A stretch of DNA of 64,000 nucleotides, taken from positions 32,001-96,000 of the forward strand of contig CAVXDX010000004.1 of assembly GCA_963760615.1 (NCBI GenBank), read 5' to 3'. The notes beneath the pieces are model-generated. The model did not search any database, was not told the DNA's origin, and saw only the letters and a program-made list of their open reading frames with translations. The position numbers and the translations under genes were made by a program. Below, one piece after another: positions 1-64,000 of the stretch; within the stretch, counting starts at the first letter, position 1, and every line of letters begins with the position of its first letter. Origin of the DNA: an uncultured Candidatus Micrarchaeota archaeon (lineage in GTDB: Archaea; Micrarchaeota; Micrarchaeia; Burarchaeales; Fermentimicrarchaeaceae).

Positions 1-1206
1 GGAGTCCACAACTTCGATGCCGTGCAGCCTCCTTTCTACTACAAAGCGGTTGAGCCGGAGAGCTGCTCATTTGCCCCTCTGGATATGGAGAAGAAGATTA
101 CGCTCTCAGAGATACTCGAGTTGCACCCCAAGGGAGTAGAGTATAGCGTTATACTGGAGGGATGCAAGAAGTATCCATTACTCGTGGATAGCAGAAATCA
201 GGTCCTCTCATTCCCGCCAATAATAAATGGAGAGCTCACAAGGGTGAGTGAGAGAACGAGTAACATTTTCATAGATGTCACTGGAACAGATGCCAATGCA
301 GTGATGGATGCGCTGAGAATAACTGCCTTGGCCCTTGTTGACAGGGGAGGGGCGCTCTTCACGGTTGAAGTGGTGGGAAGGAAGAAGCTCCAAACACCTG
401 ATTTGGAATGCCGATTGATGGAGCTGCCTGTGGAGCAGATAGATAAGATGCTCGGCGTGGATTTCACCGAGGCGCAGCTGCTTAAGCTTCTTGCAAGAAT
501 GGGCTATGCTGCTGTAGGCAGGAAGGTTGAACTTCCCTGCTACAGGGTTGACGTGATGGGCTGGGTGGATTTAGCCGAGGATGTTGCAATTGCGTATGGC
601 TACAACAACTTTGAGCCGTCTCTGCCCAACTTCTTCAGCATGGGGCGGGAGAAGCCCTCCGAGGTTGCCGAGGGAAAAATCAGAGAGCTCATGGTTGGGC
701 TGGATTTCCTGGAGGTTATCTGCCAGAACCTGACCAATGAGCAGGAGTGCTTTGGGAAGATGCTTCTGAAGGAGAAGCCGCATGTGAGGATAAAGAACCC
801 CAAGGTTGAGGAGTTCACAATGCTGAGAACATGGCTTACCCCCTCTTTGCTCAGGGTTATTTCAGAGAGCAGGCAGGCAGAGCTGCCCATAAAGATATTC
901 GAGATCGGGGATGCGGTCTCGTTGGATGGCAACCATGTTGAAGAATCCAGGCATGTCGCATGTGCCCTGTACGACTCGAAAGCAACATTCAGTGAAATCA
1001 AATCTGTGGCAGAAGCTCTGCTGAGGGAGATGGGCTGGGGCGTTGAAATAAAGGCTGTGGAGCACCCCGCTTTCATAAAAGGAAGAGTTGTGGAGCTTGT
1101 TCATGGAAAAAAGAGAATTGGCATCCTTGGGGAGATACACCCCCAGGTGCTGAGAAACTTCCAACTTGAGCAGCCAGTGGCCCTGCTTGAAACGGAAGTC
1201 ATCTGA
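1..1206 (+). CDS. pheT: Phenylalanyl-tRNA synthetase beta subunit (5'-partial)
   Basis: Frame open from base 1 (GVHNFDAV); DSRNQVLSFPPIING (B3/4), YRVDVMGWVDLAEDVAIAYGYNNF (B5), LRTWLTPSLL, IFEIG; archaeal type without C-terminal FDX domain. Confidence 0.95.
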   Translation, partial: GVHNFDAVQPPFYYKAVEPESCSFAPLDMEKKITLSEILELHPKGVEYSVILEGCKKYPLLVDSRNQVLSFPPIINGELTRVSERTSNIFIDVTGTDANAVMDALRITALALVDRGGALFTVEVVGRKKLQTPDLECRLMELPVEQIDKMLGVDFTEAQLLKLLARMGYAAVGRKVELPCYRVDVMGWVDLAEDVAIAYGYNNFEPSLPNFFSMGREKPSEVAEGKIRELMVGLDFLEVICQNLTNEQECFGKMLLKEKPHVRIKNPKVEEFTMLRTWLTPSLLRVISESRQAELPIKIFEIGDAVSLDGNHVEESRHVACALYDSKATFSEIKSVAEALLREMGWGVEIKAVEHPAFIKGRVVELVHGKKRIGILGEIHPQVLRNFQLEQPVALLETEVI

Positions 1207-1732
1207 GGTATAGATAGATTTTATCCTTGGCATCCTTCTTCTTCAACTTCCACCCAGGGAAGGTGAATTTATACGAGACCACCCTTGTGCCGTGCCTCAG
1301 CTCCCTCTCAAGCTTGTCTTTGAGCTTTATGTTTGTCGGCTGGAGCAGAAACAGGGTCACTATGTCTGCGTCATTCAGGTTCACATTAAAAAAACTGTTT
1401 AGGATGAATTTTGCCCTACTGCCGACTCCTTGAAGCATTGCATGAAAAACGCTGAGGAGAAACAGCAGCGGGTTTATCTCAACTCCAACACTGCTAGCGC
1501 CAAACTCCTTTGCAGCCATAATGGCAATCCTTCCATCCCCACTCCCAAGGTCATAAACCTTGCTTTTCCCATCAGCGCCAGCCATCTCAAGCATTTTTCT
1601 GACAACCTGCTTGTCTGTAGGAGTCCACGGGGCACCCAAAAAATAAGTTACGAAGAAGAGAATCATTGCAATCATGAAAGCAATCGGAATCAGGAGCAGA
1701 ATGAGAAACAGAATGAGGAATAAATCTTGCAT
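1199..1732 (-). CDS. Membrane-anchored class I SAM-dependent methyltransferase
   Basis: GAPWTPT, VYDLGSGDGRI motif I, GVEINP; N-terminal TM helix; start moved to ATG 1732 because the longer ORF overlaps rfcL. Confidence 0.85.
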   Translation of the reverse strand: MQDLFLILFLILLLIPIAFMIAMILFFVTYFLGAPWTPTDKQVVRKMLEMAGADGKSKVYDLGSGDGRIAIMAAKEFGASSVGVEINPLLFLLSVFHAMLQGVGSRAKFILNSFFNVNLNDADIVTLFLLQPTNIKLKDKLERELRHGTRVVSYKFTFPGWKLKKKDAKDKIYLYLR

Positions 1733-1736
1733 CCGC

Positions 1737-2963
1737 TCACCTTCCCCTTTTTCTGGGTGTGGCCTTCTCAGCCTTCTTTCCAACGATGTACTCCATCTCC
1801 TCATCCTCAAACTCAAAATAATCCTGCACCTTTTCAATATTGCTGCTCTCCTTAGAGAAAAGCTTGATGAGCGGTAGGTAAAGTTCAACAGCATCCTTTG
1901 AAGAAACATGGCATCTTCTGCCTATCTTACGACCAATCTCGCGGTTCATGGCCCTCTCCCCCCTGCTCCTCCCGAGAGCGCTTATTATCCTCGGGAACTG
2001 GTATTTCACAAATTTATGGTATGGCTCCTCCTTCGCAAGTGCAACTCCTGCAGTTGCCAAGTCGTTTGAATAGCGCATGAACCCCCAGTACTGGCGCCTT
2101 ATTATCCTGCCCTCAAAAACATCTGCCCTCGAGAGCCTCTCGAATGCCCTCTCAATATCCTCGGGCTTCTCGTACTCCAGCGGGATGTTCTCCTCAATCC
2201 ACTTTACAAACATGTCCCTGTCGTCAACACCTCGCATAACATCCCTTGCCTCCTCATAGCTGGTGGCTTTCAGAACTGCCCTCACAGAGTCGAATATGCC
2301 TTTCTCCCTGTCCCTGTATCCTATGATACTAGCAGCACCAACTCCGCCTTCGCCAAGAGCCTGCAAATCGTTTATAGCAGACCTCAAATCACCGGCGCTG
2401 TTGTTTGCAATGCTTGTCAAAGTTTCATCCGGAACCTTAAGCCCCTCCTTCTCGGCAATTTTTCTCAGCAGAGAAGCAATAGTTCTGGAGTTGACCTTCC
2501 TCATTGGCTGCATATTGCAGTAGCTTCTCAGCGTGGCTAGGGACGGCTTCCAAACATCGTTTGCTGTGAGTATGACAGGCTGTGCGGGATTCTTCAGCAG
2601 CTCAATAATAGCCTTGCTTCCCCCCCTATCTGCCCTCTGCAAGCCGTCAACTTCGTCAATTAGAACAAGCCTCCTGCCGCCAAACAGCGTGTTTGAGGCT
2701 GATGCCTCCCCAACAATTCTTCTCACGCTCTCCTCATCCCTTAAATTGCTCGCGTTCATCTCTACAACAGGCCAGCACATGGAGCCCGCCAGAGCATACA
2801 CCAGCGTGCTCTTGCCAACTCCCGGAGAGCCGCTGAGCAGTATGGGCTTCCCTGCCTTGTTCCTATCCCAATCCATCGCCCATCTCTTCACCTCCTCAAC
2901 AACATCACCATTTCCTACGAACTGCTCGAGGTTCTTTGGGCGGTATTTGTCACTCCAGAGCAT
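1737..2963 (-). CDS. rfcL: Replication factor C large subunit
   Basis: LWSDKYRPKNL, Walker A GSPGVGKS, EMNAS, LIDEVDG, GDLRSAINDLQ. Confidence 0.93.
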   Translation of the reverse strand: MLWSDKYRPKNLEQFVGNGDVVEEVKRWAMDWDRNKAGKPILLSGSPGVGKSTLVYALAGSMCWPVVEMNASNLRDEESVRRIVGEASASNTLFGGRRLVLIDEVDGLQRADRGGSKAIIELLKNPAQPVILTANDVWKPSLATLRSYCNMQPMRKVNSRTIASLLRKIAEKEGLKVPDETLTSIANNSAGDLRSAINDLQALGEGGVGAASIIGYRDREKGIFDSVRAVLKATSYEEARDVMRGVDDRDMFVKWIEENIPLEYEKPEDIERAFERLSRADVFEGRIIRRQYWGFMRYSNDLATAGVALAKEEPYHKFVKYQFPRIISALGRSRGERAMNREIGRKIGRRCHVSSKDAVELYLPLIKLFSKESSNIEKVQDYFEFEDEEMEYIVGKKAEKATPRKRGR

Positions 2964-2998
2964 AATATACTTAAGTCTGAATGATATTAAATTCGTAT

Positions 2999-4168
2999 AT
3001 GCTCATAGGAGTTGTTGGAAAAACCAATACGGGCAAGTCAACTTTCTTCGCAGCTGCAACGCTAGTGGATGCAAAGATAGCGCCGTTTCCATTCACTACA
3101 ATAGAACCAAACCTGGGGAAGGCATACGTGAGAGCCCCCTGCCCCTGCAAGGAGCTTGGGGTGAAATGCGCACCCAGGAACTCCCTCTGCGAGAATGGCA
3201 CAAGACTCATACCCATAGACCTCATAGACGTTGCAGGACTGGTGCCCGATGCGCACCTTGGAAAAGGGCTTGGTTTGAAGTTTCTGGATGACCTGCGCGC
3301 TGCAGACGCGCTGATACAGGTGGTGGATGTTTCCGGCACAACAGACTCCGAGGGCAACCCCACAGACTTCTACGACCCGGCGAATGAGATACTCTTCCTT
3401 GAAGAGGAGATGAGCCACTGGATAGCCGGCATAATAAAGAGGAGCTGGAGCAAGATAAAGGGAAAAAATGTAGACTCAGTTTCTGGTTTACTCTCAGGCT
3501 TGAAGATGAGTGAGGAGGATGTAAAGAAAGCAGCAGCCCGGCTCTTCCTTCCAACAGAGGAAATCAACTGGGGTGAGGGGGATATACTGGCTTTCTCAAG
3601 AGAGGTGAGGAAGGTTTCGAAGCCAATTGTCATTGCCGCAAACAAAATAGACATTCCCTCGGGGGAGAAGAACTATGAAAGCCTGAGGGAGAAATTCAAG
3701 GACAGGATAATCGTTCCTACATGCGCCGAGGCAGAGCTCGCCCTAAGAAAGGCAGACAGGCAGGGGAGCATACACTACGTGCCAGGCGACAGTGGTTTCA
3801 AAATCATTTCAAGCATGCCAGAGAAGCAGCTATCCGCACTGAACTTCATAAAGGAGAAAGTTCTGGAGAAATACGGTGGCACTGGAGTGCAGGAGCTCAT
3901 CAACAGGGCAGCTTTTGACCTGCTGAACCTCATAGCCGTGTATCCTGTGGAAGACGAGGGCAAGTACGCGGACCACTTCGGAAATGCTCTGCCGGATGCA
4001 ATACTCCTGAAGAAAGGCTCAACTGCCTTGGACTTGGCTGCGAAGATACACACTGATTTGGCGCAGGGCTTCATATGCGGTGTGAATGCAAGGACGAAGA
4101 TGAAGGTTGGGAAGGAGTATGTGCTGAAGAACGGGGATGTGCTCAAAATCATCTCTTCTACCAGATAG
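2999..4168 (+). CDS. ychF: YchF/Obg-family P-loop NTPase with TGS domain
   Basis: GKTNTGKST, PFTTIEPN, DVAGLV, ANKID, C-terminal IHTDLAQGF TGS; start at ATG 2999. Confidence 0.92.
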   Translation: MLIGVVGKTNTGKSTFFAAATLVDAKIAPFPFTTIEPNLGKAYVRAPCPCKELGVKCAPRNSLCENGTRLIPIDLIDVAGLVPDAHLGKGLGLKFLDDLRAADALIQVVDVSGTTDSEGNPTDFYDPANEILFLEEEMSHWIAGIIKRSWSKIKGKNVDSVSGLLSGLKMSEEDVKKAAARLFLPTEEINWGEGDILAFSREVRKVSKPIVIAANKIDIPSGEKNYESLREKFKDRIIVPTCAEAELALRKADRQGSIHYVPGDSGFKIISSMPEKQLSALNFIKEKVLEKYGGTGVQELINRAAFDLLNLIAVYPVEDEGKYADHFGNALPDAILLKKGSTALDLAAKIHTDLAQGFICGVNARTKMKVGKEYVLKNGDVLKIISSTR

Positions 4169-4210
4169 GTTTAAATAAGCTGTTTTACAACTCTTTACAG
4201 AGGTGGTATT

Positions 4211-4513
4211 ATGCCAGAAAAGGATACCAAACAGGCGAATGACACGGGTCTTGTCTATGTGCTGATATATTTCTTCACATGGCTGACCGGGATAATCTTC
4301 TTCGTTATTGAGAAGGATAACAAAAAGGTTAGGTTCCACGCGCTCCAGGCGATATTCCTGGGAATCATCATGGTGGTGCTCAGCTTCACGCTCATACTGG
4401 GCATTGTGAGTGTGCTGCTGTGGATATACGGTCTGTATATCGGCTTCAAGCAATACCAGGGAGAAACAGTCAGAGTCCCATACCTGGCCGAATACGCGGA
4501 CAAATACGTCTGA
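4211..4513 (+). CDS. Small membrane protein, DUF4870-like
   Basis: LTGIIFFVIEKDNKKVRFHALQAI pattern; TTTAAATA box upstream. Confidence 0.75.
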   Translation: MPEKDTKQANDTGLVYVLIYFFTWLTGIIFFVIEKDNKKVRFHALQAIFLGIIMVVLSFTLILGIVSVLLWIYGLYIGFKQYQGETVRVPYLAEYADKYV

Positions 4514-4514
4514 T

Positions 4515-5603
4515 TTATTTTTTTATTCTTATTATTCTTGTTTTTCCTCTTTTCCCTACTCCGCCCCTCGTCTCTGCAATGAAGAGGTTCAGTGAGACGA
4601 GCATGCTTATAGAGTTCCTCATGCTCCTTTCGCTTTCATCCTTGAATTTCTCATAGATTTCGGTGCTTGTCACCTCTCCTTTCTCTTTCACAAACTCATA
4701 TATTTCCTTCTCCCTGCCCTGCAGCTTCTCCTCCACCCTTTCGCCCTCCCCAACTTCCTCAAAAGCCTTTCTCACATGCCCCTCAGAAACTTTCTCAGAA
4801 TTCTCCCTCTCAGCTGTTTTCCCTGCCTTCCACAGCAGGCTTATGGCGAGCCTCGCGTCACCATTGTTCTTTGCTGCCCTCGCGGCGCAGAGCGGTATGA
4901 CCTCCTCAGACAGGCTCTCTGGGCAGAAGGCGAGCTTCGCCCTGCTCTTCAGTATGTCCTTGAGTTCAGCTGGGGAGTACTGCTTGAAAACAATCTGTTT
5001 CTGCACAAGGGAGCTCCTTATCCTCTGGTCCAGCTTCACAAGGAATTCGTTGCTGTTCGTTATGGCAACAACTCCAAAGTCTGTTGAGAAGAGTTCCTTC
5101 GCCCTTGCCAAGTCATAGAGGACTTTCTCCTCCTCATAGAGGCCTGCGAAGAGCCTGTCAACCTCATCCAATGCAATGATGGGGGTTTTCTTCTCCTTCC
5201 TCAGAACTTCAGCTATCCTGTCGGTTATCTCGTCAGTGGAGATGCCCCTCCTTGGAATGAACTCGCCAAGCGCCGCTACAATGTTGTTCAGTATGGAGTG
5301 CCTTGTGCTGGACTCCCAGCAGTTTATGTAAATGGGAACAACCCGCTGCGAGTATTCCTGAAGCTGCTTGAGCACATACCTCACTGTTGAAGTCTTCCCT
5401 GTGCCGCTAGGCCCAATGATGAGCATGTTCTCAGTCTTTTTACCTCCTGCGGCACCCTTCAGCCCGTAGGCAATCTCCTCTATCTGCTTCTCCCTATGAG
5501 GCATGACCTCCGGCAGGTAGTCAGACATCAAAACTCGCTCATCCTGGAAGATCTCATTCTCAGTTGAGATTTTCTTGAATATGTTTTCTGCCATGCAACT
5601 CAT
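4515..5603 (-). CDS. cdc6: Orc1/Cdc6 replication initiator
   Basis: LMSDYLPEVMPHRE, Walker A GPSGTGKT, INCW, Walker B LDEVD, GDARLAI, C-terminal wHTH. Confidence 0.93.
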   Translation of the reverse strand: MSCMAENIFKKISTENEIFQDERVLMSDYLPEVMPHREKQIEEIAYGLKGAAGGKKTENMLIIGPSGTGKTSTVRYVLKQLQEYSQRVVPIYINCWESSTRHSILNNIVAALGEFIPRRGISTDEITDRIAEVLRKEKKTPIIALDEVDRLFAGLYEEEKVLYDLARAKELFSTDFGVVAITNSNEFLVKLDQRIRSSLVQKQIVFKQYSPAELKDILKSRAKLAFCPESLSEEVIPLCAARAAKNNGDARLAISLLWKAGKTAERENSEKVSEGHVRKAFEEVGEGERVEEKLQGREKEIYEFVKEKGEVTSTEIYEKFKDESERSMRNSISMLVSLNLFIAETRGGVGKRGKTRIIRIKK

Positions 5604-5687
5604 CTATTCGTTTCATAAGGTTAAAAATGTTTAGGTGAACTATTCCCAGCGGAATATACTTATAAATACCCTATGTGATATACCCTC

Positions 5688-8600
5688 ATGAAGCCCAAAA
5701 TATTGTTCGTAATAGCAGCGTTGCTTTTTTGTATTGGTCTCCTGAGAGCTCCGGTCCTCCTTCCAGTATCGATTGACGGTTGTCAGAATGTCACTGCGTC
5801 AGGGAGCTATTCTCTTGGTAGTAACCTCGTAGGAGCCAACATAACTGCCAACAACCTTCTGACGACTGCTTGCATACTTATCTCAGAGCCAGATGTGGAA
5901 ATTGACTGCGCAGGCCATACAATTACAAACAATGTTGCTGGCAACACCACAGGCATTCTCTCAAACAGCCGCAATTCAACCCCACTCACAAATATCACAG
6001 TAAAGAACTGCAGAGTATCAAACTACATATGGGATATATACATATACAATTCAAGTGATAGTCTAGTGCAGAACAACACTGCCAATCTTTCTAGTGAGGT
6101 TGGCTTTACAGTGCACAATAGCTCCTCCATCAACTTCACGAAAAATATTGCCTACAACAATCCAGGTGAAGGATTCACATCGTTCAATTCCTTCCACAAC
6201 ATACTGGACAACAATACAGCTTACAACAGTTCTAATGGCTTCGTGTCCAAGGATTCTTCTGCGTATAACACTTTCACAAATGACAATGCTTACAATGTCT
6301 CAGTTGGTTTCTATGCGTATTACTCCAATAACAACATATTCAATAACGATACCGCAGGAAACAATACTTGGAGCTTCATAGCCGCAGGCTCCAGCGGCAA
6401 CAACTTCACAAACTGCATTGCCTATGGCAGCTTCTGGCACGGCTTCCTTGCGGAGACTGGCTCCGACGGCAACAATTTTGTGAATGATACCTCATACGGC
6501 AATCAGTATGAAGGGTTCTACATGGCCGGTTCAAACTATAACACTCTCATAAACAATACTGCATACAACAACAATGAAGATGGCTTCCTTGTTGGAAACG
6601 GCTCAGCTTACACTGTGCTGACAAACAACACGGCTTACAGCAACAGATATAGTGGCTTCGAACTCGACAACTCGAACTATAACAATTTGACAGGCAATCT
6701 GTACACCCAATCTCCTTATAACTCCGAACTGTTCCGCTATGGAGACGGCTTCTACTTACAAAATGCCTCAAATAACAACATAGTGAATAACACTGCACTC
6801 AACAGCTACGAAGCGGGATTCTACCTTTACAGCAATTCCAACTCCAATTCTTTCATCAACAATACAGCAATAAACAACTCCTGGGAGGGATTCATCATAG
6901 AGACATCATTCAATAACTCATTCATCAATAACCTCGCGTACGCCAACCCGCAATTCGGTTTCGAAATATATATGAGCTACGGGAACAACCTCACAAACAA
7001 CACAGCGCAGGAAAGTGGAAATTTTGATCTCTACATTGATGCTCTTTCTTGGAACTTTTTCCTAAATGCCACACAACTCGACCCCATCTACTGCAACAAC
7101 ATCATACAAAACCTCAATGGCTCTGGAGGCAGGCCCATAAACTACTCCAATACTTCAGTGAATTGGAATGGCATAACTGCATCGGAAATTGTGCTCTGTC
7201 ATGCTGATGGTTCAAGCCTCACCAATGTGACAATACGCGGTTCAGATTCCATACACAATAACGGCCTTCTGATAAGCAGCACAAGCAATACGGTTGTGGA
7301 TGGTTCCAACTCATCTCTCAACCTTATCGGCTTCGCTGCGCTGTTCTCAAGCAACAACAACTTCACAAACAACATAGCTGACAATGACTTAGCTGTTGGA
7401 TTCGCAGAGTTTGTTGGTTCGGGGAATAGATTCACAAACAATATGCAGTCAGGCAGCATTGAGGGCGGCTTCATTGCATTTCTCAGCAATGACTCAGCCT
7501 ACACAAACAACACGGCGCATGACAACTATATGGCGGGCTTCGCAATTGTTGAGGGCAGCAACAATACCCACCTTACAAACAACACAGCGTACAACAACTT
7601 ACAAGTCGGCACGGCGGTTGATAGCTCTGATTTCGCGCTGATAACGGGGGACCATTACTACAATAATAGTGTGGATTTCGCGGTGAACACCAGTATCTTG
7701 GTGGCGCCTCTCAATCTCTCAGAGGTCATCTTTGACAACCCACTGGGAAACTACGAGCAATACACCAACCTGTCCTTAAATGATATTGTCCAACCTGACG
7801 AGTTCTATTCAATAACCTGGAGTACCAAGCCGGCATCAGGAGACCCGCCTCTTGAACTATCATTTTGGGGCAAGTTCATCAACATTCAAACAAGCCCTGG
7901 AGCAGTGATAGATTATATAGTTTGGCACTGGACAGATGATGAAGCAGCAGGAATCGATGAAAACAGTTTAATCGTCATGCAATATAGCAATTCAGATTGG
8001 ATGGGTGTACCCGGGCAGAGTCTGCTAGAACCTGCTCAGAATTACATTTCAGTCTCAAACCTCTTCAGCTTCGGAGTTTTCGGGGTGTTCAAACAGTGGT
8101 CACCTCCCCCACATACCGGAGGAGGCGGAGGAGGCTGCTCCGGCAGCCTGAAGACATCAGTTGCAGAGACGCTCTGCCCAGACAACAAGGTGGTAATCCT
8201 TCTTACTGATCTGTACGGAACGCCACGGGGTGCGGGCGATCTGGTGACGCTCAATGGCTTAAACACAATGCTTATTGACCATACAAACAGCAGCGGGGAA
8301 GTCAGCTTCTCGCTCTCCCATAGCGGCACTTACACAATTGGCGGAGTAGCATGTGACCACTCATTCAACTATGAAATGTGCAAAGCAGGATGCGCTTCCG
8401 ATGATGCTTGCAGCGATGACCAGTACTGCGATGCTAGCGTATGCAAGCCTGTTGGATGTCCCTGCGGTCAGATATCCGCACATTCCTGCCATCCTTATGC
8501 CTGCTGTGTGGATGCAGACTGCAATGCAAGTTACACATGCATAAACCACTTATGTCAAGCTCCTGCCGTTCAGACAGAATGCAGCGTGGATGGCAACTGC

Positions 8601-9104
8601 AGGAGTGACCAGTACTGCAGCAATGGGAAATGTCTACCAGTTCAGCTTGGAGAATGCGGCTATGTTACAAACCACGCTTGGCATGCCTATGAATGCTGCA
8701 ATGATTCGGCCTGCCAGCAAGGGAGGGCATGCATAAACAACAGCTGCGTGCTCTACAGAATAGTCGCAAACCCGAGCGGGTATGTTGGCGCCCAGCATGA
8801 AGTTTGGGTTCTCCCGCAGGGCAGCTACCAGCTCAGTATTGTTGCACCTACTGGAGGGAATAAGACGGTATATACCGATGCGAGCGGTCATGCAACATTC
8901 GCACTTGAAAATGCCGGGCTATATTCTGTATCACTAATCAAAGAACGCGCGGCAGCCAACGTCACAGTAAATGCTGTGGCCAAACCTGCTCCGCAGCCAG
9001 AAAAACCAATTCCGCAAGCTCAGCCAGACCTGTGCCTGCCAGGGGCAATAATAGGAATAATATTACTTCTTATCATAATCTACGTAATATACCGCAGAAG
9101 GTGA
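5688..9104 (+). CDS. Large surface protein: NosD/CASH-like parallel beta-helix, Cys-rich repeats, C-terminal membrane anchor
   Basis: Signal peptide; many 'NxxxNNTAxxNxxxGF' repeats; GGGGGG linker; four Cys-rich modules; TM helix followed by YRRR. Confidence 0.85.
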   Translation: MKPKILFVIAALLFCIGLLRAPVLLPVSIDGCQNVTASGSYSLGSNLVGANITANNLLTTACILISEPDVEIDCAGHTITNNVAGNTTGILSNSRNSTPLTNITVKNCRVSNYIWDIYIYNSSDSLVQNNTANLSSEVGFTVHNSSSINFTKNIAYNNPGEGFTSFNSFHNILDNNTAYNSSNGFVSKDSSAYNTFTNDNAYNVSVGFYAYYSNNNIFNNDTAGNNTWSFIAAGSSGNNFTNCIAYGSFWHGFLAETGSDGNNFVNDTSYGNQYEGFYMAGSNYNTLINNTAYNNNEDGFLVGNGSAYTVLTNNTAYSNRYSGFELDNSNYNNLTGNLYTQSPYNSELFRYGDGFYLQNASNNNIVNNTALNSYEAGFYLYSNSNSNSFINNTAINNSWEGFIIETSFNNSFINNLAYANPQFGFEIYMSYGNNLTNNTAQESGNFDLYIDALSWNFFLNATQLDPIYCNNIIQNLNGSGGRPINYSNTSVNWNGITASEIVLCHADGSSLTNVTIRGSDSIHNNGLLISSTSNTVVDGSNSSLNLIGFAALFSSNNNFTNNIADNDLAVGFAEFVGSGNRFTNNMQSGSIEGGFIAFLSNDSAYTNNTAHDNYMAGFAIVEGSNNTHLTNNTAYNNLQVGTAVDSSDFALITGDHYYNNSVDFAVNTSILVAPLNLSEVIFDNPLGNYEQYTNLSLNDIVQPDEFYSITWSTKPASGDPPLELSFWGKFINIQTSPGAVIDYIVWHWTDDEAAGIDENSLIVMQYSNSDWMGVPGQSLLEPAQNYISVSNLFSFGVFGVFKQWSPPPHTGGGGGGCSGSLKTSVAETLCPDNKVVILLTDLYGTPRGAGDLVTLNGLNTMLIDHTNSSGEVSFSLSHSGTYTIGGVACDHSFNYEMCKAGCASDDACSDDQYCDASVCKPVGCPCGQISAHSCHPYACCVDADCNASYTCINHLCQAPAVQTECSVDGNCRSDQYCSNGKCLPVQLGECGYVTNHAWHAYECCNDSACQQGRACINNSCVLYRIVANPSGYVGAQHEVWVLPQGSYQLSIVAPTGGNKTVYTDASGHATFALENAGLYSVSLIKERAAANVTVNAVAKPAPQPEKPIPQAQPDLCLPGAIIGIILLLIIIYVIYRRR

Positions 9105-9150
9105 ACGGAAAATTCCAGGAAGAGCATTCTCTTCACAAGGAGTGTTAGAA

Positions 9151-10383
9151 ATGCAGTTCATAGCAGACTTCCACATCCACTCCAAATACTCGCGTGCAAC
9201 CAGCCCAAACATGGATTTGGAGAGCATAGCAAAGTACGCAAAGATGAAGGGCATCTCGCTGGTTGGGACGGGAGATTTCACCCACCCTCTCTGGCTAAAG
9301 GAGCTCAAGGAAAAGCTAAAACCACTCGGCAATGGGCTCTTCGATTATGATGACACCCTTTTCATGCTCACGAGCGAAGTGAACAATGTATTCAGCAAGG
9401 GAGGCAAGATCAAGCAGATTCACAATATACTCTTTGCCCCTTCCTTTGAGGTCGTCGAGCAGATAAACGAGCAGCTTGCCAAGAAGGGGGATTTGCATTC
9501 CGATGGAAGGCCTTCCTTGGATATGCCTGCAAGCGAGCTCGTTGAAGTTATGCTCGGCATCTCGAAAGAATGCGCCATAGTCCCAGCGCATGCCTGGACA
9601 CCTTGGAGATCCATTTTCGGCTCTGCATCGGGCTTCAACTCGGTTGAGGAGTGCTTTGGGGAGCAGAGCAAGCATATATTTGCGCTTGAAACGGGTTTGA
9701 GCAGCGACCCCAAGATGAACTGGATGCTGAGCTCGCTTGACAAGTACACTCTTGTTTCAAACTCAGACAGCCATTCACCGCAGAAAATCGGGAGGGAGGC
9801 GAATGTCTTCTCAATGGAGCATCCCAGCTACTCAGAAATACTCAATGCAGTGAGGAAGAAGGATAAAAACAAATTCAAGCTGACCATAGAGTTCTTCCCA
9901 GAGGAGGGCAAGTACCACTATGACGGGCACAGGCTGCACAATGTGCGTTTCTCACCGGAAGAGAGCATCAAAAACAACAATATTTGTCCTGTTTGCAAGA
10001 GGAAACTCACAATAGGAGTGATGCACAGGGTGATGGAGCTGGCGGATAGGAAATACTGCTATACCCCACCAGATGCCATTCCTTTTGTGCATGCCATACC
10101 TCTTGACGAGCTTATAGCAAACGTTCGTGGCAAAGGAGTTGGCACGGCCTCTGTGCAAGAGGAATACTCCTCTCTTATCTCATCATTTGGAACAGAGTTC
10201 AATGCATTGCTAACCGCAGAGCCAGATGAGCTCAGAAGCAGGGCATCTGAAGACATAGCAGATGCAATTCTAAGGGTGCGCGAAGGAAAGGTGAAAATAC
10301 TCCCCGGCTATGATGGTGTTTATGGAGAGATAGAACTCAGAGATGCAGAGGCTGGGCAGAGCAGCCTCTCCAAGTTTCTCTAA
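9151..10383 (+). CDS. endoQ: Endonuclease Q family PHP-domain nuclease
   Basis: ADFHIHSKYS, HAWTPW, ETGLSSD, SNSDSHS, GKYHYDGHR, PGYDGVYG; C-terminal PIP-like QSSLSKFL. Confidence 0.85.
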   Translation: MQFIADFHIHSKYSRATSPNMDLESIAKYAKMKGISLVGTGDFTHPLWLKELKEKLKPLGNGLFDYDDTLFMLTSEVNNVFSKGGKIKQIHNILFAPSFEVVEQINEQLAKKGDLHSDGRPSLDMPASELVEVMLGISKECAIVPAHAWTPWRSIFGSASGFNSVEECFGEQSKHIFALETGLSSDPKMNWMLSSLDKYTLVSNSDSHSPQKIGREANVFSMEHPSYSEILNAVRKKDKNKFKLTIEFFPEEGKYHYDGHRLHNVRFSPEESIKNNNICPVCKRKLTIGVMHRVMELADRKYCYTPPDAIPFVHAIPLDELIANVRGKGVGTASVQEEYSSLISSFGTEFNALLTAEPDELRSRASEDIADAILRVREGKVKILPGYDGVYGEIELRDAEAGQSSLSKFL

Positions 10384-10661
10384 GAAATCTTTAGTGGCGT
10401 CCTACACGATTTACGTGTTTTTTCAGCCCCTGTTTCATGGCGTGTAGTTCCTGCTTCATTGACGGCGCTTCTGCCCCATCTCACTCCCGAAGGAATTGCA
10501 GGCGTTACTTCCGCTGTGCCCCAGCGTAGTATTATCATGTTCTAAAGGAGAGTATTTAAATGTTTGGAAGGGGTAACTTTCCAATAAAGCCCCAATTTTC
10601 TAGTTATTCAAAGTCAACTCCCCCATATAATTTATTAATATCCTGATTCTAAATATCTTAC

Positions 10662-11669
10662 ATGAAGGAGGCAATGTTATACAATAAGTTAGAGGAGAAA
10701 AGGGTGAAGTGCGCCCTATGCTCCCACAGATGCCTAATTCTTGACGGCAAGAGAGGTTTCTGCGGGGTGAGGGAAAACCAGGGAGGCACCCTTTACTCAC
10801 TTGTCTACGGCAAATGCGCGTCCTGGGCTGTTGACAGGATTGAGAAGAAGCCTTTCTTCCACTTCTTCCCAGGGACGGATGTATTCTCCTTTGCAACAGT
10901 GGGATGCAACTTCAGGTGCTTGCACTGCCAGAACTTTGAGCTGAGCCAGGCGAAGGAGATAATCGGTGAAAACCTCTCCCCGGAACAGCTGGTGAAGCTT
11001 GCTAAGAAGCACAAGTGCGCAGGCATGGCGTATACCTACAATGAACCAACAGTTTTTTTTGAATATGCCCATGATACTGCGGCACTGGCGAAGAAGGAGG
11101 GCCTCTACAATGTTTTTGTAACCAACGGCTATATGACTCCTGAAGCAGTAAAGGAGATGGGCAACATAGATGCAAGCAGGATAGATTTGAAGTCTATGAA
11201 TGACAAGTTCTACAAGAGAATCTGCAGCGCTTCCGTTGAGTATGTTCTCAACTCAATAAAGCTGCTTCACAAGAAGGGGCACATTGAGATAATCAACCTG
11301 GTCATACCCACGAAGAATGACTCTGACGAGGAACTGAGGGAGCTTGCTAAATGGGTTGCTGCTCTCGACAAGGACATACCTCTGCATTTCACAGGCTTCC
11401 ACCCCTCCTACAAGATGCTGGAGATACCTCCAACTCCACTTGAAACTCTTGAGAGGGCCAGGAAAATAGCGCTGGAGGAGGGGCTGAGGTATGTCTACAC
11501 AGGGAACGTGCCAGGGCATGACGGTGAGAACACCTACTGCTACAACTGCAAGCACCTTCTCATAAAGAGATGGGGCTTTGACGTTGAGGAGTATAACATA
11601 ACAAAGGATAACCGATGCCCCAACTGCGGTGCTAGCATAAACATAGTGAACAACACAAAACATATTTAA
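10662..11669 (+). CDS. amrS: AmmeMemoRadiSam system radical SAM enzyme
   Basis: CALCSHRC..GFCGVR, DRIEKKPFFHF, GCNFRCLHCQN (CxxxCxxC), YNEP, YVYTGNV, terminal CxxC...CPNCG. Confidence 0.9.
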   Translation: MKEAMLYNKLEEKRVKCALCSHRCLILDGKRGFCGVRENQGGTLYSLVYGKCASWAVDRIEKKPFFHFFPGTDVFSFATVGCNFRCLHCQNFELSQAKEIIGENLSPEQLVKLAKKHKCAGMAYTYNEPTVFFEYAHDTAALAKKEGLYNVFVTNGYMTPEAVKEMGNIDASRIDLKSMNDKFYKRICSASVEYVLNSIKLLHKKGHIEIINLVIPTKNDSDEELRELAKWVAALDKDIPLHFTGFHPSYKMLEIPPTPLETLERARKIALEEGLRYVYTGNVPGHDGENTYCYNCKHLLIKRWGFDVEEYNITKDNRCPNCGASINIVNNTKHI

Positions 11670-11698
11670 GTTTTGTAATCGAATTTAATGTTGATAAG

Positions 11699-12781
11699 AT
11701 GAAACGCGTAACCGAACTTCTCCAGATGTTCAAGAGCAAGAGGAAGCTTGAGCTTGGGGAAGTTGCAAAGATACTCAACCTGTCGGAAGCATCAGCCCTG
11801 CTCTGGGCGAGGACGCTTAAGCAGGATAACATACTTGATATAGTGCATGAGGATGGCAGGACATACTTTGTATTGCTCTCTACGGGATTGCCCCAGATTC
11901 TGAAAGAGCCTGAGAAGAGGCTGCTTCCTGCTGAACCGGAGGAGGCAATATCCCCCAAGCAGCTCAGCAAGCTCATTGAGGATTATACACATAAGATTGA
12001 CGAGATGAAGAAGAAGAGCGCCGAGCTGGCCAGCATGGAGAGAGAGAGGTCGAATATACTCTACAAAGATTACGTGCCACTTGAGAGGAGATTTGAAGTC
12101 GAGCTACACCTCATTAATGAACAGCTCGCGGACAAGGAAGGGATGATAAAAGAGCTTGAGAGCAGGATAAAGGAAGTTCCCAAGAGGATAACCTCCATAG
12201 AATCTCAGGCAGCAAAGCTTGAGAAGATTGAGTCCTACATACGCTTCAGCCTTGACAAATCTAGGAGTAGGATAGAGAAAGAGGTGGACAGGATAGAAGA
12301 GATACGCTCCCTTGTCGAGAAGTACACATCTGAGATGAACAGGAGGATAGAGGACCAGACATCAGGCTTGAGAAATGTCCAGAAAGAGCTTGCAAGACTG
12401 AAGAAAATGGAGGATTGGATATACCTCCAGCAGGATATGCTTGAAAAGAACATGAAGGACTACGCCCAGATGAGGAAGCAGAGCCTCTCAGAAATTGACG
12501 AGCTGAGAGACATAATGCGCACGGGCTTCCTAAAGAGATACGAGAGGGAGCTCAAGAGAATGCAGGAGATGCACCTTGAGGAGATAGATAAAGTAAAGAT
12601 GAGGGAGAAGGAGTTCCAGCAGAGGATAGAGGGTGAGAGGAAGGAGCTCGCAAAGCTCAACCAGGAGAGCGAGAGAATAGTGAAGACATTCGAGGCGCTT
12701 TCCAAGAAGAAGATAAAGGTTGAGGAAGAGAAGTCATTCGTGAGCGAGCTTGAGAAAGTTCCTGCAGCTGGTATAGAGTAA
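11699..12781 (+). CDS. Hypothetical protein: wHTH-like N-terminus plus long coiled coil
   Basis: E/K/R-rich heptad-like region of about 270 aa; codon style like neighbouring core genes. Confidence 0.75.
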   Translation: MKRVTELLQMFKSKRKLELGEVAKILNLSEASALLWARTLKQDNILDIVHEDGRTYFVLLSTGLPQILKEPEKRLLPAEPEEAISPKQLSKLIEDYTHKIDEMKKKSAELASMERERSNILYKDYVPLERRFEVELHLINEQLADKEGMIKELESRIKEVPKRITSIESQAAKLEKIESYIRFSLDKSRSRIEKEVDRIEEIRSLVEKYTSEMNRRIEDQTSGLRNVQKELARLKKMEDWIYLQQDMLEKNMKDYAQMRKQSLSEIDELRDIMRTGFLKRYERELKRMQEMHLEEIDKVKMREKEFQQRIEGERKELAKLNQESERIVKTFEALSKKKIKVEEEKSFVSELEKVPAAGIE

Positions 12782-12805
12782 CTGTTCATCTTTGGAGGGG
12801 GTTGA

Positions 12806-14053
12806 ATGAGCGGTTTGAAGGAGATAGACCCTGAGGTGTACGAAACAATAGGAAAAGAGCTTGGCAGGCAAAGATACAGCTTAGAGCTTATACCTTCTGA
12901 GAACTTCACAAGCCAGGCAGTTCTTGAGGCGCAGGGCAGTGTTCTTACCAACAAATACTCCGAGGGATACCCAGGGAAGAGGTACTACGGCGGGAACCAA
13001 TTCATAGATATTACAGAAACATTGGCAATTGAGAGGGCAAAGAAGCTTTTCGGGGCGGAGCATGCGAATGTGCAACCTCATGCAGGAGCGCAGGCAAACA
13101 TGGCTGCGTACTTTGCCTTCCTTGAAATTGGGGACAAGATGATGGGCTTGAACCTGAGCATGGGCGGGCATTTGACTCATGGGAGCCCTGTCAACTTCTC
13201 AGGCAAATGGTACAAAATAGTTGCTTATAATGTAGACAAGGAAACCCAGCTTTTGGACTATGATGAAATTAAGAAGCAGGCACTTGCGGAGAAGCCAAAG
13301 CTGATTCAGTGCGGCTATACTGCATACCCCCGCATTATTGACTTCAAGGCGTTCAGGGAGATATGTGATGCATCTGGTGCTTACCTAATGGCCGACATTG
13401 CGCATATCGCAGGGCTTATTGTTGGCGGTGTCCATCCCAGCCCGGTTCCTTATGCGGATGTCGTCACAACAACCACCCATAAAACATTGAGAGGGCCCAG
13501 AGGCGCAATAATTCTATGCAAAAAGCAGTATGCAGAGAAGGTTGATAAGGCTGTCTTCCCTGGTCTGCAGGGCGGGCCTCTCGAGCACGTTATAGCTGCA
13601 AAGGCAGTATGCTTCAGAGAGGCTATGCAGCCAAGCTTTAAGGAATACGCGAAACAGATAGTGAAGAACGCAAAGGCACTTGCAGAGGAGCTCATGGGGC
13701 AGGGCTTCAAGCTCGTTTCAGGTGGAACAGACACCCATCTTATGCTGATGGATTTGACAAGCAGGGGAATTACTGGAAAGGAGGCCCAGGAGGTGCTTGA
13801 CAGCGTGGGAATAACTGCCAATAAGAACACAATTCCCTATGATACGCAGAAGCCATTCATAACAAGCGGCTTGAGACTTGGCACCCCGGCTCTCACAACA
13901 AGAGGTATGAGGGAAAGCGAAATGAAGGAAGTGGGGCGGATGATTGCAAAGGTGCTTGGAAATAGGGGGGATTCCTCGGTGCTTGAGAAGGTGAGAGAAG
14001 AAGTAAAGGCGCTTTGCGAGAGATTCCCGCTCTACAAGTCACTGGGTGCGTGA
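12806..14053 (+). CDS. glyA: Serine hydroxymethyltransferase (bacterial-type)
   Basis: [52 protein letters not shown]. Confidence 0.96.
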
Positions 14054-14884
14054 ATGAAAATAATTGACGGCACTGCAATTGCGAAGGCGATGCTTGACGA
14101 GCTGAAGCTGGAGATAGAGAAGGCGGATCTTTCTCCGAAGCTTGCCGTGATACTTGTTGGCGACGACCCGGCATCAAAAACATACTTGAAAAGCAAGGAG
14201 GCAGCATGCTCCCATGTTGGGATAACTTACGAGAAGTACCTGCTTCCCAGCTCCACTTCTCAAGCTGAGCTTCTGAACCTGATAAAGGAGCTCAACGAAA
14301 GCGATGTCAATGGCATACTGCTGCAGCTGCCAATCCCCAGCAGGATGGACGAGGAGACTGCTCTAGAAGCCATAGACCCATCGAAGGATGCGGATGGATT
14401 CCACCCAGTAAACATAGGGAGGCTTGTTCTAGGCGATGAGGCTATAGCTCCAGCTACACCTTCTGGAATAATAGAACTCCTCAATAGAAGCAGTATTGAA
14501 ATTTCCGGGAAGCATGCAATAATTGTAGGAAGAAGCAATGTCGTTGGAAAGCCTCTCGCGGCAATGCTTCTGAACAGAGATGCAACGGTCACCATATGCC
14601 ACAGCAGAACAAGGAATTTGGCAAAGATAACAAGGGAGGCAGACATACTTACAGTTGCTGTGGGGAAACCGCATTTCATAACATCGGATATGGTGAAGGA
14701 AGGGGCAGTTGTTATTGATGTTGGCATAAACAAAGTGGGGGGCAACACTGTTGGCGATGTTGATTTTGAGAAAGTTAAGGAGAAGGCATATGCAATAACG
14801 CCAGTTCCGGGGGGAGTTGGACCAATGACTGTTGCATGCCTTATGAAAAATGTCTTCCTGCTCGCCCTTGCTCAGCGCGGCTGA
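14054..14884 (+). CDS. folD: Methylene-THF dehydrogenase/cyclohydrolase
   Basis: KDADGFHP, ATPSGI, GRSNVVGKP, TPVPGGVGPMT. Confidence 0.95.
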   Translation: MKIIDGTAIAKAMLDELKLEIEKADLSPKLAVILVGDDPASKTYLKSKEAACSHVGITYEKYLLPSSTSQAELLNLIKELNESDVNGILLQLPIPSRMDEETALEAIDPSKDADGFHPVNIGRLVLGDEAIAPATPSGIIELLNRSSIEISGKHAIIVGRSNVVGKPLAAMLLNRDATVTICHSRTRNLAKITREADILTVAVGKPHFITSDMVKEGAVVIDVGINKVGGNTVGDVDFEKVKEKAYAITPVPGGVGPMTVACLMKNVFLLALAQRG

Positions 14885-14889
14885 TTTTT

Positions 14890-16173
14890 ATGAATTATAC
14901 AGGGTCTATGAAATACCTCAATAGCTTCGGGAGGTTTGAGAGCAAATTTGGCTTGGAAAGGACAGAGGAACTCCTTAGGCTTCTTGGCAACCCCCATTAT
15001 GATTTCAAATCGGTTCACATAGCAGGGACGAATGGGAAAGGTTCGGTAACTGCAATGATAAGCAGCATACTGCATGAGGCAGGCTTCCGGACAGGCATGT
15101 ACACCTCGCCTCATCTTGATGATTTTCGTGAGAGAATTGAAGTGAATGGAATCCCCATCTCTAAGGAGGCACTAACCTCCCTTGTTGAGAGAGTTAAGCC
15201 TTTCATACCTGCGGTTGAGAGGAAAGCCTCTCATCCTACATTTTTTGAGGTGACAACTGCCATTGCATTCAAGTATTTCTCACAGAGGAAGGTTGATTAC
15301 GCAGTTGTGGAGGTTGGCTTGGGCGGCAGGCTTGATGCAACGAATGTCATCCTGCCAGAAGTTTCAGTTATAACAAACATAGGACTGGAGCATACCGACA
15401 TTCTTGGGAAAACAATAGGCTCAATTGCAAAGGAGAAGGGAGGCATAATAAAACAAGGCATTCCTGTTGTGACTGCAGAAAGAAAAAGAGAGGCGTTGGA
15501 TGTTCTTGAGGGAATATGCAGAGAGAAGAGTTCGAAGCTCATTCCCCTGAAAAAAGATGCAAGCATCAAGAAACTGAAGTGCGATTTGAGCGGTTGCGTG
15601 TTCAATTTGAAAACGCAGGAGAGAAGCTATAGTAGATTGGAGGTGCCGCTGCTTGGGGAGCACCAGATAGAGAATGCCGCTCTTAGTGTGCTTGCTGCAG
15701 AGCAGCTGAGAATTGATGAGAGGCATATACGCTCAGGTTTGCAGAAAGTAAAATGGCCTGGAAGACTTGAAATATTGCAGAGAAAACCACTCCTTGTCAT
15801 GGATTCCGCGCACAACCCGCCTGCAATGAGAGTTCTGAGGAATTCCCTAAAGCTTTTCAATTATGACAAACTCATTCTGGTCATTGGGGTTATGAAAGAC
15901 AAGGCAATAGGTGACATGCTTGAAGAGATAGCTCCTGCTGCGGATTACATAATAATAAACAAGCCGAACCTAGAGAGGACAGCGCAGCCTGAAGTAATAA
16001 TGAAAGAGGCGAAGAAATACGGAAAACTAATCAAAATTGTTGAAGATGTTAAAGCTTCTGTTAAATATGCGAAGTCTATAGCTGGAAAGAGGGATATGGT
16101 GCTGGTAACAGGCTCAATTTATATGCTCTCAGAGGCTAGGGCAAAAAGAAGAAAGGAAAGACTGGCGCAGTGA
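14890..16173 (+). CDS. folC: Folylpolyglutamate/dihydrofolate synthase
   Basis: HIAGTNGKGS, TSPHL..FRERI, EVGLGGRLDATN, WPGRLE, DSAHNP, TGSIY; start at ATG 14890. Confidence 0.93.
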   Translation: MNYTGSMKYLNSFGRFESKFGLERTEELLRLLGNPHYDFKSVHIAGTNGKGSVTAMISSILHEAGFRTGMYTSPHLDDFRERIEVNGIPISKEALTSLVERVKPFIPAVERKASHPTFFEVTTAIAFKYFSQRKVDYAVVEVGLGGRLDATNVILPEVSVITNIGLEHTDILGKTIGSIAKEKGGIIKQGIPVVTAERKREALDVLEGICREKSSKLIPLKKDASIKKLKCDLSGCVFNLKTQERSYSRLEVPLLGEHQIENAALSVLAAEQLRIDERHIRSGLQKVKWPGRLEILQRKPLLVMDSAHNPPAMRVLRNSLKLFNYDKLILVIGVMKDKAIGDMLEEIAPAADYIIINKPNLERTAQPEVIMKEAKKYGKLIKIVEDVKASVKYAKSIAGKRDMVLVTGSIYMLSEARAKRRKERLAQ

Positions 16174-16209
16174 TGAAGATTTTTTAAGCTGTGTGAATAT
16201 AAGCTATCT

Positions 16210-16830
16210 ATGGGAAAGGTACGCATTGGCGTGCTTGCAAGCGGGAGAGGGAGCGACTTCCAGTCCATAATTGACGGAGTGAAGAGCGGGAAGGTCAATG
16301 CGGATATACGTCTGCTTATTTCTGACAGCCCAGACGCTCAGGCACTGCAGAGAGCCAGAGACAACGGCATACCTGCTTTCTGCATAGAGCGTGGCAAATA
16401 CCTCTACAGGGAGGAGCATGACAATGCAATAAGGAAGAAGCTTGAGGATTTCAACGTTGAGCTTGTTGTGCTCGCAGGTTACATGAGGCTAATAACCGAG
16501 AAGAAGTTCCTTGAGGATTACAAGGGAAGAATAATAAACATACACCCTGCCTTGCTGCCGTGCTTCCCAGGAACTCATGCGCAGAAGGATACCTTCAACT
16601 ATGGAGTGAAAGTATCTGGCTATACCATTCATTTTGTCGATGCCTCTCCAGACGGCGGGCCAATAATATATCAAGAGGCAGTAGACATAAGCAACTGCAA
16701 AACTGAGGATGAGGTTGCAGCAAAGATACTGGAGAGGGAGCATGTCGGTTTGCCTATGGTTATTGACTCTTTCTCAAAAGGCAGGTATATCATAGAGGGC
16801 AGGAGAGTCAGGTATGTGCCTAACCCATAG
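16210..16830 (+). CDS. purN: Phosphoribosylglycinamide formyltransferase
   Basis: LASGRGSDFQS, VLAGYMR, NIHPALLP, TIHFVD...DGGPII. Confidence 0.95.
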   Translation: MGKVRIGVLASGRGSDFQSIIDGVKSGKVNADIRLLISDSPDAQALQRARDNGIPAFCIERGKYLYREEHDNAIRKKLEDFNVELVVLAGYMRLITEKKFLEDYKGRIINIHPALLPCFPGTHAQKDTFNYGVKVSGYTIHFVDASPDGGPIIYQEAVDISNCKTEDEVAAKILEREHVGLPMVIDSFSKGRYIIEGRRVRYVPNP

Positions 16831-16851
16831 ATGTTTTTAAGAACTGTTGTG

Positions 16852-17349
16852 CTAGTCCGCTTTGCTCCGCAGGTCTTTAAAATAACGGACTCCCTCCTTT
16901 TCAAAGTTTAGCTTTTCAAGCAATCCTTGCATTGCAGAATCTTCAGTATAGCAATAAACAGCGGCGAAACCTTTCAGCCTCCACTTATCAATAAGATTAG
17001 TTAAAATCGCAGTTCCTATACCCTTCCGTCCCAAACCCAGATGTTCCATTTCTTCAGCAGAAACATCTTTGAAAGGAAAACACCCATCAACCTGTACAAT
17101 GCGGTTTCCATCGCTCAACTTTAGGCGCTCTTTCAACAGTGCGTACGTCTCCCTCGCTCCCTGCCTTAAATCCTTAACATTTTCCCGTGCAAAGGATACG
17201 GAGCCCAGCACCCTTCCATCAGAGCCAGCCGGTTTAAGGATGATGTGATACATATCATAAGGAGTCTCCCTAAGCTGCAAAGTCCCCAATTGCGTTTCCA
17301 TGATGCTTTCTACTTTGTCAGTTTTTTTTGCAAAAATCTGCATATTCAA
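16852..17349 (-). CDS. GNAT-like hypothetical protein
   Basis: RKGIGTAIL motif-A-like, LLEKLNF terminal motif; visibly more AT-rich than neighbours. Confidence 0.6.
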   Translation of the reverse strand: MNMQIFAKKTDKVESIMETQLGTLQLRETPYDMYHIILKPAGSDGRVLGSVSFARENVKDLRQGARETYALLKERLKLSDGNRIVQVDGCFPFKDVSAEEMEHLGLGRKGIGTAILTNLIDKWRLKGFAAVYCYTEDSAMQGLLEKLNFEKEGVRYFKDLRSKAD

Positions 17350-17405
17350 AATATGCTTTCCTCTATTTAAATATAGGGAAGACTACTGCTTCCAGAATTC
17401 GCAGT

Positions 17406-18080
17406 CTAGGCTTCTTTCTGGTTTACTGACAGTACATATCTGCGGTCTATCCTCAAAGCCCCCAAATCAACCCTGCTTGAAATGCTGCTCAGTATTGTGT
17501 TCACTGCAATGTAGGAAATGCTTATCCCAATTGCAAATGACAGCCTCTCAAATGCAGTTACTGGCAGAAGCGTCGTCCATACTTCCGCGGGTATGCTGAA
17601 TGCATAGAGGAAGGCAACAGCACCTATTGCATGCGCGGTGAATGTCGCACCAAGGCTTCTCAGAAATAAGTTGTCCTTCCAGAGGGCTGCTGCAACCGGT
17701 ATCAGCCAGAATAATGAGTAGTACCATGCCTGCCTGCCAAGGGGGTTGAGCACAAACAGCCCCATGCATACAAGTGGAACAATGACTCTGCTCTTGCTCC
17801 GTGAGCCAAAGTAGAATGCTGCAAACATCATTGGAGTGAACCTCACCAGCGTTATCGGGTCAAGAGCATTTCCGGAGATGAGGAAATTCAATATTTCTAC
17901 GAACAAAACTGAAACAACTCCCAGAGTTGTGCTGAACAGGCCAGCTCCTATGGGACCTATGAACTGGAAGAAATTGAAGTTCTGCGATGGAACTCCGAGT
18001 ATGGTTGAAAACTTAAGCTGGTATGCAGCCAACGAAATTATTGTGAACAACGCAAGAAAAGCAAGTTTTCTCATCTCCAT
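17406..18080 (-). CDS. Multi-pass membrane protein, ECF S-component-like
   Basis: About 7 hydrophobic helices, FFQFIGPIGAGLF; start likely ATG 18080 or 18074. Confidence 0.6.
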   Translation of the reverse strand: MEMRKLAFLALFTIISLAAYQLKFSTILGVPSQNFNFFQFIGPIGAGLFSTTLGVVSVLFVEILNFLISGNALDPITLVRFTPMMFAAFYFGSRSKSRVIVPLVCMGLFVLNPLGRQAWYYSLFWLIPVAAALWKDNLFLRSLGATFTAHAIGAVAFLYAFSIPAEVWTTLLPVTAFERLSFAIGISISYIAVNTILSSISSRVDLGALRIDRRYVLSVNQKEA

Positions 18081-18127
18081 AAGAAACACCTCCAGCACCT
18101 AATCTTATACACGAAAAATATAAATAC

Positions 18128-18967
18128 TCATACTTTTTTCGAAGCAACTTCCTCGTACATCCTTTTCATCTTCAACGCATCAATATCAAGCAAAGGGCTC
18201 TCGGAAATTATTGTCCCCTCAAACCCATTCTCAACAATCACTTGAGCCAGTGGTTTGAATGGTGGTGAGTACGCCTCACCCAAAATCATGTGATGCTTCT
18301 CCCCTTTGTCCCCCCACGCAACCTCGCTGAAATGTGAGTGGAAGTCCTTCACAGCGTCTTTTCCGAGTCTGTTCTCAATTTCCGTGAAAATTTTTAGGTA
18401 ATCCTCCTTCTTCTTCAATATGCCTCCATACCTTGCATGTATATGGGCGAAATCCACAACAGGTTTTGTCATCTCCAGTGAAGCAGAAAGCTCAATGTTC
18501 TCAGAAAGAGTGCCGAACTGGGTTCCCTTTCCAGTAGTCTCCAAGCCCAGCCAGACATTGCTTATCCTTTCCTGCTTCATTTTTGCCAGTGCTTCCTCAA
18601 GAGTTTTTTTCACAAGCTTCATTGTCTCCTCAGGGCTCCTCCCCATGTAGAAGCCCGGGTGGAACACTATGACTCCAGCACCGAGAACTTTTGCAATTCT
18701 TACAGTGTCAAGTATGTTCCTCAAAGTTGCATCAATTTTCATTTTCTCCTGTGCGGCGCAGTTTATCCAGTATGGCGCATGGGCACTCAGTGAAACTTTA
18801 TACCTCTCGGCATTTTTCCTAACCTCCAGAGCCATATCATTCCTCATCTTCACTCCTCTCACAAACTCGCACTCAAAAGCATTCAGCCCCTCCTTTGCAG
18901 TATAGCCAATAGCCTCGGCAGTATTGCCCTCAAACTCCATTGGTATGCCCGCAGGCCCCCAGCGCAT
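18128..18967 (-). CDS. nfo: Endonuclease IV-like TIM-barrel nuclease (archaeal type)
   Basis: GPAGIP, SAHAPYWIN, VFHPG, LETTGK, VDFAHIHAR, HSHFS, EKHH, TIISESP. Confidence 0.85.
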   Translation of the reverse strand: MRWGPAGIPMEFEGNTAEAIGYTAKEGLNAFECEFVRGVKMRNDMALEVRKNAERYKVSLSAHAPYWINCAAQEKMKIDATLRNILDTVRIAKVLGAGVIVFHPGFYMGRSPEETMKLVKKTLEEALAKMKQERISNVWLGLETTGKGTQFGTLSENIELSASLEMTKPVVDFAHIHARYGGILKKKEDYLKIFTEIENRLGKDAVKDFHSHFSEVAWGDKGEKHHMILGEAYSPPFKPLAQVIVENGFEGTIISESPLLDIDALKMKRMYEEVASKKV

Positions 18968-18975
18968 TCAATCCC

Positions 18976-19554
18976 TCAGAAGACAAAGAATACAAGGATT
19001 ACAAGTATAAGCATGAATGCAGCCCATACAGGGAAATTCCAGGCAATCACCTTGCTGCCATCCAAAGGTGGTATCGGAATCATGTTGAAGAAGGCCAGGT
19101 AGAGGTTCGTGTATGTCCCAAAAGCTATAAACGCTTCTGCCAATGACATTGCTCTCGGGCTCTCCCCAAACCCCACCCCTATAGCCAATGCAACGAAGAG
19201 GAAAAGCATTGCTAGGAAGCAGTTCATAAGTGCACCTGAAATTGATATAATACCGTTCTCTCTCCTCGTGAGGTAATTGGAGTATATGTACACAGCACCA
19301 GGTGCTGCAAAAAGAAACTGCCCCCCGCTTATAGCTGCCATGACAAACATGAGCAGAAGCCCCTCCGGCCATGCCTTGAAGAAAGCCTTTGCGCCGTAAT
19401 GGTTTGCAACGAACCTGTGTGCCAGCTCGTGTGCAACAAACCCCACCCCAACTGTGAGCAGTATTATGGGGAAGTAACCCAGCCTACCTATTGAGAATGC
19501 AACCGCAAGAGCGATGACAGAAACAACAATGTCGAAAAGCTCGTTGGACTGCAC
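18976..19554 (-). CDS. Site-2 protease family (M50) zinc metalloprotease
   Basis: HELAH zinc motif, NMIPIPPLDGSK. Confidence 0.9.
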   Translation of the reverse strand: MQSNELFDIVVSVIALAVAFSIGRLGYFPIILLTVGVGFVAHELAHRFVANHYGAKAFFKAWPEGLLLMFVMAAISGGQFLFAAPGAVYIYSNYLTRRENGIISISGALMNCFLAMLFLFVALAIGVGFGESPRAMSLAEAFIAFGTYTNLYLAFFNMIPIPPLDGSKVIAWNFPVWAAFMLILVILVFFVF

Positions 19555-19947
19555 TTACATCACCCTTATCTCCTTCTCAAGAATTTTGACTTTTGCAGGT
19601 GTGAACATGCCTGCGTAGGAAACAACGACGCACTCCTCCTCGCTTCCATTCCTGAATCTCACCCGTATTCTCCCTCCTATCCTTGCACTGCTGTTGGCAA
19701 TTGCGTTAGAGCGTGCGGAGAACATGCTGAACGGAAGCTCCTTCTCCGAGAGCACCACGGTTATCTGGTCTCCTTTCTTAACCCCTCTCATTGTCGGGTA
19801 TGTAAAAGGCATGAGCATTGCTAGGCCAATGTCAAGAGCGAGCAGCTTCAGCAGGAAATCTATGCCTGTTGGTGTCACTGCGTAGATTATCAGTGCAGCT
19901 GCCGTGAAGAGCGCAACTGATTTGAAGAATATCCTCACATCTAGCAT
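19555..19947 (-). CDS. Small membrane protein with soluble beta-rich C-terminus
   Basis: Two TM helices; tightly packed between cdc48 and the M50 gene. Confidence 0.7.
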   Translation of the reverse strand: MLDVRIFFKSVALFTAAALIIYAVTPTGIDFLLKLLALDIGLAMLMPFTYPTMRGVKKGDQITVVLSEKELPFSMFSARSNAIANSSARIGGRIRVRFRNGSEEECVVVSYAGMFTPAKVKILEKEIRVM

Positions 19948-19951
19948 TCAA

Positions 19952-22102
<2,151 letters not shown>

Positions 22103-22107
22103 TCAAA

Positions 22108-22887
22108 TCACCCTTCCACCAGCTCCCCCTTTCCTGGCGGGAGAGCCCTAGTTATATCCTCCTCACTTATTCCCTTATCATTACTGAGTTTCTCTGATAA
22201 GAGTTGAAACAGCTTCTTGGAAAGGTCGCCTTTTCCAACTCCACCAGGTTTTATCTCGAAATACGATATGAAGCGCCCCTTCCCGCATCTCGCGGGTATG
22301 CACTCAATACCGCTCTCGGTCACTCCAATATACATTTTTAGCTCGATGTTTTTAAACCACTTTCGGTCCCCCTTTATCACAAATCCTCCTTTGGGAACAT
22401 ACTCCCCGTGGGAATGCTTGCCCACCTGCTCCTTCCTTGCCGCATACACATCCACTGCGCCCATCCCCTCCTTCCAGGCGCTGGAGTAGCTTGCTGCGAA
22501 CTGCGCAGCCTCCTCCAGTGTCTTCTCAGGTGCGCATGAGCCGTTCTTCACAACAACAAAAGGAGCTCCATGTATGTCTGCGTGCATGAACATATCTGCA
22601 TCCTCAAAGTATTTTGAGTAGAGGAGCTCATTCTGCTCAGCATCCCTCCCTCCAATCACAAGGAACCCATCGCTGCTGATGAACCAGTGGAACTTCTCAT
22701 ACCACTGCGCCTTCCTCCTCATCTTCGGCTTCTTCTCGACGGCAGGTTCAAACCTATCCAGCTCTTTTTTTGTTTCTTCAATTGCCTTTTCACTTCCCTC
22801 AACCTTCCCCTTCATCCTCTTCCCTTCCTCATAGTATCTGGCGGCATTCTCCTGCACGCTGCTGTTCAAATCCAGCCTAACTTTCAC
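22108..22887 (-). CDS. NFACT RNA-binding domain (DUF814) protein, short form
   Basis: WYEKFHWFISSDGFLVIGGRDAEQNE, MHADIHGAP, GGFVIKG. Confidence 0.88.
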   Translation of the reverse strand: MKVRLDLNSSVQENAARYYEEGKRMKGKVEGSEKAIEETKKELDRFEPAVEKKPKMRRKAQWYEKFHWFISSDGFLVIGGRDAEQNELLYSKYFEDADMFMHADIHGAPFVVVKNGSCAPEKTLEEAAQFAASYSSAWKEGMGAVDVYAARKEQVGKHSHGEYVPKGGFVIKGDRKWFKNIELKMYIGVTESGIECIPARCGKGRFISYFEIKPGGVGKGDLSKKLFQLLSEKLSNDKGISEEDITRALPPGKGELVEG

Positions 22888-23267
22888 AGCATCCTCCTCG
22901 CATCCCGAATCATTTTTGCGTGGTCGAACCCGATTTCCGGGAGTTCATCCAGCCCGAACCACTTCACACTCTCCACCTCAACATCACCCTTCCCTTTTTT
23001 TGAGAGAGGCTTTGCAATAAATGCAACTGTGATGGTGCCTCTTGGGTCCCTCTTTGGGTCGGAGTAGACCCCGACAAATTTCACAAGCTTCACCTTTACC
23101 CCAGTCTCCTCAAGCGCCTCCCTCCTGCAGGCTTCCTCTACAGTCTCCCCCTCCTCAACAAACCCTCCGGGAACCGCCCAGAATCCCTTGTAGGGCTCAA
23201 ATTTTCTTTTGACCAGGAGAACTTTCCCCTTTTGGATTATCAGTGCGTCCACTGTTGTTGGCCTCAT
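22884..23267 (-). CDS. NUDIX hydrolase
   Basis: Nudix box GGFVEEGETVEEACRREALEETG; RDPRG. Confidence 0.93.
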   Translation of the reverse strand: MRPTTVDALIIQKGKVLLVKRKFEPYKGFWAVPGGFVEEGETVEEACRREALEETGVKVKLVKFVGVYSDPKRDPRGTITVAFIAKPLSKKGKGDVEVESVKWFGLDELPEIGFDHAKMIRDARRML

Positions 23268-25287
23268 TTTTACCCCATCCCTCCTTGCTCTTGCATTTCG
23301 GGTCTATGCACATCTGGAATACCTTCTTCCCGCTTCTCACAAATATCATCGGCAGCCCGCATACCTTGCAGGATTTCTTCAGCGGCTTTATGCTCCCGAA
23401 CTGCGGTATGGGGTAGCCCTGGGAGCATTTCGGGTAGTTGGAGCATCCCACAAACCTCTTTCTGGTTGCCTTTGAGACAATTATCTTCAAATTCCCGCCG
23501 CATTTTGGGCACTTCCCAATGAAGTTCTGCTCAAAAGTCGTTTTCTTCAAAGCATCCGCAAGCTCCCTGCCAATTTCCTTCTCCTTCTTCTTGAAATCTA
23601 TCAGAATCTCTGAGAGCGCAGCTTTCCCGCTTTCAATCACTTTACTCTCCTCTATTTTTCCCTCCTGTATCCACTCCATCTCTGTTTCCAGCTTCCTTGT
23701 CATCTCCTCATCCAGAATCTCAGGGGAGTGATGCTCCAGCGCCTCACACACGGCAAGCCCGAATTCAGTGACTCTTATACTCCTGTCCGCAATGTAACCC
23801 CTCTTGTACAACGTGTCAAGGATTGATGAGCGTGTTCCCTTCGTCCCCAACTCCTTCTCCTCAAGCGTTTGGACAATGGAGGCGGGCGTGTATCTCGCGG
23901 GAGGCTTTGTCTTGTCCTTTCTCATCTCCAGCTTGTCAACCTCGACATGCTCCTTCTCCTTGAAACCTGAAAGGTCCACCTCCTCGAATCTCACATAGGG
24001 TTTGTAGAAGTTTATCCAGCCTTCCTTGACCACCCTTGCCCCTTCCGCAGTATACCTCTGATCTCCAAGAAGAAGCTCAACATGCATCTTCTCCCTCACT
24101 GCATTCTCAGCAAAGCAGGAGAGGAATCTCTTTGCAATCAAATCATAAACTTTCAGCTCTGCTTCACTTGTGCCTTTCTTTGGCATGGCGCCTGTTGCAA
24201 ATATTGCCGGGTGCGCCGAGTCGCTCCTGCTTCCCTCCCTTGGGTAGAACCTATTCTTGGCAATAAGCTCCTTAGCGAATTTCTCGTAGTTCGGGTTCTT
24301 TGAGAGTATGTTGATTATCCTCGGCAAATTGAGCTTTGCAGGCAGCTTCTGGGATGCAGTGCGCGGGTAGGATATCAAACCCGCCTCATATAGAGCCTGT
24401 GCAATATCCTGAGTCTGCGAGGGCGATAAGCCAAACCATCTATATGCTTCAATTTGCAATGAGGTCAAATCGAAAGGAGGGTTGGGGGGATGCTCAAAAA
24501 TTTTCCTCTCCACCTTGTCAACAATCCCACTTCTTTCTGTTCTCTTCTTCGCTTCCTCCGCCTCCTTCTTCTCAAGGAATCTGCCTTTCTCATGGGTGAA
24601 CTTCACTCCCCTACAGTGCGCGAACAGCTGCCAGAATGGAACAGGTATAAAGGCAGCTATCTCCCTCTCCCTCGTGCTGAGTATCTTCAGGGTCGGACCC
24701 TGCACCCTACCTATGCTCATCACCCTATACTCACCGCTCTGCCTTACTGCACTCATCAACCCTCTCGACAGGTTTATGCCCCACATCCAGTCCAGTATGC
24801 TGCGCGCCTCCCCTGCATAGGCATTGTTATAATCCAGCTCCTCCCTCTTGTCGTATGCCTCGGCAAGCTCCTCCTCAGTGAGCGTTGAGAACCTCATCCT
24901 TTTGCCGGAAGTCTTGCCGCATGCAAACCTTATGATGTTGAAGCCAATTATACTGCCCTCTGTATCAAAATCGCATGAGTTCACGTACTCCTGAGTTCTC
25001 CCGGCAAGGAATTTTATAACATCGAGATATTTTTTCGTGTAATACGCGCCTTTCTCAACCTGGTATAAAGGAACCCACTCAACATCAAAGACTGGGTAAC
25101 CACCCCCGTTTTTCTCTCTCAGGCTGTAGATATGCCCAACAGCCGGAGCTACATACACCTGCTCCCCCTTCCTGTTAACTTCATAGTAAGCAACTCCGTT
25201 GAATGCCTTCCTCCTTGCATTGCTATCCAATGCCATTGCAACTCTCTGTGCAACGCGTGGTTTCTCGCATATAACAAGCACTGCCAT
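23197..25287 (-). CDS. topA: Type IA DNA topoisomerase (archaeal TopA/Topo III)
   Basis: TOPRIM VICEKP..DFDTEG, SIGRVQGPTL, catalytic LISYPRT, C-terminal zinc ribbons CPKC..CSNYPKC, CKVC..CIDPKC. Confidence 0.95.
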   Translation of the reverse strand: MAVLVICEKPRVAQRVAMALDSNARRKAFNGVAYYEVNRKGEQVYVAPAVGHIYSLREKNGGGYPVFDVEWVPLYQVEKGAYYTKKYLDVIKFLAGRTQEYVNSCDFDTEGSIIGFNIIRFACGKTSGKRMRFSTLTEEELAEAYDKREELDYNNAYAGEARSILDWMWGINLSRGLMSAVRQSGEYRVMSIGRVQGPTLKILSTREREIAAFIPVPFWQLFAHCRGVKFTHEKGRFLEKKEAEEAKKRTERSGIVDKVERKIFEHPPNPPFDLTSLQIEAYRWFGLSPSQTQDIAQALYEAGLISYPRTASQKLPAKLNLPRIINILSKNPNYEKFAKELIAKNRFYPREGSRSDSAHPAIFATGAMPKKGTSEAELKVYDLIAKRFLSCFAENAVREKMHVELLLGDQRYTAEGARVVKEGWINFYKPYVRFEEVDLSGFKEKEHVEVDKLEMRKDKTKPPARYTPASIVQTLEEKELGTKGTRSSILDTLYKRGYIADRSIRVTEFGLAVCEALEHHSPEILDEEMTRKLETEMEWIQEGKIEESKVIESGKAALSEILIDFKKKEKEIGRELADALKKTTFEQNFIGKCPKCGGNLKIIVSKATRKRFVGCSNYPKCSQGYPIPQFGSIKPLKKSCKVCGLPMIFVRSGKKVFQMCIDPKCKSKEGWGKNEANNSGRTDNPKGESSPGQKKI

Positions 25288-25296
25288 CCCAGCACC

Positions 25297-26178
25297 TCAA
25301 ACCTTATCAGTCTGCTCCCACATCTTTCTGAACTCTTCAATATACCTGTCAACAACCTTTAATTCATAGGTTCTCATCCCGAACTCAATGTTCCTCTCCA
25401 GGCTCGTTTTTGTTAAATTTGCTGAAGTGAACAGCACCTCAACATCGTCAACAATGAGGAACTTTGCATGCACTACGGAGTTCAAGCATATGGGTATGCC
25501 TGCCTTCTGCAGCCGTTCAACCATGGCTCCGTGGGATGCATCACCCTCAAGCGCAGGCCTGCAGACTATTCGTAGGTCAAGATTCTTCTTCTTAAGCGCC
25601 TCCAACCTTTCAAGTATAACGTCAACCCCCCATATCCACGGGGAGACAAGAGAAACGCCCACCTCCGCGAACTCCAGCATATCCATTATGTTCTTCTTTA
25701 TCTTCTCAGGCTCTAGGATTTCGCTCCTGCTCCTCCCAGAGGAATAGCATTCAGAAAGCCTCAAGACTCTCTTGTATCCTCCTTCAATAACTCTATCAAT
25801 TTTTTCAAGCGTCTGTTCTCTGTATCTGTCTCTTGCTTTGATGAAGGACTCGTATAATATTCTCTCATCAAGGCTCAGCCTGTCAAAGTTAAGGGAGTTG
25901 AGCCTCACAGCCTCAAGGTTCTTCTCATCCCTGAGCTTGTACACTTCATTGATTTTCTTCAAATCAGGCTCGGACTTCTCCTCAAGCATGTCTCTGACAT
26001 TGTTTGGCTCAATACTGGCTCCCTTTAGAAGTAACTTCTCAGCATCCTCAAGAACCTCACGAACTTCTTCCCTCAGATGTTCCTCCATCTCGCCGTAGAA
26101 GCTGTTGCTCATCTTCTCCAGATTCTTCGTTTCCTTCTCTCCGCTCCACAGTTTGAAAAGCTTCTCTTTTGCGTCCAT
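25297..26178 (-). CDS. Phospholipase D-superfamily (single HKD) protein with GINS A-domain-like helical N-terminus
   Basis: HAKFLIVD..TSANLT...NIEFG HKD motif (clear); N-terminal GINS-like pattern (tentative). Confidence 0.75.
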   Translation of the reverse strand: MDAKEKLFKLWSGEKETKNLEKMSNSFYGEMEEHLREEVREVLEDAEKLLLKGASIEPNNVRDMLEEKSEPDLKKINEVYKLRDEKNLEAVRLNSLNFDRLSLDERILYESFIKARDRYREQTLEKIDRVIEGGYKRVLRLSECYSSGRSRSEILEPEKIKKNIMDMLEFAEVGVSLVSPWIWGVDVILERLEALKKKNLDLRIVCRPALEGDASHGAMVERLQKAGIPICLNSVVHAKFLIVDDVEVLFTSANLTKTSLERNIEFGMRTYELKVVDRYIEEFRKMWEQTDKV

Positions 26179-26215
26179 TGATAACTATTAAAAAGGTTTA
26201 CCAATAAAAAATAGT

Positions 26216-27838
26216 ATGCAAACTTCTAATTCGCCTGCGGAAAAGGAAAGAAAATATATCATCGTAGTAGGTTCGTTGATGAGCGGTCTGGGGAAGGGGA
26301 TTGTCACAGCCTCTGTTGGCAAGGAGCTCCAGTCAAAGGGCTTCAATATTGTGCCTGTGAAGTTCGACGGCTATCTTAATGTGGACTGCGGAACAATGAA
26401 CCCCTACAGGCATGGTGAGGTATTCGTGCTTGACGATGGCGCGGAGTGCGACATGGATTTGGGCACTTATGAGAGATTCCTCAACATAGATTTGAAATGG
26501 GACAACAACATAACTGGAGGGAAAATCTTCAGGCTTATCATTGACAAGGAGAGGAAAGGAGGTTACCTGGGGTATGACGTGCAGATAGTGCCTCATCTGA
26601 CAAATGAAATTACTAAGTGGGTGAAGAAGGTAGGCAGCGATTTTGATGCGGATATTGTGCTCGTAGAAGTCGGTGGGACTGTTGGAGATTTGGAGAACTC
26701 GTACTTCATTGAAGCCATGAGGCAGCTTGCCCTTGAGAACAAGAACAGTGCAATGTTCATACAAGTTACTTACGTGCCTGTTCTTGAAACTGTGGGTGAG
26801 CAGAAGACAAAGCCGACCCAGCATGCGACAAGACTGCTTCAGAGCATGGGTGTCCAGCCGGATGTGATAATATGCAGAGGTGCGGAGAAGCTCTCTGCAA
26901 ATGCGAAGAAGAAGATAGCTCTGTTCTGCAATGTCCCTGAGGAGGCAGTCATAGACGACCCGGATAGCGAGACGATATACGAAGTTCCTCTCCTCTTTGA
27001 GAAGCAGAATCTTGTTGAATTGATAATGCAGAAGCTCTCTATAAAGCCGAGCAAGAAGGATTTGAAGAACTGGGAGGGGCTTGTTGAGAAGATAAAGAGC
27101 CCGAAGAAGGAAGTTACAATTGGGATAACCGGCAAGTACACCGCACTGAAGGACGCTTATGTAAGCATAAAGGAAGCCTTGACTCATGCAGGAGCGCATA
27201 ACGACTGTAGGGTAAATATAAAGTGGATTGAGACGACAGACATAGAGGATGGAAAGCAAACAGTGGATGTGCTGAAGGATTGTGATGGAATGATAGTGCC
27301 TGGCGGCTTCGGGGAGAGGGGCATGGAGGGTAAGATTCAGTGCATAAGGTATGCACGGGAAAAGGGAATGCCTTTCCTTGGGTTATGCTTGGGGATGCAG
27401 CTTGCGGTAGTTGAGTATGCAAGGAATGTCTGCGGTTTGGAAGGGGCGAATACAACTGAGAGCGACTCGAATACGAAACACCCAGTTGTAGACTTGCTGC
27501 CCGAGCAGAGGAGAATAGTCTACAAGGGGGCAACAATGCGTCTGGGAGGGCATGATGTTCAGATAAAGGATGGAACGCTTGCCTGCAAATTGTACGGAGG
27601 CACAAAGGCAAGGGAGCGCTTCAGGCACAGGTATGAGATAAACGAGAAGTACATCAAAATTCTTGAGGAGAAAGGACTGGTTTTCTCGGGCAAGGCCGTT
27701 GGGGAGGATGTGATGCAGATTGCTGAGCTGCCCAACCACAAATTCTTCCTTGGGACGCAGTTCCATCCAGAGTTCACATCAAGATTTGAAAGGCCGAACC
27801 CGCTCTTTGTGGGATTCCTGAAAGCATGCATGAAATAA
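26216..27838 (+). CDS. pyrG: CTP synthase
   Basis: SGLGKGI, GTMNPYRHGEVFV, KTKPTQH, GLCLGMQ, QFHPE. Confidence 0.96.
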   Translation: MQTSNSPAEKERKYIIVVGSLMSGLGKGIVTASVGKELQSKGFNIVPVKFDGYLNVDCGTMNPYRHGEVFVLDDGAECDMDLGTYERFLNIDLKWDNNITGGKIFRLIIDKERKGGYLGYDVQIVPHLTNEITKWVKKVGSDFDADIVLVEVGGTVGDLENSYFIEAMRQLALENKNSAMFIQVTYVPVLETVGEQKTKPTQHATRLLQSMGVQPDVIICRGAEKLSANAKKKIALFCNVPEEAVIDDPDSETIYEVPLLFEKQNLVELIMQKLSIKPSKKDLKNWEGLVEKIKSPKKEVTIGITGKYTALKDAYVSIKEALTHAGAHNDCRVNIKWIETTDIEDGKQTVDVLKDCDGMIVPGGFGERGMEGKIQCIRYAREKGMPFLGLCLGMQLAVVEYARNVCGLEGANTTESDSNTKHPVVDLLPEQRRIVYKGATMRLGGHDVQIKDGTLACKLYGGTKARERFRHRYEINEKYIKILEEKGLVFSGKAVGEDVMQIAELPNHKFFLGTQFHPEFTSRFERPNPLFVGFLKACMK

Positions 27839-27842
27839 ATAG

Positions 27843-28421
27843 CTACTTCTCCTTCTTCTTTATGACGCAGATTTCCCCCAAGTTAACTCTTCCATCCTCA
27901 CTCTTCTTCATAAAGGGCTCCAGCTCCTTCATTTTCTCTTCTTCCACCTTCCTTTTCAGCTCAAGCAGCTTCTTCTCCTTCCTTGAATCCTTTTCTGTGC
28001 TGTGCTTCTCGTGAACCTTTGCCCTCAGCTCGTTCATCCTTGTCTCAAACTCCTTAACCTGCTGCTCCGCCCTCTTTATGTCCTCGCTTATGAGAATAAG
28101 CCTTCTCTCCATCCTTTCAACTTCTATTGCACCTTTAAGCTTCTTCTCCCAATTCCTGACTTCCTTGACAAGCTCCCTCTCCTGCTTCAATGTTCTTGCT
28201 TCTGTTGAAATTATGAACTCCAGTCTATGGATATTTTTTCGTATCTCTCTCGCCGGTGGAAGTGGGCTCTCTTTTTTCCTTTTCTCCACCATCTCGCTCA
28301 AAGCCTTTGCCTCATAAACCTTGTACCGGTACCTCCTGTCGGCCTCCTTCAGCCTCTCAAGTAGGCTAGCTTTCTCCCTTTCAAGCACTTCCACATCCCC
28401 GGCAGGTCTCTGTTCTTCCAT
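27843..28421 (-). CDS. Coiled-coil hypothetical protein
   Basis: E/K/R-rich helical sequence; start at ATG 28421 with TATA-like box about 25 nt upstream. Confidence 0.75.
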   Translation of the reverse strand: MEEQRPAGDVEVLEREKASLLERLKEADRRYRYKVYEAKALSEMVEKRKKESPLPPAREIRKNIHRLEFIISTEARTLKQERELVKEVRNWEKKLKGAIEVERMERRLILISEDIKRAEQQVKEFETRMNELRAKVHEKHSTEKDSRKEKKLLELKRKVEEEKMKELEPFMKKSEDGRVNLGEICVIKKKEK

Positions 28422-28500
28422 GCAGCTCCTCTCAAGCGAAAGCTTTATATTAGGGTCATAATATAATAAACTTACTTCGTTTTTTGCGTCTTCTCTAATA

Positions 28501-28560
28501 CTGCCGAAAGGCAGCAAAACTGGTCGCCTTGCCAGCGCATAACGCGCTGGCCTCTTTTTA
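28501..28560 (+). other. Two adjacent intergenic hairpins followed by a T-rich tract (possible terminator/attenuator or sRNA)
   Basis: CTGCC-GAAA-GGCAG (28501-28514); GCCAGCGC-ATAAC-GCGCTGGC (28531-28551) followed by CTCTTTTT. Confidence 0.45.
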
Positions 28561-28672
28561 ATAAACTCTCACTTATCAAGCGTTCACCAGTTTTCAGCAA
28601 TGCGTATGAATATAACTGCCAAAAAGATTCTCCCCTTATTTATATTTATCCCTATATTTAAATACTGTTCTT

Positions 28673-29752
28673 ATGATTGAGATAAAGGCGGATGAGATGG
28701 AAGGCGGAGGGCAGATCCTGCGCTCCTCCCTCTCCCTCTCCTCTGTGCTGCATGTGCCTGTGAAGCTCTTCAATATACGTGCCAAGAGGACAAAGCCCGG
28801 GATGCAGGCGCAGCATCTCATGGGCGTTCAGGCTGCCTCAATAATGGCAGATGCCCAGACTCCGGGGCTTGCAAAAGGATCAACAGAGCTTCTCTATTCG
28901 CCATCCTCAATACACGGGGGCGACTTCAGGTTCAATGTAGGAACTGCCGGCTCCTCAATGCTCGTGCTTCAAACAATAATGCCTCTTGCAGCATTCGCTA
29001 CTTCTGATGTGAGCTTCAGGATAATTGGCGGGACCCACGTTGCGTGGTCGCCCAACTTCCATTTTGTAAAGGAGGTTTTCCTCCCCCTCCTGGGAAAAAC
29101 AGGCTTCTCGCCATCCTCACTTGAGCTTGAGAGGGCCGGCTGGTATCCGAAGGGAGGTGGCGCAGTGAAGTTCTTGTCAAAACCCATTGATTCCTTGCAA
29201 CCTCTCAACCTGGAATCGCCAGGCAAACTCCTCAAAATAGGAGGTGTTTCCTGTTGCTCCAACCTGCCTGAGGTTGTTGTTGAGAGGCAGGCGGAGTCAG
29301 CCAAGCAGCTGCTCAGGGAAAGCGGCTATGAGGCGGAAATAGAAAAGCAGGTTCTCCCCTCCCCGTCGAGGGGCTCTGCCCTGACGTTCTACGCAGTATA
29401 CGAAAACAGCGTGCTCGGCGCATCCTCCCTAGGTGCTTTGGGGAAAAAATCCGAGAAGGTGGGGGAGGAAGCCGCAAAAGGGCTTCTTGCAGAAATGGGA
29501 AGCGGTGCTGCGCTGGACAGACATGCAGGGGACCAGCTCCTCATCTACATGGCATTGGCAAAAGGCGAATCCTCAGTAACAGTAAGCGAACTCACCCCGC
29601 ACATAAAGACGAACATATGGGTGCTGGAGCAGTTCGTAGATGCGCGCTTCAGGGTTGAGGAGCTTGCGAACCGCGCGGCAAGAATAGCCGTGAAGGGAAT
29701 AGGGTTGGAGAGAAGCCAGCTGCGCTCAGCTGAACAGTCCAAGAGGGAATAA
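28673..29752 (+). CDS. rtcA: RNA 3'-terminal phosphate cyclase
   Basis: EGGGQILRSSL, NIRAKR..PG...QHL, TAGS, GWYPKGGG, LDRHAGDQLL. Confidence 0.94.
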   Translation: MIEIKADEMEGGGQILRSSLSLSSVLHVPVKLFNIRAKRTKPGMQAQHLMGVQAASIMADAQTPGLAKGSTELLYSPSSIHGGDFRFNVGTAGSSMLVLQTIMPLAAFATSDVSFRIIGGTHVAWSPNFHFVKEVFLPLLGKTGFSPSSLELERAGWYPKGGGAVKFLSKPIDSLQPLNLESPGKLLKIGGVSCCSNLPEVVVERQAESAKQLLRESGYEAEIEKQVLPSPSRGSALTFYAVYENSVLGASSLGALGKKSEKVGEEAAKGLLAEMGSGAALDRHAGDQLLIYMALAKGESSVTVSELTPHIKTNIWVLEQFVDARFRVEELANRAARIAVKGIGLERSQLRSAEQSKRE

Positions 29753-30643
29753 GTAAGCCAACGGGTCACCGAAAAGCAGAGCTGCCAAGAGGGCTATGAG
29801 CACATATGGCATGAAGACTGGCATCTCCTTGTACACAGGGAACTTCTTCTTCCTGCCAATTTTTTTGAGCTTCTCTATCTCTTTAGGAGTGAGCAGCCTG
29901 TCAAGCTTGTACTCGCTCACCAGCTTCGGATCCATCTTCTCAACTGCAAGTATGTCCTCCTCATCTATCTCGCCAACCACAACCATTCTTATCATGTACT
30001 TGTCGCTTATATAGTCCTTGAATGCGAAGAGGCTCGTGGCGCAAACAATCACTGCTCCAAAAACTGCAAGCTGCGTCTGCGGGAGCTCCACCAGGCTGTT
30101 CAGATAGTAAAGGAATGCAGCGTAGAACGTAAGCGTGGCAGCTGCAAGCAAAACCTGCGATGGGTTGACACTAACCTCGCCTTTCAGCATATTGTAGAGT
30201 GTTAAGGGTATATACCTGAGGAATATGCCGAACACGGCAAGGATGCCCGAGAGCACAAATATCGAGACAACAAATGGGAAGCCCAACTGCGGTTTTGCTG
30301 TCAGGTATATTGACTGTGGCGCTTCTGGAAGCAGCAGAGCTATGGAAACAAAAACGAGAACATCTGCTCCGCCTATCTGGCCGACTCTGTAGAGTGCATA
30401 GCCAATCGCAAAGATGAAAAGAGCCGCAAGAATGCCGCTGCTGACTGTCATGTCTAAAAGAGCAGTAAAACCATTGCTCATTATCAAGTCTATGTTGAAG
30501 CTTGCGAGTGCGAACAGTGCTCCCAACGCTACGAGCGTGTAGGTGAGCCATGAAGGGACATTCCTCCTGTTGAAAAGATCGTAGTATGTCGCGCCTGCGC
30601 ACCCTGCAAGGCATATTGCGAGCCTCACAACTTCAAACTCCAT
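29726..30643 (-). CDS. A24 family prepilin/preflagellin peptidase
   Basis: YYD and GGAD aspartate motifs, multi-TM, C-terminal MPVFMPY. Confidence 0.8.
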   Translation of the reverse strand: MEFEVVRLAICLAGCAGATYYDLFNRRNVPSWLTYTLVALGALFALASFNIDLIMSNGFTALLDMTVSSGILAALFIFAIGYALYRVGQIGGADVLVFVSIALLLPEAPQSIYLTAKPQLGFPFVVSIFVLSGILAVFGIFLRYIPLTLYNMLKGEVSVNPSQVLLAAATLTFYAAFLYYLNSLVELPQTQLAVFGAVIVCATSLFAFKDYISDKYMIRMVVVGEIDEEDILAVEKMDPKLVSEYKLDRLLTPKEIEKLKKIGRKKKFPVYKEMPVFMPYVLIALLAALLFGDPLAYLFPLGLFS

Positions 30644-30647
30644 CCAC

Positions 30648-31574
30648 TCACCCCGCAACCTTTATCCTGTTCTTCCGCAGCTCTCTCAGAAGATTCTCTG
30701 TTATCTGCGCCTCAGCCTGCCTCTTCTTCCTTGCTGCCACAAGGTAGCGCACAGCAACCCTCACAGCCCCCCCTTCCAAAGAGACGTAGGCTATAGGCTC
30801 CTCCTTGATGTCCCTTATTTTGAGTTTGTACTTCCTCAAACTAAGAAACTTGGCTGCGTCCTTCATCTTTTCTCCCACAACATCTTTCACTGCGTTCTCT
30901 GCAAGCTTCTTTGCAAGCTCATAGTCGCTGCTGTAGACAACCCTAAATGATACCTCATCCCAGATGAAAGGGCTCTCTGCAGTGTAGTTCACAACATTCT
31001 TACTGAGAACAATACTGTTTGGCACGCTCACAAAACCCCCGGTTTCCTGCCAGCTCACCCTGTCAAGTTCATTTATCCTTGTGAAGAAGAGGCTTATGTC
31101 AGATACGTCACCCAGCGCGCCCCACATGCTGTCGCCTATGAAAACTCTGTCGCCTGTTTTGTACAGCCTTGAGGCAACTATGGCCACCCAGCCTACTAGG
31201 TTCAGCAGTGCAGGCTGCACTGCTATTGCAACACCGGCACCAACAAGTCCTGAGAAAAGCGTCAGGGAGGAAATATCCCCGAGATATATGAAGCCCAGCA
31301 GGAGCAGGACAAGCCCTGCTGCGAGATACTTCTGAATACCAGTGACATACCTTCTCTCATCCTCAGAAAGCTTAAAGTGTCTTGTCATCCATGTCTCGGT
31401 AAACTTCAGCAGGCCGAATACAATCAATACAACTAGAACAGTCCTCAAAATCTTGTCAATGACCACCATCAGCTCCTGGGTGATTTGGAGTCTAGCCTCG
31501 AGAATAGGAAGGGTGTACACCATAACAAGTATTACTGCCAGGTAGACAAGGAAAGATGGCGTATCCATTCTCAC
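30648..31574 (-). CDS. mscS: Small-conductance mechanosensitive channel
   Basis: GLVGAGVAIAVQ..LLN, YKTGDRVFIG, VSVPNS. Confidence 0.88.
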   Translation of the reverse strand: MRMDTPSFLVYLAVILVMVYTLPILEARLQITQELMVVIDKILRTVLVVLIVFGLLKFTETWMTRHFKLSEDERRYVTGIQKYLAAGLVLLLLGFIYLGDISSLTLFSGLVGAGVAIAVQPALLNLVGWVAIVASRLYKTGDRVFIGDSMWGALGDVSDISLFFTRINELDRVSWQETGGFVSVPNSIVLSKNVVNYTAESPFIWDEVSFRVVYSSDYELAKKLAENAVKDVVGEKMKDAAKFLSLRKYKLKIRDIKEEPIAYVSLEGGAVRVAVRYLVAARKKRQAEAQITENLLRELRKNRIKVAG

Positions 31575-31912
31575 ACCTTCACAATTGCATCCAGTTCAAT
31601 CGAAGCTTCCTTAGGAAGTGCCGAAACCCCAACAGTCGTTCTTGCAGGGGGATTTTTTCCAAAGTACTCCGAATAAACTTTATTCATAATATTGAAATCC
31701 GCAATATCTTTTAAATACACAGTAACCTTAACAATACCCTCAACCTTCCCGCCTGCTTCCTCAACAACAGCTATGAGATTTTCTATTGCGTTCCTTGTCT
31801 GCTTCTCAATATCTCCAGCTATCCTTCCCTCCTCATCCGTACCAAGCTGTCCTGATACGAATATGAAACCACCTTTTTTGACATATGGTGAATACGGCCC
31901 TGCCACTGTCAT
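31571..31912 (-). CDS. ridA: RidA/YjgF reactive intermediate deaminase
   Basis: GPYS, FVSGQ, VKVTVYL, PPARTTVGVSALP, IELDAI. Confidence 0.93.
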   Translation of the reverse strand: MTVAGPYSPYVKKGGFIFVSGQLGTDEEGRIAGDIEKQTRNAIENLIAVVEEAGGKVEGIVKVTVYLKDIADFNIMNKVYSEYFGKNPPARTTVGVSALPKEASIELDAIVKV

Positions 31913-33237
31913 GGGACCATCCCCAGCTTGCCCCCACCGCCTTTCATAAACCGTTCAACCTGCCTCCTCAATCCTCTGTTCTTTTTGAATGCGTTCATGA
32001 ACTTCTTCATCTTCTCAAACTGGCTTAACAAATCTCTGACGTCCTCAGCCTTCGTGCCAGAGCCTTTCGCTATCCTCTCAATTCTGCTCTTGTTCTTTCT
32101 AACAAGCTCAACATCCTTCCTCTCAGCCTTTGTCATGGAGCCTATTATAACTTCATACTTTTTCAGCTTCTCCTCACTCTGCTCCATGAGCTCCTTTGGC
32201 AGGTCAACCATCCCCATCATCTGGAAGACACTTTTGAGTGGCCCCATCTTCTTCGTTGCCTTGAGCTGCTCGTAGAAGCTCTCTATGGTCAGCTCCTCTT
32301 CAAGCAGCTTCTCTGCCCCAGTTTCTTCAATTCCTGCCTGCTTAACCTTCTCAAGCAGCGCTTCCAAGTCAGGAAAGCCCAGCAGCCTCCCAACGAACTT
32401 CTTGGCATCGAAAACCTCAAAATCCTCAAGCTTCTCCCCTGTTCCTATAAAGGCAACCTTTGCTCCAGATGCTGCAACCGAGCTGAGTGCTCCTCCCCCT
32501 TTACCGCTTCCATCCATCTTTGTGACAAGCACCCCGGTGATGCCAACTGCCTTGTTGAACTCCTCAGCTTGCTTCCTTGCAATCTGACCTATATCTGCAC
32601 TAACCACAAGGAGCTTCTCATCAGGCTTCAATACATCATTTATCTCTTTAAGCTCCTTCTGCAGCTCCTCATCAAAAGCATCCCTGCCCGATGAATCAAC
32701 AATCACAACATCCTTATCTCTGAAATGCTCAAGCCCCCCCCTCACTATTTTTTTAACGTCTCTTTCTCCCTTAATTCCATAGAAAGGAACGCTTGTTTTT
32801 GCTGCAAGCTGCTCCACCTGCTCATATGCGGCTGGCCTGTATGTATCGCAGCAGACAAGCCCCACACTCAAACCTCTGTCCCTGTAGAACTTGGCAAGCT
32901 TTGCGGTGCTTGTTGTTTTTCCGCTTCCGAAAAGTCCAAGCAGCAGCACCTTCTGCTTCCCCAGCTTCGGCTCGTGCTTCTCACCCATCAGTGCAACAAG
33001 CTCATCATAGACAACCTTCACAACATGCTCCCTTGCACCTATCCCTCCTGCAGGCTTCTCCTTCAAGGCTCTCTCCTGAATCTTTTTGGAGAGCTCAAAG
33101 ACAAGCTTCACGTTCACGTCATTGCTTATGAGCACCCTCTGCAATTCCTTCACTAGCTCGGCTACTGCTTTCTCATCCACTATTGCTGCGCCAGTTATCC
33201 TAGCAAGCGCCTTCCGTAACCCTGCTCCCAAATCCAT
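31909..33237 (-). CDS. srp54: Signal recognition particle protein SRP54
   Basis: GLFGSGKTT, DTYRPAA, DSSGR, TKMDGSGKGGG, M domain. Confidence 0.96.
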   Translation of the reverse strand: MDLGAGLRKALARITGAAIVDEKAVAELVKELQRVLISNDVNVKLVFELSKKIQERALKEKPAGGIGAREHVVKVVYDELVALMGEKHEPKLGKQKVLLLGLFGSGKTTSTAKLAKFYRDRGLSVGLVCCDTYRPAAYEQVEQLAAKTSVPFYGIKGERDVKKIVRGGLEHFRDKDVVIVDSSGRDAFDEELQKELKEINDVLKPDEKLLVVSADIGQIARKQAEEFNKAVGITGVLVTKMDGSGKGGGALSSVAASGAKVAFIGTGEKLEDFEVFDAKKFVGRLLGFPDLEALLEKVKQAGIEETGAEKLLEEELTIESFYEQLKATKKMGPLKSVFQMMGMVDLPKELMEQSEEKLKKYEVIIGSMTKAERKDVELVRKNKSRIERIAKGSGTKAEDVRDLLSQFEKMKKFMNAFKKNRGLRRQVERFMKGGGGKLGMVP

Positions 33238-33354
33238 AGAAATCTCAGAATATACTTTGTACGTAGCCTATTTAATTCGTTACTGGAAATTTTACAGAAT
33301 ATGCATCAGAACACGTTCCAGCTGAAACCGTATTTAGGAGTGGCAGCATCAATA

Positions 33355-33362
33355 TTTTAAAT
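33355..33362 (+). promoter_or_regulatory. TATA box for tRNA-Ile
   Basis: TTTTAAAT about 27 nt upstream of the tRNA 5' end. Confidence 0.5.
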
Positions 33363-33388
33363 GTTAATAGACGAAATATACCTACAAT

Positions 33389-33489
33389 GGGCCCGTAGCT
33401 CAGTTGGTCAGAGCGGCAGTCTTATACGACGCGCTCTTACACAAGTCTAGGAAAGCTGTAGGTCGAGAGTTCAAATCTCTCCGGGCCCA
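33389..33489 (+). tRNA. trnI-UAU: tRNA-Ile(UAU) with 27-nt intron at 37/38 (33427-33453)
   Basis: Acceptor GGGCCCG/CGGGCCC+A, D-arm GCTC/GAGC, anticodon stem GCAGT/GCTGT, T-arm GAGAG-TTCAAAT-CTCTC; canonical BHB (CTTA/TAGG central helix, GAC/GTC outer helix); CCA not encoded. Confidence 0.92.
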
Positions 33490-33502
33490 TACAGGTTTTT
33501 GG

Positions 33503-33826
33503 ATGAGAAGAGGAAACAAGCCAGGTTTTCTCCTGCAGGTTGTGAGGGAGAGAATAAACATACTTTTCCAGCTCGCAGAGAAGGAGCTCAAGACGCATCC
33601 TGAGAGAGCGAGGAGGTATGTCTCCCTTGCAAGAAAGCTCGGCATGAAGTATAATGTGAGGTTCTCTCCAAAGCTCAAGAGGAGGTTCTGCAAGCAATGC
33701 GGAATTCTCTGGGTTCCAGGCTATAACCTGAAGGTGAGAGTGAACTCAAGGAAAAAGATGATGGAATACCGATGCGAGTGCGGAGCAGTGAGGAATTTTT
33801 CGCTGCATTCGAAGGTAAGTGAGTAA
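33503..33826 (+). CDS. rnp4: Ribonuclease P protein component 4 (Rpp21)
   Basis: RERINILF..A....P.RARRY..LARK, FCKQC...CECG zinc ribbon; start at ATG 33503. Confidence 0.9.
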   Translation: MRRGNKPGFLLQVVRERINILFQLAEKELKTHPERARRYVSLARKLGMKYNVRFSPKLKRRFCKQCGILWVPGYNLKVRVNSRKKMMEYRCECGAVRNFSLHSKVSE

Positions 33827-33873
33827 ATTAATATACTTTAGTTGATTAAACTTATACTCTCTGAGGTGAAGAG

Positions 33874-34293
33874 ATGAAAAGTGTTTACGATGTGCCGGCA
33901 GACAGGCTCCTAAAGAAAGCTGCAGAGAAGCTCAAGGATGTTTCAGAGGTGAAGGCACCTGACTGGATGGAGTTTGCAAAGTCAGGAGCTCACCGAGAGA
34001 GACCTCCAGAGCAGGAGGACTTCTGGTATACCCGCTGCGCTTCCATACTGAGGAAGCTCTACATGGAGTCACCCATGGGAGTGAGCAGGATGAGAAGGGA
34101 GTATGGAGGGAGGAAGCACAGAGGAGTTAAACCAGAGAGATTCAGGAAGGGGAGCGGCTCTGTGGCGCGAGAAGCTTTGCAGCAGCTTGAGAAGGCAGGC
34201 TTCGTAGGGCACACCAAGAAGGGAAGGCACATAACAGGAAAGGGTAAAGCATTTCTTGACTCCGCCGCAAAGGAGGCATCAAAGGTGAGCTAG
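33874..34293 (+). CDS. rps19e: 30S ribosomal protein S19e
   Basis: VYDVPAD, KSGAHRERPP, WYTRCASILRK, GSGSVAR. Confidence 0.96.
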   Translation: MKSVYDVPADRLLKKAAEKLKDVSEVKAPDWMEFAKSGAHRERPPEQEDFWYTRCASILRKLYMESPMGVSRMRREYGGRKHRGVKPERFRKGSGSVAREALQQLEKAGFVGHTKKGRHITGKGKAFLDSAAKEASKVS

Positions 34294-34294
34294 C

Positions 34295-34600
34295 TTGGGA
34301 GAGAATGAAGCAGAAGGGCAGAAGGAGCTGAGGGAAAGGCTCATGAAATACCAGCAGGCTAGGGAGCTTGAGATGCAGAAGAAGTTCGCATTGAAGTATA
34401 TTGTTGACGCCCAGGCGTATGAGAGGCTCATGAACGTGAGAATAGCAAACCCCGCGCTCTATGACCAGCTCGTCACAATGCTCGTATACTTATACCAAAA
34501 TAAACAGGTGAAGGGCAAGGTAACAGATGAGCAGCTCAAGACAATCCTTGCAAGGATAACAGCAAGAAAGGAGCCTGAGATAATATTCAAAAAGAAGTGA
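34295..34600 (+). CDS. PDCD5-like DNA-binding protein
   Basis: AYERLMNVRIANP, VTDEQLK; conserved position after rps19e; TTG start. Confidence 0.88.
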   Translation: MGENEAEGQKELRERLMKYQQARELEMQKKFALKYIVDAQAYERLMNVRIANPALYDQLVTMLVYLYQNKQVKGKVTDEQLKTILARITARKEPEIIFKKK

Positions 34601-34604
34601 TGCT

Positions 34605-34769
34605 ATGGGAAGTGTGAAAACAAGCAGGAAGAAAACTGCCCTTGGGGCAGCCATGAGAAGGAGTAAGAGAATACCCGTATTCGTTGTTGCGAAGACGAAC
34701 AGGAGAATCAGAACCAACCCGCATGCCAGGAACTGGAGGAGAAGGAAGCTTAAGCTTCATATGAAATAG
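34605..34769 (+). CDS. rpl39e: 50S ribosomal protein L39e (not in ORF track)
   Basis: Manual translation MGSVKTSRKKTALGAAMRRSKRIPVFVVAKTNRRIRTNPHARNWRRRKLKLHMK; conserved position. Confidence 0.93.
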   Translation: MGSVKTSRKKTALGAAMRRSKRIPVFVVAKTNRRIRTNPHARNWRRRKLKLHMK

Positions 34770-34777
34770 GTGAGCCG

Positions 34778-35104
34778 ATGGTTGAAGAGCTGGAGAGAGT
34801 ATACACAGTGTCGCTCGTGGGCGCATACAAAACAGTGAGAAGGAAAAGGACCTCAAGAGCAGTCAAGCTGCTGAAATCCTTCCTCGCGAGGCACATGAAA
34901 ACCCAGGAGGAGAGGGTGAAGGTTAGCGCTGAGGTGAACTCATTCCTTTGGCAGAGAGGGATGCAGAGGCCACCCAGAAGGGTCAAGGTGAAGGTGAAAA
35001 GGGACGCCAAGGGAGAGGTTTCTGTAAGCCTTGTGGAGGAGCCAAAAGCCGAGAAGCCATCTGAGAAACCTGCAGAGCCAAAGCAGGAGGAGAAGAAGGG
35101 GTAA
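34778..35104 (+). CDS. rpl31e: 50S ribosomal protein L31e
   Basis: ERVYTVSL, RAVKLLKSFLARHMK, WQRGMQRPP. Confidence 0.95.
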   Translation: MVEELERVYTVSLVGAYKTVRRKRTSRAVKLLKSFLARHMKTQEERVKVSAEVNSFLWQRGMQRPPRRVKVKVKRDAKGEVSVSLVEEPKAEKPSEKPAEPKQEEKKG

Positions 35105-35108
35105 GTTG

Positions 35109-35780
35109 ATGCATTTTGCAAAGGCAGCCATTGAGGGAAACTCATTCCTTGGAATCTTTGCAAAAACCAACGACTCCATCACGCTGCTCCCAAAGAACTC
35201 ATCAGAGAAGCTCAAAAAAGTCTGCTCAGAAGTCCTGAAAACGCAGGTTGTCACGGCAACAATCTCCAACTCAAACCTCATAGGCATATTCTCCGCGATG
35301 AATTCAAACGGCATGGTGCTTCCAGCTGCAGTTTATGATTATGAGCTGAATGAGCTCAGGGAGGCAGGTCTCAACGTGTCGGTGATTGATGACAGGAACT
35401 CGGCATTTGGCAACAATATACTGACGAATGACTCGGCATGCCTTATCAACCCCTCCATGAGCAACAGGAGCATGAGGAACATTGCGGACTGCCTTGGTGT
35501 GGAGGTTGTGAAAGGGAGAGTCGGTGGGTATAAAACAGCGGGAGTCTCTGCAGTTGTTACAAACAACGGGCTGCTTACAAAGACGAGTGTAACTGATGAG
35601 GAGCTCGCCTTCCTGGAGGGCCTCTTCAAGGTGAAGGGTGCTGTGGGCACTGCAAACATGGGGGTGCCTTTCATTGGGCTGTGCATGCTTGCAAACAGGA
35701 ATGGGTTTGTTGCAGGTGAATTGACAAGCGGGTTTGAGCTGAACAGAATTGATGAAGCGCTTGGCTTCATCGGCAGGTGA
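35109..35780 (+). CDS. eif6: Translation initiation factor 6
   Basis: GNSFLGIF, SNLIG...NSNG, GNNILTND, GTANMG; start at ATG 35109. Confidence 0.94.
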   Translation: MHFAKAAIEGNSFLGIFAKTNDSITLLPKNSSEKLKKVCSEVLKTQVVTATISNSNLIGIFSAMNSNGMVLPAAVYDYELNELREAGLNVSVIDDRNSAFGNNILTNDSACLINPSMSNRSMRNIADCLGVEVVKGRVGGYKTAGVSAVVTNNGLLTKTSVTDEELAFLEGLFKVKGAVGTANMGVPFIGLCMLANRNGFVAGELTSGFELNRIDEALGFIGR

Positions 35781-35784
35781 TTGC

Positions 35785-36111
35785 GTGAGTATTGTGACTT
35801 TTGATGAGTTCAGGAATATGGATTTCCGCGTAGGGGAAGTTGAGAGCGCGGAGAAGGTTCCGAACACTGACAGACTCATAAAGATGATTATAAATATAGG
35901 GGCGGAGAAAAGACAAGTAATAGCGGGTATAGGCAACAGCTATGAACCTGACCAGCTTGTGAGTAGAAAGCTGGTGATTCTGGCTAACCTTGAGCACAAG
36001 AAATTCAAGGGTCTTGAATCCGAGGCGATGATACTCGCAGCTGACTGGGAGGGCGGCACGGTGGTCATTTTCGTTGGTGATGATGTTCCGGTTGGAACAA
36101 GAGTGGTGTGA
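35785..36111 (+). CDS. Stand-alone tRNA-binding OB-fold protein (Trbp111/CsaA/MetG-C-like)
   Basis: FDEFRNMDFRVG, DRLIKM, RQVIAGI, LANL...GLESEAMILAA; GTG start assumed. Confidence 0.88.
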   Translation: MSIVTFDEFRNMDFRVGEVESAEKVPNTDRLIKMIINIGAEKRQVIAGIGNSYEPDQLVSRKLVILANLEHKKFKGLESEAMILAADWEGGTVVIFVGDDVPVGTRVV

Positions 36112-36290
36112 TTATGAAGTACTCAATAGACGGTGAGATGCTCCTGAAGGGAGAGAAGAGGAAATTCCACAAGGAGGTGGAAGTAGACAACAAGAAAAGG
36201 GCAATTGAGAGGGTCTACATGTCTCTCGGGAGCAACCACGGGCTGAGCAGGAAGAATATAACCATAGCATCAGTGCAGGAGGTGAAATGA
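36108..36290 (+). CDS. rplX: 50S ribosomal protein LX (L18Ae)
   Basis: F.KEVE...AIERVYMSLGSNHGLSRKNI; conserved position. Confidence 0.88.
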   Translation: MIMKYSIDGEMLLKGEKRKFHKEVEVDNKKRAIERVYMSLGSNHGLSRKNITIASVQEVK

Positions 36291-36763
36291 TGGCAGGCAA
36301 AGATGATATGGCGAAGATTGCATACGAGATGCAGCTCTACAGGGAGGAGGCGCAGGTGATTCAGCAGCAGCTTGCAAACCTGCAGATAAACTACTCCTCA
36401 GCAGAGGCCGCAGTTCAGACTCTTGAGAACCTCAGCAAGCTCCAGAAGGATGAGGACATGCTGCTCCCGATAGGCTCCGGAGCATACATAAAGTCAAAGG
36501 TTGGGAGCAATGACGTTGCTCTTATAGATGTTGGAGCCGGGGTTATTGTTGAGAAGCCAGTCCCAGAGGCAGTGACATTCCTGAAGTCAAAGATGGGGGA
36601 GATGGATTCAATAAAGGACAAGCTGCAGAAGAACTTCGTGGAAATCTCCAATAAAATGAAATCTCTGGAGGAGTCCGCGAACAGACTCATGGAGAAGATG
36701 AGGGCGGACAAGGAAATAAAACCCTACAAGGACGAGGATGTGGAGCATCAGGAGTATAGGTAA
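36287..36763 (+). CDS. pfdA: Prefoldin alpha subunit
   Basis: LLPIGSGAY, LIDVGAGVIVEK flanked by coiled coils. Confidence 0.93.
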   Translation: MMAGKDDMAKIAYEMQLYREEAQVIQQQLANLQINYSSAEAAVQTLENLSKLQKDEDMLLPIGSGAYIKSKVGSNDVALIDVGAGVIVEKPVPEAVTFLKSKMGEMDSIKDKLQKNFVEISNKMKSLEESANRLMEKMRADKEIKPYKDEDVEHQEYR

Positions 36764-36780
36764 AAGTCGGGCGCATAGGG

Positions 36781-37842
36781 ATGTTCAACCTTCTGAAGAA
36801 CAAACTCTCCTCTTTTGTAAACTCTCTCTCTAGGAAGGTTGAGGAAAAACCTGAGGAGCCTGCCCCGAAGCAGAAGGAGAAAAAGCCCAGAGCAGAGGAG
36901 AAGCCTCAGAAGGTGCATGCTGAAAAGCCTAGTGAGGAGAAGAGAGAGCTGAAGCTCAGCCTTGAGACGAGGGTCAGAAGCATACTATCACCTGAAGTTG
37001 AGATAAGAGAGAAAGATGTTTCTGGACTGCTTGAAGAACTTGAGCTCTCATTGCTGGAGGCAGATGTAGCCTATGATGCTGCAAGGAGCATCACCTCTGA
37101 TATGAGGAACAAGCTTATTGGGATGCATGTAAACAAAAACGAGGTCGGCAGGGCCGCCCATGACGTTGTGAGGGCGACTCTCCTAGAGGTCATGGAGAAG
37201 GAGAAGCCCGATGTCGTTGAGCTGGCCCGTAAGAAGGTCTCCTCTGGCGGGGTGTTTGTGATACTTTTCCTTGGGCCCAACGGCTCTGGCAAGACGACAA
37301 CAATTGCAAAGATGGCGAATCTCTTCAAGAAGAACAGCCTCTCCTGTGTGATTGCAGCTGCAGATACATGGAGGGCAGCTTCCCAGGAGCAGGCCGAAGT
37401 GTGGGCTGGGAGGCTGGGCATAAAGGCGGTTGGGGGGCAGTACGGCTCAGACCCAACTTCCATAGCATGGAATGCGCTCGCCCATGCCAAGGCCAAAGGA
37501 ATAAACATCGTGCTCATAGACACTGCAGGAAGGCAGGAGACAAGTAAGAATCTGATGAAGGAGCTTGAGAAGATGAACCGAGTGCTGAAGCCGGATTTGA
37601 AAGTGTACATTGGGGAGGCTCTTACTGGCAACGCCATTGTGGAACAGGTGAAGGAGTTTGACAAGCTCATAGGTGTGGATGGAGTGATACTCACAAAGGC
37701 GGATGTGGATGAGAAGGGAGGAGCTGCTCTCTCAGTCTTTCACTCAACTGGCAAGCCCATCCTATACCTGGGCGTAGGACAAGAGCTGGATGATATTCAG
37801 GAGTTCTCTCCGAATTTTGTTATAAGAACTCTCCTTGCTTAG
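36781..37842 (+). CDS. ftsY: SRP receptor FtsY
   Basis: GPNGSGKTTT, ADTWRAAS, DTAGR, TKADVDEKGG. Confidence 0.95.
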   Translation: MFNLLKNKLSSFVNSLSRKVEEKPEEPAPKQKEKKPRAEEKPQKVHAEKPSEEKRELKLSLETRVRSILSPEVEIREKDVSGLLEELELSLLEADVAYDAARSITSDMRNKLIGMHVNKNEVGRAAHDVVRATLLEVMEKEKPDVVELARKKVSSGGVFVILFLGPNGSGKTTTIAKMANLFKKNSLSCVIAAADTWRAASQEQAEVWAGRLGIKAVGGQYGSDPTSIAWNALAHAKAKGINIVLIDTAGRQETSKNLMKELEKMNRVLKPDLKVYIGEALTGNAIVEQVKEFDKLIGVDGVILTKADVDEKGGAALSVFHSTGKPILYLGVGQELDDIQEFSPNFVIRTLLA

Positions 37843-37888
37843 CAGAAGCGACGAAAATTCACGCCCTTCAGGGGCTGGGACCATGTCA
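37843..37888 (+). mobile_element. Decayed IS200/IS605 (tnpB-type) right-end remnant
   Basis: GAAAATTCACGCCCTTCAGGGGCTGGGACCATGTCA resembles the hairpin plus ATGTCA terminus I recall for these elements; no transposase or tnpB ORF present. Confidence 0.5.
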
Positions 37889-37890
37889 CC

Positions 37891-38622
37891 TCATTTGCCT
37901 TTTGCCAAACCCGCAGCAATAATCAAACCGAAGTACAAAACGTAAAAAATAATTACCAGCGCTATGGCAACAAGGACTGGGATTAATACAACGGCTATTG
38001 CCTTGTTCCTTGTTAAGTTGTGGACATATTTGATAATCAGATATCTAATATAGAGGTTGTACACGGCAAAGGCCATCATTACCGGTTGGGTGAACAGGCC
38101 CAAGCACGGAATCATTGATACTGCCACGAAAGGTGTCATCATGACTAAAAGCGTAGCAGTCTGCAATGCTTCCAGATAGGCATTCGCGGTATATCTCCCG
38201 GTCCCCCCTAATAACCTAGCAAGCAAGAACTCAATGCCCGAGTATCCAAGCCAGCTAACTATGGAGAACAGGACCATAAATACAATTATCGCTATGACTA
38301 TGAGCACGGCTACAACAATAGTCCATACGCAGGCATTTATACCACCAGCGAGCGTCAAGGGTATGAGCGTTATTCCAAGGAAGAAGCCCATAAAGGTGCC
38401 GAGTAACAAAACCAATACTATCGAATAGAAGAAACTAGACACCGCAATATCCTTCGCACCTCTGGAAAGGGAGGCATTCTTCATCTCACTTTTAATTGTC
38501 TTGCTTGGCTCAAACAGCATATCCTTCCAGACGGGCAGCCTCTCATACGGGATTTTTTTAATTATATTTTCGACAAACCCGCTAAGCCCCTCAATACGGT
38601 TGTCTACGTTTTTCTCAGCCAA
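37891..38622 (-). CDS. Yip1-family membrane protein
   Basis: WKDMLFEP, LARLLGGTG, about 5 TM helices. Confidence 0.75.
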   Translation of the reverse strand: MAEKNVDNRIEGLSGFVENIIKKIPYERLPVWKDMLFEPSKTIKSEMKNASLSRGAKDIAVSSFFYSIVLVLLLGTFMGFFLGITLIPLTLAGGINACVWTIVVAVLIVIAIIVFMVLFSIVSWLGYSGIEFLLARLLGGTGRYTANAYLEALQTATLLVMMTPFVAVSMIPCLGLFTQPVMMAFAVYNLYIRYLIIKYVHNLTRNKAIAVVLIPVLVAIALVIIFYVLYFGLIIAAGLAKGK

Positions 38623-38698
38623 TCAATCACCCATAAACTAAATATAAAATATGATATTTATAATCATTATCTGCTGCAGTTCATATCTCAAAAATCAA

Positions 38699-48341: not shown

Positions 48342-49313
48342 ATGTCAAAACAATCTATAGACGCATCAGCGCACATGGAAGGAGCTCCTCAATCAGAACG
48401 GTTATTTCCTGTTGAAAGGGAATACGCCCGTTGCGTTACCGCTTTAAACCACACTGGCATTCTCACACTTCTTCCGAAATCAGAAAGCATTGGAGTGATT
48501 GGAATAGATGGAAAAGAGTATCCAATACCAACCCAAGAACAGGTTGTAGAACTATTTGATCATAATAGAGAGCTTGTAGGTAGAAAAGTTCCACAAGGGT
48601 TTGATCGTTTAGAGCTAACACCTATGGCAATGCCAACACCCCTTCTTATTGACCGAATGAAAGCAGCTATTCTTAAACACGCAGCAGAAGGAAAAATTTA
48701 TCAAACCAGACGTTCTCCTTCTGATTCTTTAATACCTGTTCGTGTCAATACCGAAAAACATGTCTGGATATGGGATACCTTAAGACAGGCACTAGATACA
48801 GACGAGCTTGTATATTTTCCTCAAGAATATTCAAGCAACCATCGGGGACAGACCAAATTAGAAGTAGTCAATAATGGACGTATTTGTGCCGTTCCAGGCT
48901 GGTCTCTGGGATTAGTTGAAAGTTTACCCATTATGCCTCAACAAGGCCGAGGAAAGACATTAGGAGGCAGAAGACAATTAGAAACAGGCTCTTCTCCTCG
49001 TGATTACTTACGAACATTACAGACGCAAGCTTATCAAGGAGAAACAGGAAAAACACTTGAAGATTTTATTACAAAATTTCTTACCCACCTCGAAACAACC
49101 AATGAAGTAAGTAACGACAGGTATGATAACAATGCCTTATGGTTTCTTGGTCAATATGTAAAATATGTAAAACATGTAAAAAGTGACCTTGTGCCGACTG
49201 GGTGGTGGCATCGAGACTTTGGGCGGGCTCGCTTGGATGCGCACCGTCCAGGCAATAGGCTTTGCACTAAGAGTTGGGGTGGGTCCTCCACGGTGAGACT
49301 GCTTAGGCCTTAA
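48342..49313 (+). CDS. Hypothetical protein resembling CPR DGR-target (C-type-lectin-fold) proteins
   Basis: AT-rich body unlike host genes; GIDGKEYPIPT, LVYFPQEY, GKTLGGRRQLE, C-terminal W.RD...L....P...G...VRL. Confidence 0.6.
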   Translation: MSKQSIDASAHMEGAPQSERLFPVEREYARCVTALNHTGILTLLPKSESIGVIGIDGKEYPIPTQEQVVELFDHNRELVGRKVPQGFDRLELTPMAMPTPLLIDRMKAAILKHAAEGKIYQTRRSPSDSLIPVRVNTEKHVWIWDTLRQALDTDELVYFPQEYSSNHRGQTKLEVVNNGRICAVPGWSLGLVESLPIMPQQGRGKTLGGRRQLETGSSPRDYLRTLQTQAYQGETGKTLEDFITKFLTHLETTNEVSNDRYDNNALWFLGQYVKYVKHVKSDLVPTGWWHRDFGRARLDAHRPGNRLCTKSWGGSSTVRLLRP

Positions 49314-49404
49314 CCTTTATCTTTCTTTATGGCGAGGCCGGTGGATGCAATGATGTCAGGTTTGAGTTCAAACGGGCAGGGAGTGCACTGAGTCCTGAAC
49401 TGAG

Positions 49405-49489
49405 TGCAGGGGGAGAGATTTGAACTCTCGCAGGCCTAAGCCAACAGATCTTGAGTCTGTCGCGTTTGACCAGGCTCCGCCACCCCTGC
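49405..49489 (-). tRNA. trnL-CAA: tRNA-Leu(CAA)
   Basis: Minus strand GCAGGGG...ACAGA-CTCAAGA-TCTGT, long variable arm, GAGAG-TTCAAAT-CTCTC, CCCCTGC+A; CTTATAAG box upstream. Confidence 0.95.
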
Positions 49490-49530
49490 GCGGGTATAAA
49501 TTACACAACAACTGCTTATAAGTTTTCCAC

Positions 49531-50103
49531 TCAGCGCTTGCACATCTTCACAAAATTCGCGTATATCTCTTCCCCGTGTTCCGTGTGCTCAACTTCGGGG
49601 TGGAATATGCAGCCATATATGGGTCTTTTCTCATGCTTCATTGCCTCATTGGAGCAGTCCTTTGAATGGGCGAGAATCTTGAAGTGTGGGACACCAATAA
49701 CCTCGTCATTGTGGGAAGCCCACACATTGAATTTTCTGGGAAGCCCCTTGAATAAATCATCCTCCTCGTCAACAAGCAGTTCAACCCTTCCATACTCCGG
49801 CTTTTTTGCAGGCTGTACCTTCCCCCCGAAATGCATCCCTATGAACTGGTGCCCGGCGCATATCCCAATTATCGGCTTGCCAAACTTTTCAATATAACGG
49901 GAAAGTTCCTTCAGCTCTTTCACTTCACCCAAGCCAAGCCGTATGGCGCCTCCAGAAAGGACAAGCCCATCGGCGTCTATTTTGCTCAAAGGAGTCTTGC
50001 AGGAAATTATCTCAGTATCCACCTTAAGATAACTCAGAGTCCTCCAGATTCTGTGAGTCCACTGTGAGCCCAAATCTACAACAAGTATTCTCATCATTCC
50101 CAC
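49531..50103 (-). CDS. guaAA: GMP synthase glutaminase subunit A
   Basis: VDLGSQW, GICAGHQ, WASHNDEV, FHPEV. Confidence 0.94.
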   Translation of the reverse strand: MGMMRILVVDLGSQWTHRIWRTLSYLKVDTEIISCKTPLSKIDADGLVLSGGAIRLGLGEVKELKELSRYIEKFGKPIIGICAGHQFIGMHFGGKVQPAKKPEYGRVELLVDEEDDLFKGLPRKFNVWASHNDEVIGVPHFKILAHSKDCSNEAMKHEKRPIYGCIFHPEVEHTEHGEEIYANFVKMCKR

Positions 50104-51053
50104 TCTATGCAGGCAGGCGGCTTGCTGGTTATGTCATAAACAACCCTGTTGACGTGCTCCTTCAGCTCCCTCGTAATCCTGTTGGAGATGCTCTCAAGTA
50201 TACTGTCAGGAATTCTTGCATACTGTGCAGTCATTCCATCCACACTGTAAACAGCCCTCACTGCCATAGTGTAACCATAGGCTCTCTCATCCCCAAGCAC
50301 TCCCACGCTTCTTGAGGGAAGCAGCACTGCAAAGTACTGCCAGGGAAGCTCCATCTCCCCTCTTGCAGCTGCCTGCTCCAGCTCCTCTTCTACAATGGCG
50401 CAGGCCTCCCTCACCACTTCAACCTTCTCAGGAGTTGCCTCACCAACAATCCTTATGGCAAGCCCAGGTCCTGGGAAAGGCTGCCTGTTGCATATTTTCT
50501 CAGGCAGACCAAGCTCCCTCCCAACCTTCCTCACCTCATCCTTATACAATTCCCTCACAGGCTCAACAAGCTTCAGTTTCATGCCGCTTGGAAGCCCCCC
50601 TACATTGTGGTGGGATTTGATGGTGGCCCTCATGCCAGTTCCAGACTCAATCCAGTCAGGTGCAAGCGTGCCCTGCCCTAGGAATTTTGCCTTCTCCTCC
50701 TTCGCTACTTTCTCAAAAATCTTTATGAAAAGCTCTCCTATGATCTTCCTCTTCCTCTCGGGCTCCTTCACCCCTTTCAGGGCAGAGTAGAATTTTTTCT
50801 TAGCATCAACGAAGCGCAGGTTCATGTTTATCCTTCCTGCCAGCTCCCTTATGCTTTCGGGCTCCCCTTTCCTCATGAAGCCAGTGTCAACAAAAACGGC
50901 AACGCACCTCTTCCCGAGAGCCTCATTCACCAGTACTGCAGTAACTGTGCTGTCAACCCCCCCGGAGACGGCTATGATGGCTTTGCCGTTTACAACAGTC
51001 CTCTTTATCTGTGCAACTGCATCCTCTATGAATTGTTTTGGTTCGAATGGCAT
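50094..51053 (-). CDS. guaAB: GMP synthase ATP pyrophosphatase subunit B
   Basis: AVSGGVDS, QGTLAPD, IKSHHNVGG, QPFPGPGL, KPPACIEWE. Confidence 0.95.
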   Translation of the reverse strand: MPFEPKQFIEDAVAQIKRTVVNGKAIIAVSGGVDSTVTAVLVNEALGKRCVAVFVDTGFMRKGEPESIRELAGRINMNLRFVDAKKKFYSALKGVKEPERKRKIIGELFIKIFEKVAKEEKAKFLGQGTLAPDWIESGTGMRATIKSHHNVGGLPSGMKLKLVEPVRELYKDEVRKVGRELGLPEKICNRQPFPGPGLAIRIVGEATPEKVEVVREACAIVEEELEQAAARGEMELPWQYFAVLLPSRSVGVLGDERAYGYTMAVRAVYSVDGMTAQYARIPDSILESISNRITRELKEHVNRVVYDITSKPPACIEWE

Positions 51054-51131
51054 GATGATTATACGAAAGGGAGATTAAAAAACTAACCTACTGCCAGCTG
51101 GTTTAAATAAAGCAAAAGGCATAATTTAACC

Positions 51132-51611
51132 ATGGCTTACAAGACAATTGAGGGAAAGATATTCTACAATTCCGAGAAGTATTATATAACGGAAGCCAAC
51201 GCTAGCGAGATAGCCGAATTGCACGAAATGTTCAATAAATTCGTAGCCAAGGGATGGAGTCCCTCCCCAGGTGAGAACCTGACCATGGTGGTGATTAACA
51301 AGGAAACGAACAAAATTATTGGCGGGATGGAGAGGAACATTGACGCTGAAAACAGAAAGGCAAGAGGAAGGGGCTTAGTTATTCTGCCGGAGTTTCAATG
51401 GAAAGGAATTGGTACAATCCTTATCAAAACAATGGACAATAAGCTTAAAGAGGATGGAATATTATACGTTGAAACTTTGCCAACCAAAGATTCATACAAG
51501 CTTTTTATGGAGAATGGGTATGATTGGAGCCCAGCTGTGAGAGAGTGGATTAAGGAAGTCGGCTTTAGTAAAGATAAATTCCTTAAGAATATAATGGAGA
51601 AATACCTTTAA
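51132..51611 (+). CDS. GNAT acetyltransferase
   Basis: VILPEFQWKGIGTILI motif A; AT-rich codon style. Confidence 0.75.
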   Translation: MAYKTIEGKIFYNSEKYYITEANASEIAELHEMFNKFVAKGWSPSPGENLTMVVINKETNKIIGGMERNIDAENRKARGRGLVILPEFQWKGIGTILIKTMDNKLKEDGILYVETLPTKDSYKLFMENGYDWSPAVREWIKEVGFSKDKFLKNIMEKYL

Positions 51612-51792
51612 CCTGGAAATTGAGTTCCCAAGGTGAAACCGCATGTTCATACCGCACCAAACGTTTTTACATTTTTCACCCGATGCGTGACCTCCCCTCT
51701 CATCGTATCACCATCTAATTATTCAATAAAAACATTTTGATATATCTTCACATAACAGCACTGGCGAAGTTGTCATCTACTTGACAACAACC

Positions 51793-51807
51793 TTTATGTG
51801 CAAAGCC
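51793..51807 (+). repeat. 15-bp motif TTTATGTGCAAAGCC, copy 1
   Basis: Exact reverse complement of 57836-57850. Confidence 0.7.
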
Positions 51808-51852
51808 ATTGACAAGCAAAACATTAAAAATCTCACCTCGTAAATACTATTA

Positions 51853-52983
51853 ATGGAGACGTCGGATATAAAGAAACTGGCTAATTCTTACAGAAATTTC
51901 AGCATTGCTACCCTTGGCTCCCACTCTGCCTTGGATATATGCGAAGGTGCCAAGAGGGAAGGAGTGAAAACTCTCGTGGTATGCCAAAGAGGAAGGGAGA
52001 AGACATACGAGAAATACTACTCCGTGAGAAAGAGGTTTGGCAAGAAGATAGGGTGCATTGATGAGATAATGCTGCTCAACAAGTTCTCGGAAGTGGCAAC
52101 TCCCAATATTGTGAGGCAGCTTCAGAAGAGAAATGTTATCTTCGTGCCCCACAGGTCATTCTCTGTTTATGTTGGCTATGATGCAATTGAAAAGCATTTC
52201 GAAGTTCCGATTTTCGGCAACAGATTCCTGCTTCGGGCGGAAGAAAGGACTGCTGAAAGAAACCAGCTATACCTGCTCAGGAAGGCAGGCATACGGGTGC
52301 CGAAGAGCTTCAGCAAGCCTTCCAGTATAGACAGGCTCGTTCTGGTGAAAGCGAGCGAGGCAAAGAGGAGTTATGAGAGGGCATTCTTCTTCGCCAGCTC
52401 AGAGGAAGAATACAAGCAGAGGAGCAGCGAGATGCTGAGGAAAGGAGTAATCACAGAACGGGGGTTGAAATCCGCTCCAATTGAGGAATTTGTTTTGGGG
52501 GCTCAGTACAACTTCAACTTCTTCTACTCTCCCTTGAATGAGGAGCTGGAACTCATAGGGACAGATACCCGAAGGCAGACCAACCTTGATGGGCTGCTGA
52601 AGCTGCCTGCTGCAGAGCAGCTTGAAGTCCTGAAGCATGTCAGGATGAGCAATATAGAAATAGGGCATGTGGCATGCACACTCCGCGAAAGCATGCTCGA
52701 GAAAGTGTTTGAAATCGGGGAGAGGTTTGTTGAGACATGCAGGAAGGAATACCCGCCGGGTTTGATAGGGCCGTTCGCGCTGCAGGGTGCAATCATTCCG
52801 GAGGAGAAAGGCGAGGAGATAGTCATATTTGATGTGAGCTTCAGGCTGCCAGGCTCGCCAGGAGTGAGGTTCACCCCATACACCGAATATTTATACGGAG
52901 AGAGCCTCAGCATGGGGAGAAGAACTGCCATTGAGCTGAAGAATGCTTTCAGGAGCAAGAAACTTTCAGAGGTAGTAACATGA
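51853..52983 (+). CDS. purP: FAICAR synthetase PurP-like ATP-grasp protein (copy 1)
   Basis: TLGSHSAL, FVPHRSF, FGNR, RRQTNLDG, GPFALQG, SMGRR.A.E. Confidence 0.92.
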   Translation: METSDIKKLANSYRNFSIATLGSHSALDICEGAKREGVKTLVVCQRGREKTYEKYYSVRKRFGKKIGCIDEIMLLNKFSEVATPNIVRQLQKRNVIFVPHRSFSVYVGYDAIEKHFEVPIFGNRFLLRAEERTAERNQLYLLRKAGIRVPKSFSKPSSIDRLVLVKASEAKRSYERAFFFASSEEEYKQRSSEMLRKGVITERGLKSAPIEEFVLGAQYNFNFFYSPLNEELELIGTDTRRQTNLDGLLKLPAAEQLEVLKHVRMSNIEIGHVACTLRESMLEKVFEIGERFVETCRKEYPPGLIGPFALQGAIIPEEKGEEIVIFDVSFRLPGSPGVRFTPYTEYLYGESLSMGRRTAIELKNAFRSKKLSEVVT

Positions 52984-54026
52984 TTTCCAAGGAGAAAATC
53001 CACTCAATACTCAAAGGCTATGACAAGAGGAAGATACGGATAGCAACAATATGCTCTCACACTTCGCTGCAGCTCTTCCACGGAGCAAGGCAGGAGGGCA
53101 TGAAGACGATTGGCATATGCCTGGAGAAGTACAAGAAAACCTATGATTCATTCCCTTATGGCAAGCCGGATGAGTACATCATTGTGGACAACTACAGGGA
53201 TATACCTGCTAGGGAGCTTGTTGAGAAGAATGCAATAGTGGTGCCCCACGGCTCCTTCGTTGAATACACTGGGGAGAACCTTAAGGAGCTCTCAGTTCCA
53301 ATGTTCGGGAACAGACTGAGTCTCATGTGGGAGGGTGACAGGGACAGACTCTTTAAGTGGATGAGAGACTCAGGCCTGCAGATACCGCGGCTTTTCACAC
53401 CAGAGACAATTGACAGGCCATGCATAGTGAAGCTGCCCGGTGCGAAGGGAGGCAAAGGATATACAATTGTCAGTTCACCGTCAGAGTTCAAAAGAAAGGT
53501 GAGGGATGAGAAGTTTATCATCCAGGAATACATATCTGGTGTGAGGGTATACCCGCATTACTTCTACTCGCCGATTTCAAAAGGAGGCTATGGGGTCAGG
53601 GGAGGCTCGCTTGAGCTGATGAGCATAGACAGAAGGCTGGAGAGCAACATTGATGAGAGCTACAGAGCGAACCTGGCCGGGGTGAAGGTGGAGCCCAGCT
53701 TCACAGTCATAGGCAATGAGCCAGTTATACTGAGGGAGTCTCTCGTCAGGGAGATTATGGAGATGGGCGCGAATGTTGTGGAGTCATCCTACAGGCTTTT
53801 CAATGGCCTCCCAGGCCCTTTCTGCATTGAGATGATATGCACCGAGAATATGAAGTTCTATTCGTTTGAGATTTCTGCAAGAATAGTTGCTGGGACGAAC
53901 CTATACCCCCTTGGTTCGCCTTACACCTGCTATTCTTACAAGGAGCCCATGAGCACGGGCAGAAGAATAGCACGCGAGATAAAGAGGGCCGCCAAGTTGA
54001 ACAGGCTGGATAAGGTAATATACTAG
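52980..54026 (+). CDS. purP: FAICAR synthetase PurP-like ATP-grasp protein (copy 2)
   Basis: TICSHTSL, PHGSFVEY, GAKGGKG, SIDRRLESN, FEISARIVAGTN, STGRRIA. Confidence 0.92.
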   Translation: MISKEKIHSILKGYDKRKIRIATICSHTSLQLFHGARQEGMKTIGICLEKYKKTYDSFPYGKPDEYIIVDNYRDIPARELVEKNAIVVPHGSFVEYTGENLKELSVPMFGNRLSLMWEGDRDRLFKWMRDSGLQIPRLFTPETIDRPCIVKLPGAKGGKGYTIVSSPSEFKRKVRDEKFIIQEYISGVRVYPHYFYSPISKGGYGVRGGSLELMSIDRRLESNIDESYRANLAGVKVEPSFTVIGNEPVILRESLVREIMEMGANVVESSYRLFNGLPGPFCIEMICTENMKFYSFEISARIVAGTNLYPLGSPYTCYSYKEPMSTGRRIAREIKRAAKLNRLDKVIY

Positions 54027-54039
54027 CACCCGGGGGTGG

Positions 54040-55551
54040 GTGGTGTTGAGAAATACCAGCTTGAACTTTCTCCTTGTCCTATTCCTGATACTCTCGCGTC
54101 AAGCTTGCGCATGCTTGGAAAACATAAACCCTGCACTTGGGGCAAACCCTTCTTTCTTCAACATGAGCGACCCAGTCAACCAGGAAATATACAACATGAA
54201 TGTTTCTGCGGATGAAAAGTTCTACCTGTTTGCTTACAACACGTTTCCTGAAATACCTCTTCTCTCAAACATAAGAAATTACAACCTCCTTCTGTCATTC
54301 TCGTGTCCCCCGAATGGGACGCAAGTCATGGAAGGAAGATACATACATAACATCTGGGTGCGTGCCATAACAGTGATGCCTTCAGTGATGGATGAGGAGG
54401 GCAACTACTGGGCGCTCCCAAGAGGCGAGTTGCTTGTGGCGCACAACTACTCCATACGGCTGCCGAGAAGCGCAACGAACCTCTACCCAGACTGCGGCAT
54501 AACTTACACTCTTCTCAACTCAAGCGCGCAGCTTTCTGTATACGCAGATGGCAGTTACACTGGAGACTCCGACCTCACCAGCTACATGGTAAACTCCACG
54601 AACCTTGAGGTTAGTGCAAAACTGTCTGTTTCGGCAAGCGTGAGAAGAGATTACTACGAGCCATACTGCTACTGTTGCAAGTCAGGCAAGGAAGGGTGTG
54701 AGGAAACATGCTGCTACTGCAAGTTCTCCCATAGCGATGTGGATGGTGAGAAGGCAAACCCCAGCAGCTCCCTTGAGAGGAGAGTATACCACCTTGAGGT
54801 GCTGCCCAACCTGACAATGCTACAGTGCCCGGCTGGAGGTTTTGGGGCGGCGGAAGGCAACTTCTCACTCAACACAAGCGTTCCCATTCAATCCTTCCTC
54901 CTTTCATTTGGCAGCTCAAATGTCTCAGTGCAGATGAATAAGCTTGATATAATGCCCATCCTAAAGCCACATAATGTGCTCGAAGCGCGTTCGGCAGAAT
55001 ATGGCTATCAATTCTCCTATGGGATGTTCGTGAGCGGATTTAGCATATCAAAGAGTTTCGTGCAGCTTAATTTCACTGGTGTTCCCCAACAAGAGGCGAG
55101 AGCCAAGTCTGCCAACCTTGTGCTGACAGACCTGTTTGGGATAACTCACAATCTCAGCAATTATACACCAATTGTCTGCCCTCTGAATCCACAGATGGAG
55201 CTCGCCATGCCTCACTGGGCTGAGAAAGGGTCCGATTTTCAGGTTGTTGTAAAGCTCTACGAAAGCGAACATGGCATTGCAGGCAAGAATGTCGTACTGC
55301 ATTACTCCGGAAGAGAATATGCTGGCACTACGGACTCTGAGGGAAAGGCACTGTTCTCTCTAAAAGCCAATGAAAGCCTTGTTATTGCAAAATCTCCCTA
55401 TGACGGCAAATATGCGGAGGTAGACTCCATGAGGAATCTCATGGTTTACGAACCCTCCACACTCTCTTTCTTAATATCCTTTTCGGCATTGTTTTTTATT
55501 CTGGTTTTGAGTTATACTGCTCTGAAGTTTATAGGGGGGTGGAATCTATGA
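54040..55551 (+). CDS. Exported, C-terminally anchored hypothetical protein with Cys-rich loop
   Basis: Signal peptide, N-X-S/T sequons, YCYCCKSGKEGCEETCCYC, C-terminal TM helix. Confidence 0.75.
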   Translation: MVLRNTSLNFLLVLFLILSRQACACLENINPALGANPSFFNMSDPVNQEIYNMNVSADEKFYLFAYNTFPEIPLLSNIRNYNLLLSFSCPPNGTQVMEGRYIHNIWVRAITVMPSVMDEEGNYWALPRGELLVAHNYSIRLPRSATNLYPDCGITYTLLNSSAQLSVYADGSYTGDSDLTSYMVNSTNLEVSAKLSVSASVRRDYYEPYCYCCKSGKEGCEETCCYCKFSHSDVDGEKANPSSSLERRVYHLEVLPNLTMLQCPAGGFGAAEGNFSLNTSVPIQSFLLSFGSSNVSVQMNKLDIMPILKPHNVLEARSAEYGYQFSYGMFVSGFSISKSFVQLNFTGVPQQEARAKSANLVLTDLFGITHNLSNYTPIVCPLNPQMELAMPHWAEKGSDFQVVVKLYESEHGIAGKNVVLHYSGREYAGTTDSEGKALFSLKANESLVIAKSPYDGKYAEVDSMRNLMVYEPSTLSFLISFSALFFILVLSYTALKFIGGWNL

Positions 55552-56414
55552 GATGGTGCGCATTCATACTATCAGTTTTACTCATATCAGCCTTCTGCCA
55601 TTCTTTCTTGATAGACCCCAGCGTGATAGCAGATGGAATCTCCCAGCTGGTTGTAAAGATGGTCAACGCCACTCTCTCATTCATGATAGATACAATAAAC
55701 TTCTTCCTATCCTATAACCCCCAGGTAGGCGACGAGTTTGTGCCGCTTCACACCCAAGTCCTCAAGCTGCTCGTCCCCTTCTACCTCCTCATAGTCAGCT
55801 GGAATGGCATACAGATAATGACAAGCGATGTTCTATCCAATCAGGCGAATGCACGCCTAACACTGCAGAATACCCTCTTGAGCATGATGCTTGTAGCCTT
55901 CTCACTCCCAATATACAAAATTATTGTAAACCTCGCGCAGTTTGCCACCTCATTCTTTACCACTATACCTCTTAAAGAGCCTACCTTGGCAGCTGGTGCG
56001 GCAACCATAATGCTCTTCCTTTTCATGACACTGGAGCTTTGGATTTTCCTGCTTTTCCTACTGGTGCGCTTTATGTTCGTATCTGTCGGTGTCGTCCTCT
56101 TCCCACTAGGCCTTTTCCTGTATTTCTTTGGCTATACCCAGAAATACGGCAAGATGATAATATCGCTGACGGTATTCTTCCTGTTTGTGCAGGTAATCAT
56201 CTCACTGGTGTTCTCAGTGTTCGGCATCATGCTGACAACTCCGGTAGAGTCATCTGGCCTAGGCGCAATTAACGAGAGCCTGTACAGAGTTCTCATACTG
56301 ATTGGTGCTGTGCTTATATCACTCATGACCGCCCTCTTGATTCTCCTGAGAATAGTCTTTGATATAATACCGCCCAAGGCAATAGCTACTGGCTTAATCT
56401 TGGCGTCAGCCTGA
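55548..56414 (+). CDS. Polytopic membrane protein, TrbL/VirB6-like
   Basis: About 7 TM helices, SYNP motif, G..IM.S...NARLTL, SLPIYK. Confidence 0.55.
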   Translation: MRWCAFILSVLLISAFCHSFLIDPSVIADGISQLVVKMVNATLSFMIDTINFFLSYNPQVGDEFVPLHTQVLKLLVPFYLLIVSWNGIQIMTSDVLSNQANARLTLQNTLLSMMLVAFSLPIYKIIVNLAQFATSFFTTIPLKEPTLAAGAATIMLFLFMTLELWIFLLFLLVRFMFVSVGVVLFPLGLFLYFFGYTQKYGKMIISLTVFFLFVQVIISLVFSVFGIMLTTPVESSGLGAINESLYRVLILIGAVLISLMTALLILLRIVFDIIPPKAIATGLILASA

Positions 56415-56460
56415 AAAACGCTGTAAGCGTTAAAAAGAGTTAGCAATAAATGTTGTATAT

Positions 56461-57819
56461 ATGGCAAAATACTTCGGGACGTATGGGATACGGGGAAAGC
56501 TTGATACGCTTACACCTGAGTTTGCCCTGAGGATGAGCTCTGCATTCGGCAGCCATATAAAAGGAGGCAAGGTGCTCGTGGGAAGGGATGCGCGCCTCAG
56601 CGGCGAGATGCTGGAGCATGCAGTCGTTGCCGGTCTCATCAGCTCAGGATGCAAGGTTCTCAATCTTGGTATTGTGCCACTCCCAACTCTGGAGTTTGAG
56701 ATAAGGAAGCTCCCGGCAGCTGGAGGTGTGATGATAACTGCATCCCACAACCCGCCGGAATGGAACGGGCTTAAATTTGCCGATGGTGACGGCATAGGTA
56801 TTTCAAAGGAGGAGGGAGAAGAGATTGAGAGAGTTTTTGAAAGAGGGGGATTCAAGAAAGCGGAGTGGAACCAGCTGAACAGGGCGGAGGATTACTCGCT
56901 TGCACTGGGGGAGCATGCTGATGCTCTTAGGAAAATAATCGAGAGGAGGCACATCCTTAAGGAATCGCCAAGGGTTGTGCTGGACTGCGGGAATGGAACT
57001 GCGAGTCTCATTGCGCCTAAGATTTTCAAGGAGCTGGGCTGCAGAGTCACAACGCTCAACTCGCAGATTGACGGCTCCTTCCCAGGCAGGAACTCCGAGC
57101 CCACGCAGCAGAACCTCCAGGAACTCATGAAAGCCGTTGTCGCGCTGAAAGCCGATGTGGGAATCGCGTGGGATGGGGATGCAGACAGGGTCATATTCAT
57201 AGATGAGAAGGGCGGTTACATCTACGGTGACAAGAGCTTTGCCCTGTGCGTGGATATTGCCCTGCGGCAGAGGAAAGGCGCTGTTGTCACAACCGTCGCG
57301 ACAAGCAATGCAATTGCGGATATTGCAAATGAAAGGGGAGGTTCAATAGAGTATGTAAAGGTTGGTGGCCCCTACCTCTCGAGAAGGGCAAAGGAGCTCA
57401 ACGCGGTCATAGCAGGGGAGGAAGCTGGAGGAGTCATCTGGCCAGAGGTGCATCTTGGGAAGGATGGGTTTGTAACTGCATTGAAGATTCTTGAGAGGAT
57501 GTGCAAGGATGGCAGGCCACTCTCATCACTCATAGCGGACATGCCCAGCTACTACAACTCTAAAACAAAGCTGGAATGCCCTGCAAACAGGAAGCAGGCA
57601 GTGCTGAAGAAGTTCAAGGAGAAAGTAAGGAAAGATGGCAAAATTAACGACATGGATGGGATGAGAATTGACTTTGGTGATTCGTGGGTCATCCTTCGTG
57701 CATCGGGCACGGAGGACCTCATGAGAATCTTTGCAGAAGCCAGGAGCCAGAAGAAGGCTGATGAGATACTGCGAAAGTATAAAAGAATAGTTGAGAAAGT
57801 GGTATCCTCACGCAATTAA
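56461..57819 (+). CDS. Phosphohexomutase (GlmM/PMM-PGM family)
   Basis: YFGTYGIRG, TASHNP, DGDADR, GEEAG, RASGTE. Confidence 0.94.
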   Translation: MAKYFGTYGIRGKLDTLTPEFALRMSSAFGSHIKGGKVLVGRDARLSGEMLEHAVVAGLISSGCKVLNLGIVPLPTLEFEIRKLPAAGGVMITASHNPPEWNGLKFADGDGIGISKEEGEEIERVFERGGFKKAEWNQLNRAEDYSLALGEHADALRKIIERRHILKESPRVVLDCGNGTASLIAPKIFKELGCRVTTLNSQIDGSFPGRNSEPTQQNLQELMKAVVALKADVGIAWDGDADRVIFIDEKGGYIYGDKSFALCVDIALRQRKGAVVTTVATSNAIADIANERGGSIEYVKVGGPYLSRRAKELNAVIAGEEAGGVIWPEVHLGKDGFVTALKILERMCKDGRPLSSLIADMPSYYNSKTKLECPANRKQAVLKKFKEKVRKDGKINDMDGMRIDFGDSWVILRASGTEDLMRIFAEARSQKKADEILRKYKRIVEKVVSSRN

Positions 57820-57835
57820 ACGTTGTGTTTTCAGC

Positions 57836-57850
57836 GGCTTTGCACATAAA
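57836..57850 (-). repeat. 15-bp motif TTTATGTGCAAAGCC, copy 2, with partial tandem copy GCACATAAATT at 57879
   Basis: GGCTTTGCACATAAA on + strand. Confidence 0.7.
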
Positions 57851-57959
57851 TTAGGGTCTGCACCTAATCTAACCACCGCACATAAATTGATCAACAATCA
57901 CTCGCAAGTCGGAGAGAACCCAGTTTGGTTCCTTCTGCCTTCCTGCTTTGGCTTGAGAA

Positions 57960-59192
57960 TTATTTCACCGTTAGTGTCTTCTTTCCAATAGATCCTTCAA
58001 TAGATTCTTTGATTCTTTCTTCTGCTGGCTTTACTGGAACTCCTAGCCTGCGGTCTATCTCCTTCAGTGCTTTATGTGCATCCTCCAGGTCCCATCTTAG
58101 CTCATCTGAAGTTGCCCCTTTGTTTTTTTCTATGAATGCCTCAATCTCCTTTTTGGAATCCTTCCCGCCAATCTTGCCCAGGGCTTCGAATGAGAAGCCC
58201 TTTCTGTCAGTCGTTATATGCATCAGCCGGATTGCGGCAGCCTCGTATTCCTTGTTGTCTGGGTTCCCGCAGTTGCCCAGAACTTCGAGAACGTTCCTCT
58301 CGTTTAGTGCGAAACCCAGGGATTTCTTGAACTCGGCAGCTGCGTAGTTGAACTTGGCTTTTTCAATAGACTCCGCAGCATCGTCAATGGCTTTCAGATA
58401 TTCCAGGATTTTTTTGGCAGCAGGCTCCCATTTCAGGTACGCAAATGTATCCATTGCATTCTCCACTTCCCTCTCTTTCAGGCTGTTTTCCATCACGGAA
58501 AGGTAGTGCTCCCCCACCTTCTTTTTTGCTTCTGCATCCCCTGTCCTTTCAATCGCTTGGGCAGCTGGCCGTCTAATCTCATAGTTATCGCTGAAGGCTG
58601 CTTGAAGCGCCTTGTCAGCCACTGCCTTCTTCACTTCCTTCGGCATATCGGAGTAATCAACACTCGCAAAAAGCTCAAGTATGTACTTTTTAGTACCTTC
58701 CAACACTCTTGTGTCATAAACAGACAGCGCCTCTTTCACTGCCTTATCCTTTCGCTTCGGGTCGACTGCATTTATCATATTTTCGTGTGATAGAATGTCG
58801 AGGCATCCTACAGGAATGCTGAAATAAGTATAATTACCAAACCAGTCAAACGGACTATGGAGACCGTCTAGGATTCTCTTGTCCTCCTTGCTTTCATTCT
58901 CGCTAATGCCGGCAATTAATGCATCAAAAATAGCTTCCTTTGATTTTTTTGAGAGTGACCCCGGAACCTTGGCATCTTGTTCTACCATCGCATAAAAAAT
59001 TCTAATAATCTTGTACCTATCCTCCTGCTCACTCTTAAAAAAGTCCGAGAATGGTTTAGTTATCTTATCCGCATCCTGAACTAGTTTTTCAGCATCTTCA
59101 CTATGAAAAAAGGATTCAACCGTATTATAATACAAATGAACATCAGTATGAACATCATAGGGAGCCATAGTATCACCAACTAAATTGCTCAT
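57960..59192 (-). CDS. HEAT-repeat-like hypothetical protein
   Basis: Helical repeats (IRRPAAQAIERTG, ALGKIGG, AHKALKEI); AT-rich. Confidence 0.7.
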   Translation of the reverse strand: MSNLVGDTMAPYDVHTDVHLYYNTVESFFHSEDAEKLVQDADKITKPFSDFFKSEQEDRYKIIRIFYAMVEQDAKVPGSLSKKSKEAIFDALIAGISENESKEDKRILDGLHSPFDWFGNYTYFSIPVGCLDILSHENMINAVDPKRKDKAVKEALSVYDTRVLEGTKKYILELFASVDYSDMPKEVKKAVADKALQAAFSDNYEIRRPAAQAIERTGDAEAKKKVGEHYLSVMENSLKEREVENAMDTFAYLKWEPAAKKILEYLKAIDDAAESIEKAKFNYAAAEFKKSLGFALNERNVLEVLGNCGNPDNKEYEAAAIRLMHITTDRKGFSFEALGKIGGKDSKKEIEAFIEKNKGATSDELRWDLEDAHKALKEIDRRLGVPVKPAEERIKESIEGSIGKKTLTVK

Positions 59193-59397
59193 TTTCGGTA
59201 TTTAAACATAAGCCAAAGAAATGCGTTGTAGCACAACTCTCTCAGAGAGGGTGGCTTTCCAGTGAATATAACCCAACAGTTGTTAGTAACTTATTGTGAA
59301 ATATTTTTACATCCCGCAGATTCTGGATGACTGCATCCTTCAGAGCAGAGCAGGCAAATATTTATACCTATCCAACCATATCATCCTTTGTGATGAC

Positions 59398-60105
59398 ATG
59401 AAGACAATTGTATTGTGCGGCGGCAGGGGAACACGGCTGAGGCCGTATACGTACTCCATACCGAAGCCAATGCTGCCCCTGGGCACAAAGCCCATACTGG
59501 AGTTCGTGATAACCAACCTCAGGAGTCATGGTTTCAGGGATATTTACCTCACAGTTGGCTATCTCAAACACCAGATAATGCAGTATTTCGGGGATGGGAG
59601 CAAGTTCGGTGTTAACATAAAATACTTCATAGAGGATGATACAGAGCGCAACACAGCAGGCTCAATACTGCCCTGCATGGAATGCCTGGATAGCACCTTC
59701 CTGGTTGTGATGGGAGACCACCTCACCTCCCTAGACCCGCAGAAGCTTGCCAGTTTCCATAAGAAAAAAAGAGCTATGGCAACTATAGCGTTGAAGAAGA
59801 CAGGAGTTCCTCTGGAGTATGGCGTAGCGCATATTGATGAGGACAGCAAGATAGAGAAATTTGAGGAGAAGCCGATAGTGCAGAACCTCATAAATGCAGG
59901 CATGTACTGCTTCGAGCCAGAGGTGTTCCACTACATAAAGGATGGCTATGACTTTGCTCGGGATGTCTTCCCAAAACTGCTTAAGGATAGGAAGAAGGTT
60001 TACGGCTACATATTCGACGAATACTGGATAGACATAGGGAGAGTTCCGGACTACGAGCAGCTCAACCGGATAATAAGCATAGTGGATTTGGTAACTCGCA
60101 AGTAG
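59398..60105 (+). CDS. Sugar-phosphate nucleotidyltransferase
   Basis: LCGGRGTRLRP...PKPM, EEKP, NAGMY, WIDIG; start at ATG 59398. Confidence 0.93.
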   Translation: MKTIVLCGGRGTRLRPYTYSIPKPMLPLGTKPILEFVITNLRSHGFRDIYLTVGYLKHQIMQYFGDGSKFGVNIKYFIEDDTERNTAGSILPCMECLDSTFLVVMGDHLTSLDPQKLASFHKKKRAMATIALKKTGVPLEYGVAHIDEDSKIEKFEEKPIVQNLINAGMYCFEPEVFHYIKDGYDFARDVFPKLLKDRKKVYGYIFDEYWIDIGRVPDYEQLNRIISIVDLVTRK

Positions 60106-60106
60106 T

Positions 60107-61129
60107 CTACCAGTATACGCTCCACACAGCCAGGGCACCGAATAATGCTTGGAAAGCCAAAAGTATAACAACAAGCTGCTTCTCTGTCGGGTGAATCGTC
60201 TTCATGAGCACGTGGGTGAGGGAGTATACCTTTCCGTTGTAATGCAGCCTGCCGTTTTTGCCAACTCTCCCAAAGTTCTCAGCCGAGAAGCCGGAGCTCC
60301 TCGCCTTTAGGAGGAACTCAATTATCTGCGGAGTCAGGCTTATCACCCCAATCCTCTCCATATTCCCGGTCACGACCGCAGCAACTACAGTTGCGCCTAT
60401 CATGTAAGTCGCAATATTCCCAGGGAATACCCTTGCAGGATACCAGTTGAAGAACAGGAATGCAAGGCATGCACCAAACAGTGCAATCATGAGGAAGCTC
60501 GCCTCTGCAGTGTGCAGCCCCATGCTTCCAAGCAGAATGCTTGCTGTGAATATGGAGAAGGAGATGATGGCGCCAGCACCGGCCTCTAGCCCGTTGAATC
60601 CCGCAAGCAGGTTCACGAGGTTCGAGCATGCTATGACTCCAATGGGTATAAGCAAGAGGGAGTACAGGCTTATATCCATAGGCCCTAGCAATGGAAAATA
60701 GTAAACACCGAGGTTGAAGTTCACTGTGAAGAAGATGAAGTTCATGGTTGACATACCTGCTTTGGTAACCATGAGGGGAATTGCCGCGAAGAGGGGAAGC
60801 AGAACCCTGTACCTGTCGGGCACATCAAGTATGTCGTCAAGAAGACCCATCACAGCTATTAGCGTTATCGAGCATATGGCGGCAAGCATGTATTCATGGT
60901 TGATGCCCTTAGAGTAGAGCTGCAGGGAGAGGAGGACAGCTATAGAGAAGCCCAGCAGAATGGCAACCCCACCGATCTTAGGTATTTGGGGTCTGTCCGC
61001 CTTGTTCGCATCCGCCCCAGTTATCCCCTGCTCCTTACTCCTCCTTGCAACCTTTGGCGTTATGAAATACACAACAATAAAGCTCACAAGGAAGACAATT
61101 GCGCATGCAGGAATGAGTTCTATGTTCAT
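60107..61129 (-). CDS. Polyprenyl-phosphate GlcNAc-1-P transferase (GPT/AglH, MraY superfamily)
   Basis: GITGADANK, PKIGG, GLLDD, NLLAGFNGLE, FNWYPARVFPG. Confidence 0.9.
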   Translation of the reverse strand: MNIELIPACAIVFLVSFIVVYFITPKVARRSKEQGITGADANKADRPQIPKIGGVAILLGFSIAVLLSLQLYSKGINHEYMLAAICSITLIAVMGLLDDILDVPDRYRVLLPLFAAIPLMVTKAGMSTMNFIFFTVNFNLGVYYFPLLGPMDISLYSLLLIPIGVIACSNLVNLLAGFNGLEAGAGAIISFSIFTASILLGSMGLHTAEASFLMIALFGACLAFLFFNWYPARVFPGNIATYMIGATVVAAVVTGNMERIGVISLTPQIIEFLLKARSSGFSAENFGRVGKNGRLHYNGKVYSLTHVLMKTIHPTEKQLVVILLAFQALFGALAVWSVYW

Positions 61130-62907
61130 TTGACTGCCTCGTATACCTTTATCTCACCGCTGTCTGAATTATAAACCAGCTTCAGCCCGTCTACCTGTTC
61201 GAAGAACAGCTTGAAAAGGTTCACCTTGTAGTTGTCCTGAGGGTATACGAGCCTACCGCTCCCAAGCATCAGGAAATTCTTAAGCGAAACCAGCCTGGCG
61301 CTCCCATCCCTTGTCACAACTCTCACGTTCCCCTGAACTGGGTTACCGCTGAGGGGGTCAATCTGCATGTAGGCAACTGCGCCATCCCCTGCCACGAATA
61401 TGGCGTACAGATTCCCATTATTATCCTTGGCAGATCCGTAGAATCTGAAGGACTCAATCCTAACCCTTGTGTTGTTTGCCGCTGCCTTGAGAACCTCAAT
61501 ATTGTCAAACAGCGAACTGTCAACCACCAGGTGGGTAACATTCCTCTCCTTCAAAAATTCTGTGGATTCATTAGAGAGAATGAAACGCGCGAATTCGGTG
61601 TCATTTGAATAGCTCCTCCTACCTGTTGTGAACTCAAGCATGGGTGAAACCCCGAATGCCCACAGGGTTGCATTCTCCGGCAGGTTGTCCGCAGTCCAGT
61701 TCATCAGCTCGTCAGCCCCCGTTCCAGTAATATCCTGCCGCTGTGACACGCTTATCATGGCTGCGCTTACAGAAGAGAAGAGGAAGAGCGCCATGACCGA
61801 GAATGCAATGTACGCGACAACTCTCCTTTCGCGGTACAGCGAAGCTATGAAAACAGAAGTCAGTGCAACTCCTGCGGAAGCAATCAGCGACTGGGTCGTT
61901 TCAAGAAAGTTCACGGAGAACAGAAATGAAACGAAGAAGAGAGTGCCTGCGAATAGGGCTAGCGCAAGATACTCATTCTTCAGCTCAAGCAACTCATTTA
62001 TGGCGAATGCTGAGAACAGTGCAATGCCAAATGCTGCTGGGAAGTAATTGAAGGGCACCACCGGCAGGGAGAGGATGAAGATGAATGCAGCGAATACTCC
62101 AAACTCGCTCCTTCTCCTATGCTTCCCGGCAATCCATGAAAGAAATGCAAATGCACCTACAAGGGCAAGGGGCGCGCCAAGGAAGTATGCCACGAAGTTT
62201 GTTGTTTTCATACTGCCAAAAACATTCTCTTGGGGGACGGTGAAATAGACAAGAAGGAAAGTCGTGAGTGTTGCCACAACTCCGTGGGCAAGAGCCTCAT
62301 CGAACTTCCTCCTCCAGCTGTAAAGCAGCTGGGCAAGGAGTGAGAGCAGGAAGACTCCAATCATGATAAACCCAACCTGCCAGCTCATCCCGGATATGAG
62401 GAAAAGCACTGCCGAAGCAAGCAGGAAAAGGTAGTTCCTCCTGCTGTAGAACATAAAGAAGGCGGAGCATGCCAGCGTGAAGAGGCACATCCCCAGAGCG
62501 TCTGCATAATACGTACCGGAGCCCATAATGAAGATGAAGGGTTGGGAAGATGCCAGAAGAATGGCACCTCCTGCAGCTGCTATATCCGAGAACATGCTCT
62601 TCAGCATGAAGTAGAATGATGCAATAGAGAGAAGCGAGAAAATTATGGGAAGAGCTTTTGCTATGCTGAGCATGAGGTTCGCGTTGAATTCCGTGCTTCC
62701 CGAGCTTAGAATTTGGTATATGAATGCAGTGAGCTGGTACAGCACAGGAGTAGGGCTTGAGAGCTTACCTTCCACTGCATCTTTTGCAAGCAGCAGCTGT
62801 GAATAGGATTCCATATCGAGCAGGTGCGGGTTCATCATACTGTATGCTAACACTGAGAAAGAGAGCACGAGGATGAAGGCTAGTGTAAGTTTCTCATCAT
62901 TTTCCAT
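61126..62907 (-). CDS. AglB/STT3-like membrane protein with degenerate catalytic motifs
   Basis: About 13 TM helices plus C-terminal extracytoplasmic domain; WAFGV where WWDYG is expected. Confidence 0.65.
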   Translation of the reverse strand: MENDEKLTLAFILVLSFSVLAYSMMNPHLLDMESYSQLLLAKDAVEGKLSSPTPVLYQLTAFIYQILSSGSTEFNANLMLSIAKALPIIFSLLSIASFYFMLKSMFSDIAAAGGAILLASSQPFIFIMGSGTYYADALGMCLFTLACSAFFMFYSRRNYLFLLASAVLFLISGMSWQVGFIMIGVFLLSLLAQLLYSWRRKFDEALAHGVVATLTTFLLVYFTVPQENVFGSMKTTNFVAYFLGAPLALVGAFAFLSWIAGKHRRRSEFGVFAAFIFILSLPVVPFNYFPAAFGIALFSAFAINELLELKNEYLALALFAGTLFFVSFLFSVNFLETTQSLIASAGVALTSVFIASLYRERRVVAYIAFSVMALFLFSSVSAAMISVSQRQDITGTGADELMNWTADNLPENATLWAFGVSPMLEFTTGRRSYSNDTEFARFILSNESTEFLKERNVTHLVVDSSLFDNIEVLKAAANNTRVRIESFRFYGSAKDNNGNLYAIFVAGDGAVAYMQIDPLSGNPVQGNVRVVTRDGSARLVSLKNFLMLGSGRLVYPQDNYKVNLFKLFFEQVDGLKLVYNSDSGEIKVYEAVK

Positions 62908-62914
62908 GCGAACT

Positions 62915-64000
62915 CTACCCCTTGCCCCTCCCTAGTCTGTCGTGGGCTTTTGCAAGATGTCCTGCAGCCAATGCAGATATTAGGCTAACCTCGCCAGCAA
63001 GAGCTGTTCCGCATGCTATCTCTGCAAACTTCCTGGCGTTGCTTCCAGGTGGTTTCCCAGGGCCGTAGCACCCCATTATCTGCAGCGCCTCCTTCTGCGT
63101 CGGGAGGTTCATCCCCCCTCCCAAAGCACCGCTCTCAATGCTTGGCATAAATATTGAGAAGTAGGCATCATCGCCCTCGTTTTCAACAGATGTTATCGCC
63201 ATGGCGCTGTTCATTATCTGGGCAGGGTCCTGTCCACATGCTATGTACAAAGCAGCAATGGGATTCGCAACATGAGCGTTGAACCCCCCGAGCACGCCAG
63301 CCCTTGCGGAGCCGATGAAATTCTTGCCATAGTTCACTTCCACCATACTTCTGGGAGTTGTTTTTAGCACTTCTTTTGCAACTTTTTTCGAAATAACGAC
63401 ATCCGCGGTGACGCTCCTGCCCCTGCCGAGTATGAAATTGACTGCAGACGGCTTCTTGTCAGTGCACATGTTGCCGCTCAGGGCTATGCACCTTGTATCT
63501 CTATTCTCCTTCTCAATGAACTCGACAACCTTCTCAAGCCCTATGGTTATCATGTTCATTCCCATGGCATCAGAGGTGTCGCACACAAACCTGAGGAATA
63601 CATGCCTGCCTGTTATGAAAGGCTGCACTTCCTTGAGCTTCAGGAACTTGTCCTGCTCCATGAGTTCCTTCAACTTGTAGAAGTTAGTGTTTGCCCAGTC
63701 CCTGAATTTCACTGCGTCAGAGACGTTCCTCACCTTGAAGAGAGGAGCCCTTGTCATGCCCTCGTGCAGCACCCTCACATCACAGCCTCCACTCAGTGTT
63801 ATTGCCCTCATACCTCTGTTGACTGATGCAACCAATGCGCCCTCAGTCGTTGCAAGTGGAACGTAGAATTCTCCCTTTGCGTTTTCTCCATTCACCTTCA
63901 AAGGACCGGCAACTCCGACTGGAACCTGCGTAACCCCTATGGGGTTGTCAATATTCCTGTTCGTTGCAAAGTCCATGTCTATAGAGTACTTGCCCATGTG
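62915..64000 (-). CDS. hmgA: Class I HMG-CoA reductase (probably 5'-partial)
   Basis: NPIG, ATTEGAL, DAMGMNM, GNMCTDKK, CGQDPAQ, LAKAH; frame open to window edge. Confidence 0.94.
   Translation of the reverse strand, partial: HMGKYSIDMDFATNRNIDNPIGVTQVPVGVAGPLKVNGENAKGEFYVPLATTEGALVASVNRGMRAITLSGGCDVRVLHEGMTRAPLFKVRNVSDAVKFRDWANTNFYKLKELMEQDKFLKLKEVQPFITGRHVFLRFVCDTSDAMGMNMITIGLEKVVEFIEKENRDTRCIALSGNMCTDKKPSAVNFILGRGRSVTADVVISKKVAKEVLKTTPRSMVEVNYGKNFIGSARAGVLGGFNAHVANPIAALYIACGQDPAQIMNSAMAITSVENEGDDAYFSIFMPSIESGALGGGMNLPTQKEALQIMGCYGPGKPPGSNARKFAEIACGTALAGEVSLISALAAGHLAKAHDRLGRGKG

What the first reader, a model, noticed from the sequence alone, without database searches (positions are those of the whole stretch)
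25297..26178. Apparent GINS A-domain fused to a PLD-family nuclease, immediately upstream of topA
The first ~125 aa follow the pattern I associate with the archaeal Gins51/Gins15 helical A-domain: GEKETKNLEKMSNSFY...INEVYKLRDEK...LSLDERILYE. The expected beta-stranded B-domain, which in Thermococcales recruits the GAN/Cdc45 nuclease, is replaced by a single-HKD PLD domain (HAKFLIVD...SANLT...NIE) of the Nuc/BfiI type that works as a homodimer. The gene ends 9 bp before topA on the same strand. I know of no described GINS-PLD fusion. It could be a replisome-tethered nuclease, or a GINS paralog co-opted for repair or anti-MGE defence.
Basis: inference. Interest (0 to 1): 0.75.

Follow-up and report, generated by a model that had tools for sequence, protein, structure and literature searches.

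The report
GINS-like domain fused to PLD nuclease
A small uncultivated archaeon (Micrarchaeota) encodes an extra copy of a replication-fork scaffold domain (the GINS A-domain) whose usual C-terminal half is replaced by an apparently active Nuc-type PLD nuclease, usually co-transcribed with the cell's only type IA topoisomerase; no such architecture was found in the literature searched.

Summary
Window 25297-26178 (-) is a 293-aa ORF, and topA starts 9 bp downstream. Residues ~150-293 are a single-HKD PLD domain closest to the Nuc endonuclease, with every aligned catalytic-motif residue invariant in the family. Residues ~1-130 are a diverged GINS A-domain. Four tests support this: an exhaustive profile search hits true Gins51 proteins; hhalign against an independent Gins51 alignment gives 93% probability (E 2.6e-7); the domain modelled alone (pLDDT 90) has GINS subunits as its top 12 PDB matches (Z 12.2, next fold 6.5); and all nearest ESM Atlas clusters are GINS. 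The protein is a paralog. The same genome keeps a canonical Gins51 in the PCNA-primase cluster, plus MCM and a GAN-type RecJ. No Gins23 was found. The fusion is rare (8 of 401 sampled phylum genomes, three genera) and has one origin. It lies directly upstream of topA in three of four lineages, including one that has lost the PLD. Its context is housekeeping genes and no defence island. Function is inferred: a dimeric phosphodiesterase probably tethered to GINS/CMG and working with TopA. No literature precedent was found. It is a new domain architecture built from known parts.

The parts
25297..26178 (-). Whole gene: 293-aa GINS-A-like + PLD fusion protein (P0001)
   Evidence: ORF list and translation; 18 homolog clusters of 48-91% identity and the same length
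25789..26178 (-). Residues ~1-130: diverged GINS A-domain (short helix 3-16, loop, helices 27-51, 58-92 and 103 onward)
   Evidence: Profile hits to true Gins51; hhalign 93.4%, E 2.6e-7, query 5-128; AF2 pLDDT 90.3; VIA 3anw_A Z 12.2; Foldseek top 20 GINS; Atlas all GINS
25729..25788 (-). Residues ~131-150: extension of the last A-domain helix (103-146) beyond the GINS core, acting as a helical stalk into the PLD domain
   Evidence: DSSP of both models; GINS alignments end at about residues 120-132
25300..25728 (-). Residues ~151-293: single-HKD PLD (Nuc-like) domain; H237, K239, D244, S252, N254 and E265 invariant
   Evidence: Pfam PLDc_2 60.8 bits, residues 170-287; 1byr E 9.2e-8; 1bys_A Z 17.0, 134 aa; residue-by-residue alignment to Nuc; invariant columns
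25288..25296 (-). 9-bp spacer GGTGCTGGG with an SD-like GGTG between the fusion gene's stop and the topA start
   Evidence: Sequence read
23197..25287 (-). topA: archaeal type IA topoisomerase, 696 aa, the only Topoisom_bac gene in the genome; operon partner
   Evidence: Pfam and NCBIfam; single copy; adjacency conserved in L011-L018, L013 and L034
26179..26215 (.). 37-bp AT-rich divergent intergenic region shared with CTP synthase (pyrG, 26216-27838 +)
   Evidence: Sequence read; pyrG is the divergent neighbour in families f1 and f3 as well

Best explanation
The gene encodes a Gins51 paralog. Its helical A-domain, the part that builds the GINS tetramer core, is retained. The beta-rich B-domain is replaced, through an extended helix, by a catalytically intact single-HKD PLD phosphodiesterase of the Nuc type. 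Shown: both domain identities, conservation of the catalytic motif, coexistence with a canonical Gins51, MCM and a GAN-type RecJ, a single origin of the family, and a conserved operon with topA. Inferred: like Nuc, the PLD domain must pair with a second copy to form one active site, so the protein is at least a dimer carrying two GINS A-domains. These A-domains dock on Gins51 or the GINS core of the CMG helicase, much as Gins23 or a second Gins51 would. That places a DNA phosphodiesterase/nuclease at the replication fork, where it works with the co-expressed TopA, for example by processing nicked or protein-linked DNA ends or converging forks. The stated confidence refers to the shown part, the architecture as an extra GINS paralog fused to an active PLD. 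My odds for the replisome-tethering step are about 0.4.
For: PLD: Pfam PLDc_2 60.8 bits, Nuc 1byr E 9.2e-8, 1bys Z 17.0, H/K/D/S/N/E aligned to Nuc and invariant in 15 sequences down to 46% identity. GINS A-domain: the N-domain profile searched against 1.84 billion proteins returns five proteins carrying Gins51_C at E 1.3e-4 to 7.2e-4. In the phylum genomes, 21 of 22 weaker hits are canonical Gins51, and 10 of them have priS detectable within the short flanks. The f3 fusions hit the Gins51 HMM at E about 1e-10. hhalign gives 93.4%, E 2.6e-7, 109 columns. The model built without any Gins51 sequences has pLDDT 90.3; its top 12 VIA hits are all GINS (Z 12.2 to 6.6, next fold 6.5), Foldseek's top 20 are GINS and all Atlas rows are GINS. 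Paralog status: own Gins51 has Sld5 24.6 bits and Gins51_C 61.1 bits in a PCNA-PriL-PriS cluster, and all 5 other fusion genomes tested keep Gins51_C. MCM and a DHH+DHH_CID+DHHA1 RecJ are present. The operon has a 9-bp spacer with GGTG. topA is adjacent in family f1, in distant P0054 with a 23-bp overlap, and after PLD-less P0049. One origin: tree split 99/97.
Against: No experiment or interaction evidence links the protein to Gins51, MCM or TopA. The reciprocal HMM-versus-sequence hits inside this genome are not significant (E 0.058 and 0.35), and Pfam Sld5 does not hit the protein. In family f3 topA lies about 33 kb away, so the topA link is not obligatory. The family is rare (8 of 401 sampled genomes), so it cannot be a core replisome part. 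The A-domain is diverged, with inserts in helices 2 and 3, and may have lost its GINS contacts. The substrate of the PLD domain (DNA, RNA, lipid or a phosphotyrosyl link) is not determined by sequence.
Confidence: 0.88

Rival explanations
1. The GINS A-domain has been exapted as an oligomerisation or TopA-adaptor module unrelated to CMG. The protein would be a TopA accessory factor whose PLD domain processes TopA-generated or TopA-trapped DNA ends, for example hydrolysing 5'-phosphotyrosyl adducts by analogy with the PLD-superfamily enzyme Tdp1, without joining the replisome.
For: The gene sits directly upstream of the sole topA in three divergent lineages. In P0049 the PLD is gone yet the GINS-like domain still precedes topA. 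The helix extension 131-146 beyond the GINS core is conserved in P0049 and P0054. The A-domain is strongly diverged from Gins51.
Against: There is no interaction evidence. Family f3 keeps the fusion without topA adjacency. The motif is a full HKD of the Nuc type, whereas, from memory, Tdp1 has two HKN motifs in one chain. P0049 is a single 1.3-kb metagenomic contig on a long branch.
Confidence: 0.3
2. It is an anti-MGE defence nuclease that uses a GINS-like domain as a decoy or sensor for invading replication machinery.
For: PLD nucleases are common in defence systems, and there are partial PADLOC and NCBIfam hits to DrmC, DpdK and MkoB/C. The distribution is patchy and narrow.
Against: The hits are generic PLD-core matches far below family cut-offs (DrmC 49 vs 133 bits). 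The neighbours are housekeeping genes (pyrG, topA, Nudix, NFACT, CDC48, RtcA) and are syntenic between genera. No partner defence genes are nearby. GC content is like the rest of the window.
Confidence: 0.07
3. The C-terminal domain is a non-catalytic PLD-fold ligand- or DNA-binding module like that of the TrmB/TrmBL2 regulators, making the protein a structural or regulatory factor.
For: TrmBL2 (5bpd Z 17.0) and TrmB (2f5t Z 14.9) match the domain as well as Nuc does. There is a weak Regulator_TrmB hit in P0054.
Against: H237, K239, D244, S252, N254 and E265 align to the Nuc motif and are invariant across the family. There is no wHTH domain.
Confidence: 0.04

Closest known systems
Archaeal Gins51 (Gins15), e.g. 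T. kodakarensis Gins51 in PDB 3ANW
   Same: N-terminal helical A-domain with the same topology and domain order (A-domain first). Shared motifs: L..W/L..E..s..L..l...FY at the start, R..K....A in helix 3, and L(T/S)..E..L(Y/F) in helix 4.
   Different: There is no Gins51_C B-domain, the part that (from memory) binds GAN in Thermococcales. A PLD domain takes its place, helices 2 and 3 are about 15 residues longer, and the last helix extends about 20 residues. It is a second copy beside a canonical Gins51 and sits next to topA, away from the priS/PCNA cluster.
Nuc endonuclease of plasmid pKM101 (PDB 1BYR/1BYS) and NucT; single-HKD PLD nucleases
   Same: One HKD motif per chain with the same spacing of H, K, D, S, N and E and the same fold (Z 17.0 and 16.8). 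This implies a homodimeric active site, as established for Nuc (from memory).
   Different: It is cytoplasmic, with a 150-residue GINS-like N-terminal extension in place of a signal peptide. Only about 21% identical.
GINS-GAN (RecJ/Cdc45) complex of Thermococcales
   Same: Conceptually, a GINS subunit physically coupled to a nuclease.
   Different: There the coupling is non-covalent, through the Gins51 B-domain, to a DHH-family exonuclease. Here it is a covalent fusion to an unrelated PLD-family enzyme, and the genome also keeps a GAN-type RecJ.
Tdp1 (PLD-superfamily tyrosyl-DNA phosphodiesterase)
   Same: A PLD-superfamily enzyme functionally tied to a topoisomerase. This is only an analogy suggested by the topA operon.
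   Different: From memory, Tdp1 has two HKN motifs in one chain. This protein has a single HKD motif of the Nuc type, and no sequence match to Tdp1 was seen.

Membership tests
GINS family (Sld5/Gins51 A-domain superfamily) | Sequence-profile similarity to the GINS helical A-domain | tested here: met
   hhalign vs an independent Gins51 alignment: 93.4%, E 2.6e-7, 109 columns. The exhaustive profile search returns true Gins51 proteins at E 1e-4 to 7e-4. f3 members hit the Gins51 HMM at about 1e-10. Pfam Sld5 itself gives no hit at E<=1.
GINS family (Sld5/Gins51 A-domain superfamily) | A-domain fold (helical bundle with GINS topology) | tested here: met
   Model pLDDT 90.3. VIA: 3anw_A Z 12.2, rmsd 3.4, 109 aa; ranks 1-12 all GINS, rank 13 at Z 6.5. 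Foldseek top 20 are GINS with prob 0.66-1.0 but E 0.08-1.2. Atlas: 9 of 9 rows GINS, TM 0.56-0.68.
Gins51 orthologs | C-terminal beta-rich B-domain (Pfam Gins51_C) | tested here: not met
   No Gins51_C hit in the protein. The only Gins51_C in the genome is at C5:1646-1777. Residues 150-293 are PLDc_2. It is therefore a GINS-family paralog and not a Gins51 ortholog.
Gins51 orthologs | Assembly into a GINS tetramer and binding to MCM | not testable with these tools
   Needs pull-down, SEC or cryo-EM. No job was run on the Gins51 pairing.
Single-HKD PLD nucleases (Nuc/NucT/Zucchini type) | PLD fold with one HxK(x)4D(x)6(G/T)SxN motif | tested here: met
   PLDc_2 60.8 bits vs cut-off 27. The motif H237-A-K239-FLIV-D244-DVEVLF-T-S252-A-N254 is invariant. 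Aligned to Nuc. 1bys Z 17.0.
Single-HKD PLD nucleases (Nuc/NucT/Zucchini type) | Homodimer forming one active site; nuclease activity | not tested
   Inferred from established knowledge of Nuc. No homodimer job or assay was run.
DISARM DrmC / other defence PLDs | Full-length match above the family cut-off and a defence-gene neighbourhood | tested here: not met
   NCBIfam DrmC 49 bits vs cut-off 133, C-terminal 54 residues only. PADLOC best 38.5 bits, partial. Neighbours are housekeeping genes.

The most novel reading that the evidence does not exclude
In these Gins23-less Micrarchaeota the fusion acts as the second GINS subunit type. Two copies, held together by the PLD dimer, would pair with two Gins51 to form a 2:2 GINS tetramer with a built-in phosphodiesterase, and this complex would recruit or service TopA at the fork, for example by removing trapped TopA-DNA adducts or resolving converging forks. 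That would be a replisome with a hard-wired nuclease and a GINS-topoisomerase IA connection, which I did not find described in the literature I searched.
Probability: 0.2. Interest if true: 0.85.

Novelty: new variant of a known kind. Interest (0 to 1): 0.62.

Why it matters
GINS is the scaffold that turns MCM into the active CMG helicase and, in some archaea, recruits the RecJ/Cdc45-type nuclease GAN. A natural GINS paralog covalently fused to an unrelated, apparently active nuclease, and kept in an operon with the only type IA topoisomerase, suggests two things. The GINS A-domain may be a portable tether for bringing enzymes to the fork. Nuclease-GINS coupling may also have evolved more than once. 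The protein is small (293 aa) and its partners are encoded in the same genome, so testing whether archaeal replisomes recruit phosphodiesterases and topoisomerase IA through GINS paralogs is practical. The rarity of the family and the lack of a cultured host limit its immediate reach.

Tried and rejected
1. Complex prediction with the N-domain (A4) and TopA (A5) scored 0.00 and gave no verdict. It counts neither for nor against binding.
2. The HMM-versus-PDB sequence search with the N-domain profile gave only chance hits (annexin, HA2) and no GINS. It was superseded by the hhalign and fold searches.
3. The genome search with Pfam Sld5 on the own genome found nothing. This was a false negative, because the Gins51 ORF scores 24.6 bits by hmmscan.
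4. The fold search with the full-length model was dominated by the PLD domain, and its N-terminal matches were generic helical bundles. Folding the domain alone solved this.
5. The idea that the PLD replaces a missing GAN/RecJ is rejected: a DHH+DHH_CID+DHHA1 protein is present.
6. The idea that this is the only GINS is rejected.
7. A second PLD paralog at C14 is rejected: it is a NadC-like ORF.
8. Stand-alone PLDs of other Micrarchaeota and other topA loci were checked for the same linkage. No topA lies beside a stand-alone PLD and no GINS-like gene lies upstream of topA outside genera g1/g2, nor upstream of the f3 topA.
9. The stand-alone PLD's neighbour (AAA_16 + wHTH) gave no useful lead.
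10. The ESM Atlas feature search gave no usable hit. A homolog search with P0054 found only P0054 itself.
11. Gins23 searches (NF053565, PSF2_N, Gins51 HMM) found only Gins51. These tests are weak and the genome is 91% complete.
12. Literature searches for a GINS-PLD fusion or a GINS-Topo III link found nothing relevant.
13. The scan's earlier notes held only the same first-reader entry.

Full report
OBSERVATION. The stop codon is followed by the 9-bp spacer GGTGCTGGG and then the ATG of a 696-aa gene. That gene is archaeal topoisomerase I/TopA (Toprim + Topoisom_bac + Zn ribbon; NCBIfam topA_arch 733 bits). Upstream, 37 AT-rich bases separate the ORF from a divergent CTP synthase gene. GC content matches the rest of the window. 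Named homologs are from Micrarchaeota. The genome is 1.14 Mb in 16 contigs and 91% complete.

C-TERMINAL DOMAIN. Pfam PLDc_2 matches residues 170-287 at 60.8 bits against a cut-off of 27. The nearest solved sequence is the Nuc endonuclease 1byr (profile E 9.2e-8). The full-length AF2 model (pLDDT 76.8) superposes on Nuc 1bys at Z 17.0 over 134 residues and on NucT at Z 16.8. The residue-level alignment to Nuc pairs H237, K239, D244, S252, N254 and E265 with the corresponding Nuc motif residues. All six are invariant in 15 family members down to 46% identity. TrmB/TrmBL2 C-terminal domains match the fold equally well, but the intact motif argues for an enzyme. There is one HKD motif per chain, so a homodimeric active site is expected by analogy with Nuc. 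That step rests on established knowledge and was not tested here.

N-TERMINAL DOMAIN. Pfam and NCBIfam give nothing for residues 1-150, and an HMM-versus-PDB sequence search gives only chance hits. More sensitive tests agree with each other.
- A profile of the N-domain alone (A2) was searched exhaustively against 1.84 billion representative proteins. Besides family members, it returned five proteins of 181-187 aa at library-wide E 1.3e-4 to 7.2e-4. All five carry the Gins51_C B-domain at 58-74 bits.
- hhalign of A2 against a Gins51 alignment built independently from the genome's own Gins51 (A3) gives 93.4% probability, E 2.6e-7, with 109 columns covering query 5-128 and template 12-122.
- Across 401 genomes of the phylum, the N-domain profile's weaker hits are almost all canonical Gins51 genes: 21 of the 22 loci examined. 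Ten of those have priS detectable within the short flanks.
- The fusion proteins of a second family (f3) hit the Gins51 HMM at E about 1e-10, which bridges the two groups.
- The domain was folded alone from an alignment containing no Gins51 sequences (A4). The model is confident, at pLDDT 90.3.
- An exhaustive VIA-align search of 48,161 PDB chains gives GINS subunits at ranks 1-12. T. kodakarensis Gins51 3anw_A leads at Z 12.2, rmsd 3.4, 109 residues, and the first unrelated fold is at Z 6.5.
- Foldseek's top 20 are also GINS chains. Its E-values are weak (0.08-1.2) and probabilities range from 0.66 to 1.0.
- All nine nearest ESM Atlas cluster types are GINS families.

Some results point the other way. 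Within-genome HMM-versus-sequence hits are only suggestive in both directions (E 0.058 and 0.35). The domain also has insertions of about 15 residues in helices 2 and 3, and its last helix runs on to residue 146 as a stalk into the PLD domain. Overall the N-terminus is a diverged GINS A-domain, in the A-first order typical of Gins51.

PARALOG STATUS. The same genome has a canonical 183-aa Gins51 (Sld5 24.6 bits, Gins51_C 61.1 bits) at contig C5. It sits in a PCNA-PriL-PriS-Gins51 cluster. The genome also encodes MCM and a 438-aa RecJ with DHH, DHH_CID and DHHA1 domains, which is the GAN/Cdc45 type. All five other fusion-bearing genomes tested also keep a Gins51_C gene. No Gins23 was found with the Gins23 NCBIfam model, PSF2_N or the Gins51 HMM. 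These are weak tests on a 91%-complete genome. The fusion is the genome's only PLDc_2 protein.

DISTRIBUTION AND HISTORY.
- Full-length fusions occur in 8 of 401 sampled phylum genomes: all five of the window's genus (own genome included), one sister genus, and both genomes of one genus in a second family of the same order.
- Two very divergent metagenomic relatives exist. P0054 (282 aa) has the same two domains. P0049 (147 aa) is the GINS-like domain alone.
- Thirty-five other genomes have only a stand-alone 180-200 aa PLD.
- A maximum-likelihood tree of A-domains puts all fusion-family domains on one side of a branch with 99/97 support, against 31 Gins51 sequences. P0049 is nested among the fusions on a long branch, which suggests secondary loss of its PLD.
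- The tree is unrooted, so it does not show whether the duplication predates the Micrarchaeota Gins51 radiation.

GENOMIC CONTEXT.
- topA follows the gene within 8-12 bp in all family-f1 genomes.
- In P0054's contig topA overlaps the gene by 23 bp.
- In P0049's contig topA starts 36 bp after the PLD-less gene.
- In family f3, topA lies about 33 kb away, and nothing GINS-like precedes it.
- TopA is the only type IA topoisomerase in the genome and is nearly universal in the class, in 59 of 61 genomes.
- No other sampled genome has a GINS-like gene upstream of topA.
- Other neighbours are housekeeping genes (pyrG, Nudix, NFACT, CDC48, RtcA) and are syntenic between genera.
- Defence-family matches are generic, partial PLD hits far below cut-offs.

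MECHANISM. Shown: the two domain identities, the conserved catalytic motif, paralog status, single origin and the frequent topA operon. Inferred: PLD-mediated dimerisation; docking of the A-domains onto Gins51/GINS, since A-domains form the GINS core contacts; delivery of a phosphodiesterase to the fork; and cooperation with TopA. I put about 0.4 on replisome tethering, about 0.3 on a CMG-independent TopA-accessory role, and under 0.1 on defence. The one complex-prediction job, N-domain with TopA, returned no verdict and carries no weight either way.

COMPARISON AND NOVELTY. The protein belongs to the GINS superfamily by sequence profile and fold. It is not a Gins51 ortholog, because the B-domain test fails. 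It also belongs to the single-HKD PLD nuclease group by motif and fold. Literature searches found no GINS-PLD fusion and no GINS-topoisomerase IA link, including in the two main comparative papers on archaeal replication genes. The library covers open-access papers only. I class it as a new variant (domain architecture) of known kinds. It is of moderate to high interest for archaeal replication biology, limited by its narrow distribution and uncultivated hosts.

Noticed in passing
G000 contig C8:128627-130828 (outside the window; loci L001, L003) and C9:110-346 (L002): The MCM gene lies in a 1200-aa open frame, and its Pfam MCM match is split by about 1.5 kb, which suggests an intein. A further MCM C-terminal fragment sits at a contig end.
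   Followed up: no
G000 C5:1-5088 (L004): Classic archaeal replication cluster on one strand: PCNA, PriL, PriS and Gins51, followed by a 265-aa ORF that reads like eIF2-alpha (not scanned). The genome search with Pfam Sld5 missed this Gins51, although hmmscan scores it above the cut-off.
   Followed up: yes
L025:516-2387 (genome G210): A different PLD fusion: an N-terminal PLDc_2 (NgoFVII-like) domain joined to a HerA/DUF87 ATPase, more than 624 aa and running off the contig.
   Followed up: partly
L021-L033 (e.g. L021:1318-1905 and L021:1929-3059): Stand-alone 180-200 aa Nuc-like PLD genes occur in 35 of 301 phylum genomes. In 7 of 12 loci they lie tail-to-tail with a 340-377 aa AAA_16 + TrmB-type wHTH ORF. 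Most of these loci come from one family.
   Followed up: partly
G103 C1:628059-628193: A second Gins51_C (B-domain) match in an open frame of only 58 aa, besides the normal Gins51. It may be a B-domain mini-gene or a remnant.
   Followed up: no
L065:1048-3198 and L066:1048-3165 (family f3 topA): TopA ends in a Lys/Ala/Pro-rich, low-complexity tail that the window's TopA lacks. Several other class members have C-terminal extensions of 70-120 aa.
   Followed up: no
window 26179-26215: Only 37 AT-rich bases separate the divergent start codons of the fusion gene and pyrG. This suggests back-to-back promoters and near-leaderless transcripts.
   Followed up: no
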